Shown here: positions 1-37,963 of the stretch, in pieces | Layout of the letters: every line of letters begins with the position of its first letter | Numbering within the stretch: position 1 is the first letter of the stretch | Assembly (NCBI GenBank): GCA_028701715.1 | Contig: JAQVQF010000001.1 | Location: 1 to 37,963, forward strand | Length of the DNA stretch: 37,963 bases | Origin: Eubacteriales bacterium | Lineage (GTDB): Bacteria > Bacillota > Clostridia > Oscillospirales > CAG-382 | Direction of reading: 5' to 3' | Position numbers and translations under genes: made by a program | Notes under the pieces: model-generated | Told to the model about the DNA's origin: nothing | Database searches by the model: none | What the model saw: only the letters and a program-made list of their open reading frames with translations

Positions 1-485
1 ACCACATCAAAACCACCGTCGGAAGAGAAGGCCACGACTTCGCCCGAATAGCCGGCGTGAGCCGAGGATATTTTACCGTTGGAAATGTTGATGCCGACAA
101 GGGTTCCGTATGAGCCGTTTGTCGAATCCATCGAGAAAAAGGATCCGTTGATAATTCCCGCGACTTCATACCCGTACTTCTGGGTAGCGTATGTATACTG
201 TGTGGAAAGAGTACCCGAAGTACCGGCAAAGCAGGAAAATACCATGGGGATATAATCTGCCGATGAAAATTCGAGAGCAGACGCTGTTTCGACATGAGAG
301 TTTACTCCGCTGGTGATGTCATATTCGGTATAATTGACACCGGAGACAACCTCGTAGCTCTTGTCCGATTTTACCGATAAATCAAAGCTTGAAGTAGCGG
401 ATACGGCAAAAACGGAAATTAACGCCGTGAGAACGAGAGCTGTGGTCAAAGCCAGCGAAAGTACTGACTTTTTGGTAATACGCAT
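1..485 (-). CDS. secreted protein, 3' end cut by window edge; possibly phosphodiester glycosidase (DUF2233-like) family
   Basis: Not in the ORF track because there is no stop in the window. My reverse-complement translation from ATG 485..483 gives MRITKKSVLSLALTTALVLTALISVFAVSATSS..., which looks like a signal peptide, and stays open to nt 1. GAAAGGA lies 8 nt upstream; there is an alternative in-frame ATG at 494. The ...YEVAGIINGSFFSMD... stretch resembles the AINGGFF region of phosphodiester glycosidase-family proteins (from memory). Confidence 0.6.
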   Translation of the reverse strand, partial: MRITKKSVLSLALTTALVLTALISVFAVSATSSFDLSVKSDKSYEVVSGVNYTEYDITSGVNSHVETASALEFSSADYIPMVFSCFAGTSGTLSTQYTYATQKYGYEVAGIINGSFFSMDSTNGSYGTLVGINISNGKISSAHAGYSGEVVAFSSDGGFDV

Positions 486-530
486 AGTGTTCATCCTTTC
501 TTTATTTTAACGCTATAGATGTTCAAGATA

Positions 531-559
531 ATTATAGTCAAATGTTACAAGCTTGTCAA
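531..559 (-). promoter_or_regulatory. sigma-70/SigA-type promoter for the secreted-protein gene
   Basis: On the minus strand, TTGACA (559..554), a 17-nt spacer, then TATAAT (536..531). Both hexamers are consensus. It lies directly after the maf stop. Confidence 0.6.
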
Positions 560-575
560 TAGAATTATAACAAGT

Positions 576-1145
576 TTATGGTAATTTAATATTTTTTATC
601 GACTTTAAGGAACAATATACCGAACATATCGGCAGCCCCATTACATTATAGAAATCCCCGACTATGCGGCTGACGAAAACGCTGCCTTTTCCCTGAACCC
701 CATACGCTCCCGCTTTATCCATAGGCTCGCCGGTTTCTGTATATTCGCGTATTTCCTCGTCATCAAGAGTACGAAAAGTAACCTCGGTGACCTCAAATCC
801 CGTGATTACTGTTTCGCCCCTGATGAGAGCATAGCCGGTATATACCGCATGGGTGTTTCCGGAAAGCCTGCGGAGGATATCAAAGGCATCGCTTTTATCC
901 TTCGGTTTGCCGATTATTTCCCCGTTGTGATATACTATCGTATCTGCGCCGAGAATTATATCGTGATTATCAAATTTAGCCGAAACCTCTTTCGCCTTGC
1001 GGAATGCGCTTTCGACGGCATATTCATCGGGCGGCAGCGAAAGCGCGGGATTCGTTTCATATTCGGCCGGGCATGTAATAAATTCCATTCCCGCGTTTTC
1101 AAGTAAAGCTTTCCTTCTCGGGGATGCCGATGCTAAAATCAACAT
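576..1145 (-). CDS. maf: Maf-like nucleoside triphosphate pyrophosphatase (septum formation protein Maf)
   Basis: 189 aa, MLILASASPRRKALLENAG... The ASxSPRR N-terminus, ...GADTIV... and ...DKAGAYGVQG... are typical of Maf/YhdE. An AAGGA RBS precedes ATG 1145. Confidence 0.93.
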   Translation of the reverse strand: MLILASASPRRKALLENAGMEFITCPAEYETNPALSLPPDEYAVESAFRKAKEVSAKFDNHDIILGADTIVYHNGEIIGKPKDKSDAFDILRRLSGNTHAVYTGYALIRGETVITGFEVTEVTFRTLDDEEIREYTETGEPMDKAGAYGVQGKGSVFVSRIVGDFYNVMGLPICSVYCSLKSIKNIKLP

Positions 1146-1194
1146 GATTTTTCCTTCTTTTATATAAAATATTGCGGTTTTTGCTTGTTACATC

Positions 1195-1223
1195 TTGATT
1201 ATGTTCAACGGAATTGATATAAT
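1195..1223 (+). promoter_or_regulatory. SigA-type promoter for proBA
   Basis: TTGATT (1195-1200), 17 nt, TATAAT (1218-1223), with TG at -15/-14 (ttgaTATAAT). The leader to the proB ATG is about 45 nt. Confidence 0.6.
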
Positions 1224-1275
1224 ACCGACATTATAATATAAAATATCATTTTTTTAAAGAGGAAAAACATAAAAC

Positions 1276-2070
1276 ATGAAAATTGATCTTTCTTTCGGAA
1301 AACGTGTAGTCATAAAAGTCGGCTCCTCCACCCTCACCCATGAGAGCGGTCTTTTAAACATCAGAAAAATAGAAACCCTTGTTAAGTGTATCGCCGACAT
1401 ACAAAACAGCGGCAGGCAGATTATACTGGTATCAAGCGGGGCCATAAGCTGCGGAATAGCCAAGCTGGGCATTTACGGAAAAAGTCTCGGCACCGTGGAA
1501 AAGCAAGCGGCCGCCAGCGTGGGTCAATGCGAGCTGATAGATATATATGACCGCAATTTCTCGCAATACGGTCATAAAATAGCGCAGATACTTATGACAA
1601 AGGATATCGTCGACGACAAGGCGCGCCGGGATTCGGCATCGGGGACTTTTATGACACTGCTGTCATACGGCTGTATACCCATCGTCAACGAAAACGACAC
1701 ATTATCCAGCGAACAAATTACTTTCGGCGGGAACGACACGCTTGCCATATCGGTGGCGCGGCTCGTAAAGGCCGATCTTATAGTAAACATGTCCGATGTG
1801 GACGGATTTTATGATAAAAACCCCCGCACCAATCCGGATGCGAAGCTTATCGAGCATATACCGGAAATAAACGATTATTTCTTAAGCTGCGCGGAGGGCG
1901 CGGGATCGGGTTCAAAACGCGGCACGGGAGGTATGAAGGCAAAGCTGGAGGCGGCCGAATCGGCAATGCGTCACGGCATACCCATGATTATCCTGAACGG
2001 AGCTAATCCCAACATATTGTATGACGTTTTCGACGGAGAATTTACCGGGACGTATCTCGGCAAACTATAA
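1276..2070 (+). CDS. proB: glutamate 5-kinase (short form, no PUA domain)
   Basis: 264 aa. KRVVIKVGSSTLT, ...ILVSSGAI..., ...PIVNENDT... and ...GTGGMKAKLEAA... are amino-acid-kinase / ProB motifs. AGAGGAAAAA RBS. Followed 24 nt later by proA. Confidence 0.93.
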   Translation: MKIDLSFGKRVVIKVGSSTLTHESGLLNIRKIETLVKCIADIQNSGRQIILVSSGAISCGIAKLGIYGKSLGTVEKQAAASVGQCELIDIYDRNFSQYGHKIAQILMTKDIVDDKARRDSASGTFMTLLSYGCIPIVNENDTLSSEQITFGGNDTLAISVARLVKADLIVNMSDVDGFYDKNPRTNPDAKLIEHIPEINDYFLSCAEGAGSGSKRGTGGMKAKLEAAESAMRHGIPMIILNGANPNILYDVFDGEFTGTYLGKL

Positions 2071-2094
2071 TCAACGAAAGGCAAGGGAACAATA

Positions 2095-3330
2095 ATGACA
2101 TTTAACGAAAAATGTCTTCTGTGCAGAAAAGCTGTATTTAATCTCGCTTCATCGGAAGGAAAGCTCAGAAACGCCGTTCTTGAGTCGATGTCTTCCCTGC
2201 TTTGGGAAAAACGTGACTTTATTATTGCGGAAAACGCCGCGGATGTCGAAAAGGCGGAGGAAAACGGCGTTAAAAAAGCAATGGTGGATCGTCTTGTTCT
2301 GAACGAATCGCGCATACGCGGAATATGCGAATCCATACTTGAGGTGGTATCGCTTCCCGATCCCTTGGGCAAGGGCGAGGTCTGGACACGTCCCAACGGG
2401 CTTTCGATACAAAAGATTAAGGTACCGCTGGGCGTTATCGGAATTATATACGAATCCCGCCCAAACGTGACCGCGGACGCCGCCGTGCTCTGCATTAAAA
2501 GCGGAAACGGCGTAATCCTGCGCGGAGGCAAGGAAGCCGTTAATTCAAACAGAGCTATTTCTAATATAATTCGGGCTGCAGCCGAAGCCAACGGGATTTC
2601 CGGTGATATTGTGCAATTTATAGACGATATATCCCGCGATTCGGCTGCCGAAATGATGAGAGCAAGGGGTTATATGGATTTGCTTATCCCGCGCGGCGGA
2701 AAAGGACTTATACAAGCGGTCACCGAAAATGCGAATGTGCCGGTTATCGAAACCGGAGCCGGGAACTGCCATATATACGCCGAAAAAACCTGTGATCTCG
2801 GCATGGCGGTAAGGGTTATCAAAAACGCCAAGGTGTCCCGTCCTTCTGTATGCAACGCGGCGGAGCATCTGCTTGTCGATGCGGAAATCGCCCAAATGCT
2901 GCTGCCTGCGGTACGCGAGGTTATGCCGGAAGTCGAGCTGCGCGGGGACGCGGATGTGCGGAAAATACTCCCCGGAATTTCCGACGTGACCGACGAAGAT
3001 TTTTTCACCGAATACGACGATTATATTCTATCCGTAAAAATCGTTTGCTCAACGGAGGAAGCCGTGGAGCATATCAACAGGCATTCCACCAAGCATTCGG
3101 AAGCCATTCTTACCAATGATATAAAGAAAGCCGAATATTTTACAAAGGCGGTGGATTCCGCGGCGGTATATGTCAATGCCTCCACACGCTTTACCGACGG
3201 CGGTGAATTCGGCTGCGGCGCGGAGATAGGCATATCCACTCAAAAGCTGCACGCGCGCGGCCCCATGGGATTAAACGAGCTTACGACGGTTAAATACATT
3301 ATCCACGGCAACGGACAGGTACGCGGTTGA
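2095..3330 (+). CDS. proA: glutamate-5-semialdehyde dehydrogenase (gamma-glutamyl phosphate reductase)
   Basis: 411 aa. ...PLGVIGIIYESRPNVT..., ...ILRGGKEA..., ...SVCNAAEHLLV... (catalytic Cys region) and ...HSTKHSEAI... match ProA. In an operon with proB. Confidence 0.95.
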   Translation: MTFNEKCLLCRKAVFNLASSEGKLRNAVLESMSSLLWEKRDFIIAENAADVEKAEENGVKKAMVDRLVLNESRIRGICESILEVVSLPDPLGKGEVWTRPNGLSIQKIKVPLGVIGIIYESRPNVTADAAVLCIKSGNGVILRGGKEAVNSNRAISNIIRAAAEANGISGDIVQFIDDISRDSAAEMMRARGYMDLLIPRGGKGLIQAVTENANVPVIETGAGNCHIYAEKTCDLGMAVRVIKNAKVSRPSVCNAAEHLLVDAEIAQMLLPAVREVMPEVELRGDADVRKILPGISDVTDEDFFTEYDDYILSVKIVCSTEEAVEHINRHSTKHSEAILTNDIKKAEYFTKAVDSAAVYVNASTRFTDGGEFGCGAEIGISTQKLHARGPMGLNELTTVKYIIHGNGQVRG

Positions 3331-3413
3331 TTACAGATTCGACAAACGGCGGCGCATGATTGCAAAATGAATATTTCACCGGTATTTTGCGTAAAATATA
3401 TCGGTGAATTTTT

Positions 3414-4142
3414 ATGAGCATTGTGACTATACGAGGCATGAGAAGAAAAAAAATAAAGCCGCTTACAAAATTTATTATTATCGTTTTTGCCGTTATAGGC
3501 GCGCTGACGGTGTATTTTTCCGTTGTCGGCGAAGGAAATTTCGACGCCGAAAAAACCGTTCCGACGGGAAGCCCCATATCATACATAGCCGGAGACTGCG
3601 ATATTTTTACGGTTATAGCGGTGATTACCGGTAACGAAACGAAAAGTAATATAATGCTGTTTATGGAAGTGTGCGGCGGCTTTAATATTGACGCGGTTTT
3701 TTTTATGAGCACGGAATACATGGATAAAAGCGGTGATATTGTGGAAAAAATATACTCCGAAGGCCATACTGTCGGTCTGCTGTGCAATGCCACCTCTAAG
3801 CTGACACGTTCCGGATTTATGAAGTTTCTTGCCAACCGCAACGATGAATTTTATGCGCAGACCGGAAGGTACCCGAAGTATTGCTATATAACCGGCACGC
3901 CCTGCCAATACGCGTCGGAGGTAATCAACGCCTACGGTCAATATTATGTTTCCCACAGCGCGGAAATAACCGAAAACCGGGATCAGGTGATTAAAAACGG
4001 TTATATAGTCGCGGTTGACCTTACCGGAAACGACGGCGTTTACGCCTTTGTCCGGGCGGTTTCGCAAGCGCTCGATTCAAAGCTGAAAGCGGTCAGCATG
4101 AAGGAGTTTATGAAGGAATATGAATCGATCCATGAAAGCTGA
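3414..4142 (+). CDS. membrane-anchored polysaccharide deacetylase-like (NodB-fold) protein with degenerate catalytic motifs
   Basis: 242 aa with an N-terminal TM helix (LTKFIIIVFAVIGALTVYF). The core AVITGNETKSNIMLFMEVCGGFNIDAVFFMSTEYMDKSGDIVEKIYSEGHTVGLLCNA aligns by eye to the NodB pattern LTFDDG...ATFF...GHEIGNHTxxH. The DD and HxxxH positions are replaced. Confidence 0.5.
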   Translation: MSIVTIRGMRRKKIKPLTKFIIIVFAVIGALTVYFSVVGEGNFDAEKTVPTGSPISYIAGDCDIFTVIAVITGNETKSNIMLFMEVCGGFNIDAVFFMSTEYMDKSGDIVEKIYSEGHTVGLLCNATSKLTRSGFMKFLANRNDEFYAQTGRYPKYCYITGTPCQYASEVINAYGQYYVSHSAEITENRDQVIKNGYIVAVDLTGNDGVYAFVRAVSQALDSKLKAVSMKEFMKEYESIHES

Positions 4143-4536
4143 AACGTTATCCATTACCGGCTGCGGCAGGGGTTTCAGACGAAATTTATCATTGTTGGGG
4201 CTTAAAATCAAAAAGGAAAGCTCCGATGCCGATATAGCGATTATCGGCGAAAACGCCGCGGAAAAAGCCGCGGTAAAGGCTTTAATGGTGTTTATACCCG
4301 ACAGTATCGTCAATTCAAACATAATAAGCTGTGTTTCCGCGGTTTCCGCGGGCATGGGACCCAAGGCTACGCTTTCCTTTTCATCGATAGGGGACGAAAC
4401 CGCCGTGCTTTCGGTAAATCGGGAGGTGGATTTTTTCGGAAATATCATCTGCCCGTGTGAAATAAGGGTAAATTTCATTAAATCGCTTTCCGTGTATGAA
4501 AACATGGTGTATGGTTTTTTAACCCATTTTATATAA
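4120..4536 (+). CDS. hypothetical protein (138 aa), overlaps upstream gene by 23 nt
   Basis: The ORF has codon usage like its neighbours and overlaps 3414..4142 in another frame. There is an alternative ATG at 4132. I recognise no family. Confidence 0.45.
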   Translation: MNRSMKAETLSITGCGRGFRRNLSLLGLKIKKESSDADIAIIGENAAEKAAVKALMVFIPDSIVNSNIISCVSAVSAGMGPKATLSFSSIGDETAVLSVNREVDFFGNIICPCEIRVNFIKSLSVYENMVYGFLTHFI

Positions 4537-4600
4537 AATATATATTTACAAATACCTTCCGTTGTGTTAAACTTAGTCGAATAACAACGGAGGTGTTTTT

Positions 4601-5431
4601 ATGTTTCCGACAGGAGTACAAATCTATTCCGTAAGAGATCACGCCGAGCGGGATTTTTTCAGCACGCTCGAAAAGCTGAAAAACATGGGTTATGACGGCG
4701 TGGAATTCGCGGGTCTTTACGGGTATAAACCCAAAGAGGTTAAGGAATATTGTGAAAAATTAAATCTCGTTCCCGTTTCGGCGCATGTTTCCATCGATGA
4801 TATGCTGGTTTGCCCCGATGAGGTTTTTGCGGCGTATCAGATAATAGGCTGCGAATATATAGCGATACCCTATCTCACAGAGGACAGGCGTCCGGGAGGA
4901 GCGAATTATGAAAACACATTCATTCAAATCGCCTCTCTCGGCGAAAAAGCAAAGCTTCACGGACTGACATTGTTGTACCATAACCATGATTTTGAATTTT
5001 GCAAGACCGGCTCCGATAACAAATATTTCCTTGATGTGTTATACGAAACCGTTTCGCCCGCGTTTCTTCAAACGGAGCTGGACACCTGCTGGGTAAATGT
5101 AGGAGGTGAAAATCCCGCCGAATATCTTATCAAATACACGGGACGTTCTCCGGTGGTTCATATAAAGGACTTTGTCAAGAAAAGCAAGGATTCCAAATCC
5201 GGGCTTTATGAGCTTATCGGCATCACCCCCGCCGAACGTCAGGCCGAGGAAGACGATTTTGCTTTCCGTCCCTTGGGCTACGGGGTGCAGGATATACCAT
5301 CGATTATCGCGGCGGCGAAAACGGCGGGGAGCAAATGGCTGATTGTAGAGCAGGACAGAACCTGTCTCGGTCTGGATTCGCTCGAATGCATGAAGCTTTC
5401 CGCACAGTACCTTAAAAAGGTAAATATATAA
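4601..5431 (+). CDS. sugar phosphate isomerase/epimerase (xylose isomerase-like TIM barrel)
   Basis: 276 aa. ...GYDGVEFAG..., ...LLYHNHDFEF..., ...VVHIKD... and ...LIVEQD... fit the AP-endonuclease-2 / xylose-isomerase-like TIM-barrel family. GGAGG RBS. Confidence 0.85.
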   Translation: MFPTGVQIYSVRDHAERDFFSTLEKLKNMGYDGVEFAGLYGYKPKEVKEYCEKLNLVPVSAHVSIDDMLVCPDEVFAAYQIIGCEYIAIPYLTEDRRPGGANYENTFIQIASLGEKAKLHGLTLLYHNHDFEFCKTGSDNKYFLDVLYETVSPAFLQTELDTCWVNVGGENPAEYLIKYTGRSPVVHIKDFVKKSKDSKSGLYELIGITPAERQAEEDDFAFRPLGYGVQDIPSIIAAAKTAGSKWLIVEQDRTCLGLDSLECMKLSAQYLKKVNI

Positions 5432-5449
5432 AATTATAAGGAGATAAAA

Positions 5450-6610
5450 ATGGCCGACGCTTCAGATAAGTTCAAACAGGATTTTGTAACGGAAAAACGC
5501 AAAGCATCCGACAGAAAGCTTAAGATCGGCATAATCGGCACGGGCTGGATAGCGGAGTGCCACATGGACAGCTATAAAAAGCAAAAGGATGTCGAGATAA
5601 CGGCGGGCGCGGATCTTATCCCGGGCAAGGCGCAGGCTTTCTTTAAAAAATACGGGATGAAAAACGTTCGCTGCTATCCGAGCCACAAGGAGATGCTCGA
5701 CAGCGAGGAGCTTGACGCGGTTTCGGTATGCACCTACAACAAGACACACGCCGAATGTACCGTTTACGCGCTGAACAAGGGCGTAAACGTGCTGCTCGAA
5801 AAGCCCATGTGCGTCACTCTCGACGAGGCCGCAGCCATATGCAGAGCGGAAAAAGCAAGCGGCAAGGTGCTGTCCATAGGCTTTCAGCCCAGATTCGACG
5901 GCAACATGCAGGAAATCAAAAAAATCGTGGAATCCGGCAAGCTGGGTAAGGTTTATTACATACAAACGGGCGGGGGCAGACGCCGCGGCATACCCACACC
6001 CTTCGGCACCTCATTTATCTCAAAGGACACCGGCTGTATAGGAGCGCTGGGCGATATCGGCTGCTATTCTCTCGACATGGTTTTAAACGCCGTAGGCTAT
6101 CCGAAACCGCTGACCGTAACGGGATACAAGTCGGATTTCTTCGGCAAAAATCCCGCGAATTATCCTAAGCATCCCGAATATGCCGAAATTTTCGGCGTGG
6201 ATGATTTCGCCGCGGCGTTTATACGTTTGGAGGGCGGTATAATCCTCGACTTCCGCATAGCGTGGGCGATGAACATGGACACCCCCGGCGACACCGTAAT
6301 ACTCGGCACAAAGGGCGGCTTGCGCATACCCTCGACCGAATGCTGGAACGGCTCGGTAGGCGGCAATATGAAGCTCTACCACGAGGTGGCGGGCACTCAA
6401 TGCGAAACCGTTATACCCCTTGTGGAAACAGTTCCGTTTGAAAGGCTTTTTGATTTCAAGATACGCTCCTTCCTTGACGCGGTGATATACGGCGATCCTG
6501 TCGCGGTGCCCTCAAGCCAGATAATCATAAATCAGGCGATTATCGACGGCATCAACCGTTCGTCGGAGCTTGGTAAGGAAATTGAAATTAATATACCGGA
6601 AATATCATAA
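5450..6610 (+). CDS. Gfo/Idh/MocA family NAD(P)-dependent oxidoreductase
   Basis: 386 aa. It has the Rossmann N-terminus KIGIIGTGWIAECH and the ...NVLLEKPM... motif. It starts 18 nt after the upstream gene, with an AGGAG RBS. Confidence 0.9.
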   Translation: MADASDKFKQDFVTEKRKASDRKLKIGIIGTGWIAECHMDSYKKQKDVEITAGADLIPGKAQAFFKKYGMKNVRCYPSHKEMLDSEELDAVSVCTYNKTHAECTVYALNKGVNVLLEKPMCVTLDEAAAICRAEKASGKVLSIGFQPRFDGNMQEIKKIVESGKLGKVYYIQTGGGRRRGIPTPFGTSFISKDTGCIGALGDIGCYSLDMVLNAVGYPKPLTVTGYKSDFFGKNPANYPKHPEYAEIFGVDDFAAAFIRLEGGIILDFRIAWAMNMDTPGDTVILGTKGGLRIPSTECWNGSVGGNMKLYHEVAGTQCETVIPLVETVPFERLFDFKIRSFLDAVIYGDPVAVPSSQIIINQAIIDGINRSSELGKEIEINIPEIS

Positions 6611-6633
6611 ACAATAATTAAGAGGTAAATATC

Positions 6634-7527
6634 ATGACTTTAGTTATTCTTGCTGCCGGGCTGGGAAGCAGATACGGCGGCGGCTCTAAAAAGCAGCTTG
6701 ACATTATAGGCGAAAACGGAGAAATAATACTTGACTATTCGGTTTACGACTCCATCCGAGCAAGCTTTGACAAGGTGGTTCTGCTCATCAAGGAAGAGCA
6801 TGTCAAGGCGTTCCGCGAAAAAGCAAGCTCAAAATTCGAGGATAAAATCAAAGTGGAATTTGCTTTTCAAAAGGATGATATGTTCAACGAGGGCTATCCT
6901 ATGCCCGCCGAACGCACCAAGCCCTGGGGTACGGCGCACGCTCTGCTCTGCTGCAGAGAAGCGGTGGGCGGCGACAATTTCGCGGTGGTGAACGCCGACG
7001 ACTTTTACGGTAAAACAGCGTTTGAGCTTGCCTTTAAGCATCTTTCCGCGGCAGAGAACGGCGATTACGCCATGATAGGCTATCTTATCAAAAACACCGT
7101 GACGGAGGAAGGCGGGGTTTCCCGCGGGGTATGCAGCGTAGAAAACGGTTATATGACCGGTATTGTAGAAACACACGAGATAACAAAGAACGAAAGCCGC
7201 ATTTACTATCCCGCGCCCGAAGGGAACAAAACGCTCGACCCCGACACCGTTGTTTCCATGAACTTTTTCTGCTTTACGCCCGATTTTTTCGACGTGCTGG
7301 AAAAGGGTTTCAAGGATTTTCTCGAAGAAAACAAATCGGATTTAAAAAAATGCGAATATTATATAGCTCTTCCCGTGCAGGCGGCCGTCAATTCGGGAAA
7401 AACCATGCGCGTTTACAGCACCCCCGACAAATGGTACGGCGTAACATATCAAAGAGATAAGCCTTCGGTAATCGAGGGCGTAAAATACCTCACCTCTTTG
7501 GGATTGTACCCTAAAAAGCTTTGGTGA
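6634..7527 (+). CDS. sugar-phosphate nucleotidyltransferase family protein
   Basis: 297 aa. It has the LAAGLGSRYGG nucleotide-binding loop, ...WGTAHALL... and ...VNADDFYG... It starts 23 nt after the oxidoreductase gene. Confidence 0.8.
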   Translation: MTLVILAAGLGSRYGGGSKKQLDIIGENGEIILDYSVYDSIRASFDKVVLLIKEEHVKAFREKASSKFEDKIKVEFAFQKDDMFNEGYPMPAERTKPWGTAHALLCCREAVGGDNFAVVNADDFYGKTAFELAFKHLSAAENGDYAMIGYLIKNTVTEEGGVSRGVCSVENGYMTGIVETHEITKNESRIYYPAPEGNKTLDPDTVVSMNFFCFTPDFFDVLEKGFKDFLEENKSDLKKCEYYIALPVQAAVNSGKTMRVYSTPDKWYGVTYQRDKPSVIEGVKYLTSLGLYPKKLW

Positions 7528-7604
7528 ATATTTAATATATTAATCTCCCCGTTCGGAATAAGATTGCGTATTATTAAAATAATCGGGAGGGTAAATCATA
7601 AATC

Positions 7605-8138
7605 ATGGAAATCACAGCAGCTTCGGTATATGACTTAAAAGCGTATAAAGCGCTTGTGCATTCCGGAATGTCCAAGAAACGGAATCCGAAAAAGCAATTT
7701 GCTTTCATGACGATTATCATAATTGCGGCATTGGTATTTGTAGTTCTCGATATGATTTTCAACGGTTTTTCCGATCGTTCCTGGCTTTATTTGCTTCTTA
7801 TTGTCTTTTCATTGTTTCTATATAATTTTTCTTATTTTATAATTCCCCGCATTCATTATAAAAACTCCGGTAAGCTTATGAATATAAATAACAATTATAC
7901 TTTTACAGATGACGAAATAAGAATGACAAGTATTTCCATGGATTTCAACGCAACCGGCAGCTTGAAATATTATTCGATTTATCAGGCTGTCGAAACACAT
8001 GATTATTTATTCATTTATCCGCAAAAGGGTACGGCTTACATCATTGATAAAAGCACAATATCAAACGGCACGATAGAAGATATAAAGAAAGCCGTATCAG
8101 CCGCCGTACCGGGCAAGTATATTATATACAATTATTAA
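7605..8138 (+). CDS. YcxB-like membrane protein
   Basis: 177 aa with two central TM helices (FAFMTIIIIAALVFVVLDMIF, WLYLLLIVFSLFLYNFSYFII). A C-terminal ...YTFTDDEI...YYSIYQAVETHDYLFIY...AYIIDK... segment resembles the YcxB family (from memory). The DNA is very AT-rich. Confidence 0.6.
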   Translation: MEITAASVYDLKAYKALVHSGMSKKRNPKKQFAFMTIIIIAALVFVVLDMIFNGFSDRSWLYLLLIVFSLFLYNFSYFIIPRIHYKNSGKLMNINNNYTFTDDEIRMTSISMDFNATGSLKYYSIYQAVETHDYLFIYPQKGTAYIIDKSTISNGTIEDIKKAVSAAVPGKYIIYNY

Positions 8139-8150
8139 ATATTACATTAA

Positions 8151-8189
8151 AAGGAGCCGTGGTAAAATCCGTCATTACCGCAGCTCCTT
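8151..8189. terminator. long hairpin between convergent genes (YcxB-like gene and ACT gene)
   Basis: AAGGAGC (8151-8157) pairs with GCTCCTT (8183-8189). An inner stem GTGGTAA/TTACCGC has one G-T pair and closes a 9-nt loop. There is no clean U tract on either side. Confidence 0.5.
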
Positions 8190-8211
8190 AATGCTGATAT
8201 TAAATATATTT

Positions 8212-8643
8212 TTACATCAAATATAAATCTTTTTCGTTGAGAGTGGTTATGCCGCCGGAGTTGAGCACTTTCTCAGCCTTCGCGTTGTCGTCGACACGGA
8301 GAATTACGCGTGCTTTTCCGGGAGCGCGCGACAGGAAGGCATACAGATACTCCACGCTTACGCCGCCGTCGGAAAGCGTCTTTATCGCTTCGGCGAACGC
8401 GCCCGGACGATCGTCCACCTCCATGGCGACAACCTCTGTGAGCTTGACGGTAAGCCCCATTTCCTTTAACGCCTTTACCGCCTCGTCGGGTTTATCGACT
8501 ATAAGGCGGAGTATGCCGAAATTCGTGGTGTCGGCTATGGAAAGCGCTCTTATATCCACGCCCGCCTTTGCGATGACGCCCGCAATTTCGGAAAGGCGCC
8601 CGGACTGATTCTGTACAAAAATCGAAAGCTGCTTAACAAACAT
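8212..8643 (-). CDS. ACT domain-containing (amino-acid-binding) protein
   Basis: 143 aa with two ACT-like halves (...GRLSEIAGVIAKAGVDIRALS... and ...GAFAEAIKTLSDGGVSVEYLYAF...). It is the last gene of the ior-paaK operon, a position I recall as common for this family. Confidence 0.85.
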   Translation of the reverse strand: MFVKQLSIFVQNQSGRLSEIAGVIAKAGVDIRALSIADTTNFGILRLIVDKPDEAVKALKEMGLTVKLTEVVAMEVDDRPGAFAEAIKTLSDGGVSVEYLYAFLSRAPGKARVILRVDDNAKAEKVLNSGGITTLNEKDLYLM

Positions 8644-8657
8644 GGCGGTTCCTCCCT

Positions 8658-9956
8658 TTATAATTTTCTGTTGTCTATTACCCTCTTCGCCTTGCCTTCG
8701 GAACGCGGAAGCGTCTTCGGCTCGACGAGCGAAACCTTGGCGTGGACGTTCAGCATCGACTGGAGCGCGTTTTCAAGAACCTTTTCCGCTCTTTCTATAT
8801 CGCGCACGGTGTCGGAAACGGTGTTTTCGTTTATTTCAACCTTGACTTCCATGCAGTCGAGGTTGTTTTTTCTGTCTACGATGATAAGGTAATTCGTGCC
8901 GAAGCCCAACTGCGTCAGCGTGTATTCCACCTGTGACGGGAACACGTTTACGCCGCGGATAATGAGCATATCGTCGCTTCTTCCCCTGGGCTTCGCCATC
9001 CTGACGGTGGTCCTGCCGCATTCGCATTTGCCGTGATACAGCGCGGAAATGTCGTGGGTGCGGTAGCGTATGAGAGGCAGCGCCTCCTTGCCTATGCAGG
9101 TGAACACAAGCTCGCCGTATACGCCGTCCTCCACCGGTTCGCCGGTATCTATATCGACAACTTCCGGATAGAAATAATCCTCGTTTACATGCAGATGCTT
9201 CTGGCAGCTGCAGTCGTAGGATACCCCGGGGCCCGTGATTTCGCTCAGTCCGTAAATATCGTATGCCTTTATTCCGAGGAGTTTTTCGATCTCAATCCTC
9301 ATCCCGTCGGTCCATGGCTCCGCGCCGAAAATTCCCGCTCTCAATGAGAGCGATTCGGGCGAGATACCCATATCCTTCATGGTTTCACCGATAAACATGG
9401 CATAAGACGGGGTACAGCAAATAATATCCGAACCGAAATCCTGCAGCAGCTGTACCTGACGGTTGGTGTTGCCGGATGACACGGGGAGCGCGACCGCGCC
9501 CAGCTTTTCCGCGCCGTAATGGAGTCCGAGACCTCCGGTGAACAGTCCGTAGCCGTAGCTGATATGAATTATATCCTCTTTTGTGCCTCCCGCCGCGGCT
9601 ATCGCTCTCGCGGTGGATTCCGCCCATATGTCGATATCACGCTGCGTATAGCCGACAACCGTCTGCTTGCCGGTCGTACCCGACGAGGCGTGAATGCGGA
9701 TTATTTCGCTCTTCGGGACGGCAAACATACCGAAAGGATAATTATCCCTTAAATCCTGCTTGTTGGTGTACGGGAGCTTGGTTATATCATGTATGGATGT
9801 GATACCGTATGGATTTATACCCGCGTCGTCGAATTGCTTTTTATAGAACGGTACGTTTTCATAAGCGCGTTTTACCGTCGCCTTCAGGCGTTCTGTCTGT
9901 ATGGCTTCAAGGGTTTCCCTGTCTGCGCATTCTATTTCTGGTGTGAAAACATTCAT
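8658..9956 (-). CDS. paaK: phenylacetate--CoA ligase family protein
   Basis: 432 aa. ...IHASSGTTGK... (adenylate-forming P-loop), ...YGLSE... and ...GRSDDMLIIRGVNVFP... are PaaK-type motifs. Confidence 0.92.
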   Translation of the reverse strand: MNVFTPEIECADRETLEAIQTERLKATVKRAYENVPFYKKQFDDAGINPYGITSIHDITKLPYTNKQDLRDNYPFGMFAVPKSEIIRIHASSGTTGKQTVVGYTQRDIDIWAESTARAIAAAGGTKEDIIHISYGYGLFTGGLGLHYGAEKLGAVALPVSSGNTNRQVQLLQDFGSDIICCTPSYAMFIGETMKDMGISPESLSLRAGIFGAEPWTDGMRIEIEKLLGIKAYDIYGLSEITGPGVSYDCSCQKHLHVNEDYFYPEVVDIDTGEPVEDGVYGELVFTCIGKEALPLIRYRTHDISALYHGKCECGRTTVRMAKPRGRSDDMLIIRGVNVFPSQVEYTLTQLGFGTNYLIIVDRKNNLDCMEVKVEINENTVSDTVRDIERAEKVLENALQSMLNVHAKVSLVEPKTLPRSEGKAKRVIDNRKL

Positions 9957-9959
9957 CCG

Positions 9960-10538
9960 TCAGTCCTCCTTTACCGAATACCCGAGCCCGAAGGCCTTCA
10001 GGTTGACGTCCACGGTTTTAGCGGGGACTGTCGTTTTTATCGCATCCTCCCAGACGCTTCTGTCAAGGCCGAGATATTTTGCGGCGACGCCGAGCAGCAC
10101 CACGTTGACCGAACGGGCGGAGCCCGCTTCCCCGGCAAGCTTAAGGGCGTCGAGCGTTATTGTTTTAATTCCGGATTGCTTTATTTTTGTTATAATATCT
10201 TCCGGATATTTCGCCTGACCGGTGATAACCGGCATGGGATTCATTTTTTGGGTGTTGGTTATTATAACTCCGTCGGGCTTTAGGTATGACATCCATCTCG
10301 CCGCTTCCAGCAGCTCGAAGGATATGAGCATATCCGCTTCGCCCTTGTCTATGACCGCGGAATCGACTTTTTCGCCGTACCGCACATAGGTCACCACACT
10401 GCCGCCGCGCTGGGACATTCCGTGGACCTCGCTGACCTTTATATCGTATCCCCGCTCGAGGAATACCTTGCCCATAAGCTTGGAGGCAAGCAGCGTACCC
10501 TGTCCGCCGACACCCGCTATAAGAATGTTGTAAGTCAT
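9960..10538 (-). CDS. iorB: indolepyruvate:ferredoxin oxidoreductase subunit beta
   Basis: 192 aa. It has NILIAGVGGQGTLLASK and ...HGMSQRGGSV..., the gamma-type domain of 2-oxoacid:ferredoxin oxidoreductases. There is a 1-nt gap from the iorA stop. Confidence 0.9.
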   Translation of the reverse strand: MTYNILIAGVGGQGTLLASKLMGKVFLERGYDIKVSEVHGMSQRGGSVVTYVRYGEKVDSAVIDKGEADMLISFELLEAARWMSYLKPDGVIITNTQKMNPMPVITGQAKYPEDIITKIKQSGIKTITLDALKLAGEAGSARSVNVVLLGVAAKYLGLDRSVWEDAIKTTVPAKTVDVNLKAFGLGYSVKED

Positions 10539-10539
10539 A

Positions 10540-12273
10540 TTATTCCGCCTCCTTTATCGCGCCGACCTTGCAGGCGGCCTTGCATATACCGCAGCCGACG
10601 CATTGATTGCTGTCGATAACCGCACGCTTGCCTTCGACGGAAATGGCGGGACAGCCCACCTGCAGACAGGCTTTGCAGCCTATGCATTCGTCGCCGACGA
10701 CGAGCGCTTTCTTATGCTTGACCTGTTTCAGTAACGCACACGGACGACGGGCTATAATAAGGGAAGGTTCGGCTTTTTCAAGCTCTTCGGTTATGACCTT
10801 CTTTGATGCTTCGACATCGTACGGGTCCACCACTCTTACGGAATTAAAGCCCACCGCGCCCGCCAGCGCCTCAAGGTTCACCGCCGCCGTGGGATCGCCC
10901 TTAATGGTAAGCCCGTTGGCGGGGTTATTCTGATGCCCCGTCATACCGGTGATGGAGTTGTCGAGTATTATGACCGTGGATATTCCCTTGTTGTAGGCTA
11001 TATCGATAAGCCCGGTTATACCGGAATGGATGAAGGTGGAGTCGCCGATCACCGCGACAGACCGCTTCGCCTGTTCGCTGCCGCGGGCTATGTTGAAGCC
11101 GTGAAGACCCGAAATCGAAGCTCCCATGCAGACGCAGGCGTCTATCTGGGCAAGCGGCTTCTGCGCCGCGAGGGTGTAACAGCCTATGTCGCCGGAAACA
11201 TATACCTTAAGCCCCTTGAGCGCGTAAAACAGCCCTCTGTGCGGACAGCCCGCGCATAGCACGGGGGGACGCCCGGGGATTTCCTCCGGAAAGGCGTGAT
11301 ATTCGTTTACGACGCCGAGTATTGCTTTTTTTATCACGGACTGCGAATATTCGCCGCAGAACGAAAACAGGTTTTTGCCCTCGACGGCGATCCCGTTCTT
11401 TTTACAATGCGTTTCTATTATGTCGTCAAGCTCCTCGCAGACTATAATGCGTTTGACCTGCGACGCGAATTTTTTGATAAGCTCTGCAGGCAGAGGGTTA
11501 ACCATACCGAGCTTAAGATAGCTTGCCTTTTCGCCCAAGGCTTCTTTCGCGTAGTTATATGTTGTTCCGGCGGCGATTATGCCGATGTCTCCGCCGGCTT
11601 CTATTTTATTGATTCCGCTGTTTTCGGCGTATTCGACGAGCTTTTTTGTCCTCTCCTCGACAAAGATATGCCTTGCTCTGGCCATGGCTGGCATCATCAC
11701 GTTTTTGCCGGGATTTTTAACGTACTCCTTTAACGGCAGCTCCTTCCTTTCGCCTTTTTCCACGGGGGAACGCGAATGCGAAATTCTGGTGGAAAGCCTG
11801 AGCATGACGGGTGTGTCGTAGGCTTCGGAAATTTCGTACGCAAGCATCGTCATATCTTTGCATTCCTGCGAATCGCAGGGTTCGAGCATGGGTATCTTGG
11901 ACGCTATCGCGTGATGGCGCGAATCCTGCTCGTTCTGGGACGAATGCATACCGGGGTCGTCGGCGACGCCTATTACCATGCCGGCGTTGACGCCTATGTA
12001 GGATGCGGTATATATCGGATCGGCGGCGACGTTAAGCCCCACGTGCTTCATGGCGCAGAATGACCTCGCCCCGCCTATCGAGGCTCCGAAAGCCACCTCG
12101 GCGGCGACCTTTTCGTTGGGAGCCCATTCGGAATAAATAATATTTTTGTCATATTCGGCAACGCATTCCGTTATTTCCGTACTCGGAGTGCCGGGATAGG
12201 AGGAAACGACCTTTACGCCCGCCTCATATAACCCTCTTGCTGCGGCATGGTTGCCAAGCATCAGTTCTTTCAT
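10540..12273 (-). CDS. iorA: indolepyruvate:ferredoxin oxidoreductase subunit alpha
   Basis: It has the TPP-binding ...GDSTFIHSG... motif and two C-terminal ferredoxin motifs (CIGCKACLQVGCP and CVGCGICKAACKVG). The track start at 12291 is a TTG. I prefer ATG 12273 (MKELMLGNHAAARG...). Confidence 0.93.
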   Translation of the reverse strand: MKELMLGNHAAARGLYEAGVKVVSSYPGTPSTEITECVAEYDKNIIYSEWAPNEKVAAEVAFGASIGGARSFCAMKHVGLNVAADPIYTASYIGVNAGMVIGVADDPGMHSSQNEQDSRHHAIASKIPMLEPCDSQECKDMTMLAYEISEAYDTPVMLRLSTRISHSRSPVEKGERKELPLKEYVKNPGKNVMMPAMARARHIFVEERTKKLVEYAENSGINKIEAGGDIGIIAAGTTYNYAKEALGEKASYLKLGMVNPLPAELIKKFASQVKRIIVCEELDDIIETHCKKNGIAVEGKNLFSFCGEYSQSVIKKAILGVVNEYHAFPEEIPGRPPVLCAGCPHRGLFYALKGLKVYVSGDIGCYTLAAQKPLAQIDACVCMGASISGLHGFNIARGSEQAKRSVAVIGDSTFIHSGITGLIDIAYNKGISTVIILDNSITGMTGHQNNPANGLTIKGDPTAAVNLEALAGAVGFNSVRVVDPYDVEASKKVITEELEKAEPSLIIARRPCALLKQVKHKKALVVGDECIGCKACLQVGCPAISVEGKRAVIDSNQCVGCGICKAACKVGAIKEAE

Positions 12274-12294
12274 TAAATAAAATCCTTTCAATCC

Positions 12295-12420
12295 TTACTT
12301 AACATTCGATTTCTTACGGAAAGGCGGCATAAACTGCAAAAACAATCCGGCCGCCGGAATAAATCGGTCGTCAAGGCGCTGCCTGATTAATCCCGCCGCA
12401 TTAACTTTAAATTTGTTCAT
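12295..12420 (-). CDS. 41-aa sORF, first cistron of the ior operon transcript (function unknown)
   Basis: MNKFKVNAAGLIRQRLDDRFIPAAGLFLQFMPPFRKKSNVK. AAAGGAGAAACGGT precedes the ATG at 12420. It lies downstream of a TTGAAA-17-TATAAT promoter and stops 21 nt before the iorA ATG. Coding status is unproven. Confidence 0.35.
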   Translation of the reverse strand: MNKFKVNAAGLIRQRLDDRFIPAAGLFLQFMPPFRKKSNVK

Positions 12421-12469
12421 ACCGTTTCTCCTTTCGGATTTTATTTTAATACGAAAAAGTATAAAGTAC

Positions 12470-12498
12470 ATTATACAGATTAAACTTTCCTTTTTCAA
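12470..12498 (-). promoter_or_regulatory. SigA-type promoter for sORF-iorA-iorB-paaK-ACT operon
   Basis: On the minus strand, TTGAAA (12498..12493), 17 nt, TATAAT (12475..12470). Confidence 0.55.
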
Positions 12499-12561
12499 TG
12501 CTTTTCGTAATAAAACTTTGAAAAAAACGCTGTTTATTATGTACTTTTTTGTCATAATATG

Positions 12562-12590
12562 TTGATTATTGGCAATGCGTGTAGTATTAT
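12562..12590 (+). promoter_or_regulatory. possible promoter for the pilin-like gene
   Basis: TTGATT (12562-12567), 17 nt, TATTAT (12585-12590), about 30 nt upstream of the ATG at 12621. Confidence 0.4.
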
Positions 12591-12620
12591 ACATATATCT
12601 CATTAAATGGAGGCGGTAAT

Positions 12621-14039
12621 ATGCGTTCTGCCAAACGCAAAGGTTTCACAATTGTGGAGCTTGTTATAATAATAGCCGTGATTGCGCTCCTCGCAAGCGT
12701 GCTTGTCCCGGTTTTCGGCGGTATTGTTACCAAAGCAAAACGTTCTTCCGCCATGCAGGAGGCGAAAAACCTGCTCACCATGTTAAATTCCGCTTATATT
12801 GCGGAAAACGAGGGTAAGCCGCTTCCGGAGGGAATTGTTCTTGAAAGCGGAGGATACTGGTTTGTATATATTGAAAACAGGCTTTATGAAATCGCTTTAT
12901 CGGGGGAAACCGATTCGGGCGATACCTCTTTTTCCCTTTGGAGCTCGCCGCAATCAAAGGGCGGCGCTTCAGAAATAGCAGCTGTTTTAAATAACGCTCC
13001 GGCAGCTCCCTTCACGATAACCGTCGACGGGGTGGAACGCGAATGCACCGATATCGGCTGTGTGATAACCGATACGGACGAATATGTTTTTGCTTTTTAT
13101 TCCTTAAACGGGCTTGCCGTAGCGGAAAGCGGATACTGCTGCGGAATATACGCGGGTTCGGTTATAAACACGGCAGAATGGTTGAGCGTTCCCCCGGATT
13201 CCACGGATGAAATTCCGAATTCCTCCGGTGAGCCCGATATTCCCATATATTCCGTTTCGTTTGAATTAAACAACTGCGCCGCAGACGGCGCGCCTTCCTG
13301 CTCTCCCGATCACGATTATTCGGTTGCCGTAACTCCCGACGATAACTTTACTCTGTCAGGATCTCCGCTATTAACAATAAACGGAGCTGCTTATAACGGT
13401 TATACATGGAGCGGGGACGATGTTTATATCCTCACCGTACCTAAGGAAGATATAACCGGGGATATTACCGTATCCGTAACCGCGCAGGGTAAAAGCTTTT
13501 CGTTTGGCGTCACGGCGGTCGGCTGCACCGTTGATTCCGCAAACGGTTCCGCGCAATACGGAACAAATCTTACACTCCAATTTACTCCGGGTAATAAATA
13601 TTCGCTTTTTAACTCCACTTTAAATGTAAAAATAGGAGATATACCATGTATTAATGAATTGGAATATTCGTGGAACGATGAAAGCGGTCTTCTTATTATA
13701 TACGGTAATTATATAACAAACAATATTACCGTTTCCGTTACTGCTGTATTATCAAAATGTACATTTATATATAACACTGATATATTATCTCTTAGCATTG
13801 TTGATATAAATAATAAACCAATCGTTATAGGATTAGATGATTATTATATTGACATTGGAAAAGATTTTTCATTTCATATTTTATGCTCGAGCAATATCCA
13901 AACAGTTTATATCGCTATAGTTATAAAAAACAATTTATATTATTTTGAAAACAAACCTGTTGATGAAATTATTACAATAATCGGTAATACAATTAATGCA
14001 GATGTAGATGTTTATATATCTTATCAACCAATATATTAA
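12621..14039 (+). CDS. prepilin-type N-terminal cleavage/methylation domain protein, unusually large (472 aa), with three tandem C-terminal modules
   Basis: The N-terminus MRSAKRKG|FTIVELVIIIAVIALLASVLV has Gly at -1, Phe at +1 and Glu at +5 followed by a hydrophobic helix, the class III signal of type IV pilins and pseudopilins. GGAGG RBS. Three ~80-90-aa modules end in ITGDITVSVTA / ITNNITVSVTA / INADVDVYISY. Confidence 0.85.
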   Translation: MRSAKRKGFTIVELVIIIAVIALLASVLVPVFGGIVTKAKRSSAMQEAKNLLTMLNSAYIAENEGKPLPEGIVLESGGYWFVYIENRLYEIALSGETDSGDTSFSLWSSPQSKGGASEIAAVLNNAPAAPFTITVDGVERECTDIGCVITDTDEYVFAFYSLNGLAVAESGYCCGIYAGSVINTAEWLSVPPDSTDEIPNSSGEPDIPIYSVSFELNNCAADGAPSCSPDHDYSVAVTPDDNFTLSGSPLLTINGAAYNGYTWSGDDVYILTVPKEDITGDITVSVTAQGKSFSFGVTAVGCTVDSANGSAQYGTNLTLQFTPGNKYSLFNSTLNVKIGDIPCINELEYSWNDESGLLIIYGNYITNNITVSVTAVLSKCTFIYNTDILSLSIVDINNKPIVIGLDDYYIDIGKDFSFHILCSSNIQTVYIAIVIKNNLYYFENKPVDEIITIIGNTINADVDVYISYQPIY

Positions 14040-14090
14040 TAATATATTAATTTTATTTTAAAAGTTGATAGACTGCTTTTAACAAAATAC

Positions 14091-14147
14091 CACTTGCATT
14101 ATATATGAAAATAATGTAAAATAATATAATAATTAATAATGCAAGTG
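14091..14147 (+). repeat. 12-bp perfect inverted repeat bracketing an AT-rich 33-nt loop, ending at the RBS of the 933-aa gene
   Basis: CACTTGCATTAT (14091-14102) pairs with ATAATGCAAGTG (14136-14147). The GAGGG RBS begins at 14147 and the ATG is at 14156. Confidence 0.8.
14094..14122 (+). promoter_or_regulatory. possible internal promoter for the 933-aa gene / pilT
   Basis: TTGCAT (14094-14099), 17 nt, TAAAAT (14117-14122), in the AT-rich spacer. The -35 hexamer lies inside the left arm of the 12-bp inverted repeat. Confidence 0.35.
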
Positions 14148-14155
14148 AGGGCACG

Positions 14156-16957
14156 ATGGCGTTACAGCATTTTTTCTCAAGAGTCCCCGCAAGGATGTCC
14201 ATGTTCCGCAAATGCGACAGCTTCGACACCTTCGCGAAATCCAAGGAGCTGACAAAGGAGTACATAAACGGCAATCTGACAAAGATCTGCGAATATAAGC
14301 CGACAGAAGAGGAGCTTGACTTTATTTTACAGGACAAGCTGCCGCCGGTTTACTGCGCTTGCTTCGGCAGGGACGGCGAGGACCTCATCCAGTCGAAATT
14401 TTCCTTTGTTTCTTCGGATTATACCGGCGAACGTCCGAGCTGGCTTTGCCATTCCCTCATATTGAATAAAAACGAAAGCAATCTGCTGTACGGCCGTCCG
14501 GATTCGGTTATGCTAAACCGCGAGGCTTTTCGGCTTTCGCTTGGCGATTTTAACCTCACGGACAAAACCGCCCGTTATATAAACGACTGCCCGACGCCGG
14601 AATATCCCGCGGCGGAAATCGGCTCTCTCACCGCCTGGGCGGAAGGCTATGACGAGCTTGTTATGAAAAAAATTATTTTCGCCGTAATGAACGCCGCCGC
14701 TTCCAATCAGAAGAATGTTTACATAAGCCTTGCGAAGCCGCTCGATACGCTTTCCGAGGAAGCGCTGGATTTTATAAACCGTCTTATGCTTATATTCCCC
14801 GGCGCGGTCAGAAGAAAGATATCGTTTATCACGGAATATAATGACAGCATACAGACTAAAAATTATAAAATTCGTTTTATTCCCGGTCACCTTACGGACC
14901 TTTGCGGCAATCGCGGTTATGTGGTCGACACCGGCAGGAAAATTTCCTACGGCGTTTACGAGGACGATCTTACCGCGGTTAAGGATGAGCTGGATTTTTT
15001 GTACAGCCTTTTTTCCGACGGCAAAACCAGAATAAGCTTTCTCGCGTTTTATGACGAGGCGGCTTCCTCACGCCGTGAAAGCTTGTCCTTCAGCCTGAAA
15101 ATTTTCCTTGACCTTATATATCTTTTCCGCCGAATATGCGGCAAATACGGTGAAAACGAAATCGTCCCGGACGACAACGCCGTGCTGAGGATGATAACCA
15201 CCTATGAAAAATACAGGACCTATTTAAAAACGGAAGACAGGCGGAGTATACTTTCGGTGCTTGACAGATATTCCGAAAGCCGTCTGGCAATACCTCAGAC
15301 AATTTTCACAAGGATAGGTAAAATATACGTTTCCGAGCCCGAGCAGTGCAAAAAGGTCATTATGACCGTGGTTCTTGATCTGCTGCACACGAATATCATG
15401 CGCGACAAGCTGTTCGCTTTTATCGATTCGACCTATGAAAGCGAATCCGCCGCCAGCCGGGATATTATCTGCGAGGATTTATCGAGAGTATTTTACGGCG
15501 GGTTCCTGCAATCGGATATACTGGATTTCTACGGCAAGCATTTCGGCAATGAATCCGAAGCCGTGAAGGAAATTATACTCGAAAAACTCCTTATGACAAT
15601 CCGCACCGAAACCATACAAAGGAAAATACTTGACTTTATCGATAAATATCAGGCATCCGTACCGCCGCATCTCAAGCAGATGATATATCACACCTTTTAT
15701 GAAATGCTGCCCGAAAACGATATGCTTTCCAAGCGTATAATACCGGTAATGGGAAGATGCATGGCCGCTGACGATGAAGAAACAAAGCAGCGTGTTTTTG
15801 AAAGCCTGTTATCCCTTATTTATGCGGACGAGGAAAAGGGCGGCGGCGCATTGCTGGAAATATGCCTTTCCGGTGTGAGAAACAATCTGCCTTTAGGCAA
15901 TATGCTGGTGAAAAGAGCTTTCGGCGAATGGAACGGCGACGCGCGGTTCGAAACGGTGTTAAACAGCTTTCTGGGCGGCTCGCTTATTTCCGTCGGCAAC
16001 GCTCTCAAGCTGCTTTGGGATCTTGTTCCCGTTATTCCCGACGGCGCATATAAAAGGCTGTACGAAAAAGCGTCCGCGCTTATCGTCTCCGTTTCACAGA
16101 AAAACGACCTTTTCGATTTTTTGGATTTCGATAAAAAAGTTCGCGACGCGCTTCGCGAAAGCGGTTCGCAAAACGGCGGGCGTTTTTACGGCGAGCTATA
16201 TTCATCGGTTATAATACCCCTTGTGGGAACCAAGCTTTCCGACGCGTTCAACACTAACCGCAATAAAATCGGTCTGCAGGCGATACTCGATTTAGCGCAG
16301 AGCGAGGAAAAGCTCAAGGAGCTCCCCGGAACGGAGGTCATAAAAGCGGTTATCATGGTTGTTGACCTTGTAAACAAGGGCAGGCATGAAGCCGCTCTCG
16401 GAACACTGATGAACATTCCGCTTTACATGGAATCCGGAAAATTGGTTTCGGAAACCCTCAAAACAGAATTTACCGGTATCGAGGACGCTTCCAACAACAC
16501 GGGAGATATTTACCGGGACGCGGTCATGGGCGCCATGTATTCATATCTTGAAAACGGGAAAATACTCCTTGGCGGAATTTTCGGCAAATGTCTCGAAAGA
16601 AAACGCGCTTTCGACCTTTACAACAAGCCCGTAAAAACCAAATCCTCCGCAAAGGACATCCAGGACGAGGACAGCAGGACAGCCATGACGGTTTTCGCAG
16701 GCATTGTGCGTCTTTGCGTTGCGGTCGGCGTCATGGATTGCGCAAAAGAGGTAAAGGACCAGCTGTTCGCAAACCCCGACAGCGAGCTGGACAAGCTTGC
16801 GAAACGCATACTTGCCGGAGCTACAAAAAAATCCAAGGATTTATACTTTGAAATATATAATTACGCACGACACGGTTCGTTGCGCATAGCGCGCAAGCTT
16901 GAGTCTGCCGTAATGAATACGGACGATTGCCCCAGAGCATTCAAAAAGCTGTTCTAA
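14156..16957 (+). CDS. hypothetical 933-aa soluble, predominantly helical protein
   Basis: A long ORF with neighbour-like codon usage and a GAGGG RBS 4 nt before the ATG. I see no TM segment, no Walker A (GxxxxGK[ST]) and no metal or nuclease motif. It is tightly coupled to pilT, with an 11-nt gap. Confidence 0.85.
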   Translation: MALQHFFSRVPARMSMFRKCDSFDTFAKSKELTKEYINGNLTKICEYKPTEEELDFILQDKLPPVYCACFGRDGEDLIQSKFSFVSSDYTGERPSWLCHSLILNKNESNLLYGRPDSVMLNREAFRLSLGDFNLTDKTARYINDCPTPEYPAAEIGSLTAWAEGYDELVMKKIIFAVMNAAASNQKNVYISLAKPLDTLSEEALDFINRLMLIFPGAVRRKISFITEYNDSIQTKNYKIRFIPGHLTDLCGNRGYVVDTGRKISYGVYEDDLTAVKDELDFLYSLFSDGKTRISFLAFYDEAASSRRESLSFSLKIFLDLIYLFRRICGKYGENEIVPDDNAVLRMITTYEKYRTYLKTEDRRSILSVLDRYSESRLAIPQTIFTRIGKIYVSEPEQCKKVIMTVVLDLLHTNIMRDKLFAFIDSTYESESAASRDIICEDLSRVFYGGFLQSDILDFYGKHFGNESEAVKEIILEKLLMTIRTETIQRKILDFIDKYQASVPPHLKQMIYHTFYEMLPENDMLSKRIIPVMGRCMAADDEETKQRVFESLLSLIYADEEKGGGALLEICLSGVRNNLPLGNMLVKRAFGEWNGDARFETVLNSFLGGSLISVGNALKLLWDLVPVIPDGAYKRLYEKASALIVSVSQKNDLFDFLDFDKKVRDALRESGSQNGGRFYGELYSSVIIPLVGTKLSDAFNTNRNKIGLQAILDLAQSEEKLKELPGTEVIKAVIMVVDLVNKGRHEAALGTLMNIPLYMESGKLVSETLKTEFTGIEDASNNTGDIYRDAVMGAMYSYLENGKILLGGIFGKCLERKRAFDLYNKPVKTKSSAKDIQDEDSRTAMTVFAGIVRLCVAVGVMDCAKEVKDQLFANPDSELDKLAKRILAGATKKSKDLYFEIYNYARHGSLRIARKLESAVMNTDDCPRAFKKLF

Positions 16958-16968
16958 GGAGTAAAGCA

Positions 16969-18000
16969 ATGATTTACAGCGATAAAATAGACGGTTATCT
17001 TGATACCTGTATAAGCGCCAGAGCATCCGACCTTCACCTGAAGGCTTCCATGAATCCTTTTATGAGATATTCCGGGGGGCTTAAATCCATCGACGCCTTC
17101 CCTCTTGACACGACGGAGGTTTACAATTTTATACAGCAGGTGCTCACGCCGGAGCAAAAGGAGAAATATGCTTCGGGCGGCGAGGCGGATTTTTCCTTTT
17201 CGTATTCCGATTACCGCTTCCGCTGCAACGCCTATCACGACCTGCACGGCGACAATCTTGCCCTGCGTCTTTTGGCGCTGGAGCCGGGTGATTTTTCGAA
17301 TTTGGGCATACCGCTTATCCTCAAGGATTTTTCAAAAAAAAGAAGCGGTCTGATACTTATAACAGGTCCCACGGGTTCGGGTAAATCCACTACGCTGACC
17401 TGCATGATAGATTATATAAACGAAAACAAAAACGCTCATATCATAACCCTTGAGGACCCTGTCGAATACATACACACGAGCAAAAAATGCGTCATAACTC
17501 AAAGAGAAATAGGGAAAAACACAAAATCGTTCGGAAAAGCCATCGAAGCGGCAATGCGGCAGGACCCCGATATTATAATGGTGGGTGAAATGCGCGATCT
17601 CGAAAGCGTCGCGGCGGCTATCGCGGCCGCGGAAACCGGACACCTTGTGCTTTCAACCCTTCACACCAAGGGCGCGGAAAGCACGGTCGACCGTATTATA
17701 GATATGTTCCCCGCCGCACAGCAGAACCAAATTCGGGTGCAGCTGGGAATGACGCTGCTTTTGGTATGCTGCCAGCAGCTTGTGCCGGGACTCGAAAGAG
17801 GAAGACGCCATCTTGCCGCGGAGGTTATGGTATGCAATCAGGCAATCCGCAATCTTATCCGTGTCGGGAAAACGCATATGATTTCCTCCACCATGCAAAC
17901 TTCCCGCAAAGAGGGCATGTTTATTATGAAGGATTCGCTTGAAAAGCTCTATACGGAAGGCAAAATTTCCGAAGATGACAAAGAACAGTTTATGTTTTGA
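16969..18000 (+). CDS. pilT: type IV pilus twitching-motility (PilT-family) hexameric ATPase
   Basis: 343 aa from ATG 16969; an AAGGAG RBS lies at 16956-16961 inside the end of the upstream gene. Motifs: ASDLHL, Walker A GPTGSGKST (17365-17391), EDPVEY, Walker B DPDIIMVGEMRD, His box TGHLVLSTLHT, and AIRNLIRVGK. The track start at 16927 is an upstream extension. Confidence 0.9.
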   Translation: MIYSDKIDGYLDTCISARASDLHLKASMNPFMRYSGGLKSIDAFPLDTTEVYNFIQQVLTPEQKEKYASGGEADFSFSYSDYRFRCNAYHDLHGDNLALRLLALEPGDFSNLGIPLILKDFSKKRSGLILITGPTGSGKSTTLTCMIDYINENKNAHIITLEDPVEYIHTSKKCVITQREIGKNTKSFGKAIEAAMRQDPDIIMVGEMRDLESVAAAIAAAETGHLVLSTLHTKGAESTVDRIIDMFPAAQQNQIRVQLGMTLLLVCCQQLVPGLERGRRHLAAEVMVCNQAIRNLIRVGKTHMISSTMQTSRKEGMFIMKDSLEKLYTEGKISEDDKEQFMF

Positions 18001-18069
18001 TAAACAAAGGCAAAAATAAAGAGCAAGGAATGAAAAGCATAAGCCAACGGAAAGGAGAGTGCAACCCGC

Positions 18070-18753
18070 ATGGGCATTGATACGGACAAATCCGCCGGAT
18101 ATTTCCCTTTTTACGGCAGGCTTGCGAATGAGCAAAAAACGGTTCTGTTATCCAATCTGCAAAAGCGGCGCTTTAATAAAGGCGACATAATCCACAGCGG
18201 AGCCGAAGACTGTATAGGGCTGCTTTTGGTTACCGAAGGTCAGCTTAGGGTATACGCGCTTTCTGACGAAGGCAAGGAGCTTACGCTGTACCGACTGTTC
18301 GAACGCGATATGTGCCTGTTTTCGGCCTCCTGCATTATGGCAAGCATTCAGTTTGAAGTAATGATTTCCGCAGAGCGGGACACGCAGACGCTTATCGTGC
18401 CCGCGCTCGTTTACAAGCAGCTGATGACAGATTCCGCCGCGGTGGCGAATTATACAAACGAGCTTATGGCGTCGCGCTTTACGGAAGTCATGTGGCTTAT
18501 AGACCAAATACAGAACAAAAAGCTCGATTCGCGTCTGGCGGCTTTCTTAATCGAGGAAAGCTATCTGACATCGGACAATGTTCTTTCCATCACTCATGAG
18601 GCTATCGCCAACCATCTGGGAAGCATTCGTGAGGTTATCACGCGAATGTTAAAATATTTTCAGGAAGAAGGGCTTGTAAAACTGGGACGCGGGTACATAA
18701 ACCTTACGGACACGGTAAGGCTGACGGATATGGCGAAGAACAGCTTAAAATAA
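18070..18753 (+). CDS. Crp/Fnr family transcriptional regulator (cNMP-binding domain + C-terminal HTH)
   Basis: 227 aa. The beta-roll region is ...FNKGDIIHSGAEDCIGLLLVTEGQLRVYALSDEGKELTLYRL... and the C-terminal HTH is ...SITHEAIANHLGSIREVITRMLKYFQEEGLV... There is no N-terminal Cys cluster. AAAGGAGAG RBS. Confidence 0.88.
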   Translation: MGIDTDKSAGYFPFYGRLANEQKTVLLSNLQKRRFNKGDIIHSGAEDCIGLLLVTEGQLRVYALSDEGKELTLYRLFERDMCLFSASCIMASIQFEVMISAERDTQTLIVPALVYKQLMTDSAAVANYTNELMASRFTEVMWLIDQIQNKKLDSRLAAFLIEESYLTSDNVLSITHEAIANHLGSIREVITRMLKYFQEEGLVKLGRGYINLTDTVRLTDMAKNSLK

Positions 18754-18770
18754 TGTCCACTGAATAAATC

Positions 18771-18808
18771 AAAAACCAAGCCGCGATGCGGCTTTCCCGG
18801 TTTTTTTA
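18771..18808 (+). terminator. intrinsic terminator after the Crp-family gene
   Basis: AAGCCGC (18778-18784), GAT, GCGGCTT (18788-18794). An outer AAAAACC/GGTTTTT pairing encloses it and a T7 run follows at 18801-18807. Confidence 0.7.
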
Positions 18809-18847
18809 TTTATTCAAGTGCAAGGTTTTTACATTAAAATAAATATT

Positions 18848-18860
18848 GTAACAATGTTAC
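18848..18860. repeat. short palindrome GTAAC-AAT-GTTAC upstream of trxA
   Basis: 5-bp arms with a 3-nt spacer, 57 nt upstream of the trxA ATG and downstream of the Crp-gene terminator. Confidence 0.4.
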
Positions 18861-18916
18861 GGAAGAAACAGACGTTTTGTGGTATCCTATTAGCAGAAGA
18901 AAAAGGAGGTTACAAA

Positions 18917-19222
18917 ATGTCTGTTTTAGTTATTAATAAGGAAAATTTTAAAGAAAAGGTGCTACAGTCCGAAAAGCCGGTGCTTTTGGATTTATGGGCT
19001 ACCTGGTGCGGACCCTGTAAAATGCTATCACCCGTTGTGGAGGAGCTTGCGGAGGACCACCCGGAAATCACGGTGGGTAAAATAAACGTGGACGAAGAAC
19101 CCGAACTCGCCCAGGCGTTTCAGGTATCGTCAATCCCCATGCTTGTGCTGGTGCAGGACGGTAAGGTTAAGAATGTTTCCGTGGGCTACAAGCGCAAGAA
19201 TCAGATTGAGCAATTGTTCTGA
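18917..19222 (+). CDS. trxA: thioredoxin
   Basis: 101 aa from ATG 18917, with an AGGAGG RBS 7 nt upstream. It has the WCGPC active site (LWATWCGPCKMLSP) and ...SIPMLVL... The track start at 18818 is an unsupported extension. Confidence 0.93.
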   Translation: MSVLVINKENFKEKVLQSEKPVLLDLWATWCGPCKMLSPVVEELAEDHPEITVGKINVDEEPELAQAFQVSSIPMLVLVQDGKVKNVSVGYKRKNQIEQLF

Positions 19223-19227
19223 ATATC

Positions 19228-19611
19228 ATGGGAATCTACGCAAGGATTGCGGGAATATTCGCGGCAATCGCGGTGGCGGCGACCGCGGTTGTTATGCTGC
19301 TGACCGGCTATAAAAAATCCGATATTGACCGCGGAATAGAGCAGTATCACAACACACCGGGAGCGGTTCTCGTCGATGTAAGAACCGAAGAGGAATACGC
19401 CGAGGGACATATCCCCGGAAGCGTCAATATTCCGTTGCAAAGCATACAGGATATCGAGTCTGTCGCCACAGATAAAAACACTCCGCTTTTCCTGTACTGC
19501 CGCAGCGGCAGAAGAAGCGGAGAGGCAAAATCGACGCTTGAAGAAGCGGGGTATGTCAACGTATATAATATCGGAGGAATAATCGACTACAGCGGGGAGC
19601 TTGAACGCTGA
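19228..19611 (+). CDS. membrane-anchored rhodanese-like sulfurtransferase
   Basis: 127 aa. It has an N-terminal TM helix (IAGIFAAIAVAATAVVMLL), ...LVDVRTEEEYAEGHIPGSVNIP... and the active-site loop YCRSGRRS. It starts 5 nt after trxA. Confidence 0.88.
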   Translation: MGIYARIAGIFAAIAVAATAVVMLLTGYKKSDIDRGIEQYHNTPGAVLVDVRTEEEYAEGHIPGSVNIPLQSIQDIESVATDKNTPLFLYCRSGRRSGEAKSTLEEAGYVNVYNIGGIIDYSGELER

Positions 19612-19649
19612 CTGTTTTATACTCTGTTGCGGATGAAAGGACTATTGTC

Positions 19650-22094
19650 ATGAAAACTGTTATAATAGGCGGTGTGGCGGGAGGGGCATCCTGCGCCGCA
19701 AGACTTCGCAGACTGGATGAAAACGCCGAAATCGTAATCCTTGAAAAAGGCGAATATATTTCCTACGCCAACTGCGGGCTTCCCTACCATGTGGGAGGCG
19801 TGATAAAGGAAAGGGACGTCCTTATACTTCAATCGCCCGAGGCTATGAAGGCAAAGTTCGCCATAGATATACGCACAAGGAATGAAGTGACGGCTATAAA
19901 CCGCGATAAAAAGACCGTTACGGTAAAACGGACGGATACCGGTGAAAGCTATGAGGAAGCTTACGACAAGCTTGTGATCGCCACGGGCTCCTCGCCCGTA
20001 CGGCCGCCCATACCGGGTATAGATTCCCCGCGAATAAAAACATTATGGACGATACCCGATACGGATGCCGTAATCGCTCTCATCAAAGAAAGGAACGTTA
20101 AAAAAGCGGCGGTTATAGGCGGCGGCTTTATAGGGCTTGAAATGGCGGAAAATCTCTGCCACGCGGGTGTTAAAGTGGCGGTTGTGGAAATGCTCGATCA
20201 GGTGATGGCTGCTCTCGATTACGAGATGGCGCAGCTTGTTCACCGACACCTTGCCGAAAACGGGGTGGAGCTTTATCTTTCCGACGGAGTGAGCGGTTTT
20301 TCCGATAACGCGGACGGCATAGCAGTAAATTTAAAAAGCGGGAACACTGTCGCCGCCGACATGGTAATTTTAGCAATCGGGGTGCGTCCCAACGGCGCGC
20401 TTGCGAAGGACGCGGGGCTTGAGGTAAACGCGCGCGGCGGAATTGTCACGGACGACCGTCTGCGTACTTCCGACAAGGATATTTACGCCGTGGGCGACGT
20501 TATCGAGGTGGAGGATTTTATCTTCGGCGACCGAACGATGATACCGCTCGCCGGTCCCGCAAACAAACAGGGGCGAATCGCCGCGGACAATATCGCCGGA
20601 GCGGATGAAGCTTACAGCGGTACACAGGGCTCGTCCGTCGCCAAGGTGTTCGATCTCACCGTCGCTTCCACGGGTGCCGCCGAAAAAGCGCTTACAAAGC
20701 GCGGGCTGGTCAAGGGTAAGGATTACGAAACCGTCATTATTGTACAAAATTCACACGCGGGTTATTACCCCGGCGCGGTGCCCATGACTTTAAAGCTTGT
20801 GTTCGCGTCCGACGGCTCGAGGATATACGGCGCGCAGATAATAGGCAGCGAGGGCGCGGATAAGCGTATCGATACCATAGGCGCGGCAATAAGGCTCGGC
20901 GGCACGGTTAAAGACCTGAAAAATCTTGAATTTGCCTATGCGCCCCCTTATTCGTCCGCAAAGGACCCGGTAAACATGCTCGGATTCGCGGCGGAAAATC
21001 TTATTGCGAAAAAAATGCGATTTACGGACTGGGACGGCGTCGAAAAGGACAAAAACGCCTTTCTTATAGACGTGCGCGAGTACGCGGAGGTTACCGGTTT
21101 TGCGGTGCCCGGCGCGCTCAATATTCCTTTGGGAGAGCTTCGCGGAAGAATAAACGAGCTTACTCCTTACAGGGATAAACATATAATTATATTTTGCGCC
21201 ATAGGCGTGCGCTCCTACAGCGCCGCGCGGATACTGGCTCAGCTCGGCTTCGGCAATGTTTCCGTCTATCCGGGCGGCAGCCGTTTCTATAAATCCACGC
21301 ATTATAAGGAATTCGATACAAATACAAAAAAATTAAAGCAGTCATCAACGCAGGTCAAACCGGTTTTCGGCAAAGCCTTAACCCTTGATTGCAGCGGGCT
21401 GCAATGCCCCGGGCCCATAATGAAGGTTTATGAAACCGTACAGGCAATGACAGACGGCGAAACGCTGGAAATTTCGGCTTCCGACCCCGGCTTTGTCAGC
21501 GACATCGACACCTGGTGCCGCCGCACGGGAAACACCTTGATTTCAAAGGGACGCAAGGATAATATATATACTGCCTTAATTCAAAAAAGCTTGTCTTCAA
21601 CGACGTCGGCGGTACGCGACACCGCGGACGGAAAAACCATTATAGTGTTTTCGGGCGACCTCGACAAGGTGCTGGCGAGCTTTATAATTGCCAACGGCGC
21701 CGCCGCGATGGGCAGGAAGGTCACCATGTTCTTCACCTTCTGGGGGTTGACCGTGCTGCGAAGATCAAATAAACAGAAGCTTAAGAAGACCTTTATGGAA
21801 GCCATGTTCGGACGTATGTTGCCCCGCGGGAGCGGCAAGCTCAAGCTTTCCAAAATGAATATGGGCGGCATGGGCACCGCGATGATGAAACGAATAATGA
21901 AGGATAAAAACGTCGATTCTCTCGATGCGCTGATACAGAAAGCAATAAAAAGCGGCGTGAGGATTGTCGCCTGCACAATGAGCATGGACGTTATGGGAAT
22001 TAAAAAAGAGGAGCTTATCGACGGCGTGGAGTTTGCCGGAGTCGGCTCATACCTCGGCGACGCGGAGGAATCCAACGTAAATCTGTTTATATAA
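19650..22094 (+). CDS. four-domain fusion: CoA-disulfide/persulfide reductase-like FAD oxidoreductase + rhodanese + TusA-like + DsrE/DsrF-like
   Basis: 814 aa. Motifs seen: FAD GxGxxG (IIGGVAGGASCA), redox Cys42 in SYANCGLPY, NAD site VIGGGFIGLE. Also a rhodanese loop FCAIGVRS (Cys516, nt 21195-21197), TusA CPGP (Cys586, nt 21405-21407) and a DsrE-like tail (...IIVFSGDLDK...VACTMSMDVMG, Cys775). Confidence 0.88.
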   Translation: MKTVIIGGVAGGASCAARLRRLDENAEIVILEKGEYISYANCGLPYHVGGVIKERDVLILQSPEAMKAKFAIDIRTRNEVTAINRDKKTVTVKRTDTGESYEEAYDKLVIATGSSPVRPPIPGIDSPRIKTLWTIPDTDAVIALIKERNVKKAAVIGGGFIGLEMAENLCHAGVKVAVVEMLDQVMAALDYEMAQLVHRHLAENGVELYLSDGVSGFSDNADGIAVNLKSGNTVAADMVILAIGVRPNGALAKDAGLEVNARGGIVTDDRLRTSDKDIYAVGDVIEVEDFIFGDRTMIPLAGPANKQGRIAADNIAGADEAYSGTQGSSVAKVFDLTVASTGAAEKALTKRGLVKGKDYETVIIVQNSHAGYYPGAVPMTLKLVFASDGSRIYGAQIIGSEGADKRIDTIGAAIRLGGTVKDLKNLEFAYAPPYSSAKDPVNMLGFAAENLIAKKMRFTDWDGVEKDKNAFLIDVREYAEVTGFAVPGALNIPLGELRGRINELTPYRDKHIIIFCAIGVRSYSAARILAQLGFGNVSVYPGGSRFYKSTHYKEFDTNTKKLKQSSTQVKPVFGKALTLDCSGLQCPGPIMKVYETVQAMTDGETLEISASDPGFVSDIDTWCRRTGNTLISKGRKDNIYTALIQKSLSSTTSAVRDTADGKTIIVFSGDLDKVLASFIIANGAAAMGRKVTMFFTFWGLTVLRRSNKQKLKKTFMEAMFGRMLPRGSGKLKLSKMNMGGMGTAMMKRIMKDKNVDSLDALIQKAIKSGVRIVACTMSMDVMGIKKEELIDGVEFAGVGSYLGDAEESNVNLFI

Positions 22095-22125
22095 AGATAA
22101 AAAATGTCGCATGGAACACTTACGC

Positions 22126-22152
22126 CCCACAAATTCAATTTGAATTTGTGGG
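22126..22152. terminator. perfect 12-bp hairpin between convergent CoADR-fusion and ABC-class ATPase genes
   Basis: CCCACAAATTCA (22126-22137), a 3-nt loop, then TGAATTTGTGGG (22141-22152). No U tract follows on either strand, so its role as a terminator is uncertain. Confidence 0.45.
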
Positions 22153-22179
22153 TCGTGTGCCTTTGATAATACATATTAT

Positions 22180-23940
22180 TTATAATAGAATCTTAATTGA
22201 TTTTCTTTGCGTATCACCCTTATTCGATTTTTTAAAGTTAACACCCCTCATTCGATTGACGCAGCAAAATGCATCAATGGGACGTATTTCCTCATACCAT
22301 CTTGTAGCAGTTTCCGGTAAAAGCGAGTTCAACTGAATTCCATCTTTGTCAAACATTTTATCAAATATTTCCGACAGCTTAAGAATCAGTTCTTCATTGA
22401 CAGCGTCCTTATCGCACAATAGTTGTTCCATCATGCATGCGAGCGTGTTCATCTGTGCGCCGGATTTTAATGCTGTCAGCAAGGTAATGTCAGCGCTATA
22501 ATCGTCAAGGATAATCTTTTTTTCGTTTTCCGTCTCGACCGAACGGAAGAACAGAAACGGCTGAGTTGTTTCTGTTGTTAAAATCCGACGACATACCGTC
22601 CAATTGGCAGGCGGTTCTTCCATCGGTGATAATAAAAGCTCGAGTCTCCTCACATCATTCGTTATATCCTTCGCCGTATAATCCTCCATTAAAATCACAA
22701 TATCCGCACATTTCAGGTATTCGCTGCTTCCACCGATAACGAGGATAGTCGAAACCGATTTTGTTAAATACAATTCACGCACACGATCGGTAAACGGAAT
22801 GATAGGTTCGTTTTTCACAATTTTCCGCATATTCCGGTCGCGGATCATAAAATTGGTCGCGCTCTTATCCTCATCAATTAAGAGCAGCTTGGAACCGCCG
22901 CAAACTGCTTCTATAATATTTGCCGCCTGCGACACGCTTCCGCTGGCGTGAAGTGTGGAAAAGCTTTCGGTATCCACGCCGCATGGTAAATTACGAAAAA
23001 ATGGCGTCAGATTGAGCTCATGAACCGGTCTGCCGTCCTCAGCATAAATTTTCAGCAAGCTGTTATCAGACATAACATATTCGCGTCCGTCACCTGGAAT
23101 ATGATCGAAAATCCCCGTTTCTATCGCGTCAAGCAGCGTCGATTTACCGGAATATCCGCCACCGGTAATAACCGTCACACCTTGTTTTATTACCATTCCC
23201 GTAATTTCCCCTCCGTCCGTAAACGGGATTGTGATGCGCATGCTTTTGGGTGAAATAAACGGAATCGCATTTTTCATAGGTTGATCGGTCCCGTTTTCGC
23301 GCGGGAGAATGCTACCGTCGGCAATAAACACGATTAACCTGTGAGCTTTCATATAAGTGCGAATTTCCCGTTGTCTACGGTTTAACGATATATATTCCGT
23401 TAAAAACATCATATTTGATTTAGAAACAGCAGTTTCAATATGTTCCAATATATCCTTGACCGAGCGTACCGCCGACTTAGCGTTGACGGAAAGAGCGTTG
23501 ACCAGCGGTATATTAAAATTTAATTTTAAAACAATCCGTTTATTCGCGGTATTATAAAATATTCCGCTACGGCGGATAAATATGTCAGTCACAGCTTGAG
23601 CCGAAAACTGCGCTTTTTCACGGGTATTTTTATTCAAATTTACATATTCGCTGCTCAAATTGTTTATCATCGGAGCGATAACACCGAGCATATAACACTC
23701 GATAGGCAGTGAATCTTCCGGTTGCAGTTCCGCTTCAAGCGGAAGCGGAATTTCAATAAAAAGCAATAATTTTTCGGAATTGCGTCTTCCGGTTCCGTTA
23801 AACCAAAACCTTAGGTTGTTGAAGTTGAAAATTTTTTCTTTTTCATAACAATTAGGGTTATAAACATCATTATAGAGCCAACAAAGTTCACTTTTGTTTT
23901 TTCCTTGCATTCGATTGATAATCGATTTAAATCTTTGCAT
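22180..23940 (-). CDS. ABC-class ATPase domain protein (COG3044-like, predicted ATPase of the ABC class)
   Basis: 586 aa. Walker A is in ...VTVITGGGYSGKSTLLDAIETGIFDHIPGDGREYV... and Walker B in ...KLLLIDEDKSATNFM... I recall this context as characteristic of the uncharacterised ABC_ATPase family. The DNA is markedly AT-rich compared with its neighbours. Confidence 0.8.
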   Translation of the reverse strand: MQRFKSIINRMQGKNKSELCWLYNDVYNPNCYEKEKIFNFNNLRFWFNGTGRRNSEKLLLFIEIPLPLEAELQPEDSLPIECYMLGVIAPMINNLSSEYVNLNKNTREKAQFSAQAVTDIFIRRSGIFYNTANKRIVLKLNFNIPLVNALSVNAKSAVRSVKDILEHIETAVSKSNMMFLTEYISLNRRQREIRTYMKAHRLIVFIADGSILPRENGTDQPMKNAIPFISPKSMRITIPFTDGGEITGMVIKQGVTVITGGGYSGKSTLLDAIETGIFDHIPGDGREYVMSDNSLLKIYAEDGRPVHELNLTPFFRNLPCGVDTESFSTLHASGSVSQAANIIEAVCGGSKLLLIDEDKSATNFMIRDRNMRKIVKNEPIIPFTDRVRELYLTKSVSTILVIGGSSEYLKCADIVILMEDYTAKDITNDVRRLELLLSPMEEPPANWTVCRRILTTETTQPFLFFRSVETENEKKIILDDYSADITLLTALKSGAQMNTLACMMEQLLCDKDAVNEELILKLSEIFDKMFDKDGIQLNSLLPETATRWYEEIRPIDAFCCVNRMRGVNFKKSNKGDTQRKSIKILL

Positions 23941-24016
23941 AAAAATATCGCCCTTCTTTTAAAATTAATATAATCAAAATTACTTTTTAACCAAGGACGA
24001 TAATATATTATATAAA

Positions 24017-24047
24017 TATAAAAAAGCGCACCCGTATCGGATGCGCC
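24017..24047 (-). terminator. intrinsic terminator after the 25-aa sORF
   Basis: The minus-strand RNA is GGCGCAUCCGAUACGGGUGCGC followed by U6. The stem is GCGCA/TGCGC plus two more GC pairs across one mismatch. Confidence 0.75.
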
Positions 24048-24072
24048 TGAAAGTCATACGAAGAAAACCTAA

Positions 24073-24150
24073 TTACGTAAATAAGCAATCGGCAATCAAC
24101 ATAAAATCTGGTACATACAAATACATAATCGTCATATTTATTTTTTTCAT
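24073..24150 (-). CDS. 25-aa sORF with its own promoter, operator-like palindrome, RBS and terminator
   Basis: MKKINMTIMYLYVPDFMLIADCLFT. A GAGAGGTG RBS lies 6 nt before the ATG at 24150. A TTGACA-17-TATACT promoter sits upstream and an intrinsic terminator at 24017-24047 downstream. Coding status is unproven. Confidence 0.35.
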   Translation of the reverse strand: MKKINMTIMYLYVPDFMLIADCLFT

Positions 24151-24172
24151 GTTAATCACCTCTCTAATTAAT

Positions 24173-24189
24173 TTGTAATTTGATTACAA
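24173..24189. repeat. operator-like palindrome TTGTAAT-TTG-ATTACAA between the sORF promoter and its RBS
   Basis: Perfect 7-bp arms with a 3-nt spacer. It lies just downstream of the TATACT -10 (24194-24199), about where the transcript would start. Confidence 0.6.
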
Positions 24190-24193
24190 TCAC

Positions 24194-24222
24194 AGTATAA
24201 CAAAGTATTATAGTAATGTCAA
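24194..24222 (-). promoter_or_regulatory. SigA-type promoter for the 25-aa sORF
   Basis: On the minus strand, TTGACA (24222..24217), 17 nt, TATACT (24199..24194). Confidence 0.5.
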
Positions 24223-24251
24223 GCATTTTAAATAATTTGACGTAAGCTGAT

Positions 24252-25007
24252 TTATTCGTATTCCACCACGCTGACCCATTTAAGCAGGAATTCGCGTTCT
24301 TCCGGCTTTTTCTTCACCATTTGGGAGGAGGCGACTATCGGCAGCCACTTGTTTACATACTGCTTTGCCGTATCGCTCTTCCTGCAGAAAAGATTCAAAT
24401 ATTTATCCGCAAGCTCCTTTTTATCCTCAAGGCAGAAAAGAAGATATGTCCGCGCCACATCGGCGGAGGCGTTGCCCTGGGTAACATGGGACCAGTCGAG
24501 TATGAAGGGCACTCCGTCCTCACGGATAATGATATTCGACGGGTTGAAGTCGCCGTGGCAAACTTTTTTATGCGTCGGCATCCCCTCAAGGCGGGTATGC
24601 ATCTCATAACGGGCGGTGGCGTCGAGCGAGGATTCGCTTATCTTGCGGTTCATTTTATCCTTCAGCTTGTTGAGCAGCGGCGCGGTTTTGGAATGCACCT
24701 CCATCTGAAGGTCCACAAACAGATTAAGATATTCGTCGAGCTTTTCAGGATTTTCGTCCATAAGATATTGGAGCGTCATACCGCTTATGAATTCCGAAAT
24801 TATCGCCCATTTGCCGTCGATTTTAGTAACCTCAAGAACCTTGGGGATATGAAGGTCGGTTTCCTCCACACGCGCCTGATTTAACGCCTCGTTTAGTATA
24901 TCGGCCTTGGAAAAATTTTCGTCAAACAGCTTCACGACGGTGTCGCCGTCACGGTAAATTATCTTGGATTTCCTTACGGCGATGATTTTATCCTTTGATA
25001 CAGCCAT
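24252..25007 (-). CDS. phosphotransferase-fold kinase (aminoglycoside phosphotransferase / choline kinase-like family)
   Basis: 251 aa. It has the catalytic loop CHGDFNPSNIII followed by ...ILDWSH... (Brenner-type HxDxxxxN plus a D motif). The start lies 2 nt after the adhE stop, and an AGGAGG RBS sits inside the last adhE codons. Confidence 0.8.
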   Translation of the reverse strand: MAVSKDKIIAVRKSKIIYRDGDTVVKLFDENFSKADILNEALNQARVEETDLHIPKVLEVTKIDGKWAIISEFISGMTLQYLMDENPEKLDEYLNLFVDLQMEVHSKTAPLLNKLKDKMNRKISESSLDATARYEMHTRLEGMPTHKKVCHGDFNPSNIIIREDGVPFILDWSHVTQGNASADVARTYLLFCLEDKKELADKYLNLFCRKSDTAKQYVNKWLPIVASSQMVKKKPEEREFLLKWVSVVEYE

Positions 25008-25009
25008 TA

Positions 25010-27631
25010 TTACCCCTCCTTCTTATTCGTGCCGTAATACGCGTTGAGATACATCTGTTTTATTTCACCGATCAGCGGATAACGCGGGTTGGCGCCCGTG
25101 CATTGGTCGTCGAACGCCTGCTCCGCCATCTCGTCGAGTCTTGAGAGGAAATATTCCTCGTCAGATACATAATCGCGTATCGAGGGCTTGATGCCGATTT
25201 TCGCCTTCAGCTCTTTTATTTTCGCTATAAGCCCTTCCAGCTTTTCTTCGTCGGTATTTCCGGCGACGCCGAGGTATTCGGCGATTTCCGCGTAGCGCGC
25301 GAGCGTATGAGGATGACCGTACTGCGGGAAGGTACCCATCTTGACGGGGACCTCCGCGGCGTTGAAGCGCAGCACCTCCTCCATCATAAGAGCGTTGGAT
25401 ATGCCGTGCGGTATATGGTGAAAAGCGCCGAGCTTATGCGCCATCGAATGCATGACTCCAAGGAAAGCGTTTGCGAAAGCCATGCCCGCAATGGTCGCGG
25501 CGTTTGCCATTTTTTCACGCGCGACGGGATCGTTGGGACCGTTGTCGTAGGCTCTGGGAAGGTATTCGAATATAATCTTCAAAGCGCGCAATGCCAATCC
25601 GTCGGTAAAATCGGTCGCCAGCATGGAGGCATACGCCTCAAGCGAATGAGCAACCGCGTCTATACCCGAAGCGGAGGTCAAACCCTTGGGCGCGTTCATC
25701 ATCATATCCGCGTCGATTATCGCCATGTCCGGCATAAGCTCATAATCCGCGAGAGGATATTTAATGCCGTTGCTCTGGTCTGTTATAACCGCGAAAGGCG
25801 TCACCTCCGAACCCGTGCCCGCCGTGGTCGGCACAGCTATGAAGTACGCTTTATCGCCCATATGCGGGAAGGTGTAAATTCTCTTGCGTATATCGGCGAA
25901 ACGCATCGCCATTTCCTTAAAATCGACCTCGGGATGCTCGTACAGCACCCACATTATTTTCGCCGCGTCCATGGCGGAACCGCCGCCCAAGGCGATTATT
26001 ACGTCGGGCTTAAATGCGGTCATGACCTTGGCGCCCTCTTTGGCGCAGGCGAGCGTCGGATCGGGTTCAACGTCGGAGAAGGTCGCGTGGGTTATACCCA
26101 TGGAATCGAGCTTATCCTCTATCGGCCTTGTATAGCCGTTGGCGTAAAGGAAGTTATCCGTGACGATAAACGCCTTCCTTTTGCCCAATACCGTTCCCAG
26201 CTCGTCGAGTGCCACCGCAAGGCAGCCCTTCTTTATATAGACCTTTTCGGGCGCTCTGAACCAAAGCATATTTTCTCTCCTTTCGGCGACCGTCTTGATG
26301 TTAAGCAGCTGTCTGACGCCCACGTTGTCCGAAACGCTGTTGCCGCCCCAGCTGCCGCAGCCGAGGGTAAGCGAAGGGGTCAGCCTGAAATTGTACAGAT
26401 CCCCTATTCCGCCGTGCGCCGCGGGTGTGTTCACGAGTATACGGCAGGTTTTCATCCTTTCCGCAAAGGCGTCAACCTTTGCGCGGGCGGTGACCTCGTT
26501 TAGGTATATCGCCGCGGTATGCCCGTAGCCTCCGTCGATAACAAGGTGTTCGGCTGTATCGAAAGCGTCCCCGATATCCTTCGCGCGGTACATGGCAAGC
26601 ACGGGTGAGAGTTTTTCGTGAGCAAATTCTTCGGAATGCTCGGCGCTTGTCACCTCCCCGATAAGGATTTTAGTGTTCTCCGGGACGGAAACTTCCGCCA
26701 TCGCGGCAATTTTATACGCGGTCTGACCTACAATTTTAGCGTTGAGAGAGCCGTTTATAATAATGGTTTTTCTGATCTTTTCGGTTTCCTCCGGGTTAAG
26801 GAAATAGCAGCCGCGGAGAGCAAATTCTTTTTTAACCTTTTCATATATGCCGTCAAGGACTATCGCCGACTGCTCGGAAGCGCATATCATGCCGTTGTCG
26901 AAGGTTTTGGAATGGATTATTGAATTTACGGCGAGAACAATGTCCGCCGAATCGTCTATGATTGCCGGGGTGTTGCCGGGCCCTACGCCTATGGCGGGCT
27001 TGCCTGACGAATAAGCCGCTCTGACCATACCGGGGCCGCCCGTCGCAAGGATGGTGTCGGCTTCCTTCATCAGCAGGTTTGACATCTCGAGCGAGGGCTC
27101 GTCTATCCAGCCGATTATGCTTTCCGGAGCGCCGGCAGCAACCGCCGCTTCCAGTACGGCTTTCGCCGCCGCCACCGTGCATTTCTTTGCTCTGGGATGC
27201 GGACTGATAATTATACCGTTACGTGTTTTCAGAGCGATTAATGTTTTAAATATAGCGGTGGAGGTGGGGTTGGTGGTCGGAATCACAGCGGCGATAACGC
27301 CCAAAGGCTCGGCGACCTTTATTATGCCGAAAGCTGTGTCGCGTTCGATTATTCCGCAGGTTTTGGTGTCCCTGTATGCGTTGTAGATATACTCAGACGC
27401 GTAATGGTTTTTTATTACCTTGTCCTCGACCACGCCCATGCCGGTCTCCTCCACCGCCATTTTGGCGAGAGGGATACGCATTTCGTTTGCCGCCATAGCC
27501 GCAGCCTTAAAAATCGAATCGACCTTGTCCTGACTGTATGAGGCGAATTCCTTCTGCGCTTTTCTTACCGTCATCAGCATCGACTTGAACGAATCCAAGC
27601 TGTCGGTTACGGGATATTTGTTTGCTTCCAT
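25010..27631 (-). CDS. adhE: bifunctional acetaldehyde-CoA / alcohol dehydrogenase
   Basis: 873 aa. The N-terminal ALDH half has ...ICASEQS... (catalytic Cys). The C-terminal iron-ADH half has ...ALGGGSAMDAAK... and ...HSMAHKLGAFHHIPHG... Length and order are as in AdhE. Confidence 0.96.
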   Translation of the reverse strand: MEANKYPVTDSLDSFKSMLMTVRKAQKEFASYSQDKVDSIFKAAAMAANEMRIPLAKMAVEETGMGVVEDKVIKNHYASEYIYNAYRDTKTCGIIERDTAFGIIKVAEPLGVIAAVIPTTNPTSTAIFKTLIALKTRNGIIISPHPRAKKCTVAAAKAVLEAAVAAGAPESIIGWIDEPSLEMSNLLMKEADTILATGGPGMVRAAYSSGKPAIGVGPGNTPAIIDDSADIVLAVNSIIHSKTFDNGMICASEQSAIVLDGIYEKVKKEFALRGCYFLNPEETEKIRKTIIINGSLNAKIVGQTAYKIAAMAEVSVPENTKILIGEVTSAEHSEEFAHEKLSPVLAMYRAKDIGDAFDTAEHLVIDGGYGHTAAIYLNEVTARAKVDAFAERMKTCRILVNTPAAHGGIGDLYNFRLTPSLTLGCGSWGGNSVSDNVGVRQLLNIKTVAERRENMLWFRAPEKVYIKKGCLAVALDELGTVLGKRKAFIVTDNFLYANGYTRPIEDKLDSMGITHATFSDVEPDPTLACAKEGAKVMTAFKPDVIIALGGGSAMDAAKIMWVLYEHPEVDFKEMAMRFADIRKRIYTFPHMGDKAYFIAVPTTAGTGSEVTPFAVITDQSNGIKYPLADYELMPDMAIIDADMMMNAPKGLTSASGIDAVAHSLEAYASMLATDFTDGLALRALKIIFEYLPRAYDNGPNDPVAREKMANAATIAGMAFANAFLGVMHSMAHKLGAFHHIPHGISNALMMEEVLRFNAAEVPVKMGTFPQYGHPHTLARYAEIAEYLGVAGNTDEEKLEGLIAKIKELKAKIGIKPSIRDYVSDEEYFLSRLDEMAEQAFDDQCTGANPRYPLIGEIKQMYLNAYYGTNKKEG

Positions 27632-27688
27632 ATTATTTCATCCTTCCCGCCGCCCGGAACACCCCGTTCCGAGCGAGCTTTACCCAAT

Positions 27689-27719
27689 TAATATATATCT
27701 TTTTTACAGATATATATTA
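27689..27719. repeat. AT-only 12-bp inverted repeat in the adhE upstream region
   Basis: TAATATATATCT (27689-27700), a 7-nt spacer, then AGATATATATTA (27708-27719). Confidence 0.7.
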
Positions 27720-27742
27720 GCATAAAACAACAAATCGAACAA
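27714..27742 (-). promoter_or_regulatory. possible adhE promoter
   Basis: On the minus strand, TTGTTC (27742..27737), 17 nt, TAATAT (27719..27714). The -10 hexamer lies inside an AT-only 12-bp inverted repeat. Confidence 0.35.
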
Positions 27743-27795
27743 TAGCCATTTTCCATAAAATCATTCGTCTGTTATACGGTTTATATGCTTATATT

Positions 27796-30498
27796 TTAAA
27801 TAACCTTTTTAATTTTCAATATTACAAATGCCGCGGCCGTTATTGCAACGGCGCATACAATTGCGATAAGCCAAGGAAAGCCCGGTTTATCGGGAGTCGG
27901 GTCGACCTCCTCGGACAAATCCGATGCCGTACTTTCATCCGCGGATTCAATATCGCTCTCCTCGGAGGAGGGATTTTTGTATTCATCCATGGCGTTCTTC
28001 AGAGTATCGTAAAGGCCGTCAATATGCGTGCCGTATATAATATCCTCTTTTAAATATTTTTCCAGCGCGTTGGCGGCGATTCGTATGCCCGAGGTATCCG
28101 ATGCCGTACCCGTGTCAATCAGCTCCTCCGCTTCCCCGAGCAGCAATTCGTATTTGGCGGTATCCATACCGTAAACCTCGAATTCGCGTATGCCGCCGCT
28201 GTAATAGGTGCTGTAGGGAGCGCAATACCAGCGCTTGAGCTGAACATATTTTATATACCGGCATATTACCGAATCTATTTCGACTGTATCGATAACGTGA
28301 ACGCCGTCCGCCTTACCGGATATTTCATATACTTTTGTAAAATTCTCTCCGTCGGATGAAACATATATCTCATATGCCGAAACGCATTCGTGAAAATCTA
28401 TGACTATTTTATTGACGTTTCTTTCCGTTCCGAGATCAAGCAGCATCCACTGCTCGTCTTTATCTCTTGCAAAGGAAAGCCGTGTATCGTGATTTCCGTC
28501 GACCGCAAGCGGTTCGTTTAACGCGTAATCGACCTCCAGCCCGCTAACCGTGACCGTTTTGCCAAGCGCCATATTTATATTGAGCTTTTTGTCGTTTAGA
28601 TTATAATCCGGCGCGGTCACGCCGATATCGGTAACCTCGCAGCTTGCGCTGCCCGACGATTCAAAGGGCAGCACAAAAGTTGAACTGTCTGCAAGGGACG
28701 GATTCTTTATATTGACAGGGTCGTAATAATAGGTGTCGTCGACGATAAGCACCGTCTGGGCGTTATCGGCGTACAGCTTGATATTGACAGAAGTATCAAG
28801 GGGAACGGTATAATTATAATTGAAGGTATAGGTCTCACGGCTGAAGGATATTTTGCCCGCCGCGTTTACAAACAGCTTCCCGTCTTCTCCCGAAAGAATG
28901 ACCGCGTCGCTATAGCCCGAAAGCTTAATATCCGCCGAAAACAGATATGGGAACCCCACCGATTTAACCGATCCGACATCCTGCGTCGTAAGCGGGAGCG
29001 AAACGAAACGCGAAGGATCGGTGTTACCCGCTCTGCGCGACAGCGTTTCAAACCTGCTTATAAAATCATCCGCGTCTATATTCCTTGTCTGCTCGCCGTC
29101 CCAGGCTTTTTCCGAAACGTAGCATACCTGATAACGCACGCGGTCGAATATGTCGAACATCGAAAAACCGCCCCATTCGGTATGCCTGTCGTTCCAGAGA
29201 CAGAAGCTTGCACCCTTAAGCTGAGGATTATCATATGCAACGGCTGTGTTTGAATCATATCCCATATAGTTGACAAACCATGAATTATACAGCAGCTTGA
29301 GATCGAAATAATCGGCGAAGCCGTAATTCCCGCCGGGAACGCAGTAGAGCCTGTAGCTGCAGGAATTAATGACGTCGTACCCCATCGAAAACAGCGTCTT
29401 GTAATCCGAAAGCGAATCAGCCCAGAAATTCACCTCGGCGTCGCCCGAAACGGGAGTGCTGCCGTTGAAGCCGCCGGCGCCGAAAGCACCCCAGAACCGC
29501 GGCGTATAGCCTCTTGAACGTATATGCTCTATGAGAGTATTTGTATATGCTCTCATTGCCTCGTTATATCCTTCCGGATATTCGTCGGTGCCGAAATGCA
29601 CTTTTTTGGAAACGAAAACGGGATCGTCGCCCGTGATATATTCATCGAAAAGATCAAGCACAAACTGTACGGCGTCGGGATTTGTTATATCCAGATGCGC
29701 TCCGTCGGAGAGCATGTACCCGGGCACGACGTCGGCAAAGCACCTGCAGTGAGCGGGAGTGTCAATTTCGGTTATTACCTCCACGCCGTATTCGAGCATA
29801 CGCTTCTGATAAGCGCGGTAATCTTCCTTGGAATAATATCCGTCGGTGGCGGTAAGTCCGGAAATATCGCTCTCAAGGCGGAATATGTTATAGCCGTTCG
29901 CACCGTTGTCGTTGATGTGAAGATGAATTTCGTTAAGCTTGTACCAGGCGAAATATTTGGTTATCTCCTCCACATAATCGAGAGGGATATACGCTCTCGC
30001 CACATCTATCATGCCCGAGCGTACCGGGTACGACGGCCAATCGCGCACCCTGCCCTTGGGCATGTATCCGTCCGCGTAGCAGGACTGGAGCACGGTTATT
30101 ATCCCGTATAACAGACCCTTGCCGGTATTTGCTTCTATCGTGACGCTGTCGCCGGCGTCAATGGTATAGCCCTCGTCGCCCAGCGCGGTGTCGGAGGAGG
30201 ATTTCAGGTATATATCTCCGGTTTCATTTATGCCCTCGGTTACCGTTAGATCAATGCCGGCAATATCGAGGAAATAATCTTTTATTATCGTCTTTTGGGC
30301 TTCGGTGACAAGCGCTTCGCTTTCGAGCGTAACCTTCATGCCCTTTTTAAGGTAAAACTTTCCCGTTTTGCCTTCCCATTCCCTTACGGCGGGTATTACC
30401 GTGGGAGGAGCGTTGACTTCGTCCGCTCCTGCGCTAATAACGGCGGAACCCGTAAGTAAAATGACGGCGCTCAAAAGCGCGGATATTATTTTTTTCAT
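27796..30498 (-). CDS. GH20 beta-N-acetylhexosaminidase with F5/8 type C (discoidin) domain and C-terminal membrane anchor
   Basis: 900 aa with a signal peptide (MKKIISALLSAVILLTGSAVISAGA). The GH20 core has ...MIDVARAY..., ...NEIHLHINDN... and the catalytic HFGTDEY (D305-E306). The discoidin-like segment is ...DGNHDTRLSFARDKDEQWMLLDLG... The C-terminal TM is PWLIAIVCAVAITAAAFVILKIKK. Confidence 0.9.
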   Translation of the reverse strand: MKKIISALLSAVILLTGSAVISAGADEVNAPPTVIPAVREWEGKTGKFYLKKGMKVTLESEALVTEAQKTIIKDYFLDIAGIDLTVTEGINETGDIYLKSSSDTALGDEGYTIDAGDSVTIEANTGKGLLYGIITVLQSCYADGYMPKGRVRDWPSYPVRSGMIDVARAYIPLDYVEEITKYFAWYKLNEIHLHINDNGANGYNIFRLESDISGLTATDGYYSKEDYRAYQKRMLEYGVEVITEIDTPAHCRCFADVVPGYMLSDGAHLDITNPDAVQFVLDLFDEYITGDDPVFVSKKVHFGTDEYPEGYNEAMRAYTNTLIEHIRSRGYTPRFWGAFGAGGFNGSTPVSGDAEVNFWADSLSDYKTLFSMGYDVINSCSYRLYCVPGGNYGFADYFDLKLLYNSWFVNYMGYDSNTAVAYDNPQLKGASFCLWNDRHTEWGGFSMFDIFDRVRYQVCYVSEKAWDGEQTRNIDADDFISRFETLSRRAGNTDPSRFVSLPLTTQDVGSVKSVGFPYLFSADIKLSGYSDAVILSGEDGKLFVNAAGKISFSRETYTFNYNYTVPLDTSVNIKLYADNAQTVLIVDDTYYYDPVNIKNPSLADSSTFVLPFESSGSASCEVTDIGVTAPDYNLNDKKLNINMALGKTVTVSGLEVDYALNEPLAVDGNHDTRLSFARDKDEQWMLLDLGTERNVNKIVIDFHECVSAYEIYVSSDGENFTKVYEISGKADGVHVIDTVEIDSVICRYIKYVQLKRWYCAPYSTYYSGGIREFEVYGMDTAKYELLLGEAEELIDTGTASDTSGIRIAANALEKYLKEDIIYGTHIDGLYDTLKNAMDEYKNPSSEESDIESADESTASDLSEEVDPTPDKPGFPWLIAIVCAVAITAAAFVILKIKKVI

Positions 30499-30558
30499 GT
30501 GTTAAGCTATCCTTTCATAGTTACGCAAGCCCATATGATTAACTTGTTGTCTAAGCTT

Positions 30559-30587
30559 ATAATATCATAGGATTATAAATAATGCAA
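30559..30587 (-). promoter_or_regulatory. possible promoter for the GH20 gene
   Basis: On the minus strand, TTGCAT (30587..30582), 17 nt, TATTAT (30564..30559). Confidence 0.35.
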
Positions 30588-30638
30588 GCATGATAAAATG
30601 ACGACACGATAATATAACGATTGTAATTAAATATACAC

Positions 30639-30667
30639 TTGACATTTGGCATATGATATGATAGTGT
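30639..30667 (+). promoter_or_regulatory. possible promoter for the zinc-ribbon / 1013-aa gene pair
   Basis: TTGACA (30639-30644), 17 nt, TAGTGT (30662-30667). The -35 is consensus and the -10 is weak. Confidence 0.3.
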
Positions 30668-30754
30668 TTTATTGGGATAATTGATAAAAATCCCAAAATC
30701 AACAGGACAACAAGACAAAGGATTTCAAGTCGATTACGGGAGAGGAATGATGAT

Positions 30755-31756
30755 ATGGCTTTCTGCCTCAATTGCGGTAAAAAGATTGACGACAGTAACG
30801 GTAAGACCTTGTGTTCCGATTGCGAAAAAGCGATTTCACAAACGGCCGACTTAAACCGAAGCCGGGACCGGAACACCTTATATCCGGAAAACACGACCCG
30901 GTATAATAATAATCAAACACAAAAGCAAGCCTTTATGCCCGGCGGCATATGCAGACTGTCCGCCTCGCCTTCGGTCGGGGAAACCGCCGTTATGCTGCTT
31001 CCCAAAAGCGGTCTTACGGGCACATTAAATCCGTTTACCGCGGTATTCGGCAGCATTAAGCGATTTGTTTGCGGATTTAAGAGTCTTTTTAAAAACAAAA
31101 AAAAGTTAATTCCGGCTCTTGTTCTTGCGTTTTTGTGGATTCTGCTTTCGCTGCTTCCCATGCTCGGTGTCAATAATGCAGCGGTTAAGACGCTTTCCTC
31201 GCTGACCTTCGCTCAGGGCGGATACAGTAAAAATATTGTTAATATTATCGGCGGCTTGCTCGGCAAGGGTATGGTTGCCGCCGTTTTCGTATCCCTGTTT
31301 TCGGGCGGGCTGAAAAGCACGTCGGGAGGTTTAAAACAAACCGTTTCTTCTTTTAAAAATTCTATAAAAAATACGGAAAGCTTCTGCTTATGGCTTATGG
31401 GAACGGGATTTGCTCTCGTTTTTTATAACTTTACCGTCGGAAAAGCATCGGTGTGGCAGGGTATGGCGGGAATAGCGGGTTTGCTGCTCTGTCTGAGAGC
31501 CTTCGGTACGAGCGGCGGGTTTCTGCGTAATATATTAACCTCGCTGACCGCGAACAAATCAAACGGAATAAGGCATGAAAACAAAATATCGCTGCAAAGT
31601 CTTCTTTCGGGTATGGCATGCGGCTTTGCTATCGCCGTTATTATGTCGCCCATACCCTTCGCTTATGCCCCGTATTGCGCGGGCTTGGCGTTTACGGTGA
31701 CGGCGGCGGTATCGCTTTTGGTGTTAAGGCCGGCTAAAGGGAGGGCGGTTACATGA
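30755..31756 (+). CDS. zinc-ribbon domain polytopic membrane protein
   Basis: 333 aa. The N-terminus has CLNCG-x12-CSDC (a four-Cys zinc ribbon). It is followed by about 5 hydrophobic helices (e.g. LIPALVLAFLWILLSLLPMLGV, FCLWLMGTGFALVFYNF, PYCAGLAFTVTAAVSLLVL). GGGAGAGGAA RBS. Confidence 0.8.
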   Translation: MAFCLNCGKKIDDSNGKTLCSDCEKAISQTADLNRSRDRNTLYPENTTRYNNNQTQKQAFMPGGICRLSASPSVGETAVMLLPKSGLTGTLNPFTAVFGSIKRFVCGFKSLFKNKKKLIPALVLAFLWILLSLLPMLGVNNAAVKTLSSLTFAQGGYSKNIVNIIGGLLGKGMVAAVFVSLFSGGLKSTSGGLKQTVSSFKNSIKNTESFCLWLMGTGFALVFYNFTVGKASVWQGMAGIAGLLLCLRAFGTSGGFLRNILTSLTANKSNGIRHENKISLQSLLSGMACGFAIAVIMSPIPFAYAPYCAGLAFTVTAAVSLLVLRPAKGRAVT

Positions 31757-34700
31757 AAAAGCTGTGCTGCTCGCTCGTTTTACTGATCCTGTTCTTCAAT
31801 GCTTTCCCGATAATATCATTTGCGGAAGAAGCCAAAACCGAAACGGTTGATCCGTACGAATATTTAGGCGTAAATACTTTTGACGAGGTTATGGAGTACA
31901 TAAGTATAGGTAGGGATAAAGACTATAATCCTCTTAAAGTCAAAAGTATCGACATCGATATTGTTTCCCAGATAACCTTTTATTCAATGAATTCTACAGA
32001 AAATTCCTATCCCGTGTCGTTGCCTTCTATGGTTACGATAGAATTTACAAGCGGAAGCAGCGTAAATCTGCCCTTTTCCACCGGCGAAATCGTCCACATG
32101 GATGATGAATGGAGGCTTGCGACCGAAGAATTCGACGGTACAATAGTAATTGATATAATCACGGGTTCGGAAGGCTGGGGCTACTACTCCTATAAGGCAT
32201 ATTTTATAGGTTCCGTAAAATCCAGAACAAGATTAGGCAGAGTAGAGGACGGCAATGTCGAAAGTATTTATACCAATCAATATACGGCTGAAAATCCTCT
32301 GTCGGTAAACTTCAGTTACAGAACATACCTTCACGGCGACGATACTTCCGACGATAACTGGAGACAAATTACCGTGTCGTTTGAATCGCTTTGCTATGGC
32401 GCTCAATGGTTTAAATTTATTATGACACCGGGAAAAATGGTGGTTGAAACAACGCCCGCGCAGACCAGCGACGTTACCGTAAGCACGGATGCCGATGAAA
32501 CCGCGGGCGAGACCTCAATTCCCGTGCCTGTCGCCATAGTGGTGGGCGTGCTGGGAATCGGCGCGTCTTTGGCGGCCGCAGCCGGAATCACGGGCGGCGG
32601 CGACGGAGGGGACGACGGCGGCAAAAAAAATTCCAAGTATAAGCTGTGTATTAAGAAGGATTTCGGAGACAGCATAGCTTACAACAGAAAGCCTGTGACG
32701 GTGTACGCCCGTATGTGCGAAATAACTCCGGAAGGCAGGGAGCTTGACAGACCCGATTTGACCTCAAATATCAGAATATTCTCGAGCGGGAATCCCATTA
32801 CGGTTGATAGCCTCTTTGTGTCCGGCAATTATATGGCCGCCAATATCAGCGCGGAAGCCGCCGCCGGAACCGTCACGGAAAAGACGGGCATAATATCCTT
32901 CGCTTATACCGGTGAAGGCGGCACATTCCGCAACGATGTGACCTTCAGACTGATAGGCGAGCCGTACATCTCCTTCCCTGAGCAAAAGAGCTACAGCGGC
33001 AGAATGTTCGTAGACGTTATCGCAGGCGACGGCTGCGAATACGAGTTGACAATTGATCTGTGCGACTTTACGAAAGAAGCGGAAAATGTTAAGTTTGCTT
33101 CCGAAAGCGGCGAAGCGAAGGCGGAATTCGAGAAAATCGCGCCGTATAAATACAAGGCAATCATACACAATCTGACCTCGGCGTCGTCCGACAAGAGCTG
33201 CTTCGCCAGGGTTAGATATATTCCGATTACGGTGACGGCCGAAAACGATATCGAAAAAGCCGAAAATGTCTTCGAGCTTGCGGTATATCCCGAAGGTCTG
33301 TCGGTGAGAAGCGACGCTGTTAAGGATGACAAACTCTGTATAAGGTCCTATGACAATCCCGACGCCGGCGATCTCGATTACAAGATAAAGCCGACAAGAT
33401 TCGATCTTGTCCTTGCGGTCAGAGAGAAAAACGCGGAAGGCAAGGAAAAAGCGATAATTGCAGATATGAAGGAAGCAACATCCTCCTTCGCAAAGCTTAA
33501 GGGTACCGGTAAAGATACGGAGGAGCTTTTAAAAGCATATAAATACAAGCTCGACGATTCCTCAAAGACCGACGGTATATTCCGTATTATTCCGGAAACA
33601 AGCATTCCGGAACTCGGTTCGCCTTATTATGTCACACTGCCTGTACGCTGCGAATACCGTTCCGGATCATATTCCGTCGATATACCCTGCCGGCTTGTCG
33701 GAGAACGCGAGGAAAAGCCCTCGGAACGGGATATCGAATACAGGAAGCTGATAGACCGCGTCAAACGCTATGTTCCCGAAGAGGAATGGTCGGCGGTGCT
33801 TAAAAATATAAAATCCAACGCCGACACCATGTCGATTATGACGATGCATGCATTGAGCAAGAGCATTATATACACCGCGCAGGCAAGGTTCCTCAACGAA
33901 TCCGAATCGCAGCGCGCCTGGGCGGATGCCCTCGACTGGATGATTTACGGGCTTGAGTGGGCGAAATGGTTCGGTGACCAGGCGTTCGCATATCTTGCCA
34001 CCGTCTATACAGGTCCCGTGGGAGAAGCCCTGCTTTCGCCCGCCAAGGAAATACTCACCAACCTTATAGGTGAGGTGGGCGTGCAGATAGTTTACGGCGA
34101 AAAATTCGATTTCGAAAGCCTGCAGATAATGAATAATCTTTCTGCGGCTCTCGATAATCTGATAATGACCTCCGCCGACCCTTCGAGACTTGACATAAGG
34201 CAGATGGCGACGGTGCTCGCCGGCTTCCTCATAGTGAACGCGGCAAAGAATTATGTGCTGAATGTCGATAAGGACGGCAAGCGCGACTTTTATAAAGCGA
34301 TAACCGACGCGTTCGGCAATCTGACGGTTAACGCCATGAAGATACTTTGCAGCGATCTGTTCGGCAAGGCGATGAAGAGCCAAGCGGTTAAATCGGCTAT
34401 GAATACTCAATGCGGTAAATGGATAAAAACCTCGCTTGTCAAATATCTGCCCGATATGGACATATTCTTTTCCAATAACGAACGTATGGTTAGTATTGAA
34501 AAGCTCGCCATACTCGACAAGTATATTTCGGAAATATGCGGGCTCGGCGCGGCGACGGTATTTAAAAAAGCAAGCGAAAGCGTTATAGATTTCACTCCGG
34601 ACGATGTCGTTTTCAGCTTTGTGCTCTGGGAAAACACCGCAAACCCGGACGATTCAATTGTTGTGAAGGTCAGCTTGAAGGCGGTGGGAGAAAAGCTGTA

Positions 34701-34794
34701 TAATTTCATGTTCAACGCTTTGTTCGGCGCTTTCCCGTTTGCGTTGTCTCCCGTCGACCCCCCCAAGGATCCGCCGTTTATAGTAACAGCCTGA
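31753..34794 (+). CDS. hypothetical 1013-aa single-pass membrane protein (signal peptide, ~230-aa ectodomain, TM, Gly/Asp linker, ~720-aa cytoplasmic region)
   Basis: ATGA start/stop overlap with the upstream gene; GGGAGGG RBS. The signal peptide is MKKLCCSLVLLILFFNAFPIISFA|EE. The TM IPVPVAIVVGVLGIGASLAAAAGI (about nt 32518-32589) is followed by GGGDGGDDGGKKNSKYK, which fits positive-inside. I recognise no catalytic motif. Confidence 0.85.
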   Translation: MKKLCCSLVLLILFFNAFPIISFAEEAKTETVDPYEYLGVNTFDEVMEYISIGRDKDYNPLKVKSIDIDIVSQITFYSMNSTENSYPVSLPSMVTIEFTSGSSVNLPFSTGEIVHMDDEWRLATEEFDGTIVIDIITGSEGWGYYSYKAYFIGSVKSRTRLGRVEDGNVESIYTNQYTAENPLSVNFSYRTYLHGDDTSDDNWRQITVSFESLCYGAQWFKFIMTPGKMVVETTPAQTSDVTVSTDADETAGETSIPVPVAIVVGVLGIGASLAAAAGITGGGDGGDDGGKKNSKYKLCIKKDFGDSIAYNRKPVTVYARMCEITPEGRELDRPDLTSNIRIFSSGNPITVDSLFVSGNYMAANISAEAAAGTVTEKTGIISFAYTGEGGTFRNDVTFRLIGEPYISFPEQKSYSGRMFVDVIAGDGCEYELTIDLCDFTKEAENVKFASESGEAKAEFEKIAPYKYKAIIHNLTSASSDKSCFARVRYIPITVTAENDIEKAENVFELAVYPEGLSVRSDAVKDDKLCIRSYDNPDAGDLDYKIKPTRFDLVLAVREKNAEGKEKAIIADMKEATSSFAKLKGTGKDTEELLKAYKYKLDDSSKTDGIFRIIPETSIPELGSPYYVTLPVRCEYRSGSYSVDIPCRLVGEREEKPSERDIEYRKLIDRVKRYVPEEEWSAVLKNIKSNADTMSIMTMHALSKSIIYTAQARFLNESESQRAWADALDWMIYGLEWAKWFGDQAFAYLATVYTGPVGEALLSPAKEILTNLIGEVGVQIVYGEKFDFESLQIMNNLSAALDNLIMTSADPSRLDIRQMATVLAGFLIVNAAKNYVLNVDKDGKRDFYKAITDAFGNLTVNAMKILCSDLFGKAMKSQAVKSAMNTQCGKWIKTSLVKYLPDMDIFFSNNERMVSIEKLAILDKYISEICGLGAATVFKKASESVIDFTPDDVVFSFVLWENTANPDDSIVVKVSLKAVGEKLYNFMFNALFGAFPFALSPVDPPKDPPFIVTA

Positions 34795-34811
34795 TAATAA
34801 ATCGAATAAAT

Positions 34812-34835
34812 AAAACCCGGGTAAATCCGGGTTTT
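34812..34835. terminator. bidirectional intrinsic terminator between the 1013-aa gene and spoVT
   Basis: AAAACCCGG (34812-34820), loop GTAAAT, CCGGGTTTT (34827-34835). The 9-bp stem is flanked by A and T runs on both sides. Confidence 0.8.
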
Positions 34836-34877
34836 ATTATGGCTTTTTTGTATCAGGAACTGATACCCTTGCGAAGA

Positions 34878-35414
34878 CTACAGCTCAAGCTGCTTCGATA
34901 AAAACAATGCGCCGGTATTTATCATCTTGCGTTCCGATTCGTCGGGCGTACAGCCTTCCCTTGCCAGAAGCATAATACCACCGATAACGTCACCGTCGGA
35001 TATTATGGGCGTGAGGTAGGATACCCGCCCCGTGCCGTGTTCGGTAAGCTCGATGCCCGTCCCCGCTTCCGCGGCCGTAAAGGACTGGCGTTTTTCGAGC
35101 GCGGACGAAATTGAACCCGAAATCGGCTTTTCAAGATATTCCCTGCCGTTTATCCCTGCGACAGCCACCACCGTATCACGGTCGCATACCGCGACCGGTA
35201 TACCCGCGGCTTTATTCAATGCATCGGCATATTTTGCCGAAAATGTGGATATTTCACCAAGCGGTGAATATTTTTTAAATATGACTTCCCCGTCTTTATC
35301 GGTGTATATTTCCAGCGGTTCGCCTTCGCGTATACGCATGGTACGACGGATTTCCTTGGGTATTACCACTCTGCCGAGGTCGTCTATTCTTCTAACTATA
35401 CCTGTAGCTCTCAT
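34878..35414 (-). CDS. spoVT: stage V sporulation protein T (AbrB-type N-terminal domain + GAF-like domain)
   Basis: MRATGIVRRIDDLGRVVIPKEIRRTMRIREGEPLEIY... closely matches the SpoVT/AbrB swapped-hairpin N-terminus. It is 178 aa from ATG 35414, with GGAGTG 6 nt upstream. The track start at 35423 is a GTG extension. Confidence 0.92.
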   Translation of the reverse strand: MRATGIVRRIDDLGRVVIPKEIRRTMRIREGEPLEIYTDKDGEVIFKKYSPLGEISTFSAKYADALNKAAGIPVAVCDRDTVVAVAGINGREYLEKPISGSISSALEKRQSFTAAEAGTGIELTEHGTGRVSYLTPIISDGDVIGGIMLLAREGCTPDESERKMINTGALFLSKQLEL

Positions 35415-35455
35415 ATATTTCACTCCGGATTATCAAAAATTCTCTTTGCGTAACC

Positions 35456-35484
35456 TATTCTTTGCCGTTTCGGTAAAATTATTC
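35456..35484 (-). promoter_or_regulatory. possible forespore sigma (SigG/SigF-type) promoter for spoVT
   Basis: On the minus strand, GAATA (35484..35480) fits the GHATR -35. After 17 nt, AAGAATA (35462..35456) matches 5 of 7 positions of the CAHWHTA -10. The consensus is recalled from B. subtilis, where spoVT is SigG-dependent. Confidence 0.3.
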
Positions 35485-35739
35485 ATAAAGCAAAAAAGAG
35501 GCTCTTTTATTCATACTCGAAGTATCCGAACGATATAGCGTGTTGTTCGATATATACCTTCTTATTTATACGATAAACCGCGTTACGCGTTATATGATTT
35601 TATTGATTTTATAAAAGTGTTTGTCTCAATTATTCGCAAACCAATAAAATAAAAAGCGATTGTTTTTACAAATTTGGTTATAATAACACAAAATTCCAGC
35701 TTTTTGCTTTATATTTATTATAGAACCTCATAAAAATGG

Positions 35740-35768
35740 TTGACAACTTGTTTTCATTATGATATAAT
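35740..35768 (+). promoter_or_regulatory. consensus SigA-type promoter for the ABC substrate-binding protein gene
   Basis: TTGACA (35740-35745), 17 nt, TATAAT (35763-35768). Both hexamers are perfect. The AT-rich leader is about 70 nt. Confidence 0.6.
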
Positions 35769-35845
35769 TTCAAAAATAATATTAATAATATTTGATATTA
35801 TTTTTATTAACGAGACCATAGATAAAATATTATTGGAGGGAAAAA

Positions 35846-37963
35846 ATGAAAAAGCAACTTATTAAACTCATCGGTCTAATTCTTATTGTCTGCATAACGG
35901 CAAGCATATTTGCAGCCTGCAGCGAGAAACCCGAAGAGAAAGTGGCTGCTGAGTATACATACAGAGGATACTCAACGGCACTCGGCAACAATTGGAACCC
36001 CCACACCTGGGAAACCAACGCAGATAATACAATACAGGATTATCTGTCCATGCCATTCTGCACAATGTCCATCAAGGATTCCGAAAACGGAGTTTATCAA
36101 TGGGTATATGAGATGGCAACATCCGTCGAAGACGTCACTGAAGACCACAAGGATGACCTGACAAAATACAATGTCACTCTTCCTTCCGGAAAAACAGCCG
36201 ACGAAGTAACCGAAGGCTATGTCTTCGAAATCAAATTGAATCCCGACGCAAAATGGGAAGACGGCACCGTTATCAACGCCGATTCTTATATTTATTCCAT
36301 GCAGCAGCTTCTCAACTCCAAGATGAGAAACTATCGCGCTAACCTGTACTATTCCGGCGAATCCGCGGTTGCGGGCGGTCTGGCATATTACAACTCCGAA
36401 GCTCCCATCTACTTACCGATGGTTCCCGCTTACGAAGATGAAGGCGATTATTCCTACGATCTCGAAGCAGGAATCGCAAACGGCGAGGTTTATATCAATC
36501 TCAGCAGCGCCGAAATGACTCTTTACAGCATGAGCCTTAACGATCTCCACAGCACATACGGCGTCGGCGACGATGCGGATTATACTTCAATAAAAAATGC
36601 CGAAAACGCTTTCGGTTATACCAAAATCACAAACGAAAACAAAGAAACCGCTCTTAAATTAATCAACGATATACTTACCGACTTATTCGGCATAACGGAT
36701 GAAGCAGAACTGGCTGATTATGTAAAGGAAGCTTTGTTCGTTAATAAAGGAGAAGTAGGCGAAAAGGTTGAATATGATGCCGTAGGCTGCTACAAAGTTG
36801 ATGATTTAACCATCCGCTATGTCTGCCAGACATCTATTGATTACAACTACTTCCTCACCTCCTGCACCTCCACATGGCTCGTTTACGAAACCCTGTACGA
36901 AGCGGGTAAGGATACCACGGGCGAACTCATCACAACAGATTACTGCACTTCCAAAGAAACCACCATGTCCTACGGTCCGTATAAGCTTTCTTCCTATGAA
37001 GACGGCAAGCAGATCGTATTCGTTCAGAATGAAAGCTGGTACGGCTGGACCGAAAATGATGACGGTTCTCTCACATCTACTACAAATTTCGAAGTTGACG
37101 GCAAAAAGATACAGCAGTATCAGACCACCAAGGTTATCATCGATGTAATGGATGACGCAACCGCCAAGCAGATGTTCCTCAAGGGCGATCTCAACGATTG
37201 GACTCCCAACGCTGACGACCTTATCGAATATTCATCCTCCTCCCGTCTGTATCAGATCGACGAAACCTATACCATGTCGTTGTTCTTTGACTGCGATTTG
37301 GAAGATCTTAAAGCCATGGACGAATCCAAGGGTAACCAGAATTCGGTGGTTTTGTCCAACATCAACTTCCGTGAAGCCTTCAGCTTGGCCATTGACAGAA
37401 GCGAATGGGTTAAAACGACCGAAGGCTACAAGCCGTCTTACGGTCTGATGAATACCCTTTACTATTATGATGTTTATAACGATCCTACATCCTCCTACCG
37501 CGGATCGGATGCGGCTATGCAGGCCATCTGCGACCTTTACGGCGTGGAATACGGCGATGGCAAGCTTTATACGACTCTTAAGGAAGCATATAAATCCATA
37601 AACGGCTACAACCTCACCGAAGCGAAAGAATTGATGAAGACCGCCTGCGATGAACTCGTCGCGGCAGAGCTTTATACGGCAGGCGAACCGATAGTAATCC
37701 GCATTGCCTGGATGAAGGGCGCTCTTGACACGCCTGCGCAGAATCAATGCTCGGCTATCGAAGGATATCTGAACGCCGCTATCGAAGGTTCCGGTTTCGG
37801 CGCCATAACTCTTGAACCGTACGGAAGCCTTAACGACCGTTACGGCGACGTAGGTACCCGCGGCGATTACGCAATCGGTTACGGAGCATGGGGCGGCGCA
37901 GCCTTCTATCCGTTCCGCAATCTCCAGGTTTACTGTGACAACGGCCAATATTCCCTCCATGAG
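35846..37963 (+). CDS. ABC transporter substrate-binding lipoprotein, family 5 (peptide/nickel, OppA-like), 3' end cut by window edge
   Basis: Not in the ORF track because there is no stop. The frame stays open from ATG 35846 (GGAGGG RBS) to the window end, 706 codons. The lipoprotein signal is MKKQLIKLIGLILIVCITASIFAAC|SEK. ...GNNWNPHTWETN... and ...FEIKLNPDAKWEDGTVINADSYIYS... fit SBP family 5. Confidence 0.88.
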   Translation, partial: MKKQLIKLIGLILIVCITASIFAACSEKPEEKVAAEYTYRGYSTALGNNWNPHTWETNADNTIQDYLSMPFCTMSIKDSENGVYQWVYEMATSVEDVTEDHKDDLTKYNVTLPSGKTADEVTEGYVFEIKLNPDAKWEDGTVINADSYIYSMQQLLNSKMRNYRANLYYSGESAVAGGLAYYNSEAPIYLPMVPAYEDEGDYSYDLEAGIANGEVYINLSSAEMTLYSMSLNDLHSTYGVGDDADYTSIKNAENAFGYTKITNENKETALKLINDILTDLFGITDEAELADYVKEALFVNKGEVGEKVEYDAVGCYKVDDLTIRYVCQTSIDYNYFLTSCTSTWLVYETLYEAGKDTTGELITTDYCTSKETTMSYGPYKLSSYEDGKQIVFVQNESWYGWTENDDGSLTSTTNFEVDGKKIQQYQTTKVIIDVMDDATAKQMFLKGDLNDWTPNADDLIEYSSSSRLYQIDETYTMSLFFDCDLEDLKAMDESKGNQNSVVLSNINFREAFSLAIDRSEWVKTTEGYKPSYGLMNTLYYYDVYNDPTSSYRGSDAAMQAICDLYGVEYGDGKLYTTLKEAYKSINGYNLTEAKELMKTACDELVAAELYTAGEPIVIRIAWMKGALDTPAQNQCSAIEGYLNAAIEGSGFGAITLEPYGSLNDRYGDVGTRGDYAIGYGAWGGAAFYPFRNLQVYCDNGQYSLHE

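Follow-up and report, generated by a model that had tools for sequence, protein, structure and literature searches.

The GAP1 proteins (GTPase-associated protein 1) have been defined only computationally: predicted conflict systems were described in which they are the partners of "double-GTPases" (Kaur, Burroughs, Iyer and Aravind, eLife 2020). They carry N-terminal GAP1-N2 and GAP1-M domains followed by a large variable C-terminal region, occur in Firmicutes, and have as their immediate neighbour, usually upstream, the gene of a P-loop NTPase, the double-GTPase. FNIII-repeat, tubulin, HSP70 and kinase genes are found in the neighbourhoods of GAP1-N2. The DO-GTPase-GAP1 pair is stated not to be exchanged between systems, and pili are never mentioned (Kaur et al., eLife 2020); our literature search found no paper joining GAP1 proteins with pili.

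TagF (PDB 9t0n, 6iz8) inhibits type VI secretion as a post-translational checkpoint. It is a cytoplasmic accessory encoded in a secretion-nanomachine operon, gates assembly, binds Fha or Hcp, and is found in diderm T6SS loci. The eukaryotic longin-DENN modules (C9orf72-SMCR8, FLCN-FNIP, DENND10 and GATOR1) regulate P-loop NTPases, their partners being small GTPases, and the DENN and d-DENN domains are described as known only within the DENN module traced through eukaryotes (Zhang et al. 2012).

The engagement of type IV pilus motors is under the control of several cytoplasmic proteins. MglB, which has a fold of the roadblock/longin type, belongs with MglA and SofG to the PilB/PilT polarity system of Myxococcus, FimX and PilZ act with PilB, and the phage protein Aqs1 inhibits PilB. 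None of these is a solenoid protein of about 900 aa encoded beside the motor. The pilus cluster of Ruminococcus flavefaciens 007 contains the core set pilM, pilC/F, pilB, pilT, pilD and pilins, and no GAP1-like gene (PMC3672088).

The window, a stretch of 37,963 nucleotides of contig JAQVQF010000001.1 from a Eubacteriales bacterium, contains a gene for a GAP1-like protein of 933 aa directly upstream of pilT. The features of this locus are as follows.

12621..14039, + strand: pilin-like (prepilin) gene, 472 aa, N_methyl above threshold
14040-14155: spacer between the pilin-like gene and the 933-aa gene, 116 nt, AT-rich
14079..14155, + strand: conserved 5' region of the GAP1-like (933-aa) gene, with a promoter-like element inside
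14156-16957, + strand: 933-aa gene, TAA stop at 16955-16957
14156..14500, + strand: GAP1-N2 domain, residues 1-115 (Pfam, AF2 secondary structure, invariant columns)
14501..14965, + strand: GAP1-M domain, residues 116-270 (Pfam, model, Foldseek)
14966..16957, + strand: all-helical solenoid, residues 271-933 (AF2)
16956..16961, + strand: pilT ribosome-binding site AAGGAG, 7 nt before ATG 16969
16969..18000, + strand: pilT, 343 aa, TIGR01420
18070..18753, + strand: crp (Crp/Fnr-family regulator), 227 aa
18762..18815, + strand: intrinsic terminator closing the unit, core hairpin 18778-18794, then a T-run

A sequence-only reading of this DNA had described the region 12621-18753, and all its open reading frames, spacers, ribosome-binding site and terminator, the AT-rich spacer of 116 nt among them, were confirmed at their coordinates when checked against the sequence. 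All four genes point the same way, and their junctions are free of hairpins up to 18762. The gap between the 933-aa stop at 16957 and the pilT ATG is 11 nt, as that reading had it; the AAGGAG, which it had placed within the last codons, overlaps the stop codon and does not lie in the last sense codons. Folding of this junction gave no structure, and the 933-aa gene and pilT appear to be translationally coupled. The 69-nt spacer between pilT and crp also folds without a hairpin (z = 0.04), as had been noted, and transcription probably continues from pilT into crp. The terminator, first placed at 18771-18808, was recovered as a hairpin at 18762-18815 with a dG of -20 kcal/mol and a z of -5.2 (0/200 shuffles fold equally well); a hairpin scan also picked it up on the minus strand. 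The flanks are an ior-type operon and a thioredoxin/rhodanese/CoA-disulfide-reductase cluster.

The 933-aa gene is predicted to have a promoter-like region of its own, kept in species without the pilin-like gene: in three related loci of this kind (L001, L002 and L003) the roughly 77 nt before the ATG are 76-85% identical. In this element TTGCAT (14094-14099) and TAAAAT (14117-14122) stand 17 nt apart; its -35 matches at 3/6 positions and the element was unlisted in a consensus scan. A 12-bp inverted repeat seen in the fold (14091-14102 and 14136-14147) is specific to the window.

The pilin-like protein has the textbook prepilin signal that had been claimed for it, a class III motif KRKG/FTIVE (G-1, F+1, E+5) with a hydrophobic α1 helix (KD19 3.16 at aa 14-32), and a β-rich C-terminal region. 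Pfam N_methyl scores 21.9 bits against a cutoff of 21.2, and the N-terminus and α1 match solved type IV pilins in the PDB (E = 8.5e-10). The prepilin motif occurs once in the window. Five related loci with the other genes in place (L001, L002, L003, L081 and L082) lack this gene at the corresponding position, which argues against its being a conserved part of the unit, as had been supposed. In the near-identical strain L083 it is present with its last ~155 aa different, and past position 13521 its GC content falls from ~0.5 to 0.19. Judged from these comparisons, the gene is a lineage-specific, strain-variable accessory and not a conserved member of the unit. It is probably a recently acquired passenger, perhaps used by the same pilus machinery, and its variable C-terminal cassette may mark strain-level variation in adhesion.

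The pilT product scores 414 bits with TIGR01420 (cutoff 319), has no N-terminal PilB-type domains within its 343 aa, and matches the A. aeolicus PilT structures in the PDB at 291 bits, versus ~105 bits for PilB. Its translation contains the Walker A motif GPTGSGKST and the stretch QAIRNLIRVGK, which includes the AIRNLIR motif that we take to be specific to PilT. By its sequence it is a retraction-type hexameric ATPase. A mechanical list of open reading frames starts the gene at TTG 16927; this start was rejected, since ATG 16969 gives the 343 aa of the NCBI protein and of all homologues. The Crp-family protein matches HTH_Crp_2 (50.7 bits) and Crp (34.1 bits) above threshold, its cNMP_binding match of 25.5 bits is under the Pfam cutoff of 27.5, and every NCBIfam equivalog is far under its cutoff. 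The synteny of crp with pilT is retained in close relatives only.

The 933-aa protein, which had been called unknown, matches Pfam GAP1-N2 (PF20013) at aa 4-110 (29.2 bits, cutoff 24, E = 1e-6) and GAP1-M (PF20014) at aa 158-258 (28.9 bits, cutoff 24, E = 1e-6). GAP1-N2 was matched in 21/21 sampled family members and GAP1-M in 19/21; past aa 258 Pfam found nothing in the protein or the sampled members, GAP1-C included. Since GAP1 is defined only computationally, these matches do not really make the protein a member of an already characterised family. Searched exhaustively with the family profile, 1.84 billion representatives yielded ~65 full-length clusters, and the protein is assigned to a small subfamily found in Clostridia of the gut and rumen. 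The matches of canonical GAP1 proteins to this profile are confined to positions 1 to ~330 (E 1e-27 to 1e-34), which means that the two groups do not have the C-terminal ~600 residues in common. The GAP1-N2 domain has the invariant polar residues D21, D24, T25, D88 and R93. Residues 271-530 are conserved family-wide (YGGFLQ and MRDKLF motifs) and residues 531-933 diverge fast, with identities of 38-43% versus 15-20%; across loci the C-terminal solenoid is 15-24% identical and PilB 65-88%. No transmembrane segment was found in the protein, its top KD19 (1.95) being a solenoid helix that contains Arg.

The structure of the 933-aa protein as predicted by AlphaFold (AF2) has an α/β head of two domains and an α-solenoid of ~660 residues, with a mean pLDDT of 91.5; a model of the head only has a pLDDT of 92.6 and a pTM of 0.91. 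In the model the GAP1-N2 domain has the longin-like order ββαβββα, and the GAP1-M domain is an α/β fold which resembles the central DENN domain; a d-DENN domain was not identified in the protein. The top Foldseek matches of the head are TagF (E = 2.4e-5), C9orf72-SMCR8, DENND10, FLCN, FNIP2 and GATOR1. TagF or DENN/longin proteins make up 9/10 best matches (E 2.4e-5 to 6e-2, probability up to 1.0), but the TM-scores of the fold matches are low (0.33-0.37), with TMq values of 0.19-0.37. No DENN or TagF signal was found at the sequence level in the protein or its family. The tail has generic HEAT/ARM-type scaffold matches only (TM ≤ 0.2).

The best fold match, TagF, resembles this protein in being a cytoplasmic accessory encoded in the operon of a secretion nanomachine, but it has no solenoid tail, shows no detectable sequence similarity and does not bind an ATPase. 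The eukaryotic modules share the predicted longin-like order followed by an α/β domain, with the same low TM-scores and lack of sequence signal. Neither GTPase nor T6SS genes lie beside the 933-aa family, whose neighbours are type IV pilus genes. The protein is not homologous to MglA/MglB/SofG, FimX-PilZ or Aqs1, and has no small GTPase or c-di-GMP domain. With the GAP1 proteins of DO-GTPase systems the family shares the N-terminal domains, the large variable C-terminal region, the P-loop NTPase gene directly beside it and its occurrence in Firmicutes; it differs in its partner, a hexameric PilB/PilT secretion ATPase, and in having none of the typical GAP1-N2 neighbours (no FN3 matches in its neighbourhoods) and no effector.

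Gene context, which carries the most weight here, was compared at 74 informative distant loci from other Clostridia genomes, all within one order-level group. The gene upstream on the same strand is pilB in 65/74 loci, directly adjacent in 62, with a median gap of 32 nt; at these 65/74 loci the homologue comes after pilB and closes a complete type IV pilus operon. Pfam shows pilins, PilD, PilC and PilB encoded in these operons; a PilM-like gene is a further conserved neighbour (its top PDB match is PilM, weak, E = 0.22), and no PilN or PilO is recognisable in them. A copy directly upstream of pilT is found in the window's clade only (~four species), with gaps of 9-11 nt in the window, L001, L003, L081 and L082 and of 44 nt in L002. 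The 933-aa protein had been proposed to be a dedicated partner of the ATPase, and the linkage, seen at 65/74 distant loci and throughout its own clade, makes this plausible; the expected association with PilT-family genes holds for the ATPase superfamily, the neighbour being mostly PilB and not PilT. At nine loci the homologue has no neighbouring ATPase, six of these between greA and pepF, so the two need not be adjacent. More distant orthologues of PilT (54-58% identity) lack a GAP1-like gene beside them, so PilT needs no such partner in general.

The nine loci, and the origin of all loci in one order-level group, would also fit inherited synteny without functional meaning. The homologues, however, adjoin two paralogous ATPases in two gene orders with gaps of 9-50 nt, while the proteins have diverged to 27-38% identity, and we consider this explanation highly improbable. 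A family with a type IV pilus motor ATPase as its almost constant neighbour is instead read as a pilus accessory or regulator, and its linkage to two different paralogous motors suggests that the partner is the ATPase and not some other part of the pilus. The 933-aa protein might yet be a cytoplasmic basal-body part which replaces alignment proteins of the PilN/PilO type and does not regulate the ATPase: long solenoids typically serve as scaffolds, and the operons combine a PilM-like gene with the lack of recognisable PilN/PilO. Duplication and specific pairing with pilT are not what one expects of a structural core part, though, and this protein has no transmembrane segment and is retained at six loci without neighbouring pilus genes. 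This makes a basal-body role quite unlikely.

The sequence-only reading had suggested a self-contained machine, either a non-canonical filament-related one or one unrelated to pili, in which PilT, Crp, the pilin-like protein and the 933-aa protein would act under cyclic-nucleotide control. The co-directional genes, uninterrupted by a hairpin before 18762, are consistent with this, as is the absence of pilB, pilC and pilD, correctly noted by that reading: of the PilB, PilC, PilD and PilM-like queries run against the window by tblastn, the only gene found was pilT. Against it stand the five loci without the pilin-like gene, the sub-threshold cNMP_binding match, and the place of the family last in complete pilus operons in most genomes. 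Moreover, two sister genomes with the pilT-linked pair carry a pilus operon and its pilB-linked paralogue on a different contig (JBMNMA01, L001 and L036; UBA1389, L003 and L045), from which we infer a pilB operon elsewhere in this organism's genome. A pilT encoded away from the assembly genes is also seen at L086; compared with the R. flavefaciens 007 cluster, the core set is the same, with pilT separate here and paired with the 933-aa gene. Altogether we regard a self-contained machine as very unlikely.

Pili are common phage receptors. It is conceivable, if unlikely, that the locus is a GAP1-type conflict (anti-phage) system with a PilB/PilT-type ATPase in place of the double-GTPase. On this view the protein would sense infection, for example by pilus-dependent phages or their PilB inhibitors, and shut down or hijack the motor, with no part in the normal working of the pilus. 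In favour, the head shares homology with GAP1 of the predicted DO-GTPase conflict systems, the fast evolution of the solenoid compared with PilB also fits a conflict-related role, and at L041 a zinc-ribbon protein two genes away has a weak DO-GTPase2 match (E = 0.004, under threshold). But no effector domain is fused or adjacent, PADLOC gave no match, and across many genera the gene has a fixed last place in a housekeeping pilus operon and not in a variable island. Since Kaur et al. state that the pair is not swapped between systems, the conflict model does not predict the PilB/PilT arrangement.

Most likely the 933-aa protein serves an ordinary pilus, as an accessory or regulator that had gone unrecognised, and is not part of a new machine. 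With moderate confidence we read 14079-18815 as the retraction-motor module of a conventional type IV pilus whose assembly genes (pilins, pilM-like, pilD, pilC and pilB) would lie elsewhere in the genome. The subfamily genes would normally be co-transcribed with pilB as the last of the pilus operon, and in this lineage a second paralogue sits upstream of pilT. The protein is probably cytoplasmic, with a head (aa 1-270) formed by a divergent GAP1-N2 and GAP1-M module of predicted longin/DENN-like fold, whose relatives are proposed or known P-loop NTPase binders or gates of secretion-machine assembly, and an α-solenoid tail (aa 271-933) that may serve as a scaffold. Each paralogue would physically bind its cognate hexameric motor, and would either dock it on the basal body (PilM/PilC) or act as a gate on its access or on its nucleotide cycle. 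The pilB-linked copy would then set the timing of extension and the pilT-linked copy that of retraction. More tentatively, the longin/DENN-like module and HEAT-like solenoid may together form a nucleotide-cycle or docking regulator of PilB/PilT-type ATPases, with separate paralogues for extension and retraction.

How bacteria decide whether to extend or retract their pili is poorly understood, most of all in Gram-positives, for which we know of no motor-specific pilus regulators. A conserved ~900-aa protein whose gene adjoins pilB in dozens of Clostridia from gut and rumen, and which has a sister copy next to pilT, is a concrete candidate for such a regulator. A GAP1-like gene beside a PilB/PilT ATPase breaks the stated rule that GAP1 pairs only with double-GTPases, and a bacterial protein with a predicted DENN/TagF-like fold bears on the origin of eukaryotic GTPase-regulator modules. 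If the proposed role is true, it would be the first time that a DENN/GAP1-type module is seen to control a motor other than a GTPase, and the type IV pili of abundant gut Clostridia would have a further, new level of control.

All the features listed by the sequence-only reading were found at their coordinates in the sequence, a whole MAG contig of 37,963 bp labelled Eubacteriales bacterium:

12621-14039, prepilin-like ORF (472 aa), with KRKG|FTIVE plus a strongly hydrophobic helix
116 nt, AT-rich spacer between the pilin-like gene and the 933-aa gene
14156-16957 (+), ORF of the 933-aa protein
16956-16961, pilT RBS AAGGAG, overlapping the TAA stop of the 933-aa gene
16969, pilT ATG
69 nt past pilT, start of crp, after a spacer without structure
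18762-18815, strong terminator (dG -20 kcal/mol, z -5.2)

The prepilin-like protein matches Pfam N_methyl above threshold, its α1 resembles solved pilins, and its prepilin motif is the only one in the window. The PilT scores 414 bits with TIGR01420 (cutoff 319), and 291 bits against PilT crystal structures vs about 105 against PilB, which by sequence marks it as a genuine retraction-type ATPase; its PADLOC matches are generic P-loop. No pilB, pilC or pilD was found in the window with tblastn. Neither the window nor the two spacers has an Rfam match to a riboswitch or other RNA, and a c-di-GMP riboswitch considered upstream of the pilin gene was rejected.

Judged by its sequence, the 933-aa protein does have a family, GAP1. 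Pfam GAP1-N2 matches aa 4-110 and GAP1-M matches aa 158-258, both above threshold, as they do in 21/21 and 19/21 sampled homologues respectively. The definition of GAP1 ("GTPase-associated protein 1") comes from comparative genomics alone, which described it as a double-GTPase partner in predicted conflict systems (Kaur et al., PMC7159879); no experimental study of it turned up in a literature search. When 1.84 billion representative proteins were searched exhaustively with the family profile, just 348 matched, about 65 of them as full-length members of a ~900-aa subfamily. The matches of a second tier cover profile positions 1 to ~330 only (E 1e-27 to 1e-34), and the sampled proteins of this tier are canonical GAP1 (GAP1-N2 at 133-154 bits). 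This points to a head truly homologous to GAP1, followed by ~600 residues that are specific to the ~900-aa subfamily. The first domain contains every one of the invariant polar residues (D21, D24, T25, D88, R93).

AlphaFold2 was used to predict the structure of the 933-aa protein from a 98-sequence alignment, and the model is confident (mean pLDDT 91.5). In it aa 1-265 form two α/β domains and aa 270-933 a continuous α-solenoid. Because Foldseek matched the full-length model only to generic HEAT/ARM solenoid scaffolds (TM ≤ 0.2), the head was modelled separately (pLDDT 92.6, pTM 0.91). Its best match is TagF of Acinetobacter baylyi (E = 2.4e-5), followed in order by C9orf72-SMCR8, DENND10, P. 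aeruginosa TagF, and FLCN and FNIP2, with GATOR1 lower down. All of these are longin/DENN-type modules or TagF, a bacterial T6SS checkpoint protein which arrests assembly of the T6SS and consists of an α+β N-domain and an α/β C-domain. The family sequence profile found nothing meaningful in the PDB, and at E ≤ 1 none of 21 members scanned with Pfam matched a DENN, longin or TagF family. A DENN/TagF-like fold of the head is likely, not settled, because the TM-scores are low (0.19-0.37) and without sequence-level support. Within the predicted solenoid, aa 842-860 (window 16679-16735) form a moderately hydrophobic helix, TAMTVFAGIVRLCVAVGVM, with KD19 1.95 and an Arg, which is probably a buried core helix; C-terminal membrane segments occur in some canonical GAP1-N2 proteins (PMC7159879).

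Relatives of the 933-aa protein were scanned with one genome per species. The scan returned 80 loci (numbered here with L), all from gut or rumen Clostridia MAGs (Acutalibacteraceae, Oscillospiraceae, Faecousia, Ruminococcus-labelled and others); all neighbouring ORFs were clustered and the cluster representatives annotated. Among distant homologues (27-38% identity) the GAP1-like gene closes a conserved pilus operon with this order:

1, large pilin
2, pilin
3, three minor pilin-like genes
4, ~400-aa PilM-like gene
5, PilD (peptidase A24)
6, PilC (T2SSF)
7, PilB (T2SSE plus MshEN)
8, GAP1-like gene

The fourth gene (398 aa, cluster 3) has no Pfam or NCBIfam match and is tentatively called PilM-like from its top PDB match, PilM at E = 0.22. 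pilB lies upstream on the same strand in 65 of the 74 distant loci that have upstream sequence, directly adjacent in 62 of the 65, and the median gap to the GAP1-like gene is 32 nt. An adjacent ATPase is missing in the other 9, and in 6 of these the GAP1-like gene sits between greA and pepF (L065, L069, L071, L075, L078, L079), with ackA upstream of greA and no pilus genes near. In their closest relatives (L053, L062, L073, L076, L077) the pilus operon precedes the GAP1-like gene and pepF follows it; the six loci apparently kept the GAP1-like gene when the operon was lost or relocated. One 1121-aa family member lies outside any pilus operon (L041, 3361-13309); encoded upstream of it are a 581-aa zinc-ribbon protein, whose DO-GTPase2 match is weak (E = 0.004), and two large unannotated proteins. 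This locus may connect the family to canonical GAP1 systems; hhalign of its 866-aa neighbour against the family was insignificant.

The order GAP1-like, pilT, crp, thioredoxin is found only in the window's clade (window, L001/L081, L002, L003, L082), and a metagenome scan with this clade added a single locus, L082. Two of its genomes carry a second, pilB-linked paralogue on another contig, where it ends a full pilus operon: JBMNMA01 (L001, L036) and UBA1389 (L003, L045). In JBMNMA01 an extra 515-aa gene, whose only match is a weak SAP-domain, lies between pilB and the paralogue (L036, 8395-9942). PilT identity is 83-88% within the clade and 59% or less outside. The nearest PilT orthologues beyond the clade lack a GAP1-like neighbour, and their pilT follows pilB in a pilus operon (L084, L088) or stands alone amid unrelated genes (L086). 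Trees were built by NJ only, and one of them puts the pilT-linked clade next to the pilB-linked paralogues from its own genomes, a placement that raw region identities do not back.

The 933-aa protein had been proposed as a dedicated partner of the ATPase, and this is supported more strongly than the window could reveal, because family genes lie at very short distances from those of two different paralogous motors, in either of two gene orders. Synteny without meaning is highly improbable given the same pattern. The sequence-only reading had also suggested that the unit may be a stand-alone machine, either filament-related but non-canonical or unrelated to pili. Members of the family lie in complete pilus operons of conventional appearance, and sister genomes that share the pilT pair also have a full pilus operon, which makes a stand-alone machine very unlikely, even with the window's own lack of assembly genes.

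Nor is the pilin-like gene a conserved member of the unit, as had been supposed. It is missing in L001, L002, L003, L081 and L082, where the ior operon leads directly to the GAP1-like gene. L083, a near-identical strain, has both genes, and its contig stops before pilT. Window 13565-14077, the last ~155 pilin-like codons and 3' flank, has no nucleotide match to L083 4135-4683, while the flanks on both sides are 99.4-99.6% identical. Up to about aa 314 the two pilin-like proteins share ~99% identity, beyond it only ~25-35%, and the GC of the window's version falls to 0.19-0.27. The difference looks like a strain-level cassette swap of distal β-rich pilin modules. The pilus loci of these Clostridia repeatedly encode very large pilin-like proteins of 509-726 aa, some of which carry Big_2 Ig-like domains, for example at L088 7303-11661 and L052 1194-2723, and the window's 472-aa protein is of the same general kind.

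About 77 nt 5' of the GAP1-like ATG are 76-85% conserved and hold a promoter-like TTGCAT-17-TAAAAT, which a consensus promoter scan did not list because its -35 fits only 3/6 positions. With this conserved stretch and element, the GAP1-like-pilT(-crp) unit probably carries a promoter of its own. A perfect 12-bp inverted repeat, CACTTGCATTAT / ATAATGCAAGTG (window 14091-14102 / 14136-14147), flanks the promoter-like element just 5' of the 933-aa gene; it is not kept in the sister species L001 and L082 and could be an operator or a 5' hairpin. The cNMP-binding match of the crp product is below threshold. Downstream of the terminator (18917-22094) lie a thioredoxin, a rhodanese and an 814-aa CoA-disulfide-reductase-like fusion, whose rhodanese domain was assigned from a shorter, 548-aa protein of a sister locus; the Crp-family gene may act on the GAP1-like-pilT unit, could equally regulate this redox/sulfur cluster, or may do both.

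Homology, predicted fold and linkage lead us to favour, somewhat above even chances, a cytoplasmic accessory factor specific to one motor. The GAP1/DENN-like head would engage the ATPase and the solenoid would scaffold or block basal-body contacts, which would control the timing of PilT action for the window copy or of PilB action for the paralogue; we infer both the physical interaction and its effect. A structural role in the basal body is decidedly unlikely. A role in conflict or defence, carried over from canonical GAP1 systems, would fit the fast evolution of the solenoid (15-24% identity vs 65-88% for PilB), but no effectors and no PADLOC match for the 933-aa protein were found and the operon position of the gene is fixed, so this role is unlikely.

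Pili, PilT and PilB go unmentioned in Kaur et al., who describe the DO-GTPase-GAP1 pair as one that is not exchanged between systems (PMC7159879). The described Ruminococcus flavefaciens pilus cluster, unlike the operons here, is without a GAP1-like gene (PMC3672088), and a literature search found no paper tying GAP1, DO-GTPase, DENN or TagF to pili. The arrangement would be a GAP1-family protein that has taken type IV pilus motor ATPases as its new partners or, viewed from the pilus, a pilus system with a new accessory component.

Follow-up and report, generated by a model that had tools for sequence, protein, structure and literature searches.

The window, as we call the whole stretch of 37,963 nucleotides analysed here (an Eubacteriales bacterium, contig JAQVQF010000001.1 of assembly GCA_028701715.1), carries a gene for a large GAP1-like protein, GAP1L, followed after a gap of only 11 nt by a gene for a pilus retraction ATPase of the PilT/PilU family (Table 1). 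A preliminary description made from the sequence alone had taken the GAP1L frame to encode a protein. The frame is genuine, and its translation does begin with the N-terminal sequence quoted there. The ATPase scores 413.8 bits against TIGR01420, where the cut-off is 319.1, and matches Pfam T2SSE with E = 1e-48. Its orthologue is 343 residues long in three other loci (L006, L009 and L011); the reading frame as listed for the window begins at a TTG at 16927. The Crp/Fnr-type gene downstream keeps its place in the same three loci. The gene for a prepilin-like protein upstream is missing from all three, and its GC content is 41.4% where the window has 47.4%; this gene is a neighbour peculiar to the lineage and no conserved part of the GAP1L-PilT unit. 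No other pilus genes of this organism were found on the contig.

Table 1. Features of GAP1L and of its neighbours, with positions counted from the first nucleotide of the window.
Feature	Position	Strand	Basis
472-aa prepilin-like protein, signal MRSAKRKG|FTIVELVIIIAVIALLA, large beta-rich C-terminal part	12621..14039	+	Pfam N_methyl, E = 1.2e-4
Gene for GAP1-like protein GAP1L, 933 aa	14156..16957	+	ORF and translation
GAP1-N2 domain, aa 4-110	14165..14485	+	Pfam PF20013, 29.2 bits (cut-off 24), E = 1.1e-6
GAP1-M domain, alpha/beta, aa 158-258	14627..14929	+	Pfam PF20014, 28.9 bits (cut-off 24), E = 1.3e-6
All-helical solenoid, HEAT/ARM-like, aa 289-933	15020..16954	+	AlphaFold2 secondary structure
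Family-specific conserved helical block, aa 330-530, motifs HTxxMRDKLF and VFYGGFLQ	15143..15745	+	Identity, invariant columns
Basic hydrophobic C-terminal tail CPRAFKKLF	16928..16954	+	Shortened form of the MinD-like GFFxKLFGKK tail type of the family
AAGGAG ribosome-binding site overlapping the GAP1L stop codon	16956..16961	+	7 nt before the PilT ATG, read from sequence
PilT/PilU-family retraction ATPase, 343 aa from ATG 16969	16969..18000	+	TIGR01420, Pfam T2SSE
Crp/Fnr-type regulator	18070..18753	+	Pfam HTH_Crp_2 and cNMP_binding

From the order and spacing of a few N-terminal motifs, GAP1L had been suspected of resembling the N2-type N-terminal domain of GAP1 (GTPase-associated protein 1). 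The motifs are present as reported (PPVY at residue 63 and DYTGER at residue 88, followed by W96 and H99), and the suspicion, offered as a weak hypothesis, proved to be well founded: the Pfam GAP1-N2 model matches above its cut-off, and an hhalign comparison of the GAP1L family with 30 canonical GAP1-N2 proteins gave a probability of 99.9% (E = 2e-35) with the motifs aligned. Pfam also recognised a second GAP1 domain, GAP1-M, which had gone unnoticed, and among 48 aligned homologues GAP1-N2 was matched in every one and GAP1-M in 43. A confident match to some unrelated known domain, which would have spoken against the relationship, did not turn up. By DSSP of the models, the GAP1-N2 part of GAP1L has a longin-like beta-beta-alpha-beta-beta-beta-alpha topology. 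Its invariant columns across the family are D21, D24, T25, D88, T90, E92, R93 and H99, and it matches the canonical GAP1 consensus at residue level; the signature residues retained over both domains are D24, D88, T90, G91, R93 and H99, together with P215 and R219. Judged by these profile comparisons, GAP1L is a divergent relative of GAP1, of the GAP1-N2 type.

The relationship is concentrated in the N-terminal part of the protein. Canonical GAP1 proteins, which we obtained from a search of cluster representatives, match the GAP1L family profile at positions 1 to about 330 only; the hhalign alignment reaches column 698, with the conserved block of residues 330-470 mostly unmatched. A profile search with the N-terminal family alignment returned only truncated fragments of the GAP1L family and no canonical GAP1. 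No Pfam model named GAP1-C matched either GAP1L or ten canonical GAP1 proteins, so that there is no model with which to look for that domain, and at lenient settings Pfam found neither GAP1-C nor any other domain in residues 259-933. NCBIfam holds no family for GAP1L, searches of PDB sequences with the full-length and N-terminal profiles gave chance matches only, the PADLOC defence models gave a single match at the chance level of 0.016, and the PHROGs phage library gave nothing. The protein was correctly described as lacking an NTPase motif; scans found no [AG]xxxxGK[ST] and no HExxH. Some family members do contain a helix - CGKGKT - strand element in GAP1-M; its topology is not that of a Walker A motif, and it is missing from GAP1L of the window.

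GAP1L thus shares with the GAP1 proteins described by Kaur, Burroughs, Iyer and Aravind (2020, eLife, PMC7159879) homologous GAP1-N2 and GAP1-M domains with their signature residues, a comparable size, a helical C-terminal region, an adjoining NTPase gene and a predicted membrane-proximal role. There are also differences. Canonical members score 135-167 bits (N2) and 70-107 bits (M), whereas GAP1L scores about 29 bits with each model. Canonical GAP1 almost always adjoins its GTPase (PMC7159879), and in our canonical control locus, L089, a DO-GTPase gene lies directly upstream of GAP1; in the GAP1L family, it is PilB or PilT that takes the place of the GTPase as neighbour. GAP1L also lacks the FNIII, tubulin, vWA, HSP70 or kinase partners of canonical systems, and Pfam detected none of the FNIII-repeat, tubulin/vWA, HSP70/GrpE and kinase/PP2C families among the window's neighbours or in the contexts of the homologues. 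The transmembrane or effector fusions of GAP1 are replaced in the GAP1L family by a conserved helical block and a MinD-like tail, and GAP1L has been inherited vertically within a pilus operon.

To place the N-terminal module among solved structures, we compared a model of residues 1-290 (pLDDT 90.3) with Foldseek. The best solved match was TagF (9t0n; E = 4e-5, probability 1.0, TM-score 0.41), with the further TagF structures 2qnu and 6iz8 at E of about 0.02, followed by the eukaryotic proteins DENND10 (8p0v_M; E = 6.6e-4, probability 0.97, TM-score 0.35) and FLCN and FNIP2 (E = 0.02-0.06). The DSSP order of the model is likewise that of a longin topology followed by an alpha/beta domain resembling a DENN core. 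Since the TM-scores are low, we read the longin and DENN likeness as a resemblance and not as proof of homology, and at the level of predicted fold only, residues 1-290 appear to form a TagF-like module of the longin + DENN type. The TagF families of Pfam and NCBIfam and the PDB sequences gave no sequence match to GAP1L, and no T6SS genes occur in the window. We found nothing in the literature linking TagF, DENN, longin and T6SS, so the likeness rests on the Foldseek result alone.

TagF is a two-domain post-translational regulator of the T6SS that acts by binding components of the machine (PMC5995506; bioRxiv 10.64898/2025.12.08.692957). This T6SS accessory repressor or checkpoint has the same layout as the N-terminal module of GAP1L, an alpha+beta domain followed by an alpha/beta domain, and both are accessory cytoplasmic proteins encoded within the gene cluster of an envelope nanomachine. 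Unlike GAP1L, TagF is only about 220-320 residues long, has no solenoid and comes from Gram-negative T6SS. We considered whether the published TagF loop (S79, D81, R85, P88) corresponds to the DYTGER loop; by eye only D...R is common to both, and since the GAP1L family does not conserve S86 or P94, we claim no such equivalence. Eukaryotic longin + DENN modules (DENND10, FLCN/FNIP2 and the GATOR1 subunits) resemble the bipartite N-terminal module at the fold level, but E-values are weak, TM-scores are 0.2-0.35, there is no sequence similarity to GAP1L, and their partners are small GTPases rather than hexameric secretion ATPases. In eukaryotes, longin/DENN modules bind small GTPases and serve as platforms for the binding or regulation of NTPases. 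The predicted fold would connect GAP1 with TagF and with these eukaryotic platforms, and suggests a common way of regulating machines driven by NTPases.

The complete AlphaFold2 model of GAP1L has a mean pLDDT of 87.7, and everything beyond the N-terminal module is helical in it, as had been predicted from composition. The statement that there is no obvious transmembrane helix holds only in part: residues 842-860 are fairly hydrophobic (Kyte-Doolittle 1.95 over 19 residues), but the model places them within the solenoid. A Foldseek search with the full-length model retrieved only generic solenoids (such as CAND1, importins and AP-2) with TM-scores of about 0.2 and was uninformative. The family is unevenly conserved along its length. 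Members are 46-50% identical in the N-terminal half, and mean pairwise identity is 0.46 for residues 286-530 versus about 0.2 for the C-terminal 400 residues. The conserved helical block has no counterpart in canonical GAP1 and falls mostly in gaps of the hhalign alignment. GAP1L has, in our reading, three parts: a longin + DENN-like module that keeps the signature polar residues of canonical GAP1, a conserved helical block continued by a variable alpha-solenoid, and a basic amphipathic tail.

Most members of the family end in a MinD-like basic amphipathic tail, from which we infer an association with the membrane. Family tails, GGFLKRLFKK and GFFSKLFGKK among them, are very like the KKGFLKRLFGG of the membrane-targeting sequence of E. 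coli MinD (whose C-terminus, taken from NC_000913, reads EEEKKGFLKRLFGG), although the likeness is confined to the terminal ~10 residues and the rest of GAP1L is unrelated to MinD. A strict version of the motif is met by 34 of 79 family members and by 1 of 823 control ORFs, and a loose version by 48 of 79 and 10 of 823, respectively. The tail of the window protein, AFKKLF, is the shortest variant and belongs to the 31 that fail even the loose pattern, which it does because of the Ala at its first position. For CPRAFKKLF the resemblance to MinD was thus judged by eye, and there are no membrane-binding data.

We collected 99 homologues of GAP1L, of about 880-950 residues; full-length representatives of the family number about 65 among 1.84 billion cluster representatives. 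The carriers in 77 informative species-level loci are all uncultured gut or rumen Clostridia. In 66 of these 77 species-representative loci, PilB is encoded immediately upstream of the family gene, typically at a gap of 13-75 nt, and the family gene ends a type IV pilus operon with the order PilD - PilC - PilB - GAP1L. Distant homologues in metagenomic contexts repeat this arrangement, with the gene directly after PilB at the close of a pilin - PilD - PilC - PilB operon in 5/5 cases. Counting PilB and PilT together, 69 of the 77 loci are pilus-linked. The preliminary description had supposed that a module usually found beside a GTPase had come to lie beside a PilT-type ATPase; this holds, with PilT downstream in the window's clade and PilB upstream in the 66 loci, and the linkage extends beyond PilT to the whole type IV pilus operon. 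No GTPase gene was found within some 10 kb, either in the window or in the 69 pilus-linked loci, nor do these operons encode another conserved P-loop protein. In uncultured gut Clostridia the GAP1L family has become a standing member of the type IV pilus genes, and with PilB or PilT as neighbours in place of a GTPase, it points to an undescribed accessory factor of the pilus.

The arrangement in the window is a variation on this theme. There, as in L006/L009, L010 and L011, PilT lies immediately downstream of GAP1L at a gap of 9-44 nt. Both paralogues, one next to PilB and one next to PilT, occur in each of two genomes, SBF912LR0HQ0076 and UBA1389; they sit on different contigs and belong to separate, deep-rooting branches of the tree. 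GAP1L of the window is the PilT-linked paralogue, in a separate clade of the mostly PilB-linked family.

Family distances track those of PilB, PilC and PilD in a mirror-tree comparison (r = 0.73-0.87), so the family gene has been inherited together with its operon. The best correlation belongs to an unannotated operon protein of ~400 residues, slightly ahead of the ATPase (0.87 versus 0.83); as a means of identifying a partner we rejected the approach, as it shows co-inheritance only and does not single out the ATPase. The same ~400-residue ORF had been considered as 'PilM-like', a label that is positional only, as it has zero Pfam matches. Pfam recognised no PilM/N/O in these operons, and GAP1L itself matches none of the named type IV pilus families (PilM/N/O, PilZ and so on) in Pfam or NCBIfam.

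Based upon these observations, we hypothesize that GAP1L works close to the membrane as an adaptor or regulator of a pilus motor ATPase, a reading to which we assign a probability of about 50%. What the analysis shows is the homology of the domains, the predicted fold, the linkage of the genes, a family divided into paralogues and the motif of the tail; the binding of PilT or PilB, the membrane association and the regulatory role are inferred, and adjacency is the sole evidence that ties GAP1L to either ATPase, without any experiment or interaction prediction. In such a scheme, the type IV pilus machinery of gut Clostridia would have taken over a divergent protein of the GAP1-N2 type from systems centred on a GTPase. 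Cytoplasmic and close to the membrane, this protein would bind the motor ATPase and control its recruitment to, or activity at, the pilus base, much as TagF gates the assembly of the T6SS by contacting other proteins. The ATPase served would be PilB, which drives assembly, for most of the family, and PilT, which drives retraction, for the paralogue of the window's clade. PilZ/FimX for PilB, the c-di-GMP-binding MshEN domain and the PilM/N/O alignment complex have the type of role proposed here, setting the time and place at which PilB or PilT engages with the pilus base. None has a sequence or domain relation to GAP1L in Pfam or NCBIfam, so this comparison is by function only and is itself inferred.

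The gene order could also reflect no more than operon packing. GAP1L might serve the pilus base as a structural or alignment scaffold and bind PilC or the ~400-residue operon protein instead of the ATPase, as a long solenoid is typical scaffold architecture, the operons have no recognisable PilM/N/O, and the mirror-tree correlation is highest with the ~400-residue ORF (partial r = 0.53 given PilB). Similar rates alone, however, can raise the correlation between fast-evolving proteins. In the window's clade the only pilus neighbour is the tightly coupled PilT, with the other pilus genes absent, and canonical GAP1 pairs with an NTPase at the same relative gene position; we consider a scaffold rather unlikely. 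Still less probable is that the adjacency to PilT is incidental and the function unrelated to pili, an idea we find hardly credible. Eight of the 77 loci do have the family gene without a pilus gene nearby (e.g. ackA - GAP1L - pepF in L074, L078, L081, L085 and L088), so it can persist outside the operon. These copies nest within PilB-linked clades and are thus secondary relocations, while 69 loci are pilus-linked and the GAP1L - PilT pair, with its short gaps, is conserved at 68-69% protein identity in at least 3 other assemblies.

Alternatively, the NTPase partner may never have changed, and GAP1L may still act together with a GTPase whose gene lies elsewhere, such as a switch for polarity or localisation, and relay its signal to the pilus. 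Retention of the GAP1-N2 and GAP1-M signature residues would fit, as would the Foldseek matches to DENND10 and FLCN given the small-GTPase partners of eukaryotic longin/DENN modules, and an outgroup relative, L048, is found three genes after a GTPase that has two zinc ribbons and weakly matches DO-GTPase2. Yet canonical GAP1 almost always keeps its GTPase next door and the pilus-linked loci have none in reach, although only neighbourhoods and not whole genomes were covered; we regard a remote GTPase as improbable. A pilus is a common phage receptor, and GAP1L could guard it as an anti-phage conflict sensor of the kind meant by Kaur et al. (2020). Its family goes back to systems that have been read as conflict systems (PMC7159879), and the variable C-terminal solenoid, whose last 400 residues share only about 20% identity among members where the N-terminal half shares 46-50%, could be a diversifying sensor surface. 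Such a sensor is nonetheless very improbable: GAP1L has no effector domain and no PADLOC match, neither plasmid nor phage copies nor variable effector-type neighbours were found, and the gene is a fixed, vertically inherited member of its operon and not of a mobile island.

To return to an adaptor or regulator of the motor ATPase: little is understood of type IV pili in Gram-positive anaerobes, and this family belongs to Clostridia that abound, uncultured, in the gut and rumen. A large protein without annotation is encoded in almost all operons of this type of pilus, and neither the pilus survey nor the GAP1 paper mentions the GAP1L family. GAP1L is a concrete candidate for the control of PilB and PilT in these bacteria, and shows that the GAP1 module is not bound to DO-GTPases or conflict systems. 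It is possible, though we hold this only tentatively and think it doubtful, that the paralogues are motor-specific adaptors built on a longin/DENN-like module, a fold by which eukaryotes control small GTPases and which Gram-positive gut bacteria would have adapted to the pilus, one docking PilB and the other PilT at the membrane, and that together they form a previously unknown switch between extension and retraction. If so, GAP1 proteins in general may be NTPase-docking platforms related to TagF. The residues D24, D88, R93 and H99 are open to testing, as is the putative membrane tail.

Translation confirmed the 933-aa open reading frame of GAP1L, the GAP1-like protein of the window (locus tag PHW77_00085 in the database record of this metagenome-assembled Eubacteriales bacterium), including the N-terminus quoted in the preliminary description. 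A weak resemblance of this N-terminus to the GAP1-N2 domain of GTPase-associated protein 1 (GAP1) had been proposed there, and it proved to be real: in the suggested Pfam search, GAP1L exceeded the curated cut-offs for both GAP1-N2 and GAP1-M (24 bits each), which were matched by 48/48 and 43/48 aligned homologues, respectively. The proposed order of motifs was recovered by a sequence scan (PPVY at aa 63, DYTGER at aa 88, then W96 and H99), and a motif scan of the protein likewise found no Walker A and no HExxH, as had been reported.

Just 341 relatives emerged when 1.84 billion cluster representatives were searched exhaustively with the family profile, and they fall into two tiers. The upper tier comprises about 65 full-length members of the family, above 650 bits; past a steep fall in score come proteins at ~110-140 bits that aligned to profile positions 1 to ~330 only. 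Ten lower-tier proteins are canonical GAP1 (Pfam: GAP1-N2, 135-167 bits; GAP1-M, 70-107 bits). The gene for P0198, a canonical GAP1 protein, lies immediately 3' of a DO-GTPase gene with a vWA gene close by (locus L089), in agreement with the published description (Kaur et al., 2020; PMC7159879). Comparison of the family with 30 canonical GAP1 proteins in hhalign gave a probability of 99.9% (E = 2e-35), with the signatures QHFYSR/QQYYTR, FDTFAxS/YDTIAKS and DYTGERSxYLVH/DFTGxRSTFFTH (family/canonical) aligned. Based upon the Pfam matches and this alignment, the window protein is, as judged from sequence, a divergent GAP1-N2-type protein. Pfam gave no GAP1-C match for GAP1L, and none for the ten canonical GAP1 proteins either. 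At the start of GAP1-M, a helix - CGKGK(T) - strand element is present in many family members (~aa 180-190 in family alignment A1) and in canonical GAP1 (GKKKVYISLD) but is lacking in the window protein, which reads SNQKNVYISL there; as a Walker A, the string was rejected as a mere mimic with reversed topology.

Features of GAP1L, the window and related loci (identity, mean pairwise identity)
Feature	Position	Strand	Remarks
GFO/IDH/MocA oxidoreductase	5450-6610	+	missing at equivalent position in syntenic L006
Prepilin-like gene	12621-14039	+	472 aa; upstream of GAP1L; class III signal KRKG|FTIVE...
GAP1L gene	14156-16957	+	933 aa
GAP1-N2 (PF20013)	aa 4-110 of GAP1L		Pfam, 29.2 bits, E = 1.1e-6; identity 0.50
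GAP1-M (PF20014)	aa 158-258 of GAP1L		Pfam, 28.9 bits, E = 1.3e-6; identity 0.35
Helical block (HTDxMRDKLF, VFYGGFLQ)	aa 286-530 of GAP1L		identity 0.46
C-terminal part	final 400 aa of GAP1L		identity about 0.2
PilT/PilU-family ATPase	ATG at 16969		downstream of GAP1L; TIGR01420, 413.8 bits
CoA-disulfide-reductase-like protein	19650-22094	+	814 aa; additional rhodanese, TusA and DsrE_2 domains
PF09818 ABC_ATPase P-loop protein	22180-23940	-	missing at equivalent position in syntenic L006
ORF	30755-31756	+	333 aa; overlaps next ORF; no Pfam match at E <= 1e-5
ORF	31753-34794	+	1013 aa; no Pfam match at E <= 1e-5
Split PilT-linked orthologue	L010, 10001-12804		ORFs of 304 aa and 744 aa
ORF between PilB and PilB-linked paralogue	L044, 8395-9942		515 aa; weak SAP-domain match
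Outgroup cluster	L048, 1-13309

A full-length AlphaFold2 model built from 48 homologues (mean pLDDT 87.7) has alpha/beta domains at aa 1-113 and at aa 158-285, after which helices run without interruption (aa 289-933), in keeping with the helical remainder inferred earlier. The absence of an obvious transmembrane helix carries one qualification: aa 842-860, the sole notable hydrophobic segment, is fairly hydrophobic, but according to the model it lies within the solenoid. In Foldseek the full-length model matched only generic HEAT/ARM solenoids. When aa 1-290 were modelled separately (pLDDT 90.3, pTM 0.90), elements in longin-like order preceded an alpha/beta domain, and Foldseek matched TagF of Acinetobacter baylyi (9t0n; E = 4e-5, probability 1.0, TM-score 0.41), DENND10 (E = 6.6e-4), Pseudomonas TagF (E ~0.02), and FLCN and FNIP2 (E = 0.02-0.06). 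By binding Fha, Hcp and TagZ, the two-domain protein TagF inhibits type VI secretion, or serves as its checkpoint, at the post-translational level (PMC5995506; bioRxiv 10.64898/2025.12.08.692957); longin, DENN and TagF are all unmentioned in the GAP1 paper (PMC7159879). The helical block at aa 286-530 is restricted to the family and unmatched in canonical GAP1 proteins by profile search or hhalign. Most family tails resemble GFFSKLFGKK or GGFLKRLFKK, close to the E. coli MinD membrane-targeting tail KKGFLKRLFGG (sequence from NC_000913), and a strict version of the motif occurs in 34/79 family C-termini vs 1/823 control ORFs. In the window's clade the tail takes a shorter form, AFKKLF, and it is absent in outgroups.

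The preliminary description had also named a PilT-type ATPase as the partner. This gene indeed follows GAP1L immediately, 11 nt separating the stop codon, which an AAGGAG ribosome-binding site overlaps, from the PilT ATG, and Pfam identified no GTPase gene among the neighbours of GAP1L in the window. In all five metagenomic contexts of distant homologues (~30% identity), a type IV pilus operon ends with GAP1L, in the order large and small pilins, an unannotated ~400-aa ORF, prepilin peptidase (missing in one), PilC, PilB (MshEN + T2SSE) and GAP1L. A survey that scanned a single genome for each species yielded 80 loci, every one of them in a Clostridia-type MAG from uncultured bacteria of the gut or rumen. 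With ORFs labelled via BLASTP, 77 were informative: PilB lies directly upstream of GAP1L in 66 (gaps mostly 13-75 nt), PilT directly downstream in three, and neither in eight. The PilT-linked loci (L006/L009, L010 and L011) form the window's own clade (68-69% identity) and have downstream genes in common with it; the split orthologue in L010 is probably a frameshift or assembly error.

Two genomes hold both PilT-linked and PilB-linked copies on separate contigs (L009 + L044; L011 + L052), and in a neighbour-joining tree these fall on distinct deep branches. Five loci (L074, L078, L081, L085 and L088) form a subclade outside the pilus operon, between ackA (acetate kinase) and pepF (M3 oligoendopeptidase F), with differing C-terminal tails such as ...DAVNFLFRRK. 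These copies are nested within PilB-linked clades in the tree and are thus, on this phylogenetic placement, secondary relocations out of the operon. At the outgroup locus L048, a GAP1-N2-matching 1121-aa protein is encoded three genes downstream of a 581-aa GTPase; the latter has two zinc ribbons and the motifs GSHNSGKT, DGPGE and NKFD, and matches DO-GTPase2 weakly. The cluster also encodes a protein of 866 aa, together with several ORFs that Pfam did not match. L048 is a plausible bridge between canonical systems and the pilus family, and its cluster could represent a version of the GTPase-centred system that has yet to be described.

Like canonical GAP1, GAP1L satisfies both testable domain criteria, GAP1-N2 and GAP1-M; unlike it, GAP1L occurs without a DO-GTPase, FNIII or other partner genes. 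Because the domain criteria are met and the contextual ones fail, we classify GAP1L as a GAP1-N2-type protein recruited into type IV pilus machinery, rather than a member of a GTPase-centred system. Within the open-access literature, neither the GAP1 paper, a supplementary file to it nor a Gram-positive type IV pilus survey records this link; a description elsewhere is not excluded. Beyond the GAP1-N2/M homology, predicted fold, conserved tight linkage to pilus motor ATPases, paralogue split and tail motif of the family, which are shown here, we infer that GAP1L is a membrane-proximal adaptor or regulator of the pilus motor ATPase. The longin/DENN-like module, or the conserved helical block, would engage the hexameric ATPase (PilT for the window paralogue, PilB for most other family members), and GAP1L would govern its recruitment to the pilus base or its activity there. 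PilB or PilT standing in the place of the DO-GTPase beside canonical GAP1 is consistent with a swap of NTPase partner.

Alternatively, adjacency to pilus genes could be incidental. GAP1L pairwise distances correlate with those of PilB, PilC, PilD and the ~400-aa ORF (r = 0.73-0.87), and the gene thus evolves together with the operon, although this does not identify a binding partner. GAP1L could also serve PilC, or else the ~400-aa ORF, as a scaffold. The latter (390-535 aa) is conserved across the operons (L001-L088), ~5 kb upstream of GAP1L and before the prepilin peptidase gene, and shows the strongest covariation with GAP1L (r = 0.87); it has no Pfam match, and no PilM/N/O is recognisable in these operons. 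GAP1L might instead relay a signal from a remote GTPase; within the operons, a Walker A is conserved near the GAP1L gene only in PilB and PilT, and the unannotated ORFs gave no GTPase-like Pfam match. Finally, it could be a conflict sensor guarding the pilus; a search found no copy on plasmids or phages.

Upstream of GAP1L in the window, the prepilin-like protein is an orphan of modular build with a typical signal (G|FTIVE) and a lengthy beta-rich C-terminal part with repeated '...ITVSVTA' segments. Its gene has a GC content of 41.4% vs 47.4% for the window, is missing in each orthologous locus (L006, L009 and L011), and looks like a recent insertion. Following PilT are genes for a Crp/Fnr regulator, a thioredoxin, a rhodanese and the CoA-disulfide-reductase-like protein (Pfam), which make up a sulfur or redox module; the L006/L009 orthologue of the last is 548-553 aa long, without TusA and DsrE_2. 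The SAP-matching ORF of L044 comes from one of the two genomes holding both paralogues.
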